A DNA stretch of 43,697 nt from an uncultured Methanomassiliicoccales archaeon (GTDB taxonomy: Archaea; Thermoplasmatota; Thermoplasmata; Methanomassiliicoccales; JAAEEP01): contig CAZQLP010000004.1 of the NCBI GenBank assembly GCA_964594225.1, forward strand, positions 1-43,697, written 5' to 3'. Of the stretch, positions 1 to 43,697 are shown one piece after another. The notes beneath the pieces were generated by a model that saw only the letters and a program-made list of their open reading frames with translations, was not told the origin of the DNA and searched no databases. Numbering within the stretch: position 1 is the first letter of the stretch; every line of letters begins with the position of its first letter. The position numbers and the translations under genes were made by a program.

Positions 1-491
1 CGCTGCTGGAAGGCGAGGAGTTCGACCTCCTTACCATGGGAAGATCGGAGGGCCCGGGGTGCTACTGTTACATAAACAACATCCTGCGCACCTTCATGGA
101 CGAGCTGATGGATGATTACGGTCACGTGATCATCGATAACGAGGCCGGTATGGAGCACTTGTCCAGACGCACTACCCGGAGGATGAACGCCCTGGTACTC
201 GTAACCGATGCCACCATGATCGGCGTGGAGACCGCCTCAAGGTTGAGGGAGCTGGCATCCGAGATGGAGATCGAGATTGGCAGGATGATCCTGATCGTTA
301 ACAGGGTTCCCAGGGATATCCCTTCGGCACTGAAGAACGCCATCTCGTCATCAGGATTCGATCAAATGGTCCAGATACCGAACGACAGGCAGGTTGAGGA
401 GCTCAACATGGTGGGGAAGCCCCTCTCCTCCTTGGATGGCACCAACCGGGCCCTGAGGGCGCTGAGGAAGCTGGCCTCCGAGCTCAGATGA
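1..491 (+). CDS. cooC: CooC/AcsF-type nickel-insertion ATPase (partial; 5' end lies outside the window)
   Basis: The frame is open from the window edge (LLEGEEFDLLTMGRSEGPGCYC...). It is a MinD-fold accessory ATPase with the metal-binding GxGCxC motif. The stop TGA is at 489-491, convergent with acsC only 2 nt away. Confidence 0.85.
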   Translation, partial: LLEGEEFDLLTMGRSEGPGCYCYINNILRTFMDELMDDYGHVIIDNEAGMEHLSRRTTRRMNALVLVTDATMIGVETASRLRELASEMEIEIGRMILIVNRVPRDIPSALKNAISSSGFDQMVQIPNDRQVEELNMVGKPLSSLDGTNRALRALRKLASELR

Positions 492-493
492 GG

Positions 494-1834
494 TCACATC
501 GACTTGAGCAGCTTGGATATCCCGCTCGACTCCCTCGGACCCACGATGACCTTGAGGTCGGTCAGCTCCTCCAGTTTCCCGCTCATCCTGGTCACCATGC
601 CTGGAATGATGATGACCCCGCTCTTGGATTTCTGGTAAGCATCAGAATCGCTCAGGGCCTTGGCCACGCTCTCCGGGGTGAGCTTTCCGGCGGAGAAGGC
701 GGTCATCACCGAGAGTCCTTCGGTGTCCACCACCTGCAGCCACACGGGCATCTTGCTCTTCTCAACATCGCCCATAACAGTGAAGTAGGTGAGCGAGAAG
801 TTGGTGGTGAACATCAACGGGGCATCCTCCCCAGGATTGTTGATCGGGTAGAGCTCCGGCTTCACCTGTATGGGCACCTGAGGGTCGGTAAAGATGTTCT
901 GCCTCAGAACAAACAGGGGAAGGGCATGCTCCGGCAGGAGGTCATCGAAGATCACTATGCTCCCGTACTTCATGGTGGCCATCAACCCCAACGCCAGCGC
1001 CTTTTCGCTTCCCGCGGTGTCGGTGATCATCGGGTACCCCAGACCCCGGAAGGTCTTCTTCACCGAGTGCCTCCTGACAATGGTGCTGTTCTCCAGGAGG
1101 GTCCTCAGGGAGGTTGCGGCGAAATCGAGGACAATATCTTCCACCCCGGATGACCTCACCTTCTCCACCAGATCCGCCAGGGATTCAAGGCCGTCCTCGC
1201 TCCTCACGACCAAGGGGCATGACAGCTCCTTGGCGACGGATGCCATCTCGTCCGTGTTTCCAGCGGTGACGCGGGAGAGCAAGGGCCTTCTATCGGCGAC
1301 CCTGCTGGCCGCCTCTCTCATGGCGGCGGGATCCTCCGATACCAGGATCATCGGCATCTCCGTCCGGGAGGCGACGGCCTCCACCGCGGAGGCGAACTTG
1401 GTCGGATCGCCCGAGTCGTTCCTCACGGCGACCATGTCCATGATCATCATCTGGCCCACCCTCTCGAATCGCAAGGAGGTCGCCTCCTCCACCCTGGCCT
1501 CGATCCCTTGATCATCCAGGGAATCTGAGATCGCAAGGGCGTAGGCGATTGGGTGGAAGAACTTCTTCTCGTGACGAAACATCTCGGTCTCGTCACCCGT
1601 CTCAATCACGTTCTCCCCGACGCCAATCTTGACCAGCCTGATAGGCGGCGCGGATGAGGCTTCTAAGGAGGATTTCGTTTCCTCCGAGACATGAGGGCAG
1701 TCCTCCAGCTTGACCTTCTGGTTGGCCAGCTGCATGGCGAACGCCAGGCAGGTGGGGAAACCGCAGTCGCCGCAGTTTGTCTTGGGCAGGAGCTTGAAGA
1801 TCTCTATCGCCGTCGGCAGATCAATCACCTCCAA
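494..1834 (-). CDS. acsC: Corrinoid iron-sulfur protein, large subunit (AcsC / CdhE-like)
   Basis: 446 aa. It has the N-terminal 4Fe-4S motif CGDCGFPTCLAFAMQLA...CPHV and is collinear along its length with Moorella AcsC as I recall it (ETELFRHEKKF, TNFSLTYF, GLSVMTA, IVGPRE). It overlaps acsD by 14 nt. Confidence 0.9.
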   Translation of the reverse strand: MEVIDLPTAIEIFKLLPKTNCGDCGFPTCLAFAMQLANQKVKLEDCPHVSEETKSSLEASSAPPIRLVKIGVGENVIETGDETEMFRHEKKFFHPIAYALAISDSLDDQGIEARVEEATSLRFERVGQMMIMDMVAVRNDSGDPTKFASAVEAVASRTEMPMILVSEDPAAMREAASRVADRRPLLSRVTAGNTDEMASVAKELSCPLVVRSEDGLESLADLVEKVRSSGVEDIVLDFAATSLRTLLENSTIVRRHSVKKTFRGLGYPMITDTAGSEKALALGLMATMKYGSIVIFDDLLPEHALPLFVLRQNIFTDPQVPIQVKPELYPINNPGEDAPLMFTTNFSLTYFTVMGDVEKSKMPVWLQVVDTEGLSVMTAFSAGKLTPESVAKALSDSDAYQKSKSGVIIIPGMVTRMSGKLEELTDLKVIVGPRESSGISKLLKSM

Positions 1835-2777
1835 GAAGGTCGTCGACGAGCTCGTTGATCATCTTCGCCGCCCTCGGATTGCGAACGATGAGCATGTCCG
1901 CACCGGACACCAGGGCAGATAGACCGGTGGTAACCTCCCACCACATGGCCCGTTCACTCATGTCCCCGTAGTCGGGATTGTCATCCGTGGCCTCCCTGGC
2001 ATCCCAAGCAACGGAGGCGTCGCATAGCATGGGTATCTGGAGCATGTTGTCCCCCATTAGGGCCGCGAGCCTGATCCTCTCGTTGACCGAGTAGGAATAC
2101 TCCAGCCCCATTCCCAGGGCGGCCATGAGCGGGTCGGCCACTGTGTCCTCGATCTTGACCCCGAAGTCGGTCAGTAGGATGCTGATCTGCTTCGCCAGGT
2201 TGATGTCCAGGTTGGAGAAGCCGACCACAGCGTGGCCGTTCGCCATGCTCGCGGCGGAGATGGACTTGTACGCGTCCTCCTCCGCGTGAGCTAGAAGGAG
2301 CCTCTCCCCACTTCCGATGTTGCTGATCATCTCCATGGTCTTGGCGTCCTTCTCCTCATGGCCGCAGCCGTAGATTAGCAGTGGCACGGGTACGGAATCC
2401 AGCATGCGTTTGACAAGCTGCGCGGCCTCCTCGGAGGAGGTGTTTTTCTCTTCTGGGTTGGTGGACAGCAGGCGGAGGCATATGAGGTCTGCGCCGTGTT
2501 CCTCCACCCACGCCCTGCCCCACTCCACAGGGTCGTTGACAGCGTCACCGAACTCCTTCCTTACCAGCTCTGGACACTCGCTCAGGGAGTCCATAACCTC
2601 GCCAGCCAGCGCAGGGCGGTTGGGATAATCGTTCTCGTACGAAAGGAATGGCATCCCGTTCTGTCCACCGATGATCGCGTTCCTCTTTCTAGTCCCTCCG
2701 TTCTCGGCAGTGGCGCCGAGTCTGACCTCACCGATCCTGCCTGACCATTTGTCCTTTGGTGTGGGAATATCCGCCAT
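1821..2777 (-). CDS. acsD: Corrinoid iron-sulfur protein, small subunit (AcsD-like)
   Basis: 318 aa, the size of bacterial AcsD, positioned between the CODH/ACS gene and acsC. AGGAGG lies 8 nt upstream of the ATG, and the gap to the upstream gene is 21 nt. Confidence 0.8.
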   Translation of the reverse strand: MADIPTPKDKWSGRIGEVRLGATAENGGTRKRNAIIGGQNGMPFLSYENDYPNRPALAGEVMDSLSECPELVRKEFGDAVNDPVEWGRAWVEEHGADLICLRLLSTNPEEKNTSSEEAAQLVKRMLDSVPVPLLIYGCGHEEKDAKTMEMISNIGSGERLLLAHAEEDAYKSISAASMANGHAVVGFSNLDINLAKQISILLTDFGVKIEDTVADPLMAALGMGLEYSYSVNERIRLAALMGDNMLQIPMLCDASVAWDAREATDDNPDYGDMSERAMWWEVTTGLSALVSGADMLIVRNPRAAKMINELVDDLLGGD

Positions 2778-2798
2778 TCGATTTCCTCCTTCGTTCCC

Positions 2799-5700
2799 TC
2801 AGGAGATGAGGGGTGGCATGCTCATGGCCGGATGGTCGACCTTCATCATCCACTCCATGAGTCCCTCGGCGTCCGTGCAGATGGTCTCGTCGGCTATCTT
2901 GTCGACGAAATCCGGGACCCCAAGCTCCTCTGACCTGGCCTTGAGATCGTCCATGAGCGCCTCCTTGAGCTCCTTCGGCATCCAGGCGATCCTGAGGAAC
3001 CCTCCGTCCGCGGGTATGAACTTCTTGCTGGAAATATATTTTCTTCCAACACCTATGAATCCCGGCGTCTGTCTGCCCCCGCCCACCGACCCAGCGAGCG
3101 TGGAAAACTTCATCCCTATAGGGGTCATTCCCGGGGATTCTCTGTTGACCACGATCACCCCCTGCATATCGGCCGTCATGCCGACGATGCACTCGAAGCA
3201 GCCGCAGGAGGTCATGGGGTCCTCCATCATGGTGTACGCGTTGAATACCGCGAGCTTGTGATGAGAGTACTCGTAAACGGCCTCGTTCACCCCCTCCCAT
3301 TGCCCCTTTTCCTCGTCGATGGTCCTGCCCTTTAGGATGGGCTGATTGGGTCCGGTGGGCGTGATCTCCTTGCTCGCCTTGGCGTCCATCCAATTGATGG
3401 CGCCGCACAGACCGAGCCTTTCCGGGGTCACCACGCAAACGTGGTCGGGGGCAAAGCTCTGGCACAGCGTGCAGGAGTAGAATATGTCAACCGCCTCGTC
3501 CGTAAGGCCCGATATCCTCTCGTCCCTCACATCGTAGGCCTCGATGGCCTCGGGCATTCTTCTCTCGATCTCGTCCAGGTCGGTGATGATGGTCACCTGG
3601 ACCCTAGACACGATGTTGCCGAAGTCCTCCTTGATCTTGGTTATCAGGATGTCCCCGAAGTGCTTGAACTTGAGCCCCGCGGCCACCGAAGTCTTGCTCA
3701 GCCTGATCCAGAGGATGTTCCTCTGCCCGGTGTGCCAGCATCCCTCTCCGAAGTTGATGAACTGGTGCATCCTTCTCTCAAGAACCGATTCGAAGTCGTC
3801 CTGCATATTCTTACCGTAGACATCCACCAGGATGGCGAGCGGCGTGGAGGAGCCTTCCTCCATCTCGTCGACATCCTTCCCGATTATAGTAATCTTCCCG
3901 TCCTCCACCTCGTCCTCCGCTCTCATCTTCAGCAACTCGAAGGCCGTTGTCTTGGCGACCCCTCCCGCCTCCACGTACGTCTGGGGTCTCCTGACAGTCT
4001 CGCCCTCGAAGGCCGGCCCGTACGCCACCGGGATATTCACCGGAGCCAGCTTGACCTGTATCCCCCTCACCTCGATTGCCTTCTGAATGAGCTTGGAGTA
4101 GTCCTTCTCCACCACGAACTTGTCCGGTATCTCCTCCAGATCCTGGTCCGTGACCGTGGGGGAGTTATTGAACAATACCGCGAACTCAGCCGCGGCCTTT
4201 ATGTGATCTATCGGTCCCAGTTGGAGCACGAACACCTTCGGTCTGTTGGAAAGGTACTTGTGCAGTCTCTCGCGATCGCCACGCTCCACCCCGCCGAAGG
4301 AGAGCGCGGCCCTGATGGCGAAGTTGAGGCCGTGTATCGCCTGGGTGAACTCACCCACGGGGTAGAGCATGATGTCCAGTCCCATTTGGATGTTCTCGTC
4401 CCTCAGCTGCCTGATGGTATCGAAGGTGGCTATGATCAGCATTCCCTTGTTCTGACAATCCCTCACCACCTTCACAAGCTCCTTGGGATCCTCTGCCATC
4501 CCCACGAGCACCGCCGCACCTGGAATTGTGTCGTCCACGAAGGCGATGCCCAGCTCCCTCAGGATGCGGTCGGGTACGAAGCCGCAGTACGGCGTGCCCT
4601 CGTAGGGATCCACCCCGTCGATGTACTTCAGTGCCTCGATGATCTCCGCGGAGATCATCGTGACCTCGCCGGCTATAAGGGCGTTCTCCAGCGACGCTTC
4701 CTCCTTGATCTTGCTTCTCACATTACCCAGCGCTCCAGGCAGATCACCAAGGGTCTTCACCTCCCTCCCGTCCCAAGCGTAAATTGATGGAAGCTCATAC
4801 CCAGTTTCCGGGTACTCGATGAGCTGATTGTAACCGTACTTCTCGATCGCCGTGCCGAGCAGCTGATCGGCGTATCCCGCCGCTATGATGCCGCCCTCGA
4901 TGGCCATCTCGTACAGCCTCTCCTGCGATATCCTGGGTCTGCTCTCCCTCTGGTAGGTGTGCTCCAGGTCCAGCACCCATCTCCTGTACTCGATGACGTT
5001 CAGCAGCTTCTCTGCCGCCTTCTGGGGGTTCCTCTCAAAGATGTAGTATCCTCCGTACACGTCCCGGGCGGTGTTCTCAAGGACCTCGGTCACTAGTGAC
5101 GAGCCGTAGATGTAATTGATCGTCCCGACATGTACTGGCATTCCCATGGCCACGCACCATGTTCCGATGGCAACCGCCTTCTCGTGGTTGGCCTCCGGCG
5201 CCGAGGCAGCGAACGGTATCTCGTGCACGTCCACCCCGAACCTCTCCGCCAGATGGGTGGCGAAATTCGCCGCCCTGCTGTTGTCCACACAGGACCCCAT
5301 GTGCCAAACGGGGGGTAGGTCAACCCCGTTCGCCTCGCTGAGCTCCTTTATGAACGCTCTCAGACCCTCCCCAGCGTACTTCTCGGCGGCATCTGAGGCC
5401 ATCATTCCCTTCTTGGCCAGGGCAGCGGCCGAACAGCCGGTGCACACAATCAGGACGTCGTTCTTCAGGAGCTCCTCCGCTATGGTGACGTGGTTGTAAT
5501 CATGAGGGGATCTCTGGTTATTGCAACCCGCCATGAGGCATATTCCCCGGATAGTGCCGTCCTTGATCCTCTCCACGATGTGCATGAGGGGGTCATCCTC
5601 ATCGAGCTTCTCGCAGATATCCTCGATCTGCTCCAGGCTGAATCCCGCTATGACCTCGCTCTTGACATTGGGTATGTGCACCTGCAGGTGGTCCCGCTCT

Positions 5701-6905
5701 TTGTACGCCTCGATCGCCAGGCGTATGATGGCCCTGGCGCTGACCTCGGCCTCCTCCTCTCTGAACTGTACGTGAGTATCATAGGGAAGCCTGACATTGG
5801 CCATTGTTGACACGACTTTAGTTGATAGACAGGAGCTGATTTCGGCCAGGGAGGGCATGATGCACTGGTAGTCCGCAACCACCAGGTCGACGACACCGGT
5901 GGCGAGAATGAGTTCCTGGGAAGAGTAGTTAGATGCCAGGGGAACGCCCTTCCTCATCAGGGTCTCGGCGCCGGTGCAGCATATGCCCACTATATTGATG
6001 CCCTTGGCTCCCGCCTTCTTTGCCTCCTCCTCCATCTCCTTGGCCACATCCACTACGACATCGCTCAGTACCGGGTTGTGCCCGTGAACGGCGATGTTCA
6101 CCTTCTCGGCGTCGAGGCATCCCATGTTGGCCTGGGTCCTCACCAATCGCGGCGTCCCGAACAGCATGTCGGAAAAGTCGGTGGAGATCTGCTCACCCGC
6201 CAGGTCCGCGACCGCGCACTTGATCCCGCCGAACAGCACGGGGACGGGATCCGCATCGCAACCCATCGTGGTGCGGTGTATCACTTCGCTGATGGTCTGA
6301 TCGATGTTGGTGGGCATCACACCCAGCCTCTTCCAGAGGTCGATCCTCCTCTCGGTGATGGTGGAGGTGCTGAAATTAAGATAATCATGGGTGTAACGGC
6401 CGAAGTCCTCGAGGGCCGCCCCAACGACCTTCCATGTCAGGTCCTTGGTGTCAATTCCCTCGGTATCGATATCAAGCCTCTTCGCGATTCTCTTGAGCTT
6501 CTCCTCGTCCTTAACCTTGTAGGTCGGTGCCTCTCCCTCCAGCATCTTGACCACGGTCTCGGTGATGTGCTTTCCATGACCGGAGTGGGCGGCAGCGCCT
6601 CCAGCGATCATCCTGATGACTTTGCGAGCGACTATCGTGTAGTCCCTTGCGCCACATATGCCCTTATCTGGCTTACCTCCGAATGGGTCAATCCTGCACG
6701 GTCCCTGGAGACAGTTACGGCAGCAGATCCCGAGCTCACCAAAACCGCACTGGGGTAACATTTCCTCGTATCTGTCCCAGGCGGTCTCGATGCCCTTATC
6801 TTGGGCGATGAAGATGCCCTCCTGGGTCGCTATGTCGCAGCTCTTCTCCTCGCAGGATCTCATTTCCGCGATCACTTTCTTCTCTGCCTTCTCCTCAGTC
6901 TCCAT
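2799..6905 (-). CDS. Fused carbon monoxide dehydrogenase (CooS/AcsA-type) and acetyl-CoA synthase (AcsB-type)
   Basis: One uninterrupted ORF. The track start at 6920 is TTG; the ATG at 6905, preceded by GGAGGT, is the likelier start. The N-terminal ~650 aa carry CODH motifs: CGFGELGICCRNCLQGPCRI, HGHNP, CCTG, MAGCNN, TGCS, GSCVDNSR. The C-terminal ~710 aa are collinear with Moorella AcsB, including its N-terminal domain and the A-cluster motifs CxxC-x8-C-x9-C (CQSFAPDHVCVVTPERLGLCG) and SCGCFE. Confidence 0.9.
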   Translation of the reverse strand: METEEKAEKKVIAEMRSCEEKSCDIATQEGIFIAQDKGIETAWDRYEEMLPQCGFGELGICCRNCLQGPCRIDPFGGKPDKGICGARDYTIVARKVIRMIAGGAAAHSGHGKHITETVVKMLEGEAPTYKVKDEEKLKRIAKRLDIDTEGIDTKDLTWKVVGAALEDFGRYTHDYLNFSTSTITERRIDLWKRLGVMPTNIDQTISEVIHRTTMGCDADPVPVLFGGIKCAVADLAGEQISTDFSDMLFGTPRLVRTQANMGCLDAEKVNIAVHGHNPVLSDVVVDVAKEMEEEAKKAGAKGINIVGICCTGAETLMRKGVPLASNYSSQELILATGVVDLVVADYQCIMPSLAEISSCLSTKVVSTMANVRLPYDTHVQFREEEAEVSARAIIRLAIEAYKERDHLQVHIPNVKSEVIAGFSLEQIEDICEKLDEDDPLMHIVERIKDGTIRGICLMAGCNNQRSPHDYNHVTIAEELLKNDVLIVCTGCSAAALAKKGMMASDAAEKYAGEGLRAFIKELSEANGVDLPPVWHMGSCVDNSRAANFATHLAERFGVDVHEIPFAASAPEANHEKAVAIGTWCVAMGMPVHVGTINYIYGSSLVTEVLENTARDVYGGYYIFERNPQKAAEKLLNVIEYRRWVLDLEHTYQRESRPRISQERLYEMAIEGGIIAAGYADQLLGTAIEKYGYNQLIEYPETGYELPSIYAWDGREVKTLGDLPGALGNVRSKIKEEASLENALIAGEVTMISAEIIEALKYIDGVDPYEGTPYCGFVPDRILRELGIAFVDDTIPGAAVLVGMAEDPKELVKVVRDCQNKGMLIIATFDTIRQLRDENIQMGLDIMLYPVGEFTQAIHGLNFAIRAALSFGGVERGDRERLHKYLSNRPKVFVLQLGPIDHIKAAAEFAVLFNNSPTVTDQDLEEIPDKFVVEKDYSKLIQKAIEVRGIQVKLAPVNIPVAYGPAFEGETVRRPQTYVEAGGVAKTTAFELLKMRAEDEVEDGKITIIGKDVDEMEEGSSTPLAILVDVYGKNMQDDFESVLERRMHQFINFGEGCWHTGQRNILWIRLSKTSVAAGLKFKHFGDILITKIKEDFGNIVSRVQVTIITDLDEIERRMPEAIEAYDVRDERISGLTDEAVDIFYSCTLCQSFAPDHVCVVTPERLGLCGAINWMDAKASKEITPTGPNQPILKGRTIDEEKGQWEGVNEAVYEYSHHKLAVFNAYTMMEDPMTSCGCFECIVGMTADMQGVIVVNRESPGMTPIGMKFSTLAGSVGGGRQTPGFIGVGRKYISSKKFIPADGGFLRIAWMPKELKEALMDDLKARSEELGVPDFVDKIADETICTDAEGLMEWMMKVDHPAMSMPPLIS

Positions 6906-7113
6906 GGGGATTACCTCCAAAATGCCATACCCGGATTGAAAGATGCCTTAGCTGGATATCGATATCGTTGAAACTCCTTTCATAAGATATCGGTCCTCTA
7001 TCCCCGAGGTTATCTTCGAAAATCTCATATATCAAATGGGAGCCCGAACCTGTCTTCTCAGGTGTGATGGAGTTCTCATTCAGCAAGTGCAAACCTCTAG
7101 ATAATGCACCATA

Positions 7114-7128
7114 TGTCAAATTTTGACA
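7114..7128. promoter_or_regulatory. Perfect 7+1+7 palindrome TGTCAAA-T-TTTGACA in the acs upstream spacer (candidate operator)
   Basis: Read directly from the sequence. It lies about 210 nt upstream of the acs start codon, inside an AT-rich intergenic region. Confidence 0.35.
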
Positions 7129-7147
7129 AGTTGGTGATTATCGGGAC

Positions 7148-7193
7148 ATTAGTACTTAAATTCTCTCGAGATATTAGTACTTAAATTCTTTCG
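7148..7193. repeat. Two direct copies of ATTAGTACTTAAATTCT(c/t)TCG with a 25-bp period
   Basis: An exact 17-mer occurs at 7148-7164 and 7173-7189. The match extends to 21 nt with one mismatch. It is intergenic, upstream of the acs operon. Confidence 0.9.
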
Positions 7194-7444
7194 TTTATTG
7201 TCGAAGCTTGGTAGTTCCATAGGGCGCGATCAGAAATTTCATCAAAGGACATCATTGTCTTGACTTGATCAAGGCAGCAACTCCTTCATCTTAACAACTG
7301 GTATCGTGTGGTTGGTCGAGAATCCATCATCTCTCATCGGAGTGATCCCACATGGTTCCCCTCTGGGACATGCTAATTTGGTTGATATGAGATGTCCCGT
7401 CATTCGACGAACGCCCCTGATGGGAAGTTCTGGGCGATGGACGC

Positions 7445-8377
7445 TCAAAAATCTATCTCGGTGAACGAGGAGAGCTCATAATTGCCCCTGAGGGAGGAGA
7501 TGAAGTTCTTCAGTGATTCCCTGAGCCCGTTCGAGTCAAGCGGGCACTTGCTTGTATCGGCAACCACCACCAATGTCATCTTTTCGTAGTAGACCAGAAC
7601 CTTGGTGTAGACTGATAGCAGGTTTATCTGGTGCCCAGCCAGTTCCTGGGTCACCTCGTTGATCGCTCCGGGTCTGTCCGGGATCACGAACCCTATCTCC
7701 AGCAGCTCCGTCTCGGGCTTCAGGAATGTGATGGACAGTACCCACGAGTCGGTGTCTCCAACCATCATCAGGGGCTGACCTTCTTCCAGTCCCTCGAACA
7801 TGTCAAGGTGATCCTGGGGTATCTCGAACCAGCCATCGGTTATCCGGGAGGGCGTCTTGGTGAGCTTCCGGACGACCTTGGTCCTCATCGAGGAACTCTT
7901 TGGAGCCACACCCTTGGTGAACCTGTCCGATATATGGGAAGGCTCCACCTCCAGGGCGTCTACCTTCTCCAGTTGGATCGCTCCCTCGGCCTTCATACGG
8001 TCGAAATCGGCTAGGAGGTTCTCCTCATCGCCATAGTATGAGAGATCGACGAGCATCTTCCAGACCATGCAGACGTCGGAGATCATGCTCAGCGAAACCG
8101 AATTCAGGATATCGATGTTCCTCTCCCCCAAGAATTTGGAGATCGAGGCGCACGCTCCAGGTGCATCGAGCATGTAGAAGGTCGCCTGGCATATCCTCAT
8201 GTAGTTCTCTGGTCCGAACGTCGAGAGCACGATCTCGTAGCTCTTGGATCCGTTGTATGAGTACCTGAAGACCGTGCTGAACACCTGACTTCCATCGACC
8301 AGACCCAGAGGTCGACCGAGCTTCTCGCTGATCTTGACCTTGTTGCCGTGCAATCTGCCGAAATCCCAGAGCCTCAT
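7445..8377 (-). CDS. Internally duplicated protein with two ACT-like domains (putative small-molecule-binding regulator)
   Basis: 310 aa. It has two ACT-type segments, MLDAPGACASISKFLGERNIDILNSV and VIPDRPGAINEVTQELAGHQINLLSV. Each is preceded by a roughly 60-aa segment resembling an AbrB/SpoVT-like hairpin region (KVKISEKLGRPLGLVDGSQV / WFEIPQDHLDMFEGLEEGQPL). Confidence 0.6.
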   Translation of the reverse strand: MRLWDFGRLHGNKVKISEKLGRPLGLVDGSQVFSTVFRYSYNGSKSYEIVLSTFGPENYMRICQATFYMLDAPGACASISKFLGERNIDILNSVSLSMISDVCMVWKMLVDLSYYGDEENLLADFDRMKAEGAIQLEKVDALEVEPSHISDRFTKGVAPKSSSMRTKVVRKLTKTPSRITDGWFEIPQDHLDMFEGLEEGQPLMMVGDTDSWVLSITFLKPETELLEIGFVIPDRPGAINEVTQELAGHQINLLSVYTKVLVYYEKMTLVVVADTSKCPLDSNGLRESLKNFISSLRGNYELSSFTEIDF

Positions 8378-8601
8378 GCTTCGACCATGTTGCGCAACGT
8401 GGTCATCCTCAATAAATGTTGTGAGTTCACATTGCCGCTGAATGTGAGGTCGCTAGGATATCCAAGGAAGAATTCTGGAGGATTTCCAACATGTCCTCTC
8501 AATGGAGCCATGACTTATCAATCATGTATGGATGTTACATCGAGCTGCTTCCTGCCAGATACCTCCCCCACCCTACTTAGGGTTGTGACGCCTTTGGCTT
8601 A

Positions 8602-8626
8602 TATTGGTGATATGTATTGGTGATAT
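8602..8626. repeat. Tandem TATTGGTGATAT x2 (13-bp period) with a degenerate third copy reaching 8637
   Basis: Read directly: TATTGGTGATAT g TATTGGTGATAT c GGTGAGTATA. It sits in the 555-bp divergent intergenic region. Confidence 0.85.
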
Positions 8627-8705
8627 CGGTGAGTATAAGGTCTGTTCCTCACGTCTCCCTTCGGGAAATGAGGCTTTTCCTCTTCATTCTTCTCTTCGGT
8701 TGGCA

Positions 8706-8740
8706 TCTTATCAGTATTCTCCTTTCTTATCAGTCATTCT
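8706..8740. repeat. Direct repeat TCTTATCAGT(c)ATTCT x2 (19-bp period)
   Basis: The exact 10-mer TCTTATCAGT occurs at 8706-8715 and 8725-8734. The flanks match apart from a 1-nt indel. Confidence 0.8.
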
Positions 8741-8932
8741 TCTCCCCCTTCATCTCCCTCTTTCGGAGAGTATAGTTCGATGGACCAATCAATTCAATCA
8801 TTCGCGAAGGTCAATCTTGATCGAATCTATTCAAGCTTATGGCTCTCCCCCGAACTCGCAGGGGGGACCTCCCGCTCGAATAAGTTAAATATTCCTCAGT
8901 CCTCCATAGGGTTCGGTCAGAGATGATTCAGC

Positions 8933-9940
8933 ATGACATCCATCATCGAGGTCCAGGATCTTGTCAAGGTCTTCGATAACACAGTCAAAGCGGTGGACGA
9001 TGTCTCGTTCCAGGTAAGCGAGGGGGAGATATTCGGCTTCCTCGGTCCCAACGGGGCGGGAAAGACCACCACCATCTCCATGCTCACCACCCTGATCCGC
9101 CCCACCTCGGGCACGGCGAGGGTGTGCGGGTACGACATCGTGAAGCAGGCGTGCGATGTCCGGGGGTCCATAGGTCTCGTTCCACAGGACCTCACCGTCG
9201 ACGATGACCTGACCGGCAGGGAGAACATGCTTCTTCAGGGCGACCTGTACAAGGTGCCGAAGGAGGAGCTGGTCAACAGGGTCGACGGACTTCTTGAGCT
9301 CATCGGTCTCACCGACGCCGCGAACCGCATGGTCAAGACGTACTCTGGGGGAATGAGGAAGAGGCTGGAGCTGGCGGAGGGGCTTGTCCACCATCCCAGG
9401 GTCCTTTTCCTGGACGAGCCCACCCTGGGACTCGATGTCCAGACCAGGGCGGCCATGTGGGAGCACATCCAGAACCTGAAGGCCAAGCACAACACCACCA
9501 TCTTCCTCACGACACACTACCTTGAGGAGGCGGACGCCCTCTGCGACCGCATCGGCATCATCGATCACGGCAAGATCGTCGCCCTGGATTCCCCGAGGAC
9601 GCTGAAGGCGGGTCTGGGGGGAGACGTGATCGAGATAGTCATCGAGGAGTCGGCCGATTACTCGGAGTCGATGTCCGCCGTGAAGGGGGTCATCGATGTC
9701 AAGTTCGCCGACGGTATGTACAGGATCAAGGCCAATAACGGCGATGAGATCGCCCCCAGCGTCCTGAGATCCCTCTGGGATTCCGGTGCCACGGTGAAGT
9801 CGGTCAACATCAGCCGTCCCAACCTCGACCAGGTGTTCATGGAGTACACCGGCCGATCGCTGAGGGACGCCATGCAAACCTCCACCCAGGACCGCGGCCA
9901 GAGGATGGCGAGCGCCATGCAAGCCAGGAGGAGGCGCTAG
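8933..9940 (+). CDS. ABC transporter ATP-binding protein (ABC-2 / DrrA-like exporter family)
   Basis: Walker A GPNGAGKTT, signature YSGGMRKRL, Walker B VLFLDEPT. It has a C-terminal extension typical of DrrA-like ATPases. Confidence 0.9.
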   Translation: MTSIIEVQDLVKVFDNTVKAVDDVSFQVSEGEIFGFLGPNGAGKTTTISMLTTLIRPTSGTARVCGYDIVKQACDVRGSIGLVPQDLTVDDDLTGRENMLLQGDLYKVPKEELVNRVDGLLELIGLTDAANRMVKTYSGGMRKRLELAEGLVHHPRVLFLDEPTLGLDVQTRAAMWEHIQNLKAKHNTTIFLTTHYLEEADALCDRIGIIDHGKIVALDSPRTLKAGLGGDVIEIVIEESADYSESMSAVKGVIDVKFADGMYRIKANNGDEIAPSVLRSLWDSGATVKSVNISRPNLDQVFMEYTGRSLRDAMQTSTQDRGQRMASAMQARRRR

Positions 9941-9941
9941 G

Positions 9942-10772
9942 ATGATAAGGGAAATCGTCGCCCTCACCGTAAGGGAGCTGAAGCACTGGTACCGGGTCAA
10001 GGTCCAGGTGCTCATGACCATGTTCATGCCCCTCGTCTGGCTTGGGTTGTTCGGCCAGGCCTTTCGGTTGGATGAGATGGCAATGGGTCCAGGGATGCCC
10101 CCGGAGATGGTCCAGGATTTCTTCGCCGGGGCGCCTAACTACTTCTCGTTCATGGCCATTGGGATGCTGTGCGTGATGGTGCTGTTCACCTGCATGTTCA
10201 GCGGCATGTCGCTGGTGTGGGATCGCAGGTTCGGCTTCCTGACCAAGCTCCAGGTAGCCCCAATACAGAGAGGGGTCATACCAGTCTCCAGGATACTGTC
10301 ATCGGTGGTCAGGGCGCTCATTCAGTCCCTGGTGATCTTCGGCATAGCGATAGCTTTCGTCTACATCCCCGGTCTGACCGGTCTGGAGCTGGGTTTGGGA
10401 TTCGGGGTGTTGGATATGCTGCTGATAGTAGTCATACTCGGCCTGTTGGCCACAGGGTTCGCCGCCATATTCGTCACCATCGCGCTCTCCATAGAAAACC
10501 AGGAGACCCTGATCGGGGTGATCAACCTGCTGAACCTCCCCATCATGTTCGCCTCCGCCGCCCTCTTCCCCACGATACTCATGCCCGACTGGCTGAAAGC
10601 TGTTGCGAACATGAACCCCATAAGCTGGGCCGCGGACGGCATAAGACAGCTGGTGTTCGAGCATCCCCAGCCCATCTATGACCTTCCCGTTGAGATACTG
10701 GGCCTGGTGATATTCGCCGCACTGTTCCTGGTCATCGGGTGGTTCATGGCGCGCAGGGTGCTTAACAGGTGA
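9942..10772 (+). CDS. ABC-2 type transporter permease
   Basis: 276 aa with about 6 predicted hydrophobic helices. Its start lies 1 nt after the ATPase stop. Confidence 0.85.
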   Translation: MIREIVALTVRELKHWYRVKVQVLMTMFMPLVWLGLFGQAFRLDEMAMGPGMPPEMVQDFFAGAPNYFSFMAIGMLCVMVLFTCMFSGMSLVWDRRFGFLTKLQVAPIQRGVIPVSRILSSVVRALIQSLVIFGIAIAFVYIPGLTGLELGLGFGVLDMLLIVVILGLLATGFAAIFVTIALSIENQETLIGVINLLNLPIMFASAALFPTILMPDWLKAVANMNPISWAADGIRQLVFEHPQPIYDLPVEILGLVIFAALFLVIGWFMARRVLNR

Positions 10773-10773
10773 T

Positions 10774-11568
10774 TCAGCTCTCCTCGAGGGCGTGCTTGAT
10801 GGAGGAGATTGCCTCCACCACATCATCCGTGCCTTCCAGATCCATTGGCGATATCCCCAGAAGATCGGCCTCCACCAGTTGCGGATTGAACGGTATGGTG
10901 GCCATCACCGGGATTCCTTGATCCTCCAGGATGATCCTCACCTTCTCCGCCGCCTCCTGGGAGTACACCTTGTTGATCACCGCCACCACCCTGTCGATGC
11001 CGATCTCCGCCGCGAGGTCCTTGATCATCAGGGCGATGTCCACAGACCTCATCCCGGTCTCCACAACGACAATCATGACATCCATGTGCCTGGAACTGCC
11101 TCTTCCCAGGTGCTCAAGGCCGGCCTCCATGTCCATGATCAGGTACTGGTCTTCCTCCAGAACAAGGTGCTTCAACAGGCTCTTCAGGAGGGCGCTCTCC
11201 GGGCAGAAGCATCCCTCTCCCCCGGTCTTGATCGTGCCCAGCACGAGTAGCCTGACCCCGTCCTTCCCCTCGACGGCGAACCGCTCCGCCAAATCGTCCA
11301 CCTTAGGGTTCATCTTGAAGATGCCGCCGTAACCTCCACCCGGTCGCACACCGGTCCTCTCCTCGATCATGTCCAGCATCCTGGAGAGCGGGATCATTCG
11401 AAGGCTCACCTCCCTCTCCACACCCACCGCGCTGGCGAGGTTCGACGCCGGGTCAGCGTCAAGCACCAAGATGTCCCTACCATCCATCCCGAATAGCCTG
11501 GCCAATATGCCGGCGACGGTGGTCTTGCCCACTCCACCCTTTCCGGAAACGGCGATCTTGAGTGACAT
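10774..11568 (-). CDS. cooC: CooC-type nickel-insertion ATPase (second paralog, full length)
   Basis: 264 aa. It has the deviant Walker A GKGGVGKT and the CooC metal motif GEGCFCPE. Its start directly abuts the cooT stop (TAGATG). Confidence 0.85.
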   Translation of the reverse strand: MSLKIAVSGKGGVGKTTVAGILARLFGMDGRDILVLDADPASNLASAVGVEREVSLRMIPLSRMLDMIEERTGVRPGGGYGGIFKMNPKVDDLAERFAVEGKDGVRLLVLGTIKTGGEGCFCPESALLKSLLKHLVLEEDQYLIMDMEAGLEHLGRGSSRHMDVMIVVVETGMRSVDIALMIKDLAAEIGIDRVVAVINKVYSQEAAEKVRIILEDQGIPVMATIPFNPQLVEADLLGISPMDLEGTDDVVEAISSIKHALEES

Positions 11569-11760
11569 CTATACCTGCTCGAAAACGAGGCCGTGACTGA
11601 GGAGGTTCGCCTCCTTGAACCTGACATTCTCCAGAACGACCTGCTCGCCTACGATGTTGGTGAGCGTCACCGTCGTGCCCTCCATGACGATCCTGGTAAC
11701 ATCCTCCATGACCTCTTGCATATCCTCTCCCTCGCTGAGGAAGACCGTGGATTCGCACAT
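11569..11760 (-). CDS. cooT: CooT-family nickel-binding chaperone
   Basis: 63 aa beginning MCE (Cys2 is the Ni ligand in CooT). The pattern MCExxVFL..G..E.VMEDV..I..EG..V.L.NI.GE matches the CooT family as I recall it. It lies immediately upstream of cooC. Confidence 0.75.
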   Translation of the reverse strand: MCESTVFLSEGEDMQEVMEDVTRIVMEGTTVTLTNIVGEQVVLENVRFKEANLLSHGLVFEQV

Positions 11761-11829
11761 GCTGATTAGATTCCGTGGGTCATATATAACATCTGGGATT
11801 GGCGTTCAGGTGCTGGGGTACCAAAGGCC

Positions 11830-12267
11830 TCAATGGTCTATGGGATCTGACTTGTCATACTCCACGATCTTCGTGTACCCGTCCCCGTAGAACACGTAGC
11901 GGATCGGCATCCTCCTCTTAAGTCCGGTCCAATATGGGCACTTCGTGCACTTGTATCCCAGGGTGACCGTGCCCCCGAATACGGTCTCATTCCTTATCCT
12001 GTTCATCTTGGATCCGCAGACAGGACAACGGGTATACCTGCTCCTCTCCTCTCCCTCCCTGCAGTGGATCTCGATCTTGGCGGACCCGCTGTCTATGGCC
12101 ACCTTCCTTATCCTCTCCTCGCTGGCGGTGTAGTCCTCGTCGATCCCCTTGAGCTCCCTGAGGACCAGTTCGGTGAGCTTCCGCTGGGAACCCACCGTAG
12201 GACGCCTTCGGAGAACATCCCTTATGGCCTCGGCCAGCACCTCTGAGGTCGGGATTCGGTAGCTCAT
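11830..12267 (-). CDS. Hypothetical zinc-ribbon protein
   Basis: 145 aa with a helical N-terminus, then CPVCGS...CTKCPY (4-Cys ribbon). It is co-oriented 69 nt upstream of cooT. I do not recognise the family. Confidence 0.6.
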   Translation of the reverse strand: MSYRIPTSEVLAEAIRDVLRRRPTVGSQRKLTELVLRELKGIDEDYTASEERIRKVAIDSGSAKIEIHCREGEERSRYTRCPVCGSKMNRIRNETVFGGTVTLGYKCTKCPYWTGLKRRMPIRYVFYGDGYTKIVEYDKSDPIDH

Positions 12268-12533
12268 TCCCCCCGGAATAGTCTTTGGAGTAAAGATAAG
12301 TTACTCCTCGTCCGCAGATTGTCCGCAGATTGTAAACGGTGCGAACAGCCTTGAAAGTGCATCAATATCGAATCGGGATTTCGGGGAGAACCGCTAGAGG
12401 AATCACCTTGATACGGACAACGTTCATCGATGATCAGCCAGCCTTTCTGGAACTCTGCTGCATATTCCTCTCCCGTCACGGATGGTTCGTAGACCCACAC
12501 CTCGACCTGCGAGACCTTGGAGGTCAACGGCAT
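12264..12533 (-). CDS. Hypothetical small protein whose 3' end is altered by an 11-bp tandem duplication
   Basis: 89-aa ORF overlapping the next gene by ATGA. The N-terminal half looks protein-like (VEVWVYEPSVTGEEYAAEFQKGWLIIDERC). The tail is frame-shifted by the duplication at 12311-12332. Confidence 0.35.
   Translation of the reverse strand: MPLTSKVSQVEVWVYEPSVTGEEYAAEFQKGWLIIDERCPYQGDSSSGSPRNPDSILMHFQGCSHRLQSADNLRTRSNLSLLQRLFRGE
12311..12332. repeat. Perfect 11-bp tandem duplication TCCGCAGATTG x2
   Basis: Read directly from the sequence. Confidence 0.95.
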
Positions 12534-12728
12534 GTCTATCTGTGAGTGCGGGGTTCCATCGATGGGTGCGAGGTTCGATGTTCAGATTCCGTCTGAGAGC
12601 TTCCGGCCCGAGTTGAACCGTCAATCGATGGATACTGGCGATCGTTGAGTCCCGAAATGCCGTCTGCGAAAACCTATAACCCCCCACGTCATCTATCTTC
12701 CCATCACGATCGCTGAGGAGAGTGTGTC

Positions 12729-14063
12729 ATGTCCAGGACCAAGGTCATCATAATGGGTGCTGCCGGAAGGGACTTCCACAACTTCAACACCTACTTCAGG
12801 GATAATGAGGAGTACGAGGTGGTGGCCTTCACCGCCACCCAGATCCCGAACATAGAGAGGAGGAACTACCCTTCTGAGCTGGCCGGGAGCCTCTACCCCA
12901 AGGGCATACCCATCTTCCCCGAGGAGTACATTCCGGAACTCATCAGGAAGCACGGGGTGGAGCAGGTATTGTTCGCCTACAGCGATATCTCACACCTGGA
13001 GTTGATGCACAAGGCCTCATGGGTCCTCAGCGAAGAGGCTGACTTCAGGTTGATGGGCAACCCCCGCATCGTTCTCAGATCATGCGTCCCGGTAATCAGC
13101 GTCTGTGCTGTTCGCACCGGTAGCGGGAAGAGTCAGACCACAAGGAAGATATGCACCCTTCTCCGGGATAGAGGGTTGAGAGTGGTGGCCGTTCGACATC
13201 CAATGCCCTACGGGGACCTGGTCAAGCAGGCGGTCCAGCGGTTTGCCAGCTACGATGACCTGGACTACCATGAGTGCACCATCGAGGAGCGGGAGGAGTA
13301 CGAGCCCCTCATCGATATCGGGATCATCGTCTACGCCGGTGTGGATTACGAGGTGATCCTCAGGAAGGCCGAGGAAGAGGCCGATGTGATCATCTGGGAT
13401 GGTGGCAACAACGACATCCCCTTCTACCGGTCGGACCTTCATATAGTGGTCGCTGATCCGCACAGACCTGGACACGAGGTCAGCTACCATCCGGGGGAGA
13501 CCAACCTGCGGATGGCGGACGTGGTGATCATAAACAAGATACAGACCGCCGATCGGCAGGATATCCTGAAAGTGCGGAATAACATCGAGAGGCTCAATCC
13601 CTCCGCCACGATCATCGAGGCCGCCTCCACTATCTGCGTGGACGAGCCGGAGATGATCAGGGGGAAGAGGGTGCTGGTGGTGGAGGATGGTCCCACCGTG
13701 ACCCACGGGGGGATGAGGTACGGCGCTGGAACCTTCGCCGCCGAGGACTTCGGCGCGGCGGAGATAATCGATCCAAGGGAGCACGCCGTCGGCACCATAC
13801 AGGAGGCCTTCCTCAAATACTCACACCTGGAGAAGGTGCTTCCGGCCATTGGATACGGGATGAAGCAGGTGAAGGACCTGGAGGAGACCATCAACAGGGC
13901 CGACTGCGACGTTGTCGTCTCCGGCACCCCCGTGGACCTCAGGAGGGTCATCAACGTGGACAGGCCCATAGTGAGAGTGAGCTACGAGCTAAGCGAGATC
14001 GGTCACCCAGACCTGAAGGATGTCCTGCAATCCCTTATAGACGATCTGCTTCCCGGGGATTAG
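12729..14063 (+). CDS. COG2403-type P-loop NTPase (distant relative of cyclic 2,3-diphosphoglycerate synthetase)
   Basis: 444 aa with a P-loop RTGSGKSQ in mid-protein. The overall architecture resembles archaeal 'predicted GTPase'/cDPG-synthetase-like proteins. The exact function is not assignable. Confidence 0.6.
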   Translation: MSRTKVIIMGAAGRDFHNFNTYFRDNEEYEVVAFTATQIPNIERRNYPSELAGSLYPKGIPIFPEEYIPELIRKHGVEQVLFAYSDISHLELMHKASWVLSEEADFRLMGNPRIVLRSCVPVISVCAVRTGSGKSQTTRKICTLLRDRGLRVVAVRHPMPYGDLVKQAVQRFASYDDLDYHECTIEEREEYEPLIDIGIIVYAGVDYEVILRKAEEEADVIIWDGGNNDIPFYRSDLHIVVADPHRPGHEVSYHPGETNLRMADVVIINKIQTADRQDILKVRNNIERLNPSATIIEAASTICVDEPEMIRGKRVLVVEDGPTVTHGGMRYGAGTFAAEDFGAAEIIDPREHAVGTIQEAFLKYSHLEKVLPAIGYGMKQVKDLEETINRADCDVVVSGTPVDLRRVINVDRPIVRVSYELSEIGHPDLKDVLQSLIDDLLPGD

Positions 14064-14121
14064 CAGATCCTCTTTCGACGGCAAAAAGGTGAAATATGCC
14101 CCTTTCAATCATTCCGTACCT

Positions 14122-14231
14122 GCGGGGGTAGCCAAGCATGGTCAACGGCGCAGGACTTAAGTGCCGCCAATCGTGGCTGGGACATCCTGTCTCATAGGAG
14201 TCCGTGGGTTCGAATCCCTCCCCCCGCACCA
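14122..14231 (+). tRNA. tRNA-Leu(UAA) with a ~22-nt intron at position 37/38; CCA encoded
   Basis: Acceptor GCGGGGG/CCCCCGC. Anticodon stem CAGGA/TCCTG, with loop CTTAAG[intron]A. It has a long variable arm, a GGTTCGAATCC T-box and an A-CCA end. The T-stem pairs imperfectly (GTGGG vs CCCT, apparently one C short). Confidence 0.8.
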
Positions 14232-14492
14232 TCATTCATCGTCATATTTGCGGAGCACATTGTCCCCTTTTGACGGGATAATTGAGAGAAGTTTAGCAGA
14301 TTCAGGAATATCCAGTCTGTCCACGAATCGATATTGAGACTTCCATTGGATTCCTGAATGATGCAATATTTTAAATATGAGGAAAGCTTGGTCGTCGCTG
14401 AATAGGATATCATTGGCGTCCTGTCCCGTTTCGGGAAGAGGAAGTTAGCTAGAGAGATTCTATCGAAATAACCGAAACGGAGGTGAAATAGG

Positions 14493-14648
14493 ATGTACAA
14501 CGACAGGCCACCTAGAGAGATGCATAAGGCAATTTGCGCTGACTGCGGAAAGGAATGTGAGGTCCCCTTCAAGCCAACCGAAGGTCGACCAGTATACTGC
14601 CGCGAGTGCTACCAGAAGCACAGGCCGCCCCGAAGGAACAGGTACTGA
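14493..14648 (+). CDS. Small CxxC-x17-CxxC zinc-ribbon protein (51 aa; not in the ORF track)
   Basis: MYNDRPPREMHKAICADCGKECEVPFKPTEGRPVYCRECYQKHRPPRRNRY. GGAGGTGA lies 7 nt upstream of the ATG. The Cys spacing is exactly CxxC-17-CxxC. Confidence 0.75.
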   Translation: MYNDRPPREMHKAICADCGKECEVPFKPTEGRPVYCRECYQKHRPPRRNRY

Positions 14649-14910
14649 ATTGCCTGTAACCCAACTGTGGCTTAAATCTCTTAAGATTCTCTTTTCATCA
14701 TTTCTCCCTCACTCGTAGGGAGGTTCACTTTTCCCACAGGTTCGCTGCCTTGGATTCTCAGTGCCGTGATCGATGCGTCCCATCTTGAGTTCTTCCAGCA
14801 CCGTCCTGAGTGATATGTAGGTCTCGGCTCCTCCTAAGGCACCCCTGAGAGTAGCGACCTTCACCAATCGGGCCATTGATGTTCCGTGTACTGGATGGGC
14901 CCCTCCAATT

Positions 14911-15741
14911 TCATGACCTGAACAGGTTCCAGTCTGCCCTCTCCAGCTTATCCGCTTCAAGGAACTGGACTATCTGCTCGTTCACCATGTCCCCTTTCTC
15001 CATGGGAAGCATGTGGGTACTTCCAGGCAGTATCGATAGGAATCCATGGGGGAGTCCCTTGTAGAAGTTGACCGTATGTTCTAGGGATACGATGTCATTG
15101 TCACCTGACATCACCAAGGTGGGGGTAACGATTGAACCCAGATCCCTCTTGGTGAATCGGGGGTGGCTGGAGGACATGCCTTTGATCTTCTCGAATACCA
15201 CTGGAAAGTGCTCGGGACCATCGGGCGAGGTCCATCCGTACACCTGAGAAACTACAGGATCGAGTGACTCCGGTGATGATTCCTCGAAACTTCTGGCGAA
15301 CTCCCTGGTGTATCCTCTTAAGTGATAGCTACCGCCTATGCTGACGTATCTCCTCACAATCTCAGTGTGGTTCCTGGCCATGAGCAGGCCTATGACGGCA
15401 CCGTCGCTCCAGCCCGCGATGTCCACATGGTCATGGCCAAGGGCATTCAGGACCGCCACCATGTCCTCCGCGCCCTGTCTGTAGGTGAATCTGCCTGGCG
15501 TGTCGGGTGTCCTACCGTGTCCCCGTCTCTCCACCAGGATTACCTTGAACCTCTCCGAGAGAGGGCCTACCTGGAACATCAGGGATTCAATGGTGGCCCA
15601 TGCACCGTGCATGAGCAGTAGTGGTCGTCCGTCCCCATGTACCTCGTGGTAGAACTTGGCGTTGTTGACCTCTATGAATCCTCCCGAGCGGCCCAGCGAG
15701 GTGCCGTCGGGGAGCCTCATCAGCTTCTCGTAGTAATCCAT
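14911..15741 (-). CDS. Alpha/beta-fold hydrolase
   Basis: Trimmed to the ATG at 15741 (MDYYEKLMRLPDG...). It has an HG oxyanion motif (LLLMHGAW), a GWSDG nucleophile elbow and a C-terminal GSTHM. The upstream 127 aa of the track ORF are low-complexity and overlap the divergent gene. Confidence 0.85.
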   Translation of the reverse strand: MDYYEKLMRLPDGTSLGRSGGFIEVNNAKFYHEVHGDGRPLLLMHGAWATIESLMFQVGPLSERFKVILVERRGHGRTPDTPGRFTYRQGAEDMVAVLNALGHDHVDIAGWSDGAVIGLLMARNHTEIVRRYVSIGGSYHLRGYTREFARSFEESSPESLDPVVSQVYGWTSPDGPEHFPVVFEKIKGMSSSHPRFTKRDLGSIVTPTLVMSGDNDIVSLEHTVNFYKGLPHGFLSILPGSTHMLPMEKGDMVNEQIVQFLEADKLERADWNLFRS

Positions 15742-15862
15742 GATGATATTGGTTTCTAGGTCACTGTTTAGATATAAGGGATACCGCAAGATTATCACAG
15801 TGAGAAGCTTCCTGTGAGATGGGCTCGACACCTTTTTAGGACTCTTGACACTTCCACGGTCT

Positions 15863-16378
15863 ATGAACAGGGAACGGATCCCGAACAGGGCGAAACGGCT
15901 TGCCTTCGAGTATGAGAGGGACTGCAGGGGTTGCGCCCAGTGCTCCCTTGCAGCGCTCCAGGACGTCTTCGACATGAGGGAAGATGCGGTATTCCGCTCC
16001 GCGAGCGGGCTTGCGGGAGGAATCGGGCTCACCAACCTTGGGACCTGCGGCGCCCTCACCGGGGGCGCGATGGCCATTGGAATGCTCTTCGGAAGGGAGA
16101 GGGAGGGGTTCGTCGACCCCACGAGGAAGAGGACGGTCGCCTACCGCCTGTGCAAACAGCTTGCGGAGAGATTCGTCGAGGAGTACGGCTCGGTTCTGTG
16201 CAAGGAAATCCAGGAGGTTCACCTTGGCAGGGAGTACGATCTCTGGAAGGCGGAGGAGTACTCGGAGTTCAACGAGGTCGCCTATGTACAGGAGAGATGC
16301 CCCGGGCTCGTTGGGGAGGCCGCTAAATGGGCGGCGGAGATAATCATTGAGAACATGGACCGGCTGGAGGGCGAGTAG
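15863..16378 (+). CDS. C_GCAxxG_C_C family (putative redox-active) protein
   Basis: It has CAQCSLAAL, GGIGLTNLGTCGALTGG and LCKE motifs typical of the family. The ATG at 15863 is preferred over the track's TTG at 15845. Confidence 0.75.
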   Translation: MNRERIPNRAKRLAFEYERDCRGCAQCSLAALQDVFDMREDAVFRSASGLAGGIGLTNLGTCGALTGGAMAIGMLFGREREGFVDPTRKRTVAYRLCKQLAERFVEEYGSVLCKEIQEVHLGREYDLWKAEEYSEFNEVAYVQERCPGLVGEAAKWAAEIIIENMDRLEGE

Positions 16379-16672
16379 CCATCAATGCCGTCCACGTTCA
16401 CCGTGAGGTAGAGCGGGGGCAAGCTTCTCCAGGACAAGATGATCATTCCAGGGGTCGGATGGTTCGCCGGTCTAGGACAACGAGGGCATCCCCTTTGGTC
16501 TCTTAGAGGATGACGAGAACGCACGCTGATCCCCATCCAGCATGGAGGGTCCCGAGGGAGGGAACCTTCATGGCGCTCCCGGTGATCGACGACTTCCTCG
16601 TGAACCATGATAACGGAGCGGTGCTGGTCGGATTTGGAAAAGAAGGATCTGGAGGGGTTCTTGATGGAGCGA

Positions 16673-17026
16673 TTACAGTCTGATGTAAGCCCAGCCCTCG
16701 TTCTGTCTCTTAATGAGCTCGACCACACCTGAGTTCGTGAATGTGAACTGATCGAGAATATCTGTCTCGTTCATGCCGTACCAACTGAGCGACCTCCGGC
16801 ATGCCAGGAACGATATCCCCCTTCCTTTCAGGTCCCTCACCTTCTCCGCATGGCGTGAATCCCTCTGGAAAGCATTCAGGGCTTTCCCGATAATCACCAG
16901 GATAATCTCGATGTTCAGGACACCCAGTTCATCCACCACATTCTTGATGTTCGCCAATGTGAGCTTGATCCTCTCATCCAGATCCTCGTCCAGATGAAAG
17001 ACCACCCGATAACGCAACGCTTCCAT
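16673..17026 (-). CDS. DsrE/DsrF-like family protein
   Basis: 117 aa. VVFHLDED..., ...GISFLACRRSL..., ...GWAYIRL is the characteristic COG1416-like pattern. Confidence 0.7.
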   Translation of the reverse strand: MEALRYRVVFHLDEDLDERIKLTLANIKNVVDELGVLNIEIILVIIGKALNAFQRDSRHAEKVRDLKGRGISFLACRRSLSWYGMNETDILDQFTFTNSGVVELIKRQNEGWAYIRL

Positions 17027-17075
17027 GGGTCAAATCTATGGAATCCGGATTAGATATTGTTTTTCCAAAGGTACC

Positions 17076-18539
17076 TTACTCAGCGACCTCTATGACCGGA
17101 TGCTTGATCTCCTTCTCCGAGTCCCTGATCAGTCCATTGTAGTATCTCCTGACCCACGCGAAGACGATGATGGAGCCGATGGTGTTAGCCAGGGCGATAC
17201 CGACCCAAATACCCATGAGCCCCATGTCAAGCGTGTTGGAGAGGATGAAGGCGAACAGCGATGTCAGTATTAGGGTCCTGAGGATTGTGGCCGCCAGTGC
17301 CGATGTTCCTTTCCCGGCGCCCTGGAAGACCGCCGATGAGAACATGCCCAATGCCACCGTGGGATTGGAGATGGCCATGACCTGTATGAACACTATGAGC
17401 TCCGGGGCCAGGTGAGCGGCCCCCTCCGAGCTGGTGAACAGGGCGGTGATCTGTGCTGCCAGCAGGAACATCATGGTCCCCATGAGTATCTCGATCATTA
17501 TGCCCAGCTTAGTGGCGTAGATATGAGTGATCCTGATGTTCTTGAACCGTTTGGAACCGAAGGACGCCCCGCTGATGGGGGTCACGGCGGAAGCTATGCC
17601 AATGAGAGGTACCACGGCCACTGAGAACACCCTCCATCCCGTTGCGTAGATCGCCACCCCGTCGGTAGTGCTCACCGTCAGGATTATCAGGTTCATGATG
17701 AAAGCAGTTATGGACATCGACAGCTGTTGCATTGATGCCGGAAGCCCCACCTTCAGGATATCCCTGACAATCGCACCCCTGAACCTGAACCCCCTGAACT
17801 TGAATGAGACGTACGTGGATTTCTCCATGATCAGCCAGTAGAACAGGAGGATGGCCGATATGCCAAAGGAGATGACCGTGGCCCAGGCCGCCCCGCCGAT
17901 CCCCATATCGAATCCATATATGAATATAGGGTCCAGGACTATGTTCAAAACGGAGCCAAGTACCATGGCGTACATCGGCCTCTTCGCGTCCCCCTCCCCC
18001 CTAAGTATGGCCATGGCCACGCTGGCGAAGAAGATTATTATGCTGAAGGAGAAGATAATGGTTGAGTACTCGGTCGCCAATCCCGCTGTATTCCCCGCTC
18101 CGATGGCCCGGAAGATGTTCTCAGCGAAGAGCACCATGGGGATGGTGAATCCCACGGCCATGATGAGCATTATCATGATGGTATGGGTGGCGGTGGAGTC
18201 CGCCCCATCCTTATCCCCGGCCCCAATCCTTCTGGATATTGCTGAGCTTCCTCCGATCCCCAGTCCATTGGCCAGTCCCAGAGCCATGAAGAAGATGGGG
18301 AACACGAAACCCACGGCGGCAAGAGCATCCGCCCCCAGTCCCGCCACCCAGATCGCATCAAAAAGGTTGTATGCCGTCTGCACCAGCATGGCGATAATCA
18401 TGGGTATCGAGAGCTTGATCACCGCTTTCTTTGGATCACCCAATAGAATATCTATACCGTTGGTGTTCTTTCGCTCACTGCCGCTCCTGCTCTTGAGGAT
18501 CGATATGTGTATCCCTCTCTCACTTGATTCTGGCCACAT
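17076..18539 (-). CDS. MATE family efflux transporter
   Basis: 487 aa with 12 predicted TM segments. The N-terminal signature is IPMIIAMLVQTAYNLFDAIWVAGLG. Its start overlaps the marR stop by 20 nt. Confidence 0.9.
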   Translation of the reverse strand: MWPESSERGIHISILKSRSGSERKNTNGIDILLGDPKKAVIKLSIPMIIAMLVQTAYNLFDAIWVAGLGADALAAVGFVFPIFFMALGLANGLGIGGSSAISRRIGAGDKDGADSTATHTIMIMLIMAVGFTIPMVLFAENIFRAIGAGNTAGLATEYSTIIFSFSIIIFFASVAMAILRGEGDAKRPMYAMVLGSVLNIVLDPIFIYGFDMGIGGAAWATVISFGISAILLFYWLIMEKSTYVSFKFRGFRFRGAIVRDILKVGLPASMQQLSMSITAFIMNLIILTVSTTDGVAIYATGWRVFSVAVVPLIGIASAVTPISGASFGSKRFKNIRITHIYATKLGIMIEILMGTMMFLLAAQITALFTSSEGAAHLAPELIVFIQVMAISNPTVALGMFSSAVFQGAGKGTSALAATILRTLILTSLFAFILSNTLDMGLMGIWVGIALANTIGSIIVFAWVRRYYNGLIRDSEKEIKHPVIEVAE

Positions 18540-18948
18540 TCTCGGTGATCTTCTTCAGCAGCCCAATCAGCTGTTCCCTATCCTCCGGTGACAGGCCCTC
18601 CAGCAGTTCTGATTCAAGCTCAAGCTGAATACGGATGAGTTCAGGCCTTATCGAGCGTCCCCTCTCCGTGAGGAGGATCCTGTAACCTCTTCTGTCCCCG
18701 AGGTCTCTCTCCCTGACCACGTATCCGTTCTCGACGAGGGGGTGGATCGACCTAGCTATTGTGGTCTTGTCCAGTTTCAGTAGGTCGGAAAGCTTGCTCT
18801 GATTGATGCCGTCCTTCCTGTATAGGGTCATCATGAAGCCGAACTGACCACCACCGATCCCAAGGTGCCGGAGCCGCTTGTCCAGATGGGCCATCGAATG
18901 CCTATGTATCCTAGAGAAATACTTGCCCAGAAGTTCAATGTCGTCCAA
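18520..18948 (-). CDS. MarR family transcriptional regulator
   Basis: 142 aa with a winged-HTH pattern (QSKLSDLLKLDKTTIARSIHPLVENGYVVRERDLGDRR). It lies upstream of, and overlaps, the MATE gene. Confidence 0.9.
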   Translation of the reverse strand: MDDIELLGKYFSRIHRHSMAHLDKRLRHLGIGGGQFGFMMTLYRKDGINQSKLSDLLKLDKTTIARSIHPLVENGYVVRERDLGDRRGYRILLTERGRSIRPELIRIQLELESELLEGLSPEDREQLIGLLKKITENVARIK

Positions 18949-19184
18949 TCGTTCACCGCTAGTATTCTATGGATGTTGTATATGCAACTGATATTTATAT
19001 TGTTGCATATACAACCATTCCTAATCCCCCATTCTGACTCATGTCAAGGTTCCAATCCCCTCACCGTCCGCGGTAGTGGGCCAATTGTATGTACGACCCG
19101 TGTCATGCCACCCATTAACACAGGGGATGGTCACATGTCTGGAATCGTCGATTTCCCCAGGATCCCGAAGAGCGTCTACGGGCA

Positions 19185-19375
19185 ATGTCCAACTGCCGGT
19201 ACATGCAGAAGATGGACATCGACGTCATCTCCATTGATGACGAGGAGGTGAGGCTATCAATGGCCGTGGAGGGGAACCGGAACGCCCTGGGCACCGCCTA
19301 CGGAGGGGCGATGTTCTCACTTGCGGATCAGGCGTTCGCCCTAGCCGCAAACCGGATGGGAGAATCAGAGGTGGC
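19185..19375 (+). pseudogene. 5' fragment of a PaaI/hotdog-fold thioesterase
   Basis: ...VEGNRNALGTAYGGAMFSLADQAFALAAN... is the PaaI core. Homology stops after ~SEVA, and the expected C-terminal strands are absent. A possible N-terminus (MSGIVDFP, from 19135) lies in a different frame. Confidence 0.6.
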
Positions 19376-19746
19376 CAGACCGCTTCAACAGCAAGATGGA
19401 AAAGATGGGGCGAAAGGACCTCTTCCTCCACTGATCGACCAACCACGGGCAATGGGTGTTCGGGGCCAGAAGTCCTAGCGAGTACTTCCTGAACACAAGG
19501 GAGTACAACCTGAGGGACTTAGCCTCTGAGATATCCTGTCCCACCCTCGTGGTCGATTCGGAGGAGGAACATGCATTTCCAGGTCAGGCCGGTAAACTCT
19601 TTGAGGCTTTCTCCTATCCCAAGGACCTCATGGTCTTCAAGACCTCGGAGGGAGCCGGGTTGCACTGCCAGGTGGGAGCCCTCACCCTAGGGAATCAGAG
19701 GATTCTCAATTGGCTTGATGGGATCATGGGAACCAGATGTCAGTAG
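19376..19746 (+). pseudogene. 3' fragment of an alpha/beta hydrolase
   Basis: ...EISCPTLVVDSEEEHAFPG...GAGLHCQ... is a hydrolase C-terminus with the catalytic His region. The upstream in-frame continuation (DRFNSKMEKMGRKDLFLH*) contains a stop. There is no N-terminal nucleophile domain. Confidence 0.6.
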
Positions 19747-20105
19747 GTTATCACGTGCTTGGCGTCCATGATCTCCCTCATGATCGCTCCTGTGTTAACC
19801 ACCATCACCTCATCGATGAGCTCCTCCTTGGGGATCCCCCGCTTCCGCAGGGATTGATCGGACACCAGCAGCCTCCCTCCACTCTGAACGAATGATTCTA
19901 TCAGGTCGTCTAGGAGGGGCAACTCTGGTTCCTTGATGGTGGAGGCAAAACCCTTCCGGACAAGGGGAACGGCCTTGGACTGAAGTATGACCACCGGATG
20001 CAGTCCCGCGGAGCTAGCGTTCACCGCCAAGATCATTGGATTGATGCAGAACTCGGGCTCGTCGTCAGAGTGCTTCATTATTATGACTATCTTCTCCAGT
20101 TTCAT
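19740..20105 (-). CDS. DsrE/DsrF-like (COG2044-type) protein
   Basis: Trimmed to the ATG at 20105 (MKLEKIVIIMKHSDDEPE...). It is about 121 aa with a DsrE-fold pattern. Confidence 0.65.
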   Translation of the reverse strand: MKLEKIVIIMKHSDDEPEFCINPMILAVNASSAGLHPVVILQSKAVPLVRKGFASTIKEPELPLLDDLIESFVQSGGRLLVSDQSLRKRGIPKEELIDEVMVVNTGAIMREIMDAKHVITY

Positions 20106-20546
20106 CACCTCGGGAGGTCGACCGTTGACAACCGGTATTGTACCCCCATCATTGATTAGTAACAAAGGGAATAAAACATTGTCGGGTATCTTTGCCCGAC
20201 TTACAAAACTGTCCTGGACGATCCTGCCCCCGCACTCCTCTCCTGGAGTGGAGAATACGTCGATGGCGGTACCGTCCTCTACAGCCGTGGTGCCATGCTC
20301 GACGTTGGGGGAACGAAATACCCGTCCCCAGGCACAAATCCACCTCTTGATCCCCTCCGCCGGTTCCGCCTCCTCGGCCTCATCATTGTTGTGGACCCAC
20401 GCACCTTGCGGATAGCTACCCCTGACCTAGTTGGGAGATGTGATCCAGGAGAAATGATAATTTATCTGTGCGTTGATTCGCTAAGGAAGTCCGGAGATTG
20501 GAGGTTTGCCGATCTCATCGACCAAAGGCATCTTGGAGGGGAATAA

Positions 20547-21197
20547 GTGGAGCTGAGAGTGATCTACGACAACGAAGCCTCTCCCGAGCTCGAGAGCTCA
20601 TGGGGGTTCTCCTGCCTGATAGATGGCGACGTTCTCTTCGATACGGGTGGGAAGTACAGGATACTCAGGAACAACATGGAACTGATGGGGATATCCCCCA
20701 GCGACGTGGGAACCGTGGTGATCTCCCATGATCATTGGGACCACATGGGTGGTCTTTCCATACTTGAGGAAATGGGCGAGGTCAATGTGATCATCCCCGG
20801 GGGTTCCAATCAGCGGTTGAGAAGGATGATATCAAAGTATGCTGATGCGCTCATCGTGGAGGTCAAGGATGCACATAGGATACGGGAGGGGATCGATGTG
20901 ATCGGCGATTTCGGACATTCGATCGATGAGATAGTGGTGGTCGTCGAGGGGGACCTTGGGAAAGGGGTGATAACGGGCTGTGCCCATCCCGGACTGGACA
21001 ATATCCTGGCAAAGGTCTCGAAGGGCTCTAGCGTGAGCTCGATGATCGGTGGTTTCCACGATTTCAATAGGCTCGATAGCCTGTCCGACCTGGAGCTGAT
21101 AATCCCTTGTCACTGCACCGAACTGAAGTACCGCATCCTCGAGAAGTTCCCCGAGACAAGCCATTCCTGCAAGGCGGGGGACACCTTCCAATTATGA
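20547..21197 (+). CDS. MBL-fold metallo-hydrolase (COG1237-like)
   Basis: It has the HxHxDH motif (ISHDHWDHMGG) and a GTG start. 216 aa. Confidence 0.8.
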   Translation: MELRVIYDNEASPELESSWGFSCLIDGDVLFDTGGKYRILRNNMELMGISPSDVGTVVISHDHWDHMGGLSILEEMGEVNVIIPGGSNQRLRRMISKYADALIVEVKDAHRIREGIDVIGDFGHSIDEIVVVVEGDLGKGVITGCAHPGLDNILAKVSKGSSVSSMIGGFHDFNRLDSLSDLELIIPCHCTELKYRILEKFPETSHSCKAGDTFQL

Positions 21198-21431
21198 GGG
21201 TCGACTTATCATTTCCACCAGGATCCCTCAAGTTTCATCAAGAAGGAATGAGGATACTTGCGCCATCCGTATGAGGGTTGCAGCCACTCGAGAGGACGAA
21301 GGTCGCTATGGCTTTGGGCGCATGGAATTGCACGAGATGGGGCGAACCCGCTGGAGGATTGGGTCCATCATCAGGAGCACTCTGTCTTGACATCGAAAGG
21401 TTCTTGATTGTTAGATGGATTCCGGAGGCTC

Positions 21432-22022
21432 ATGAGGGCAGGGGTCGTATCCGTCCAGGGAGCCTTTCCAGAGCATATCGATACGTTCAACAGGGCAATG
21501 AAGGCACTGGGGATCGACGGAAAAACCGTCTCCGTCAGAAGGAAACGGGACCTGGAAGGGGTGGATTGCCTTGCACTCCCTGGAGGAGAGAGCACCACCA
21601 TATCCAAGCTCCTGAGGAGATTCGACCTCTTCGATGACCTGATGGAGATGGGGGAGTCTGGGGTGCCGGTCATGGGTACCTGCGCAGGTTGCGTCCTGTT
21701 GTCCAAGGAGGGAGACGAGCAGGTGATCCGCACGGGCACCGAGCTCCTGGGCCTCATGGACATATCGGTCAGAAGGAACGCCTTCGGAAGGCAGAGGGAG
21801 TCATTCGAGGCCATGCTGGATGTCAAGGGACTCGAATCGCCTTTTCCTTCGGTGTTCATAAGGGCCCCGGTGATCGAAAGGGTTTGGGGTGATTGCCAGC
21901 CCTACTGCGTGTACGATGACAGGATCGTGATGGCCCGCCAGGGAAACCTTCTCGCTCTCTCATTCCACCCGGAGCTGTGCGCAGATACCAGGATCCATGA
22001 GATGCTCATAAGGATGATCTAG
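21432..22022 (+). CDS. pdxT: Pyridoxal 5'-phosphate synthase, glutaminase subunit PdxT
   Basis: GVVSVQGAF.EH, LPGGESTT, GTCAGCVLL (catalytic Cys) and LSFHPEL. The ATG at 21432 is preferred over the track start. Confidence 0.9.
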   Translation: MRAGVVSVQGAFPEHIDTFNRAMKALGIDGKTVSVRRKRDLEGVDCLALPGGESTTISKLLRRFDLFDDLMEMGESGVPVMGTCAGCVLLSKEGDEQVIRTGTELLGLMDISVRRNAFGRQRESFEAMLDVKGLESPFPSVFIRAPVIERVWGDCQPYCVYDDRIVMARQGNLLALSFHPELCADTRIHEMLIRMI

Positions 22023-22038
22023 GGCAGATCGATATTCA

Positions 22039-22782
22039 TCAGGATTTCACGGCGTCTATGATGCCCTCAAGCATCGATTCAAAATCGCCGTTCTCCACCA
22101 CGGTACCCGTGACCACGATATCAGCACCCGCCTTCTTCACCATCCCAGCGGCCTTGGGATTCCTGATGCCGCCTCCCACAACCAACGGGATGGACACGTT
22201 CGCCTTTATGGCTGCGATCATCTCCGCTGGAACTGGCTCCGGGGCTCCGCTCCCCGCCTCAACATAGAATAGATCCATTCCCAGAAACTCGGCTGCAAGC
22301 CCGTAGGCCACCGCGGTCATGGGATCATCCCTCATGACCAGTTCGGCCTCCCCCACCTCGCCGACCTTCATTCCCGGCTCGATGATCAGGTAGCCCATTG
22401 GGATCGGCTCCAGTCCCATCTTCTTGACGATGGGCGCGCCTGTCACCTGCTCCCCTATCACTTTGCCGAGATTGCGGCTGTTCAGCATGCTCATGAAGTA
22501 TATCGCGTCGGCATAGGGTGATATTGCGTGGGCCCCCGAGGGGAAAAATATGACCGGTATATCGACGGACTCCTTGATGGCCAGTACCGCTGAGTCTAGA
22601 TTCCCCTGGGTGATACCCGTCGATCCCCCGACCATGATGGCATCTGTTCCCAACTCCTGGGCAACCTTGGCGATTTCACCGGATCGCTCGCTTGACTGAC
22701 TATCTGGATCTATGAGAGTCATGTGCAGGGTTCCGTTCGTCACCCTGCCGCTGATATAATCCTTGACCTTCATGCGAATCAT
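22039..22782 (-). CDS. Geranylgeranylglyceryl phosphate synthase (PcrB/GGGPS family)
   Basis: 247 aa with LIDPD..., GTDAIMVGGS, FFPSG and GGGIR motifs. It overlaps the upstream UbiA-family gene by 4 nt. Confidence 0.9.
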   Translation of the reverse strand: MIRMKVKDYISGRVTNGTLHMTLIDPDSQSSERSGEIAKVAQELGTDAIMVGGSTGITQGNLDSAVLAIKESVDIPVIFFPSGAHAISPYADAIYFMSMLNSRNLGKVIGEQVTGAPIVKKMGLEPIPMGYLIIEPGMKVGEVGEAELVMRDDPMTAVAYGLAAEFLGMDLFYVEAGSGAPEPVPAEMIAAIKANVSIPLVVGGGIRNPKAAGMVKKAGADIVVTGTVVENGDFESMLEGIIDAVKS

Positions 22783-23609
22783 CCCGTGATTATGACGTGC
22801 AGCTTACCTATCAGGAATGCGAGGAGGGCCACCAACATTCCGTACTTGGCCAATCTCTGCCCCCGGGTGGGGTTCTGAAAATGAACCATGGAGCAGTATA
22901 TAAAGATTGCATCCGCGACCGCAACGATGGCCAGATATCCCAGGTCCATGTACCCGCTTAGGTATGGCTCGAAGCTCAACCCGACCGCCAGGAGGAAGGA
23001 GAAGCTTCCGATCACCCCGCTCCATCTCTTACCGATCCTCTTGGGAAGGGTCTTCCGGTCGAAGTCGGCGCCCATGTCCTCAATGTCCTTGACGATCTCC
23101 CTCCCTAGGATTGCCAGGAATGCCATCGCTGCGAAAATCATCGTCCTTTCAGGGCTTCCCACGACAGCCCCTCCAAGTAGAAACAACGCCGCCGTCAGCC
23201 AGGCGATGGATAGGTTACCTGGCAGACCCATCCTCTTGCTCCAGACCTCGTACAGTACCATCACCCCAATAGCGCTGGCCACTATCAGTATAGAGATCCA
23301 ATCCAGGGGAAGGGAGAAGATGAACGACAGGGTGAACATGATGCCAGAGAGTATGAGCGCGTTCCCGGGAGCGATCCTCCCGGATGGGATGGGCCGCTCG
23401 GGATGTGCCTTTTTGTCCACCTCCCTGTCGGTGTAGTCATTCAGGGAGTTCCCTCCCATTATGAATGTGAACACCACCACTGCTGCCAGCACCAGCTGCG
23501 TTGCGTGGTCCACCATCTGAAAACCCTCGGCAATGAAAGCTCCGAGGATCAGGCCGACCACACCCATGAGGCAATTGCCAATTCTGAATAGCTGGATGTA
23601 CGGGTTCAC
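22779..23609 (-). CDS. Digeranylgeranylglyceryl phosphate synthase (UbiA prenyltransferase family)
   Basis: 276 aa, polytopic, with the NDYTDREVDK Asp-rich motif. It is paired with GGGPS. Confidence 0.85.
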   Translation of the reverse strand: MNPYIQLFRIGNCLMGVVGLILGAFIAEGFQMVDHATQLVLAAVVVFTFIMGGNSLNDYTDREVDKKAHPERPIPSGRIAPGNALILSGIMFTLSFIFSLPLDWISILIVASAIGVMVLYEVWSKRMGLPGNLSIAWLTAALFLLGGAVVGSPERTMIFAAMAFLAILGREIVKDIEDMGADFDRKTLPKRIGKRWSGVIGSFSFLLAVGLSFEPYLSGYMDLGYLAIVAVADAIFIYCSMVHFQNPTRGQRLAKYGMLVALLAFLIGKLHVIITG

Positions 23610-23706
23610 GGTCGCAGATTCATCTGCCCGTTTTTACCTTTTGCGCATCCTCATCCCTAATTGATTCATAAGAGTTAAGAGCACAGACAGTCAATAGGGG
23701 CTCGAA

Positions 23707-25146
23707 ATGGCCGAGCCAAGCGATGTTGAGGAGATTGAGGCCATCAAGGCGAAAGTGGGGAGATACTTTCCCATCTACGATGTCAAGGTGAGCTATGAGT
23801 CCCTGACGCTTTTCATCTCGCCGGTCATGGAGACACTCGAAGATGATTTCGAGAGTATGAGAAAAGAGCTGGGCACCAAGAAGTATATACCTGCACTCAA
23901 CAGGACCGCGGGCGAGTACCAGATACAGATACTCAAGCGTCCGGACATAAAAACTCGAGGAATATGGGTCAACTGGATCATGCTGATAGCCACCATCTGC
24001 TCCACCATGTTCGCTGGAGCCTTCCTCTGGGCCGATTATCAGGGGGTGGAACTCTTCGATATCGAAACATTCGCCCTCGGGGGACTGTTCTTCACCCTCC
24101 CCCTACTTGCGATCCTGGGGATCCATGAGCTGGGTCACTACATGATGTCCAAGCGTCACGGTGTCGATGCCTCGCTACCGTTCTTCATTCCATCAGTTCC
24201 ACCCCTGGGCACCTTCGGTGCGTTCATCTCCATGAGGGATCCCATGCCCAACAGGAAGGCCCTGCTGGATATAGGGGTGGCGGGCCCCTTGGCAGGCATA
24301 GCGGTGACAATTCCCGTGACCATCGCAGGTCTATACCTCACGGTTCAGGGCAACGTCCCGATAGGGGGCGTGAGCCCGGTTGGGGCCGTGGCGCTGTCCA
24401 TTCCGCCGCTGTTCGAGGTGTTCACTTTCTTCATTCATGTCCCAGATGGCATCGCGCTCCACCCCACCGGTTTCGCCGCTTGGGTCGGTTTCCTTGTGAC
24501 CGCCATCAATCTCCTGCCCGCTGGTCAGCTCGACGGGGGGCACATCGCCAGGGCGCTCTTCGGGGACAACTCTAGGTACCTGAGCTACATCACCATCGGC
24601 GCCCTTTTCATGATGGGACTGTTCTTCGCCGGATGGCTGTTCTTCGCCATCATCATCGTCTTCTTGGGACTGAGACATCCACCGCCTCTGAACGACATCA
24701 CCAAGATCGGGATCAAGAGGCAGGTGGTGGGCGTTGTCGCAATGGTCATACTGGTGACCAGCTTTGCGCCCATACCGATGTACATGATAACTCCAGATTA
24801 CCAGGTTGACGTGACGGTGCAGGGGGACAACAACACCACCGCATACCCCGGGGATATGGTCTACTTTGGCCTTTACGTCAACAACACAGGCAACACTGAT
24901 ATCGACCTCACTATGAGCATAGTGCAGGTCCCATCGGGATGGGGGGCGGTGGTCTATATCACCAATCAGAGCGCGGAGAACGCCACGAACACGCTCCATT
25001 ACACGCTCCCCTACGAGGGGAACTCTAGCGTTACCATCCGCATCGATATCCCGGAATCGGCGACACCGTCAAATAAGACATTATATCTGGAATGCCAGAC
25101 CCAGGACGCCACCGATCAAGAGAGTTTCACCGTTCAGGTTCTCTAG
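23707..25146 (+). CDS. Site-2 protease family (M50) membrane metalloprotease with a C-terminal extracellular beta-rich domain
   Basis: It has HELGHY and NLLPAGQLDGGH motifs. The C-terminal ~110 aa are Asn/Thr-rich and Ig-like (NNTGNTDIDLTMSIVQVPSGW). Confidence 0.85.
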   Translation: MAEPSDVEEIEAIKAKVGRYFPIYDVKVSYESLTLFISPVMETLEDDFESMRKELGTKKYIPALNRTAGEYQIQILKRPDIKTRGIWVNWIMLIATICSTMFAGAFLWADYQGVELFDIETFALGGLFFTLPLLAILGIHELGHYMMSKRHGVDASLPFFIPSVPPLGTFGAFISMRDPMPNRKALLDIGVAGPLAGIAVTIPVTIAGLYLTVQGNVPIGGVSPVGAVALSIPPLFEVFTFFIHVPDGIALHPTGFAAWVGFLVTAINLLPAGQLDGGHIARALFGDNSRYLSYITIGALFMMGLFFAGWLFFAIIIVFLGLRHPPPLNDITKIGIKRQVVGVVAMVILVTSFAPIPMYMITPDYQVDVTVQGDNNTTAYPGDMVYFGLYVNNTGNTDIDLTMSIVQVPSGWGAVVYITNQSAENATNTLHYTLPYEGNSSVTIRIDIPESATPSNKTLYLECQTQDATDQESFTVQVL

Positions 25147-26140
25147 CGAAGACGTAGTAATTCCTTGTGAGGGACCTGTGTACCCTTTGGACATGATTGT
25201 CGACAAGCTTCAATCGATGAACAGCCTCGGTACACGCCCTTGGAAGGACGAGTCCCAGCTTTCTCCCAGGTGGGAGGACGTCCGCGAACGACCCCATCAT
25301 TCTGGTGTGGAGGTTCCTGAGGTCCTCTCTCATGGTGGTGGTCGATCGGCCATACGGGGGATCGGTGGCGATCGCAGCCACCTCCCCGAACATCTCGCGG
25401 ATGTCGCCGACATCACCCCTCTCAAGCCGATCGAAACCGGCTCCGAAGAACTCCATGTTCTCCTTGCATCCCTGTATCATCTCCTCGGAGATGTCCGATC
25501 CGAGCACCCTCGCCCCCATCAAGGAAGCCTCTATCAGTATCCCCCCGGTCCCGCAGAACGGATCCAGGAGCCTCTCCCCCTTCTTGACCCCAGTCAGGTT
25601 GACAAGAGCCCTGGCAAATCTTGGATGGAGGGATATGGGCGAGAAGAAGGGTCTTAGGCCCACCTTCCGCCCCTCGAACTGCGATCTGTCGATCAACTCC
25701 TCTCCCAGGAAGAAGTGGATTCCCTCGGAGATGAGGATCCTGACTTCCACCTCCGGGTTCTCCAGGTCGACATCTCTTCTCTCTGCCAAGATCGCTCCCA
25801 CTTTCCTAGAGAGTTCTGAGGGTCCTACTGAGAGATGGTTGCCCTGGAATCTCTTGGCCCGAACAGCGATGGAGCCTTCCGGGACCTCGAGGGACCTGGC
25901 GAAGTCCATGATCTCATCGGGACCGCAGGATCCCAGGTATCTTCCTGCCCGATGGCAGAGTCCAAGTCTGGACGCGACATCATGCAGCTTCTCAGTCTCG
26001 AACCCGATCACCAAGACCCCGGGAGTGGAGAGCGATTCCCTGAATCTACCGCATTCCGCCTCTGTGGCTGCACGCACCTCGGCGCTGGGCAGAGAGGGAT
26101 GCTCCCCCGAGAGTTCGAAAAGAAATGGGGTCCATTTCAT
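25127..26140 (-). CDS. THUMP-domain tRNA (guanine(10)-N2)-methyltransferase (Trm11/Trm-G10-like)
   Basis: 337 aa with an N-terminal THUMP-like region, the SAM motif DPFCGTGGILIE and the catalytic DPPYG. Its 3' end overlaps the convergent M50 gene by 20 nt. Confidence 0.8.
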   Translation of the reverse strand: MKWTPFLFELSGEHPSLPSAEVRAATEAECGRFRESLSTPGVLVIGFETEKLHDVASRLGLCHRAGRYLGSCGPDEIMDFARSLEVPEGSIAVRAKRFQGNHLSVGPSELSRKVGAILAERRDVDLENPEVEVRILISEGIHFFLGEELIDRSQFEGRKVGLRPFFSPISLHPRFARALVNLTGVKKGERLLDPFCGTGGILIEASLMGARVLGSDISEEMIQGCKENMEFFGAGFDRLERGDVGDIREMFGEVAAIATDPPYGRSTTTMREDLRNLHTRMMGSFADVLPPGRKLGLVLPRACTEAVHRLKLVDNHVQRVHRSLTRNYYVFAREPER

Positions 26141-26158
26141 GTCATCTGGCGGTAGGGA

Positions 26159-27100
26159 TCAGTCCCTGACGCCCTCTTCGCTGATGGTGATCACAGCTTC
26201 GGCCTCTGGCAGGTTCGGAGAGTCGATCAGCCTCACGATCCTCTTACCAGCCTTGCTCTTCCTCAGGTACAGCCTGAACGTTGCCGTGTGGCCGACCACG
26301 TGGCCCCCGATGGGCCTGGTGGGATCGCCGAAGAACGCGTCGGGCTTGGCCGATACCTGATTGGTAACGGCGATGACAGAGTTGTTGAGGTCCGCGAACC
26401 TGAGGAGGGCATGCATGTGCTTGTTGAGTGACTGTTGCCTCTCAGCAAGCGCTGCCCTCCCTATATACTCGGCCCTGAAGTGTGCGGTTAGGGAATCAAC
26501 GATCATTGCTTTCACATTCTTCTCCTTGGCAAGCTCCATGGCCTTATCCACCAGCAGCATCTGGTGATGCGAGTTGAACGCCCTCGCGACGTGGATCTTC
26601 TGGAGGGTCTCCATAGGATCCACCTCCAATGCATTGGCCATCTGGATTATCCTCTCCGGCCGGAACGTGTTCTCGGTATCGATGATTATCACCTCCCCAT
26701 CGAGTCCTCCCATATCCACGGGAATGGTGGCGTTGACCGCGATCTGGAAACATATCTGGGTCTTACCACTTCCGAATTCCCCGAAGAACTCGACTATGGA
26801 CTGAGATTCGAAACCGCCGCCCATTAGCTCATCGAACGCCTTGGAGCAGGAAGTCAGCTTGTTGACGCTCTTTCTTCTCTCCAGAATGGTCTCGCCTGTC
26901 TCGAATCCCCCGACATCGGCGGCCTCTTTCGCGGCCGCGATGATCTTGATAGCGGTACTCTCCCCGATGTCGCAGACATCGGCAAGCGTCTTGGGCGATT
27001 CCACCGCCAAGCTCATGAGATCATCATAGCCGGCTTCCGTTAGTTTATCTGCGGTCGCCGGCCCAACGCCGGGCAGGTCTTCCAGATTGATCTCTGCCAT
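26159..27100 (-). CDS. radA: DNA repair and recombination protein RadA
   Basis: Trimmed to the ATG at 27100 ([20 protein letters not shown]: HhH domain). Walker A is GEFGSGKTQ. 313 aa. The track's 57-aa N-terminal extension is not RadA-like. Confidence 0.95.
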
Positions 27101-27309
27101 TACATACCCTCCATACCAAATCCAATCGATGCATATAATATGTATCGTGGGGAGATGATTGAAACTGTCCTCCCAAACCCAATCACCAATTCTTGCAACG
27201 TTGGAAGGGATGATACACCTGGTGACTGCATCCAGTATGCACATCGTTGAAGGAATTATATTCAGATTCATGAAAAAGATTTATACGGAACTTGTTGTTA
27301 AGGGGGTCA

Positions 27310-28002
27310 ATGGCTCGCAAGAAGAGAAAGGTAGAAGAGAAGGAGGAGGAGTACGAGTGGGTGCCTCCGGAATTCGATGAGAAGGCCTTTCTAGAGAAGG
27401 ATATCAAGGGCACGAGGGCCCTGATAATCACGGTAATTTCGTGCGTGATATTCGCCATCATCGGGTACTTCGTGGGAACGGCCGTCCACTGGGCCCTTGG
27501 ATTCGTGGTGGTTCTCGTGGGCATCTTCCTCCTCAGATACATCTACCCGCTATCCGGTGTGAACAGGGAGGCGCTCGATACCAAGACCATGATCGGGAAC
27601 TATGTCCTGTTCTTCCTGCTATTCCTAGGGCTTTGGATACTGTTCATGAACCCACCGTTCTCCGACCACACCGACCCCTCGATCGGGGATCCCGTCACAT
27701 GGGTGCAGGTCGATGGGGGGTGGACCGAGCTTACGGACGCTAACAGGCAGACCCTCATTCATGCTGGGGATCCGGTCAACATCACCTCTGTGGTGACCGA
27801 CAATGGACAGTTATCCAGCGTGCTCATCAAGGTGTCGCTGGCAGGAGAGACTGGCACCTATGTGAACATGACTGACATGGGGGATGGTCTGTACGAGTTC
27901 AACAGTACATACTCCGAGGGAGGATACGTCTTCACCATCAAGGCGGGCGATGTCGCCGGAAATATCAACGAGAAGGATGAAACATTCCTGGTGAACGCCT
28001 GA
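27310..28002 (+). CDS. Hypothetical membrane protein with a C-terminal Ig-like domain
   Basis: It starts MARKKRK, has three hydrophobic helices and then a beta-rich extracellular-type region. A TATA-like ATTTATAC lies about 30 nt upstream. Confidence 0.6.
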   Translation: MARKKRKVEEKEEEYEWVPPEFDEKAFLEKDIKGTRALIITVISCVIFAIIGYFVGTAVHWALGFVVVLVGIFLLRYIYPLSGVNREALDTKTMIGNYVLFFLLFLGLWILFMNPPFSDHTDPSIGDPVTWVQVDGGWTELTDANRQTLIHAGDPVNITSVVTDNGQLSSVLIKVSLAGETGTYVNMTDMGDGLYEFNSTYSEGGYVFTIKAGDVAGNINEKDETFLVNA

Positions 28003-28008
28003 TCGGGA

Positions 28009-29334
28009 CTAGATCTCCCAGTTCTTTCTCTTGTCGATCAGTGCCGAGAGTGCCCCGTGGTATATGGGATCAAAGATCTCCTCACCACCTGCCACAATGT
28101 ATCCCGCGAGATCCTTGAACTCGCTGCCCAATGCCGTCCGTTCAACCCTGCTCTCAAGGAGATCCAGGGCATTGGGGAATTCCCTCTGGACCAGGACGAC
28201 CCATCGGCCCCCCTTGATGAAGGGAGCGCTCATTCCCGCGGTGGCCCATTTCTCCAGGAACCTTTCTGAGTGTTCCATCCATACAGGCGGTCCGACGTGC
28301 CTTCTGCATCTGGGCAGGACCTCGTTCTCCAGCTCAAAGACGAAGTAGACCCTGTCATCGACAAGAAATGCGCTGTCCACGACAACGAAGTCGAACTCAC
28401 CCAGAAGGTTCATCAGGCCCTCAAGGGTCTTCCTTGCCTGGGGGAACAGGTTGTCGTCGATTATATCGGGTCGATCGAACGCGGCCACGACCACCGACGT
28501 GCCCCTCTCCGAGATCGACCACGTGATCTCTTCATCTGGTAGAGGTTCCCTCTCCCTCGGAAAGAAGAAATCAATTCTCTCGGAGTGAAGGTATTCAATG
28601 CAGGCCTGGATGAACAGTGCGAAGGAATCGACAGACAGGGCTGAGGCCACGTTCCTTCCGGGATCGGTGGGGTCGTAGAAGATAAGGGGGTCATTGAATC
28701 TCGTTTTCCCCCGTTCTTCCAACCACAAGGTGGTCCCATGGATCCATCCGGTCGCGTTCTCGAGAACAGAACGGAAGTCACCGTACCTCATCACCAGCAG
28801 CTCGGTGAGGTATCCGGAGAATCCCTCCACCCTCGCCTCGGCCCCGTAGACCCCCACGCCCTTCATGAACTGCTTGAGAAGCCTCACCTCGTTCCTCTGC
28901 TCCGGTTTCAGATTCTCCACCACGTATCTCATATGGAAGGGAGTCCTGTCCACGGCGGATTTCAGCTCCGAGGCGTCCTCGAGATCGTAACAGGGAACGA
29001 TATCAACGTCGAATCCCTGGCACTCCCCGTGCACGTAGGGATGTTCGGCATACTTCTCCTCTCCTTCAATCACCCTCTTGCCCAGCTCGAGTCCTCTCTG
29101 CTCCAACAAATCGCGGGGCAGGTCTTTGGAAAAGAGAACGAAGAGGTCGATGTCCGTCGATACCAGGTAGGTGTCCTTGGCCACCGATCCCACAAGAAGC
29201 ACTTCCACATCCAGGGCCAGCTCCTCCGCGTTGGATCTAATGCTTCGCATGATCGATTCGACCGTCCCATTAATCCTGGATCTGAATTCTGGATCGGGGG
29301 ATATCCTATCAAGGACCTCGCTCTCGATAGACAT
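28009..29334 (-). CDS. cca: CCA-adding enzyme (archaeal class I tRNA nucleotidyltransferase)
   Basis: It has the LLVGSVAKDTYL...DIDLFVLF nucleotidyltransferase motif and is of archaeal length (~441 aa from the ATG at 29334; the track start is 29361). Confidence 0.9.
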   Translation of the reverse strand: MSIESEVLDRISPDPEFRSRINGTVESIMRSIRSNAEELALDVEVLLVGSVAKDTYLVSTDIDLFVLFSKDLPRDLLEQRGLELGKRVIEGEEKYAEHPYVHGECQGFDVDIVPCYDLEDASELKSAVDRTPFHMRYVVENLKPEQRNEVRLLKQFMKGVGVYGAEARVEGFSGYLTELLVMRYGDFRSVLENATGWIHGTTLWLEERGKTRFNDPLIFYDPTDPGRNVASALSVDSFALFIQACIEYLHSERIDFFFPREREPLPDEEITWSISERGTSVVVAAFDRPDIIDDNLFPQARKTLEGLMNLLGEFDFVVVDSAFLVDDRVYFVFELENEVLPRCRRHVGPPVWMEHSERFLEKWATAGMSAPFIKGGRWVVLVQREFPNALDLLESRVERTALGSEFKDLAGYIVAGGEEIFDPIYHGALSALIDKRKNWEI

Positions 29335-29660
29335 CCAGCCACCATATGCGGGTCGACTCATTAATCCTTCCCCCGCTTTTCAGAATGTAGGTTCAAGGCA
29401 ATAGGAGGTGTGTGGTGTCCAAGGTCGATGTCTTGGTGGGGATTCTGCAAAACTGCCTAGGAGGAAAGTTGAGCCACCGACCTCAGACACCGACTTAACG
29501 ATTAATGCACTACTATAAAAAACTTGTGTATATTAAGCTCGAAAGAAAGGTCTAAGAACCGCTGAAAAAAGGTCCACATAATCCATCCGAAATGGGGAAC
29601 ACACAATACCACCCAGTAAATCATCGCTCGCCATTCTGATCAAGGCAATCAGGGGTCAAC

Positions 29661-30473
29661 TCAATCTCCCCCGATACCGTTCTCACCCCTCCTTGTAATC
29701 CTCACCGTTCGACCGATGCCGATCCTCATGAGATCGTCCGCGGGAACGGTCCTTATCCCCGTTCTATCCTCGATGTATCTGGACTGGGTACGGACACCAT
29801 CATGGAGTAGCTTCATTCCAAAGTGGGTCAGGATCGCCATCTTCGGTCTGATGGCGTCGACCATTTCGGCCGCCGCCTCGGTGCTCAGATGCTTGGGGAT
29901 CCTTGAGCCCAGCGGTCTCGTCAGGTTGAGGATCAGGACCCTGGCCCCCCTGTGGGCGTCCACCACGTCGTCGTCGATCTCCGTGTCGGAGACATATGAA
30001 ACATCCCCATCCGAGGTCCTGAACCTGAATCCCACACCCGATGGATCGCTGTGTACGGTGGGGGTAACGCTTACCTTCATCTCCCCAAGCTTGAATCGGT
30101 TCCCCGCTTCTGCCACAATCACCTCCTCGGGTATGGACTGATGGTATCCGGAGATGCAGGGCCCCAGGTTCCCTTCTCCCTCGATGACCGTTCGGCTCCC
30201 TACCAGCACCCCCCTCCTCTTGAACCCCCCCCTCGCCATCCCCTCTATCAGCACCTCCGCGTCAACGTAGTGATCGGGGTGACAGTGGGAGACCAGGATC
30301 GCATCCGTCCTGGCGGGATCCAGGGACAGCCTCCTCATGTTGGTGAGTGCTCCAGGTCCGGGGTCCAAGTGGATGTTCACCCCATCCTGGATGTATATAC
30401 CACCAGTGCTCCTGATCTGATAGATGGTGGCGAATCGACCTCCACCGGTTCCCAGGAAAGTTATCGATGTCAA
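29661..30473 (-). CDS. MBL-fold metallo-hydrolase
   Basis: FLGTGGG... and the HCHPDH motif. 270 aa. Confidence 0.8.
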   Translation of the reverse strand: MTSITFLGTGGGRFATIYQIRSTGGIYIQDGVNIHLDPGPGALTNMRRLSLDPARTDAILVSHCHPDHYVDAEVLIEGMARGGFKRRGVLVGSRTVIEGEGNLGPCISGYHQSIPEEVIVAEAGNRFKLGEMKVSVTPTVHSDPSGVGFRFRTSDGDVSYVSDTEIDDDVVDAHRGARVLILNLTRPLGSRIPKHLSTEAAAEMVDAIRPKMAILTHFGMKLLHDGVRTQSRYIEDRTGIRTVPADDLMRIGIGRTVRITRRGENGIGGD

Positions 30474-30625
30474 CTTGACCAGCCCGCTCTGTCCGACTGA
30501 GCTCCTTTTCAGATCGGGACGTGTTCAAATCATGAATGCCAATAAAGACCTTTCCCCCCTACGGACTCCTGTGAACCGGGGGGAAAGCCTTTTTATCGCC
30601 CCACTGGCATGATTGACCGATTGAA

Positions 30626-31912
30626 ATGAGCCTAGTCATCAGGAACGCGTTCATAGTGACCCAGGACTCCGAACGAAGCTTGATGAGGGGGGACATCCTG
30701 GTGGAGGGTGACAGGATCGCGGCCGTTGGAGATGTCAGGGGCGGTGCTGACATCGAAATCGATGCCGAGGGGGACGTCGTTCTCCCTGGATTGATCAACG
30801 CCCATACACATGTCTCCATGAGCGTGATGAAAGGCATGGCGGACGACCTCGCCTTCCCGGACTTCCTGGACAGGGTGTTCGCCATAGACGGTCGCCGCAG
30901 GCCCGAGGACATCGCCGCCGGGACCAAACTGGGGCTGATGGAGATGATAGCGGGTGGGACCACTACATTCGTGGATCTCTACTACTCACTCGATATCATA
31001 GCCAGGGAGGTGGAGAGGGCAGGTACGAGGGGCGTGCTCTGCTGGGCGGTCCTCGACGAGGAGTTCACCACCCAGGAGGGTGTGCCCATCGAGAATTGCC
31101 GCCGTTTCTATGACGATTTCAAGGGAAGCGATCTGGTATATCCAGGGGTGGGCCCCCAGGGGGTGTACGTGTGCTCTGACGAGACCCTGATGAGGGCATC
31201 GGAGCTCGCCATGGAGGAAAGGATACCGCTCACCTTCCACCTCTCGGAGACCAGGGGAGAGGTCTACCAGTACAGTGAGAAGGTGGGGAGGAGACCTGTT
31301 GAGCATCTCCATGATATTGGGTTCCTAAACCAGAGATGCATAGCAGCCCACTCAGCCTGGCTGACGCTCAGGGAGGTGCGGCTCATGGCCGAGAACGGGG
31401 CATCGGTGGCGACCTGTCCCGTCTCCAACATGAAGCTGGCCACTGGAGGAGTGGCCCCCGTGCCGGAGATGCAGGCGGCGGGTGTGAACGTCTCTCTGGG
31501 GACGGATGGCAGCTCGACAAACAACAGCCTTGACATGTTCGGGGAGATGAAGTTCCTGGCCCTGCTCCAGAAATCCAACCGGTGGGACGCCACCGTGCTC
31601 AGGGCGCAGGAGGTGCTGGACACCGCCACCGTTAACGGGGCGAGAGCCCTGGGAATGGGATCGGAACTGGGATCGATCGAGGTGGGGAAGAAGGCGGACA
31701 TAATCGTCCTAGATGGGGGAGCGCCGAACCTCAATCCCCTGACCATGGAGAACATGGTGTCCAACCTGGTCTACTCCGCTTCCTGTCTTAACGTCAAGAC
31801 GACCATATGCAATGGCCATTTACTCTACCTGGACGGTGAGTTCCAGACAATGGACCTGGAGCGGGTTCTGAAGGACGCGAGGGAGGCATCGGAGTATCTT
31901 CTCAACCCGTGA
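30626..31912 (+). CDS. mtaD: Amidohydrolase, 5'-methylthioadenosine/S-adenosylhomocysteine deaminase-like (MtaD family)
   Basis: LPGLINAHTHVSM, HLSET and GTDG motifs. 428 aa. Confidence 0.8.
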   Translation: MSLVIRNAFIVTQDSERSLMRGDILVEGDRIAAVGDVRGGADIEIDAEGDVVLPGLINAHTHVSMSVMKGMADDLAFPDFLDRVFAIDGRRRPEDIAAGTKLGLMEMIAGGTTTFVDLYYSLDIIAREVERAGTRGVLCWAVLDEEFTTQEGVPIENCRRFYDDFKGSDLVYPGVGPQGVYVCSDETLMRASELAMEERIPLTFHLSETRGEVYQYSEKVGRRPVEHLHDIGFLNQRCIAAHSAWLTLREVRLMAENGASVATCPVSNMKLATGGVAPVPEMQAAGVNVSLGTDGSSTNNSLDMFGEMKFLALLQKSNRWDATVLRAQEVLDTATVNGARALGMGSELGSIEVGKKADIIVLDGGAPNLNPLTMENMVSNLVYSASCLNVKTTICNGHLLYLDGEFQTMDLERVLKDAREASEYLLNP

Positions 31913-31944
31913 GCTGATCTGATCGCGCATCATTTGAAAGGGAA

Positions 31945-32056
31945 TGGTCCCGACTCCCGGATTTGAACCGGGGACCTGCTGATATCGGCGACTGATGACC
32001 GGCAAGCCGGTAACCCACTACAGTCAGCCGCTCTAGCCAGTCTGAGCTAAGTCGGG
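31945..32056 (-). tRNA. tRNA-Tyr(GUA) with a 34-nt intron at position 37/38; CCA encoded
   Basis: Reverse strand: CCCGACT-TA-GCTC-AGACTGGCTA-GAGC-G-GCTGA-CTGTAG[intron]A-TCAGC-AGGTC-CCCGG-TTCAAAT-CCGGG-AGTCGGG-A-CCA. The C1:G72 pair is the archaeal/eukaryal Tyr identity pair. The intron contains the hairpin CCGGCTTGCCGG. Confidence 0.9.
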
Positions 32057-32081
32057 TCACTTTGACCATAATAGTGATTCC

Positions 32082-32088
32082 ATATTTA
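32082..32088 (-). promoter_or_regulatory. TATA-like box (TAAATAT on the minus strand) for tRNA-Tyr
   Basis: It lies 26-32 nt upstream of the mature tRNA 5' end, which is typical archaeal TATA-to-TSS spacing. Confidence 0.4.
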
Positions 32089-32190
32089 GCGATTGTGTCC
32101 AGACAGTCCCATCACGATGGTCTGACGGGGCTCATGCCCCTTTATTTTTCCTTCTGGCTGCAATCTATCGTTATCTTTTTCATAGTAATG

Positions 32191-32198
32191 TATAAATA
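32191..32198 (+). promoter_or_regulatory. TATA box TATAAATA for the ribbon-helix-helix gene
   Basis: It lies about 50 nt upstream of the ATG at 32248. AAGGAGG sits at 32226-32232 between them. Confidence 0.4.
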
Positions 32199-32247
32199 GT
32201 AATCCTGATATATATTGTCAGACAAAGGAGGTCTCTTCGACCTCTTT

Positions 32248-32499
32248 ATGCTTGGTGCGAGCATGGATTCAGAACTGGAGAAGGTAACGATCCGCCTCCC
32301 TGCCAGATACATCAGGGCGCTGGATTTCTTGGTTCAGGTCGATGATTATCCATCCAGGTCGGAGGCGATCAGGGCGGCCGTTAGGGACATGGTATACGAC
32401 AGGGTAAGGCTGGTCATGGAGAAGATCGAGAGGATGGAGGAAGCAGAGAAGGCACTCGCATCAATGGAGATCTTCGAGGAAAAATACCTCAATAAGTAG
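32248..32499 (+). CDS. Ribbon-helix-helix (CopG/CdrS-like) small DNA-binding protein
   Basis: KVTIRLPARYIRALDFLVQVDDYPSRSEAIRAAVRDMV is a classic RHH beta-alpha-alpha pattern. The ATG at 32248 is preferred over the track's TTG at 32215. Confidence 0.75.
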   Translation: MLGASMDSELEKVTIRLPARYIRALDFLVQVDDYPSRSEAIRAAVRDMVYDRVRLVMEKIERMEEAEKALASMEIFEEKYLNK

Positions 32500-32623
32500 C
32501 CTGCTGGAGCAGGGATGGGATGCACAGGTTGGGGCCGGGGTATTCAATACCCACCTCATTTTTCTTTCATAACCCAGGTCTATTGATCAGGGAATGAGAA
32601 AGCAAAGGGACGAATAGAAGGGA

Positions 32624-33391
32624 TCAACCTATGTATCCAAGGTCCTCCCTCTTGGGCTCCTGCGGGGTCTCGATCTCCTTCAGCTTTGAGGTGATCATGT
32701 CGATCTGCTCGGCCTTGTCCTTCAGGTCGCTGAAGTCTATCTCCACCTTAAGTATGTCTGCCAGGACCCTGAGCACCGCCTCGGCTCCTTTCGGATCGAC
32801 GAAGTAGCCGGATGTCTCCCCCATCAGGCAGATCGCCTTGATCCCGTAAACCTTGCCGAGCCCCAGGAGCAAGCCGCTCGCGCCAACTATGCCGCTTCCG
32901 GGCTCTCCCTTGGAGAAGATCACTCCCTTCTCCTTCATCTGTTCGATCAGCTCCATATCCGTGGCGGCACCCAGGACCCTGGGCTCGTCCACCATCTTGC
33001 CGACGCCGTATCCTCCCAGGGTGAAGATCATCTTGGTACCGTACTTCATGGCCACTTTGAGCACGTGGTCGGACAGCTCATACTGTCCCTCAGGGGTCAG
33101 GGCTTGGTAATCGCCCAGCAGCATCAGCAGGTCGGGGCGCTCCCCTTCGCCCTTTGAGTAGTACAGCTCGTTGTTGACAAGCTTGATGATCCCGTCATCG
33201 TCCACCACGACCTGCGGTGGGAAATGTTTTGAGTAGACGTCAGCCAGTTTGACGGCGTCTATCTGGTCCAGGAGATGTTCCGCTGCGAGCTTCCCCACGT
33301 TGCCGACCCCTGGAAGTCCCTCTATCAGTATGGGATCCTTGAGTTCCGGTTCCTCGTAGAAGATGGTCTTGATGCTCTCCATATCAACCAC
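32624..33391 (-). CDS. PAC2-family proteasome assembly chaperone
   Basis: The N-terminus reads ...LIEGLPGVGNVGKLAAEHL... About 255 aa. It sits in the conserved archaeal neighbourhood downstream of nop10 and aIF2-alpha. The start is either GTG at 33391 or ATG at 33382. Confidence 0.8.
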   Translation of the reverse strand: MVDMESIKTIFYEEPELKDPILIEGLPGVGNVGKLAAEHLLDQIDAVKLADVYSKHFPPQVVVDDDGIIKLVNNELYYSKGEGERPDLLMLLGDYQALTPEGQYELSDHVLKVAMKYGTKMIFTLGGYGVGKMVDEPRVLGAATDMELIEQMKEKGVIFSKGEPGSGIVGASGLLLGLGKVYGIKAICLMGETSGYFVDPKGAEAVLRVLADILKVEIDFSDLKDKAEQIDMITSKLKEIETPQEPKREDLGYIG

Positions 33392-33560
33392 GTCCCTTGT
33401 CGAGATTCTCCTTCTTGAGTCTTCTGCGGTACTCCCCCCACTTGTCCTCTGGGGAATACCTGGGTGGGATGGGAATCACGGCCTTCTCGCCGCACCTGGC
33501 ACATCTCTCACCCAATGTATATTCTTCGCAACTCTGGCACTTTCTTAGCAATGTCCTCAT
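33384..33560 (-). CDS. nop10: Ribosome biogenesis protein Nop10 (H/ACA RNP component)
   Basis: Trimmed to the ATG at 33560: MRTLLRKCQSCEEYTLGERCARCGEKAVIPIPPRYSPEDKWGEYRRRLKKE. This shows the zinc ribbon plus the PPRYSPEDK motif. Confidence 0.9.
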   Translation of the reverse strand: MRTLLRKCQSCEEYTLGERCARCGEKAVIPIPPRYSPEDKWGEYRRRLKKENLDKGRG

Positions 33561-33637
33561 AGTTAATCTTTCCTTTGCCGTCCCCGAAACCCTGGGCGGG
33601 TGGAATAGCGACAGGGCAATGAATGACTGTTGGAGCC

Positions 33638-34414
33638 TCACTCCCTGTGGAAGCTGCCCTCGCCCCCGAACTCCTCCACGGTGGCCATGATATGACCGGT
33701 TATCTTTTTGAGCTCCTCCTCGGCGATCTTGTAATCCGCTGCTTTGATCACCAGCCTGTAGCGAGGGGCGCCTATGTATTGTATCGTTACCGATTCCTCG
33801 GATCGCTCCATCCCCTCCGTGAGGGCCTTCTTCAGCACCTCGACACCGTTAGGGGAGGGACAGGTGACTTCCAGATAACCATCTATCTGGACATAGGGGG
33901 GCGTCACGTTCTCCTCGGCAACCTCGACGAACGCCTCGACCCAGTCGCCTTCGTAGCCCTCCTCCCTGAGGACTTCCTTGTTGGCGGAGCACTGCTCGAA
34001 CGCGGCATATAGTGTGCCGAACTCCTCAACGAGGTCGCTTCCGAATTCACTGTACGTCTCAGCAAGGGTCTTCCCGAGTCGAACGCCGACGATGCCCAAA
34101 AGCTTCTCGGCCTTGTTCTCGTTCTTCCACTGCTGTATCTTCTCCCTCTTCTGATGCTCGTTGACTGATTTGAGAGAGAGATCTATATGACCCTTCGAGG
34201 CGTCCACGTCCAGGACCTTGCAGACAATCTTCTGTCCCTCCCGGACGTAGTCCCTGATGTACTTCACCCAGCCGGTAGCGACGTCCCTGATGTGGATGAA
34301 CCCCTCTTTTCCCTCGTACTCGTCGAGAGACACGAACGCACCGAAGTTCTTAACGTTCTTGACAGTGCAGACGACCAGTTCACTCTCCTCGGGGAATTCG
34401 CTTCCGCGGACCAT
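33638..34414 (-). CDS. eif2a: Translation initiation factor 2 subunit alpha (aIF2-alpha)
   Basis: 258 aa with an N-terminal S1 domain (VVCTVKNVKNFGAFVSLDEYEGKEGFIHIRDV). The rest is collinear with aIF2-alpha. Confidence 0.95.
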   Translation of the reverse strand: MVRGSEFPEESELVVCTVKNVKNFGAFVSLDEYEGKEGFIHIRDVATGWVKYIRDYVREGQKIVCKVLDVDASKGHIDLSLKSVNEHQKREKIQQWKNENKAEKLLGIVGVRLGKTLAETYSEFGSDLVEEFGTLYAAFEQCSANKEVLREEGYEGDWVEAFVEVAEENVTPPYVQIDGYLEVTCPSPNGVEVLKKALTEGMERSEESVTIQYIGAPRYRLVIKAADYKIAEEELKKITGHIMATVEEFGGEGSFHRE

Positions 34415-34415
34415 C

Positions 34416-34595
34416 CTAACCGACCACCTCGAGCAGCTCTCCCTTCACCTCGCCCCCGCCGCCCGTGGGCTTGATGAGGGTCGACCCGCAGACGTGGCAG
34501 ATGACAGTTGAAGAGGGCCTGCTGAACGATATCTGCTCGTTTCCGCAATCTGCGCACTTGACCTTGATGAACTTACCCGTCTTCGTCTCGGACAT
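34416..34595 (-). CDS. rps27e: 30S ribosomal protein S27e (eS27; 59 aa, not in the ORF track)
   Basis: Hand translation: [59 protein letters not shown]. It shows the CxxC...CxxC ribbon. Its stop lies 1 nt before the aIF2-alpha start. Confidence 0.85.
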
Positions 34596-34601
34596 CCTTG
34601 A

Positions 34602-34880
34602 TCACTCCGTAAGCTCGAACTGCTTTGCCCTGAAGCAGGACTTCTGATGGGCTTTGTTGCATTGCTTGCAGCGGTAGCGCAGCAGGACCCTCTTAGTGGG
34701 TTTCTCCCTGCCCTCAGGCTTTGGTCTGGGGAAACCGCCATATCCTGATGTGACTCTCCTGAACCGCCTCTGACCCCACTTGAGCTCACTCGCCTTCTTC
34801 TTTTTCACCCTCTCGACCTCGTGAGGTGTGTGGGTCTTGCAGTAAGGACAGTAAGTGTTGATGGTTCTGGGCATCTTCAT
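34602..34880 (-). CDS. rpl44e: 50S ribosomal protein L44e (eL42)
   Basis: Trimmed to the ATG at 34880: [29 protein letters not shown]...[15 protein letters not shown] lies 8-11 nt upstream. Confidence 0.9.
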
Positions 34881-34921
34881 ATTATTGCCTCTGGATGCAG
34901 GTTGCCCTAATACGCATTTGG

Positions 34922-34929
34922 TATATAAA
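34922..34929 (-). promoter_or_regulatory. TATA box (TTTATATA on the minus strand) for the rpl44e-rps27e-eif2a-nop10 operon
   Basis: It lies 42-49 nt upstream of the rpl44e ATG, in an AT-rich divergent intergenic region. Confidence 0.4.
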
Positions 34930-35084
34930 TGCTTAGCAGCACTAATATATGATTTTGGGTGCTGGACACAATCTGAGCTGTCATTGAGCACCGACCGCTC
35001 CCGGACCCGTGATTTCATGTGCCGAACGCCCTTTAAAGCGGTTATCCGACCGGTTCACGATAGGTGAACATGATATGAATGGAA

Positions 35085-35098
35085 AAAGATATATATAT
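35085..35098 (+). promoter_or_regulatory. TATA-like AAAGATATATATAT for the wHTH regulator gene
   Basis: It is centred about 33 nt upstream of the ATG at 35126, which implies a leaderless or very short-leader transcript. Confidence 0.35.
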
Positions 35099-35125
35099 GT
35101 AACGAATAATAATTGAGTAGAGATT

Positions 35126-35488
35126 ATGGTAGCTGATGGATTTTCCGATGACGACGAGAGTCTCGTTGATCTCCTGACCAAGGCGGGAATGTCAAAGAAC
35201 GTGGCGCGAACCCTAGCATTCCTCCGAAACAGGGAGGAGACCACCTCCGTGGAAATAGAGACCTCCACGGCCCTCAGGCAGCCCGAGGTCTCCATAGCCA
35301 TGCAGGAGCTCAGGAGGAGGAAGTGGGTCATCAAGCGCGACATCAAGAAGGAGGGCAAGGGGAGGCCCGTTCACTCCTACAAGCTGGCGATTCCTTTCGA
35401 GAAGATAGTCGAGACCATCGACAAGGAGGAGCAGAGGCGCATCTCCTTCATAGAGTCCAATGTCAGGAAGCTCAGGAAGTACACCTGA
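35126..35488 (+). CDS. ArsR-type winged helix-turn-helix transcriptional regulator
   Basis: 120 aa. ...ARTLAFLRNREETTSVEIETSTALRQPEVSIAMQELRRRKWV...GRPVHSYKL shows the wHTH pattern. Confidence 0.75.
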   Translation: MVADGFSDDDESLVDLLTKAGMSKNVARTLAFLRNREETTSVEIETSTALRQPEVSIAMQELRRRKWVIKRDIKKEGKGRPVHSYKLAIPFEKIVETIDKEEQRRISFIESNVRKLRKYT

Positions 35489-35489
35489 G

Positions 35490-36161
35490 CTATTCCCTCA
35501 CCTGGACACCGCCCTTCCCCGCAATGATTATTTTGTCAGCCAGACCTATGAATAGCCCGTTCTCCACCACACCGGGAATGGAGTCAAGTTCCCTCTCCAG
35601 TTCCTCGGGGTCCGTGATGGAGCTGTACTCGCAGTCGTAGATGAAGTTCCCGCTGTCGGTGATGAAGGGGGTACCGCCGCCCCTCAACATCGCCCTGCAG
35701 CCGGTGGTCTCGATCCTTTCCCTCGTCCTGAGATGCCCGAAGGATATCACCTCAACGGGAAGCGGGGACCTGGTACCAAGCACGCTGACGAGTTTCGAAT
35801 CATCGACAACGACGATCTCCACGTCGGTGCAGGAGGCAATGATCTTCTCTCTCAGTAGGGCACCACCCATGCCCTTAATCAGCCTATTCTGCGGATCGAC
35901 CTCGTCCGCACCATCGATGGTGACGTCCAGCCTGTTCACCCCCTCCAGGGTGGTCAGCGGTATCCCGAACCCCCGGGCGATCTCCTCGGTCCGCAGTGAT
36001 GTTGGAACGCCCACCAGATCGTGTCCGCCCTTAACCAGATCCCTTATCGCCTCCAGGGCGAAGTATGTGGTCGAACCTGTCCCAAGGCCGATCGCCATCC
36101 CGTCCTCTATCCACTCCACCGCCTTGATCGCCGCCGCCTTCTTGCTCTCCTCACTGTTCAT
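35490..36161 (-). CDS. rpiA: Ribose-5-phosphate isomerase A
   Basis: GLGTGST, DGADEVD and KGMGGALLREK motifs. 223 aa. It overlaps the upstream gene by 4 nt. Confidence 0.95.
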   Translation of the reverse strand: MNSEESKKAAAIKAVEWIEDGMAIGLGTGSTTYFALEAIRDLVKGGHDLVGVPTSLRTEEIARGFGIPLTTLEGVNRLDVTIDGADEVDPQNRLIKGMGGALLREKIIASCTDVEIVVVDDSKLVSVLGTRSPLPVEVISFGHLRTRERIETTGCRAMLRGGGTPFITDSGNFIYDCEYSSITDPEELERELDSIPGVVENGLFIGLADKIIIAGKGGVQVRE

Positions 36162-36853
36162 ACTCCCATTCTCCTTCGAATGATGTCCTCGAGTCTGTTG
36201 ACAACGTGGTCGTTGACCTTCCTTCCAAGCTCCGGGGAGGCGTCCTCCGCCGGGCCGGCGTACCCCTGTGGATAGCAGACCTCGGGATCGGCGATCACCA
36301 TGTGCTCCTGATCGACGAACTCTCCTCTGCCCCTTCCATCCCTTACCAGGTCGGGGGCTATGGCCATGATACGGGAGGTCTCTATCAATCCCCCATGTCC
36401 ATCATCCCCCTTCATGCCCATCTCCTCCGAAACCTCCCATGCAAGGTCGTAGTCGGCGAGGAGCATGACGCTCACCTCCCCACCTGCGACCACTTCCTCT
36501 GCCGCCACCTTCAGGGCGGCGAGATGTACGTGCCCGGCATGGCCGCTGAGCACCACTATCTTTCGTATGCCGTCCGCTATCAGGGCTTCCATGACCTCCC
36601 TGACCAATGCCCTCAGGGTGTCGAAGCTGATGCCGATGGTGCCCACCATGTTGCGGGTGGAACTGTGGTGACCGTACTTGATGGGCGGGGCCACGAGCCC
36701 TCCTATTCTCGATGCCAACATATCAGCGATGGCCTCTGGTTGAAATGAATCCGTTCCCAGGGGGAGGTGGGGGCCGTGGGCCTCCGTGGCTCCCACCGGC
36801 AGTATCACCACTGGATTCCTGTCTATCTCCTTCTTCAGCTCCGTGGTGGTCAT
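36158..36853 (-). CDS. Creatininase-family amidohydrolase (ArfB-like)
   Basis: ILPVGATEAHGPHLPLGTD and ...SGHAGH... are motifs of the creatininase fold. The start is either ATG at 36853 or TTG at 36868. Confidence 0.8.
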   Translation of the reverse strand: MTTTELKKEIDRNPVVILPVGATEAHGPHLPLGTDSFQPEAIADMLASRIGGLVAPPIKYGHHSSTRNMVGTIGISFDTLRALVREVMEALIADGIRKIVVLSGHAGHVHLAALKVAAEEVVAGGEVSVMLLADYDLAWEVSEEMGMKGDDGHGGLIETSRIMAIAPDLVRDGRGRGEFVDQEHMVIADPEVCYPQGYAGPAEDASPELGRKVNDHVVNRLEDIIRRRMGV

Positions 36854-36868
36854 CTCTTCGATATGCAA

Positions 36869-37024
36869 TCAATCCTCCTCCTGGGGAAGCTCTATCAGTC
36901 TGGTCCCGCAGACCGGGCAGAGCCCAAGCGAGAGGGACCGATTGCCAAATCTCTCCTGTAGCTCCCTCTCCAGCTCCTCCAACCTCTCCTTCTTGATGAT
37001 CTTCTCGCACTTTGGACAGTACAT
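36869..37024 (-). CDS. Small zinc-ribbon protein (51 aa; not in the ORF track)
   Basis: Hand translation: MYCPKCEKIIKKERLEELERELQERFGNRSLSLGLCPVCGTRLIELPQEED. It shows CPxC...CPxC. Its stop abuts the creatininase-family gene. No clear SD is present. Confidence 0.45.
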   Translation of the reverse strand: MYCPKCEKIIKKERLEELERELQERFGNRSLSLGLCPVCGTRLIELPQEED

Positions 37025-37113
37025 GCTACCGGTGAATCGCGGTGGTGGTAGATAAACCCGGACGCTCTCGGGGGACGCGCAACATTTTTATCGAGAGGCT
37101 TTGATTGTAGGAC

Positions 37114-37785
37114 GTGAGGCTCGCCGCTCTCTTCTCTGGCGGAAAGGATTCCACCTTCGCCATCCAGTTGATGGAGATGCAGGGACACAACGTCACCCAC
37201 CTGATCTCCATCCTCCCAAAGGACAGGTATTCGTGGCTTTTTCACACGCCGAATCTCCATCTGGTCCCAGAGATGGCAAGGGTCATGGGTAAGGAGCTGG
37301 TGACCGAGGAGAGCTCGGGAACGGAGAAGGGCGATCTCCTCGCGCTGAGGAAGGCCCTGTCCGACCTTGGTGTGGAGGGAGTGGTCACTGGGGCGCTGGC
37401 ATCGGATTACCAGTGGGACAGGATCAACGGCGTATGCCAGGATCTTGGTCTCCCCGTGTACTCCCCCCTCTGGAGGAAGGACCAGCGAGTGCTGATGGAG
37501 GACATGATCTCCTCCGGTCTCGAGGCCATGATCGTGGTGGTCTCCGCGGAGGGCCTCGACGCTAGTTGGCTGGGGCGTTTGATAGACCAGGAAGCCCTAG
37601 AGGAACTCGGGCACCTGGCCAGCAGGTTCGGCTTCAACGTCTCCGGGGAAGGAGGGGAGTTCGAGACACTGGTGCTCGACTCCCCGATCTTCGGCATTCG
37701 GTTTGTACCTCTGGAAATGGAGATCGAGCTCACCAGGGACGGGGGGAGGTTGACCGTGGGGGCGATCGAGACTTGGAGGGAGTGA
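37114..37785 (+). CDS. Diphthine-ammonia ligase-like PP-loop ATPase (Dph6 / MJ0570 family)
   Basis: It has a GTG start and the PP-loop ALFSGGKDS, plus ...SGEGGEFETLVLD.PIF. 223 aa. Confidence 0.8.
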   Translation: MRLAALFSGGKDSTFAIQLMEMQGHNVTHLISILPKDRYSWLFHTPNLHLVPEMARVMGKELVTEESSGTEKGDLLALRKALSDLGVEGVVTGALASDYQWDRINGVCQDLGLPVYSPLWRKDQRVLMEDMISSGLEAMIVVVSAEGLDASWLGRLIDQEALEELGHLASRFGFNVSGEGGEFETLVLDSPIFGIRFVPLEMEIELTRDGGRLTVGAIETWRE

Positions 37786-37859
37786 AGAAGCCGCGAAGAC
37801 TCCACCATCCCGCGTTCTCTGTTTATGGATGAGGCTCGGAGGAGATCTCCCAACTCAGT

Positions 37860-38123
37860 GCTGGACAGGGCGGACTTCTCCAGGGACCGGGGTCTCAGCA
37901 GTTCCTCCCAGGGAACGTTCCTGAATTCCTCCTGGGTGTGGCCAAGCATCTCCTCAAAGGAGGGGCTGATGTACTCGATCTCCATGTCCAGGTTCATGTA
38001 TCAAAGGTAGTCCCGGACGTTCTCGGAGAGGATGCGATATCCCTCCTCGCTCTCCCTCAGGGTAGGCTCAGATCTTCGCTTCTCTGCCAGTTGCCTGATA
38101 ATGTTGATCGGCTCCGCCTGGAC
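37860..38123 (-). pseudogene. Relic of a PAS-domain sensor gene (in-frame stop, no start codon, truncated)
   Basis: The minus-strand frame reads ...LRESEEGYRILSENVRDYL*YMNLDMEIEYISPSFEEMLGHTQEEFRNVPWEELL. This is the typical coiled linker plus PAS N-terminus. It is interrupted by TGA at 38001-38003 and bounded upstream by TAG at 38124-38126. The frame then runs into the antisense strand of the neighbouring gene. Confidence 0.55.
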
Positions 38124-38181
38124 CTATCCCCCTCAAGGGATTTCGCGAAGTATTCTTATTTAAGATGTCACTTGTTAGAGG

Positions 38182-39093
38182 ATGGGATTGTGGGATTCTA
38201 TGTCGGGCATCGATTCGACTCGAGCTTGGTTGCATTATGGTATTGGGGATCGGGGTCTTCCGGACGGAGACAAGAGAAGGGAAACCAGCATCTCCAGGGG
38301 TTGGGAGCTCGCACGAGTCGGTTTTGACGCCATCCTGGATAACCGTTCGCTGATCCTTCTGCCATTGATATCCACACTCGTGATGGGTATGGTAACAATT
38401 TCCTTCCTAGGCGGGTACTTCATGACCCTGAACCTCGAGAACGGGATCCCTTACAATCTAGTGCTGCTGATCGTCCTGCTCTACTTCATAGCAAGTATCG
38501 TCATGGTGTTCTTCAACGTGGCGCTGATAGGTGCCGCGATGCTATACATGGAAGGAGGAGACCCCACAGTGGGCTACGGGATTAGATTCGCCTCCGAGAG
38601 GCTGGGGCTCATCATTCAGTGGGCGATGCTGGTGGCAACTGTGAATGTCCTCCTCTCACTGTTCCGAAGGACGGCCGGTATAGGGGGACAGATAGCCAGT
38701 AGCCTGGCAGGTGTAGCGTGGTCGGTTGCGACATTCTTCGCTGTTCCGGTCTTGGCATTCGAGCGTTTGACCCCCATAGATGCCATCAAGAGGAGCACAC
38801 AGGTCCTGCGATCCACTTGGAGGGAGACCCTCTTTTCGAATCTAGGGATATGGGTGGTATTTTTCATCCTGGGGATCACAGCCTTCCTTCCACTGTTCGC
38901 AGCGTTCGTATGGATGGGAGCGGATATAGGGCTGATCATCCTGGCGATATCGATCATATACTGGATATTCCTAGGCTCGCTTTACGGGGGCGTCTCGGGA
39001 GTGCTGGTCTCCGCTCTGTACAGGTACGCGGTCACCGGCAAGGTCCACCCGGACATCCCAATGGCAGTGGTTCAGAATCCCTGGACTTACTGA
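38182..39093 (+). CDS. Polytopic membrane protein (DUF6159-like)
   Basis: ...SRGWELARVGFDAILDNRSLILLPLISTL... is followed by about 6 TM helices. The exact start is uncertain. Confidence 0.65.
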   Translation: MGLWDSMSGIDSTRAWLHYGIGDRGLPDGDKRRETSISRGWELARVGFDAILDNRSLILLPLISTLVMGMVTISFLGGYFMTLNLENGIPYNLVLLIVLLYFIASIVMVFFNVALIGAAMLYMEGGDPTVGYGIRFASERLGLIIQWAMLVATVNVLLSLFRRTAGIGGQIASSLAGVAWSVATFFAVPVLAFERLTPIDAIKRSTQVLRSTWRETLFSNLGIWVVFFILGITAFLPLFAAFVWMGADIGLIILAISIIYWIFLGSLYGGVSGVLVSALYRYAVTGKVHPDIPMAVVQNPWTY

Positions 39094-39543
39094 GAAATAT
39101 TCACTCCATAGAGGACATCTTGATCGCTATCCTCAGCTGGTTGAGCATGCATGGTTCTGCGTAGAAATCGCTCCTCTCCCTGAGTTCCAGCGCATCAAGA
39201 TCGATTAAAGTTTTCATTCTCATCATAGACACATCGTCCTGATATCATGATCCATATGGGGGTCGAGATCCTCTCCTTGCCCACAATAAGAAGGACCGCT
39301 ACCATGTCTCTAAATCAGATTGTAACGGGCAAGAGGGTCACTCCCTCTTCCAGATGCCTCTAAGGTACTGGGAATGCAAACACGAAGACGTTGCAGTGCT
39401 TCCAGGGTAACATTCATGATCGGAACAACCTCTTGAGGCTCGAGGTTTGGAGCGGGCCCGCCCACACGGCGCGGGATGGTGAGGCCAGGGGCAATGAACT
39501 TTGGAAGAATCTGAGCATATGATTGCTGGAAATGGGTAAGTAA

Positions 39544-39618
39544 TGGGGCCGCCCGAATTTGAATCGGAGTCCCGGGCTCCCAAAGCCCGAAGGATTGACC
39601 AAGCTACCCTACGGCCCC
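39544..39618 (-). tRNA. tRNA-Pro(UGG), no intron, CCA not encoded
   Basis: Reverse strand: GGGGCCG-TA-GGGTAGCTTGGTCAATCCTT-CGGGC-TTTGGGA-GCCCG-GGAC-TCCGA-TTCAAAT-TCGGG-CGGCCCC-A. The anticodon loop is TT-TGG-GA. The T-stem closes with A53-T61 rather than G-C. Confidence 0.8.
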
Positions 39619-39742
39619 CTCTCTCACGCAGTATGGGCAATGGGTGCATAAACCTTACCTTCCGCCATCGATATGAAACAGATTCTCCACAAATGCCAGT
39701 TATGTCAAAACCTTTTTACACCGCCCTCTCTCTACTCCTGAT

Positions 39743-40870
39743 GTGGTCAACAAGACACCATTCGCCCTGTTCGCGGCCGTCATGATGATGGCCATAGCAT
39801 TTTCGGGTTGCCTTGGTTCTGGCGGAGTGGCGGGATGGACCCAGGACGATCTTGTGGTCCCTGACTTTCAGGTGGTGGACAGGCCCTCCCCCGAGCTGCC
39901 GACCCCACTGTCGCCCGTGAATTTCACCTATTCCTACAGGCTGATCTGGACCATATCCAAGGTATACATGTCCTACGGTGGACTGATGAACGTATCAATG
40001 GAGAACACCGGCGGCACCATGATCTACGTCTACCATCTCGGGGTGGAATGGGTTAACAGCACGATATCCTCTTCCAGGGACACCGAGGTCTACATTGACC
40101 CTGGTGAGACGGGTGACTTGGGCATGATCTTCTTCGAGGCTCCGGAAAGCTACTCAGGTGAATACGAGGTCCACATCCGTATCTGCGTCTCCAATCCAGG
40201 GGAGAGCATGTGGCACGATTATGGAGAGAAGGCGGCGGCGCCAAGATCCACCGGGATTGGACCCAGGGCCTCGGAGCCCACCAACTACTCCGTTCAAAGC
40301 AATCCGACCACTTACTTCAACCGCGTCAACGACAGGGTGTCCTACGACGCGGTGGGAAACGTGACAGATCAGATCCAGGCTGAGTACTCTCTGAATCAGA
40401 GCATCAACCAGATCGTGGGTGCCTTCGAGTGGGTGAGCGATAACATCATCTACGTGGAGGACACGGGGGGTGACAACTGGCAGTCGGCCCAGGAGACCCT
40501 GGAGCTGGGAACGGGAGACTGTGAGGACCAGGCCATCCTGCTGGCGTCCATCTTCGGGGCCATGGATTTGAACGGAAGGGTGAACGTCATCGAGGGACAT
40601 GCCTTCGCCTCGGTCTTCGTGTCCGATGACCTCGCTGGGATGGCGGATGTGAGGGAGGTCATCGAATCGATGTACTGGACCGATCTCCCGATATGCTTCC
40701 TGAAGGATGACATGGGGTACTGGCTGGTCACGGACACCACGGGTTTCTTCTATGCTGGCGGTATGCCCGCCAGGGCGCAGCCGCTTGAGGACTCGAACCC
40801 CTATGCCTGGACCTTCGAGAGCACCAGCTACCTCATCACGGTCGATGCGGTCGGTCCTTCCTCGGGTTAG
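39743..40870 (+). CDS. Secreted/lipobox protein with a C-terminal transglutaminase-like cysteine-protease core
   Basis: It has a signal peptide ending in AFSGC (lipobox-like). The transglutaminase-like triad context is GTGDCEDQAILLASIF...EGHAFASVFV...WLVTDTT. The start is GTG. Confidence 0.7.
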   Translation: MVNKTPFALFAAVMMMAIAFSGCLGSGGVAGWTQDDLVVPDFQVVDRPSPELPTPLSPVNFTYSYRLIWTISKVYMSYGGLMNVSMENTGGTMIYVYHLGVEWVNSTISSSRDTEVYIDPGETGDLGMIFFEAPESYSGEYEVHIRICVSNPGESMWHDYGEKAAAPRSTGIGPRASEPTNYSVQSNPTTYFNRVNDRVSYDAVGNVTDQIQAEYSLNQSINQIVGAFEWVSDNIIYVEDTGGDNWQSAQETLELGTGDCEDQAILLASIFGAMDLNGRVNVIEGHAFASVFVSDDLAGMADVREVIESMYWTDLPICFLKDDMGYWLVTDTTGFFYAGGMPARAQPLEDSNPYAWTFESTSYLITVDAVGPSSG

Positions 40871-40889
40871 GATTTCTGGCCGTTCTAAC

Positions 40890-41849
40890 TCAGCTGTCCA
40901 GTATCTCCCTGACGGCCCTGCGGATGGCGTCCGAGCTTCCCATGGTGGGAGACCATCCCAATGCCTTCAGCTTCTCAACGGAAAGGAGCATCACCTTGAC
41001 ATCCCCTATCCAGCCCCTACCTCCTTGGACTCCCCCCGTCCAGTCGTACTCGACCTCCGGGAGCGACATTTCCTCCACCACGATATCAGCGATGTCCCTG
41101 ACGAACGTGCGGTCCTCCGAACCGATGTTGAATATCCCCACGCGCTCATCGTAGCTCTCCACGGCCACCACCATCGCGTCCACGCAATCGCTGACGTGGA
41201 CGTACGATTTACAGGTCCCCGGTTCCGCACCCAGTATCTCCAGTCTCCTGGAGTTCTCCCTCAGCTTTCGGATGAAGTCGTGAAGCACGTTGTGGGTGCT
41301 CCTGGAACCAACCACGTTCGCGAAGCGGTATATCACCGCTCTCATCTCGAAGGTGTGGCAGTAGGCCGATATCATGGCCTCGCAGGCCAGCTTCGACGCC
41401 CCGTATATGGATATTGGTACCATCGGGCCGTAGTCCTCCGGGGTGGGTATCTCCTCGGCCTCCCCGTACACGGTCGAGGTGGAAGGGAACATCATCTCAC
41501 GTACGTCCGTACGCCGGCACGATTCGAGCAGGCGATAGGTGACCTCAATATTCTGGTCGAAGTGTGTTCTGGTGTTCGATGCCCCCACCCTGACATCGGG
41601 GTTGGCGGCGAAATGGCAGAGCAGATCCGCTCCCTCCAACACGGGATCCAGGTTCATGGTGAGCAGGTCACCCTCCACCAGCCTGAACGATTTGCTCTCC
41701 ATAGCGCCTTCCAGGAATTCCCTCCTCCCGGCGCTGAGATTGTCTATTCCCATGACCTCATTCCCCATCTCAAGCAGCCTGTCCGTGAGGTGACTGGCTA
41801 TGAATCCAGCACACCCTGTCACAACGACTCTCCTACCTTCAAATCTCAT
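40890..41849 (-). CDS. NAD-dependent epimerase/dehydratase (UDP-glucose 4-epimerase-like SDR)
   Basis: Trimmed to the ATG at 41849 (MRFEGRRVVVTGCAGFIASHL: Rossmann GxxGxxG). It has the catalytic YGASK motif. 319 aa. Confidence 0.9.
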   Translation of the reverse strand: MRFEGRRVVVTGCAGFIASHLTDRLLEMGNEVMGIDNLSAGRREFLEGAMESKSFRLVEGDLLTMNLDPVLEGADLLCHFAANPDVRVGASNTRTHFDQNIEVTYRLLESCRRTDVREMMFPSTSTVYGEAEEIPTPEDYGPMVPISIYGASKLACEAMISAYCHTFEMRAVIYRFANVVGSRSTHNVLHDFIRKLRENSRRLEILGAEPGTCKSYVHVSDCVDAMVVAVESYDERVGIFNIGSEDRTFVRDIADIVVEEMSLPEVEYDWTGGVQGGRGWIGDVKVMLLSVEKLKALGWSPTMGSSDAIRRAVREILDS

Positions 41850-41851
41850 CG

Positions 41852-42412
41852 CTAATCCATCCTTTCCTCCAGTTTCCTGGAGAATGATCTTATGGCCATT
41901 CCCCTGTGTGAGATCCGATTCTTCTCGTCCAGGGGCATCTCGGCGTATGTTCGCGGCTCCCCCTCTGGCCTGAATACCGGGTCGAAGCCAAATCCCCCGC
42001 CGCCCCTTTTCTCCTCGGTGATCTCTCCCTTGGCGATATCGCATACTACAATCTCCCCGACACCCTGTATGCGGGCGCCGATGCAGCATTTGAAGTGCGC
42101 CCCACGACTCTCAATGCCCTCCATGAGCTTCAGGATTCCGCCGCATCCAAGAGTCCTCAGGGCGTAGGCGGAGTAGACCCCTGGGAATCCGTTCAAGGCA
42201 TCGATAAAAAGTCCCGAGTCATCAATTATGAAATTGTCCAGCCCCCTCTCACCGAGCTCTTTCAGACCCTGCCCGATCACCTCTTCCAGTGTATCGGCCT
42301 GTATCTCCTCGTACCCCACCCCAAGATGCTCCATCTGGAATCCCAGACGGGAGAGCTCCCCCCGGAACTCCTCCACCTTGCCTGGGTTGCCGGTAATGAT
42401 TCTCAGCCTCAG
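41852..42412 (-). CDS. Non-canonical purine NTP pyrophosphatase (HAM1/RdgB family); start codon unresolved
   Basis: ...RIITGNPGKVEEF..., FIIDDSGLFIDALNGFPGVYS, GFGFDPVF and SHRG motifs. The only in-frame candidates at the expected N-terminus are CTG codons (42406 and 42412). The track's ATG at 42622 lies deep inside bud32. Confidence 0.8.
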   Translation of the reverse strand: MRLRIITGNPGKVEEFRGELSRLGFQMEHLGVGYEEIQADTLEEVIGQGLKELGERGLDNFIIDDSGLFIDALNGFPGVYSAYALRTLGCGGILKLMEGIESRGAHFKCCIGARIQGVGEIVVCDIAKGEITEEKRGGGGFGFDPVFRPEGEPRTYAEMPLDEKNRISHRGMAIRSFSRKLEERMD

Positions 42413-43023
42413 GTGTAGCGCCCCCTTCCCTCGATCTCCTTCACCTTCTCGAAGACCTGCTCGGCGCCGTCGTAGTACCTGCTGTATGAGTCCATGACCT
42501 CCTGGAACAGGTCGAGGATGTCCGAGTGGGCGGAGGTGAAGGCCTCCCTGAGCAGGTGGAGGTCCACCCCTATCTCCTCCAGTGTGGCGTTCCTTCCCCC
42601 TAGGGAGAAGTCGATGAGCCATATCTTTTCGCCGGAGATCATCATGTTGGAGGTGGTGAGGTCCCCGTGGACCATCCCTCCACCGTGGAGCAGGGCGGCC
42701 ATCCTGCCTATCTCCCGGCAGATGTTCCTTGCCTCATCCTCCGAGGCGGAGGCGAGGGCGTCCTTCACCCTCTGACCATGGATGTCCTGCATCACGATCT
42801 CCGCCTCCTGAAGATCGATATCGTAGATGATGGGGGTGGATACCCCCAGTCTCCTGGCCTCCTGGATCAGTCGGGCCTCGTTCCTGGTCCTTGAACTCCT
42901 CAGCTCGGAGTCAAGCTGGGGGTGACGGTATCCCTTCACCACCCTGCTCTTGATGATCACCCTACGGCCCATACGGATGTCGAGTCCGATCTCGGCCTCG
43001 GCGCCCCTTCTGATTATCTCCAC
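42409..43023 (-). CDS. bud32: KEOPS complex kinase Bud32 (PRPK-like atypical kinase)
   Basis: 204 aa. RGAEAE..., ...VIIKSRVVKGYRHPQLD..., HGDLTTSNMM and IDFSLG are Bud32 hallmarks. It is stand-alone (not fused to Kae1). Confidence 0.9.
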   Translation of the reverse strand: MEIIRRGAEAEIGLDIRMGRRVIIKSRVVKGYRHPQLDSELRSSRTRNEARLIQEARRLGVSTPIIYDIDLQEAEIVMQDIHGQRVKDALASASEDEARNICREIGRMAALLHGGGMVHGDLTTSNMMISGEKIWLIDFSLGGRNATLEEIGVDLHLLREAFTSAHSDILDLFQEVMDSYSRYYDGAEQVFEKVKEIEGRGRYT

Positions 43024-43420
43024 GGTCTGCCAAAGAGCTTACGGGAGAAAAAGCCTTTCGGGATGTTCAGTTCTCCCAACACTAAGGATCCCTACTATCC
43101 CACTTGACAGTGGACAAACGGGCATTCCCCGGCAAGGACCGCGACGTCCAGGATTTCACGCCGCCTTCTTTGGTGACCCCGCGGCCCTTGGTCGCCATGA
43201 TCCAAGGTGGATCCCGTATCACAGATGCCAACCGCGGCGCATGCATGGGCCATCAGCCTCCGACCCCATACGTCCAGTACCTTGATGGAACGCGAGATGC
43301 CGCGGTCCGTTCCTATCCCGGTGGCATTGATTGATGCGAGGCGATGAGGCTTTCGACTAGGTCATCTAACGGGAGCGGGGGAAATGTCTTATCTCTCATC
43401 ATGGATGACACGTGGTTGAC

Positions 43421-43697
43421 ATGGGAGACTGTCTCTCGCTGCGACATGGAAGACGGGCCGCGTTCATAGCGATCATCCTCTTCCTGGCCACCCTTGTAGG
43501 ATACCTGGCAAGGATGAATATATCCGTGGCATTGCCGTTCATCGCCGAGGATTTCGGCTGGAACCAGGAGCAGCTTGGCGAGCTCGGCGGTGTGCTGCTG
43601 GGAATCTTCCTGGTGGGATACGGCATCTCCAACGTTTTCATCTCTCCCCTGGTGGACTACTTCGGTCCCAGGAGGGGACTGCTGGTCACCATAGCCC
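43421..43697 (+). CDS. MFS transporter (partial; 3' end lies outside the window)
   Basis: The frame is open from the ATG at 43421 to the window edge: ...RRAAFIAIILFLATLVGYLARMNISVALPFIAEDFGWNQEQLGELGGVLLGIFLVGYGISNVFISPLVDYFGPRRG. This is a typical MFS TM1-TM2 region with the loop motif. It is not in the ORF track because no stop is reached. Confidence 0.8.
   Translation, partial: MGDCLSLRHGRRAAFIAIILFLATLVGYLARMNISVALPFIAEDFGWNQEQLGELGGVLLGIFLVGYGISNVFISPLVDYFGPRRGLLVTIA

Follow-up and report, generated by a model that had tools for sequence, protein, structure and literature searches.

Does the window analysed here, a stretch of 43,697 nt of DNA from an uncultured Methanomassiliicoccales archaeon, encode CO dehydrogenase (CODH) and acetyl-CoA synthase (ACS) as one polypeptide, and if so, is the fusion genuine? 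Such a protein joins both enzymes that make acetyl-CoA out of CO2. An earlier note on this DNA had described a 4122-nt reading frame without a stop codon. The open frame exists, but its strand and start codon had to be corrected: plus-strand translation of 2799–6920 gives many stops, whereas minus-strand translation is open, with the mechanical ORF running for 1373 codons from a TTG. A Shine-Dalgarno-like hexamer lies 7 nt 5' of the ATG at 6905 and overlaps this TTG, and a JGI homologue 98% identical to the fusion protein (P0001) is likewise called at 1368 aa. For these two reasons we consider ATG 6905 the most likely start; residue numbers in the earlier note equal ours, counted from this ATG, plus 5.

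2802–6905, stop codon 2799–2801, minus strand: cooS/acsA-acsB fusion gene, 1368 aa
6913–6918, minus strand: GGAGGT, Shine-Dalgarno-like hexamer (direct sequence reading)
4971–6848, minus strand: residues 20–645, Ni,Fe-CODH domain, clade-F type (Pfam, NCBIfam, CODH-II alignment)
Within the CODH domain, minus strand, all by CODH-II alignment: D-cluster ligands C53/C61
B-cluster ligands C62/C65/C70/C84
C-cluster ligands H276, C310, C348, C461, C491, C539
acid-base residues H107 and K576
4923–4970, minus strand: residues 646–661, inter-domain linker DLEHTYQRESRPRISQ (homologue comparison, AF2)
4041–4922, minus strand: residues 662–955, ACS domain A1 (Pfam, ACS_Ch/AcsB_Mt alignment, AF2)
3570–4040, minus strand: residues 956–1112, ACS domain A2 (Pfam CdhC 958–1112, 216 bits)
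2802–3569, minus strand: residues 1113–1368, ACS domain A3 (Pfam ACS_CODH_B_C 1124–1367, 400 bits)
Within A3, minus strand: A-cluster ligands C1145, C1148, C1157, C1167 and C1234-G1235-C1236 (residue-by-residue ACS_Ch alignment)

As the earlier note had proposed, this one chain carries CODH and bacterial-type ACS, both in full, with a short linker between them. Pfam, NCBIfam and phmmer searches (the last against the PDB) found both, and each half scores above its curated equivalog cut-off. In the CODH half, Pfam Prismane covers residues 60–627 and the NCBIfam CooS profile TIGR01702 covers residues 31–645 (681 bits, cut-off 478). Residues 20–645 align to residues 6–632 of Carboxydothermus hydrogenoformans CODH-II (705 bits) and residues 19–648 to residues 25–659 of Moorella AcsA, and Foldseek superposed the predicted structure of the domain on CODH-II with a TMt of 0.97 and an rmsd of 1.5 Å. 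The CODH motifs quoted in the earlier note are all present in the minus-strand translation. The protein also carries two N-terminal cysteines, C18 and C23. The CODH half is thus a complete clade-F Ni,Fe-CODH.

Residues 662–1368 likewise read as a complete three-domain AcsB. The AcsB-type profile NF040764 covers residues 670–1367 (964 bits, cut-off 800), and residues 664–1366 align to residues 21–728 of Moorella AcsB. A1 consists of an N-terminal helical region and a Rossmann fold, with Pfam CODH_A_N at residues 682–762; in bacterial enzymes this domain docks onto CODH and holds the CO tunnel. The ACS part is therefore of bacterial type and includes the docking domain, as had been claimed, and the A-cluster previously placed at 1150/1153/1162/1172 and 1239-G-1241 coincides with ours once the offset of 5 is applied. 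F1151 of A3 is the counterpart of Moorella F512.

Five genes around the fusion bear on what follows.

1–491, plus strand: convergent MinD/CooC-like P-loop ATPase gene, 3' part, cut at the window edge (NCBIfam MinD-like)
494–1834, minus strand: acsC/cdhE-like, large subunit of the corrinoid iron-sulfur protein, 446 aa (Pfam FeS and CdhD)
1821–2777, minus strand: acsD/cdhD-like, small subunit of the corrinoid iron-sulfur protein, 318 aa (Pfam CdhD)
7445–8377, minus strand: ACT-domain protein, immediately upstream of the fusion, 310 aa
10774–11568, minus strand: CooC-like P-loop ATPase, upstream of the fusion, 264 aa (Pfam CbiA/AAA_31, tblastn synteny)

The acsD-like gene begins after a gap of 21 nt from the end of the fusion gene, scores 339 bits against NF003376 (cut-off 280) and is syntenic at nearly all related loci. 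It is overlapped by 14 nt by the acsC-like gene, also syntenic with related loci, whose product has an N-terminal 4Fe-4S motif and a CdhD-type barrel (NF003195, 553 bits, cut-off 306). The convergent gene, whose MinD-like match spans the profile's C-terminal two thirds, occurs at most related loci, and its product is probably a Ni-insertion accessory protein. Upstream, the ACT-domain gene is conserved at its position only in the Methanomassiliicoccales subgroup; a CooC-like gene lies directly upstream of the fusion in most other lineages, and at one locus (L081) CooT and CooC both lie on its upstream side. The full cluster order is CooT, CooC, fusion, AcsD, AcsC, RACo, AcsE (Pterin_bind) and DUF3786, and the window shares the core order with another locus (L082). 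From gene content and order, we regard the locus as a bacterial-type acs cluster, found in Thermoplasmatota and one peat/soil archaeal lineage.

How might such a chain work? The 152-kDa polypeptide would dimerise via its CODH domain, which retains the dimer-bridging D-cluster cysteines, and the homodimer would correspond to the alpha2beta2 form of the Moorella enzyme. The C-cluster would interconvert CO2 and CO, with electrons passing via the B- and D-clusters, and CO would travel via the tethered A1 to the Ni-Ni-[4Fe-4S] A-cluster in A3. At this site acetyl-CoA would be assembled out of CO, CoA and a methyl group, the methyl donor being the corrinoid Fe-S protein from the next two genes (acsD and acsC); the reverse reaction would also be possible. 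The tether would ensure co-translational docking and, because both halves are on one chain, a fixed 1:1 stoichiometry. We infer, in this scheme, an uncleaved chain, dimerisation, docking of A1 in cis, the tunnel, catalytic activity and the physiological direction.

For the linker, the earlier note had estimated at most about 15–20 aa around nt 4930–4990, close to the 16 variable residues that we found at nt 4923–4970. Among fused homologues the spacing between W643 and G671, both invariant, is 27–38 residues, and the variable part ranges from 16 to ~27 residues by lineage, the window lineage having the shortest. An AF2 prediction of residues 1–955 as a monomer (pLDDT 88.2, pTM 0.89) gave a confident two-domain arrangement. 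In this model the linker is mostly coil, yet the means of its 10-residue blocks (pLDDT 93 for 641–650 and 85 for 651–660) suggest a segment packed against the surface, not an exposed disordered loop. A tunnel geometry fixed by the fusion is plausible on the same model.

A different use of this linker would be cleavage, with the single chain serving merely for equimolar synthesis of an ordinary two-subunit CODH/ACS. As the least conserved segment of the protein (column consensus ≤50% in its core) and mostly coil, the linker might suit this role, but its variable stretch holds no conserved cleavage motif, its confidence suggests surface packing, and no conserved protease gene was found in the acs cluster among the related loci compared. 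We therefore consider a polyprotein unlikely. Alternatively, A1 could dock in trans on the CODH of the partner chain, so that the tether cross-links the dimer. The prediction covers a monomer, which leaves room for such a swap, but the monomer model is already confident for two domains and a 16-residue linker would be short for crossing the CODH dimer, making this arrangement decidedly improbable.

It could also be that one half only is functional, for example a CODH relic attached to an ACS that is fed by another source of CO, or the reverse. One Methanomassiliicoccaceae lineage retains the same synteny, with AcsB, AcsD and AcsC, and its AcsB lacks any CODH domain, which suggests that the tether is dispensable in some settings; in another protein (P0121), the C-terminal third of Prismane is fused to ACS. 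Against this, among 53 fused homologues (54–89% identity) H107 and the ligands of the B-, C- and D-clusters do not vary, save C61, which like K576 is conserved at ≥90%, and the A-cluster cysteines, including the C-G-C motif, are nearly invariant (≥90%). Together with the equivalog scores of both halves, this makes a single functional half very improbable, and we favour the intact bifunctional chain.

Is the junction itself real? The best 80 of 175 relatives in GTDB species genomes all span it (80/80), including the closed chromosomes CP070748, CP070732, CP070629, CP070751, CP070739 and OY969924, so the search for orthologous fusions that had been suggested finds the fusion conserved across no fewer than 80 species genomes of archaea. 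At most loci tblastn returned one HSP over residues ~2–1368. Complete reading frames reached ≥1309 codons at 62 of 68 loci; the frames at the other six complete loci were shorter (837–1239 codons), perhaps because of pseudogenisation or errors in the MAGs. All four Pfam domains occur in every listed 90%-identity protein cluster (120/120, of at least 120 clusters), and the same architecture appears in >100 independent assemblies. The E-values of the domain matches are effectively zero. GC, GC3 and codon usage are equal in both halves and match the adjacent archaeal genes, so the join is not chimeric. Although the 27-nt spacer of the nearest unfused bacterial operon means that one missed stop or frameshift could mimic a fusion of separate acsA and acsB, the recurrence of the continuous frame in assemblies of JGI, ENA, NCBI and Logan origin, through linkers that vary in length and sequence by lineage without ever losing frame, effectively refutes an artefact.

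The fusion arose once. Only one full-length fused cluster was found among 1.84 billion 50%-identity representatives, and in a neighbor-joining tree of the ACS part the fused proteins are monophyletic, with an unfused clade as sister. The sister operon comprises acsA (675 aa), a 27-nt spacer and acsB, and its two proteins, 49% and 50% identical to the respective halves, are among the closest unfused relatives. Because these genes lie so close together, loss of a stop codon between them would suffice to account for the fusion. Altogether, we read the gene as a genuine fusion between neighbouring acsA (for a cooS-type Ni,Fe-CODH) and acsB (for a three-domain ACS) of a bacterial-type Wood-Ljungdahl acs cluster, now housed in a relative of the Methanomassiliicoccales. 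For this reading together with the single-chain mechanism proposed above, we put the probability at roughly 80%.

The earlier note had thought such a fusion undescribed. Fusions are in fact common and already tabulated: Supplementary Table 1 of Inoue et al., 2019 (PMC6344411) lists two fused clade-F CODHs, OGS41472.1 (Euryarchaeota archaeon RBG_16_62_10, 1275 aa) and OGS44063.1 (RBG_13_57_23, partial), filed under 'others' and absent from the main-text discussion, and many fused proteins carry a dual product name in IMG. We found no paper in the literature discussing or characterising CODH-ACS fusion proteins. In architecture the fusion is a variant, so far uncharacterised, of an enzyme already known. 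The RBG_13_57_23 contig is one of our GTDB loci (L042); the window protein is ~60% identical to it at the junction, has the shortest linker and belongs to a separate (Methanomassiliicoccales) sub-lineage. Where the window protein has C18 and C23, the two tabulated proteins are assigned a 'Cys3 motif' (PMC6344411).

The fusion has the same catalytic modules as Moorella thermoacetica CODH/ACS (AcsA2AcsB2; PDB 1MJG, 1OAO) and C. hydrogenoformans CODH-III/ACS (7ZKJ). Its CODH half matches AcsA_Mt and CODH-III_Ch at 650–670 bits, with D-, B- and C-clusters in common, and its ACS half shares A1 to A3 and the A-cluster with the Moorella and Carboxydothermus ACS (797 bits); cooC, acsC, acsD, RACo and acsE are common accessory genes. 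Those enzymes have two subunits, whereas the window protein is a single polypeptide in an archaeal host, with the order fusion-acsD-acsC. The W-to-G stretch, 27–38 residues in the fusion, corresponds to ~46 residues of AcsA C-tail plus AcsB N-tail in the nearest unfused operon. Archaeal ACDS (CdhABCDE; PDB 9C0S, 3CF4) performs the same overall chemistry, and its CdhC is homologous to the A2–A3 core (TIGR00316, 434 bits, residues 957–1361) but lacks the A1 docking domain. Assignment of the CODH half to ACDS CdhA was rejected (TIGR00314, 63 bits, cut-off 781). Association with acsE and RACo argues for a methyl branch of bacterial type. Adjacent acs components also share one chain in fusions elsewhere, in metagenomes and in Desulfomonile tiedjei; however, these AcsB-CdhD (P0132, P0141, P0128) and CdhD-CODH (P0155) fusions join a catalytic to a corrinoid-protein subunit, whereas the window fusion joins the two catalytic subunits between which the CO tunnel runs.

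The open reading frame at 2799-6920 lies on the minus strand, where the ORF listing gives 1373 codons from a TTG start. A plus-strand reading of this interval was rejected because its translation contains stops throughout; the minus-strand translation is open to the stop codon at 2799-2801. This translation carries every motif cited in the earlier note (CGFGELGICCRNCLQGPCRI, HGHNP, CCTG, MAGCNN, TGCS and GSCVDNSR), and domain searches together with the single open frame bear out that note's central proposal, a CO dehydrogenase (CODH) and an acetyl-CoA synthase (ACS) in one polypeptide. A GGAGGT hexamer (6913-6918) overlaps the TTG, an ATG follows it 7 nt downstream at 6905, and a 98%-identical JGI homologue is annotated as 1368 aa, so we take the coding sequence to be 2802-6905 (1368 aa). 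Residue numbers here refer to this 1368-aa protein; those of the earlier note were higher by 5. Profile searches scored both the CODH and the ACS families above their curated cut-offs, and the resulting features are as follows.

Features of the fused protein (minus strand; residues of the 1368-aa chain)
31-645: CooS equivalog TIGR01702 (NCBIfam), 681 bits, cut-off 478
60-627: Prismane/CODH, PF03063 (Pfam), 522 bits, cut-off 27
C53, C61: D-cluster ligands, mapped by HMMER alignment to CODH-II
C62, C65, C70, C84: B-cluster ligands, mapped in the same way
H276, C310, C348, C461, C491, C539: C-cluster ligands, mapped in the same way
H107, K576: acid-base pair, mapped in the same way
646-661 (nt 4923-4970): variable linker core, DLEHTYQRESRPRISQ
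670-1367: AcsB-type equivalog NF040764 (NCBIfam), 964 bits, cut-off 800, profile positions 2-705 of 705
682-762: CODH_A_N (Pfam)
958-1112: CdhC (Pfam)
1124-1367: ACS_CODH_B_C (Pfam)
C1145, C1148, C1157, C1167, C1234-G-C1236: A-cluster ligands, identical residues in the solved ACS_Ch

In PDB sequence searches, residues 20-645 align with residues 6-632 of C. hydrogenoformans CODH-II (705 bits) and residues 19-648 with 25-659 of Moorella AcsA. The CODH-II reference ligands are, we assume, C39/C47 (D-cluster), C48/C51/C56/C70 (B-cluster) and H261/C295/C333/C446/C476/C526 (C-cluster), with H93 and K563 as the acid-base pair. By its sequence and ligands the CODH half is a clade-F Ni,Fe-CODH; its D-cluster cysteines are visible, and a homodimer and CO/CO2 interconversion are predicted. 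At the N-terminus, many fused homologues (P0039, P0049 and P0077, for example) carry a C-x-C-x5-C motif, recorded as 'a Cys3 motif at the N-terminus' by Inoue et al. 2019 (PMC6344411), and the window protein has only C18-x4-C23 (residues 18-23, nt ~6837-6854).

The ACS half aligns over residues 645-1367 with ACS_Ch 5-732, and over residues 664-1366 with Moorella AcsB 21-728 at 797 bits (PDB sequence search). It has the features of a three-domain AcsB, including the CODH-docking domain A1. Four cysteines of the A-cluster would bind a [4Fe-4S] cluster, one of them bridging, and a Cys-Gly-Cys motif would hold two Ni sites. The cysteines that the earlier note had numbered 1150/1153/1162/1172 and 1239-G-1241 are these same A-cluster ligands, and their Moorella equivalents are presumably C506, C509, C518, C528 and C595-G596-C597. 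Some fused homologues (P0022, 1894 aa; P0025, 1896 aa) contain an intein of ~530 aa (Pfam PF14528/PF14890) inside the A-cluster CxxC (…SCTL/C-intein…N/CQSFAPDHVC), so that the extein +1 nucleophile is the bridging A-cluster cysteine, the equivalent of C1148. At locus L032 (approx. 9737-11400), a tblastn HSP ends at residue 1148 and acsD lies ~1.6 kb farther downstream than usual.

Building on the observed domains, ligands, conservation, synteny and single origin, we put at roughly 80% the probability that this is a functional single-chain, bacterial-type CODH/ACS; its activities, tunnel, dimerisation and physiological direction, and the integrity of the chain in vivo, are our inference. The fused chain would dimerise through its CODH domain, giving a counterpart of the Moorella alpha2beta2 enzyme. 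CO2 and CO would be interconverted at the C-cluster, CO would travel along a hydrophobic tunnel via the tethered A1 domain to the A-cluster, and there CO, CoA and a methyl group from the AcsC/AcsD corrinoid protein would condense, reversibly.

The CODH domain ends at an invariant R641-R642-W643, and the ACS begins with a conserved helix containing L664, A668, G671, I674-A675 and G677. Counted in alignment columns, the spacing from W643 to G671 is 27-38 residues among 117 aligned fused proteins and is shortest (27 residues) in the window's lineage. Consensus in the columns of the linker core never rises above about 50%, and the variable part runs from 16 to about 27 residues among fused proteins; the linker of 15-20 residues near nt 4930-4990 proposed in the earlier note was essentially correct. 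The halves agree with each other and with neighbouring genes in GC, GC3 and codon usage (codon counts of the halves correlate at r = 0.93), evidence against a chimeric join. Post-translational cleavage of the chain is a rival reading that we consider unlikely.

We modelled residues 1-955 (CODH, linker and A1) as a monomer with AlphaFold2, guided by 53 aligned sequences (the window protein and 52 fused homologues at 54-89% identity), and obtained a mean pLDDT of 88.2 and a pTM of 0.89. The linker is mostly coil, with block means of 93 (641-650) and 85 (651-660), and is followed by a long helix at 661-690. Judged by the pTM alone, a value of 0.89 for 650 + 300 residues implies that the relative placement of CODH and A1 in the model would be confident. 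A Foldseek search of the PDB matched the CODH part to CODH-II (TMt 0.97, rmsd 1.5 Å) and also to AcsA of 1MJG, 1OAO and 7ZKJ; this search identified the CODH chain only and is silent on inter-domain geometry. The A1 domain might instead dock in trans within the dimer, an arrangement of intact chains to which we give little weight.

Across the same 53 fused proteins, no B-, D- or C-cluster position varies, save C61 and K576 (at least 90%), and conservation reaches at least 90% at the A-cluster cysteines. Because the ligand positions both map and are conserved, both halves look catalytically competent at the sequence level. This conservation speaks against a chain in which one half is dead, which we regard as very improbable.

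The architecture recurs widely. A word-indexed protein search (E <= 1e-50) gave 144 clusters of homologues; of the 120 listed, which derive from JGI, ENA, NCBI and Logan assemblies, every one has all four Pfam domains, and nearly all are about 1355-1381 aa long and 58-98% identical. A 201-residue alignment of the junction, run against a single genome for each GTDB species, gave 175 relatives, and orthologous fusions cover the junction in the best 80 of these; 79 of the 80 match from query residue 1 to at least 199, and the remaining one (L077) ends with its contig. With the whole protein as tblastn query, most loci give one HSP spanning residues ~2-1368. Among frames free of contig ends, 62 of 68 have at least 1309 codons; the six shorter ones (837-1239 codons) could be pseudogenes or reflect errors in the MAGs. 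In a minority of GTDB loci that still span the junction (L010, L013, L057, L062, L063 and similar), the fusion frame is broken or shortened. An artefact is practically negligible as an explanation, since the same frame runs over the junction in the best 80 of 175 GTDB loci, closed or near-closed chromosomes included (CP070748, CP070732, CP070629, CP070751, CP070739, OY969924, OY970258, OY970393, OY969693 and OW818644). The fused architecture is widespread in Thermoplasmatota and one other lineage of archaea; it has a single origin and seems to be under selection.

For the origin of the fusion, we searched residues 69-1268 against 1.84 billion 50%-identity representatives. Besides one full-length fused cluster (P0110, 59% identity), this search returned shorter CODH-to-ACS proteins (P0121, possibly P0123), and the remaining matches were unfused CODH or ACS at no more than 53% identity. 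P0121 (1141 aa) has just the C-terminal third of the CODH domain joined to ACS. In a rough neighbour-joining tree of the ACS part, built without bootstrap, all fused proteins form one clade whose sister is the unfused P0125 group. A P0125-group operon on a human-gut metagenome contig has the order cooC, acsA (675 aa), a 27-nt spacer, acsB (726 aa), acsC, RACo, cooC, acsD, acsE, and its AcsA and AcsB are among the nearest unfused relatives of the two halves (49% and 50% identity). This AcsA ends in EYRTWKLG plus 17 more residues, and 26 residues precede the conserved EGAII motif of the AcsB. The simplest history would be loss of the acsA stop codon between neighbouring genes, followed by shortening of both tails into the linker.

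An unfused AcsB of 730 aa without a CODH domain (P0124, MCL2606954.1) is encoded at 8001-10193 of a Methanomassiliicoccaceae locus, L083, beginning 4 nt after an ACT gene. The synteny there is that of the window: ABC transporter, ACT protein, AcsB, AcsD, AcsC, convergent CooC-like gene, 341-aa gene and RACo. The shared ACT-AcsB-AcsD-AcsC order suggested that P0124 is nested in the fused clade through secondary CODH loss, but this nesting is unsupported, as the rough tree puts P0124 outside. Either P0124 lost its CODH half secondarily or it belongs to an unfused lineage of its own. Other metagenomic fusions join AcsB to CdhD/AcsD (P0132, P0141 and P0128; 1209, 1225 and 938 aa), CdhD to CODH (P0155, 1122 aa), DUF166 to CODH (P0127, 878 aa), PilZ to CODH (P0133, 844 aa) and Pyr_redox_2 to AcsB (P0137, 1024 aa).

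An archaeal origin of the window shows in its genes for RadA, GGGP synthase (PcrB), a UbiA-family prenyltransferase, aIF2-alpha, an archaeal CCA-adding enzyme, PAC2 and diphthamide synthase; its nearest named relatives are Methanomassiliicoccales MAGs. Two Rfam tRNA matches are 107-109 nt long, a length from which we deduce introns of about 35 nt in both; intron-bearing tRNAs are consistent with an archaeal genome.

Other features of the window
14122-14228, plus strand: tRNA match covering the full 71-position model (Rfam), missed by ARAGORN
31948-32056, minus strand: tRNA match covering the full 71-position model (Rfam), missed by ARAGORN
39544-39618, minus strand: intron-less tRNA-Pro(TGG) (ARAGORN)
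9942-10772, plus strand: ABC-2 (DrrB-like) permease, by family-profile score
8933-9940, plus strand: 335-aa ORF, equal in size to the ABC ATPase at the syntenic position on the contig of the 98%-identical homologue (L082)

A 380-aa minus-strand ORF at 8885-10027, from a greedy longest-ORF list, has no family matches and has these two plus-strand ORFs opposite; we treated it as probably a shadow ORF.

Downstream of the fusion on the same strand are a 318-aa AcsD/CdhD-type gene and then a 446-aa AcsC/CdhE-type gene (corrinoid Fe-S protein), followed by a convergent CooC/MinD-like ATPase gene interrupted by the window edge; upstream are an ACT-domain protein and, farther out, a CooC-like ATPase. 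The order cooC, fusion, acsD, acsC, convergent cooC-like gene recurs across the best 80 of 175 loci, and the closed genome CP070748 reads CooT, CooC, fusion, AcsD, AcsC, RACo, Pterin_bind (AcsE), DUF3786. The neighbourhood is a bacterial-type acs cluster inside an archaeal genome. About 240-285 nt upstream of the fusion ATG, at 7141-7190, lies a tandem 25-nt duplication (two copies, 88% identical; AGAATTTAAGTACTAAT in minus-strand sense) with a TATA-box-like core, TTTAAGTA, in each copy. Both copies are present in L082, and a single diverged copy is found in another locus, L001. The duplication may be a doubled archaeal promoter or regulator site, implying a long 5' leader; Rfam gave no match to a riboswitch or any further RNA family within the 520 nt upstream of the fusion gene.

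Seventeen loci (L048, L051, L052, L054-L057, L060, L061, L063, L064, L066, L068, L071, L073, L077 and L078) share near-identical synteny and are 53-59% identical to the query. These peat and soil loci carry incompatible labels (Euryarchaeota, Methanobacteriota, Methanomicrobia, Halobacteriota, Bathyarchaeia, 'archaeon' and 'Candidatus Acidiferrales bacterium'); from the synteny and identity values they are probably one archaeal lineage, mis-binned or mislabelled. We take it that GTDB places the isolate bog_38 in Halobacteriota.

CODH/ACS stands at the centre of the Wood-Ljungdahl pathway and is the standard example of a gas channelled from one active site to another; to our knowledge CODH and ACS are separate subunits in every biochemically or structurally studied enzyme. 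The novelty that the earlier note claimed for the fusion holds in part: full-text literature searches yielded no paper discussing or characterising it, a mention in Adam, Borrel & Gribaldo 2018 (PNAS) being possible, but it is not unique to the window and had been catalogued once. That sole prior record found is Supplementary Table 1 of Inoue et al. 2019 (PMC6344411), whose main text says only that fused Ni-CODHs were classified manually. One RBG_13_57_23 contig corresponds to a locus of the GTDB scan (L042), and many fused members bear a dual product name in IMG. Papers on carrier lineages (Zinke 2020, a preprint; Yaplasmales 2022; Speth & Orphan 2018) report ACS/CODH or CooS plus AcsB and leave the fusion unmentioned; in a 2024 Cell article about archaeal hydrogenases, AcsB and CooS serve only as two distinct marker genes, and a 2026 ACDS preprint finds AcsB in the same archaeal groups with no mention of a CODH fusion. 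Published metabolic reconstructions of Methanomassiliicoccales relatives, UBA10834/Gimiplasmatales and Yaplasmales list 'CooS' and 'AcsB' as separate entries, and marker-gene pipelines demanding high query coverage may miscount fused proteins.

The fusion is no mechanistic surprise, since it joins neighbouring genes whose products are already bound in a tight complex. It is nonetheless a useful natural experiment on CO channelling: it could test to what extent CO leakage and the conformational cycle depend on subunit dissociation, and the linkers of 16 to about 27 variable residues provide a natural comparison set. Found in at least 80 archaeal species, it also offers a convenient engineering scaffold, a single-gene construct with fixed 1:1 stoichiometry for heterologous expression. 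As a clean synapomorphy, it can trace the bacterial-type acetyl-CoA pathway into and among archaea, in Methanomassiliicoccales relatives, UBA10834/Gimiplasmatales and Yaplasmales. More speculatively, the fusion could define a distinct, self-sufficient single-chain CODH/ACS class that arose once from a transferred bacterial acsA-acsB pair and was then passed on, as a compact fusion-acsD-acsC module, from one archaeal phylum to another (Thermoplasmatota and the peat/soil lineage labelled Halobacteriota, Methanomicrobia or Bathyarchaeia), its tether changing enzyme behaviour. Such a class, which we hold only tentatively, would channel CO obligatorily, would have neither a dissociable ACS nor a pool of free CODH, and might form a cross-linked dimer.

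Among known systems, the fused protein would work like the CODH/ACS of Moorella and Carboxydothermus. Class III CODH/ACS (Moorella-type alpha2beta2) has separate subunits, whereas here one unbroken frame crosses the junction. Operon partners of that class are shared: AcsC/AcsD and CooC-like proteins in the window, where AcsE was not found; RACo in L082, just past the point matching the window edge; and RACo, AcsE and CooT together in locus L081. The archaeal ACDS combines a CdhA-type CODH, which has an E/F-cluster insertion, with a two-domain CdhC that lacks A1. The fused protein does not match it, as the archaeal CdhA model TIGR00314 (NCBIfam), with its cut-off of 781 bits, reaches no more than 63 bits and A1 is present.
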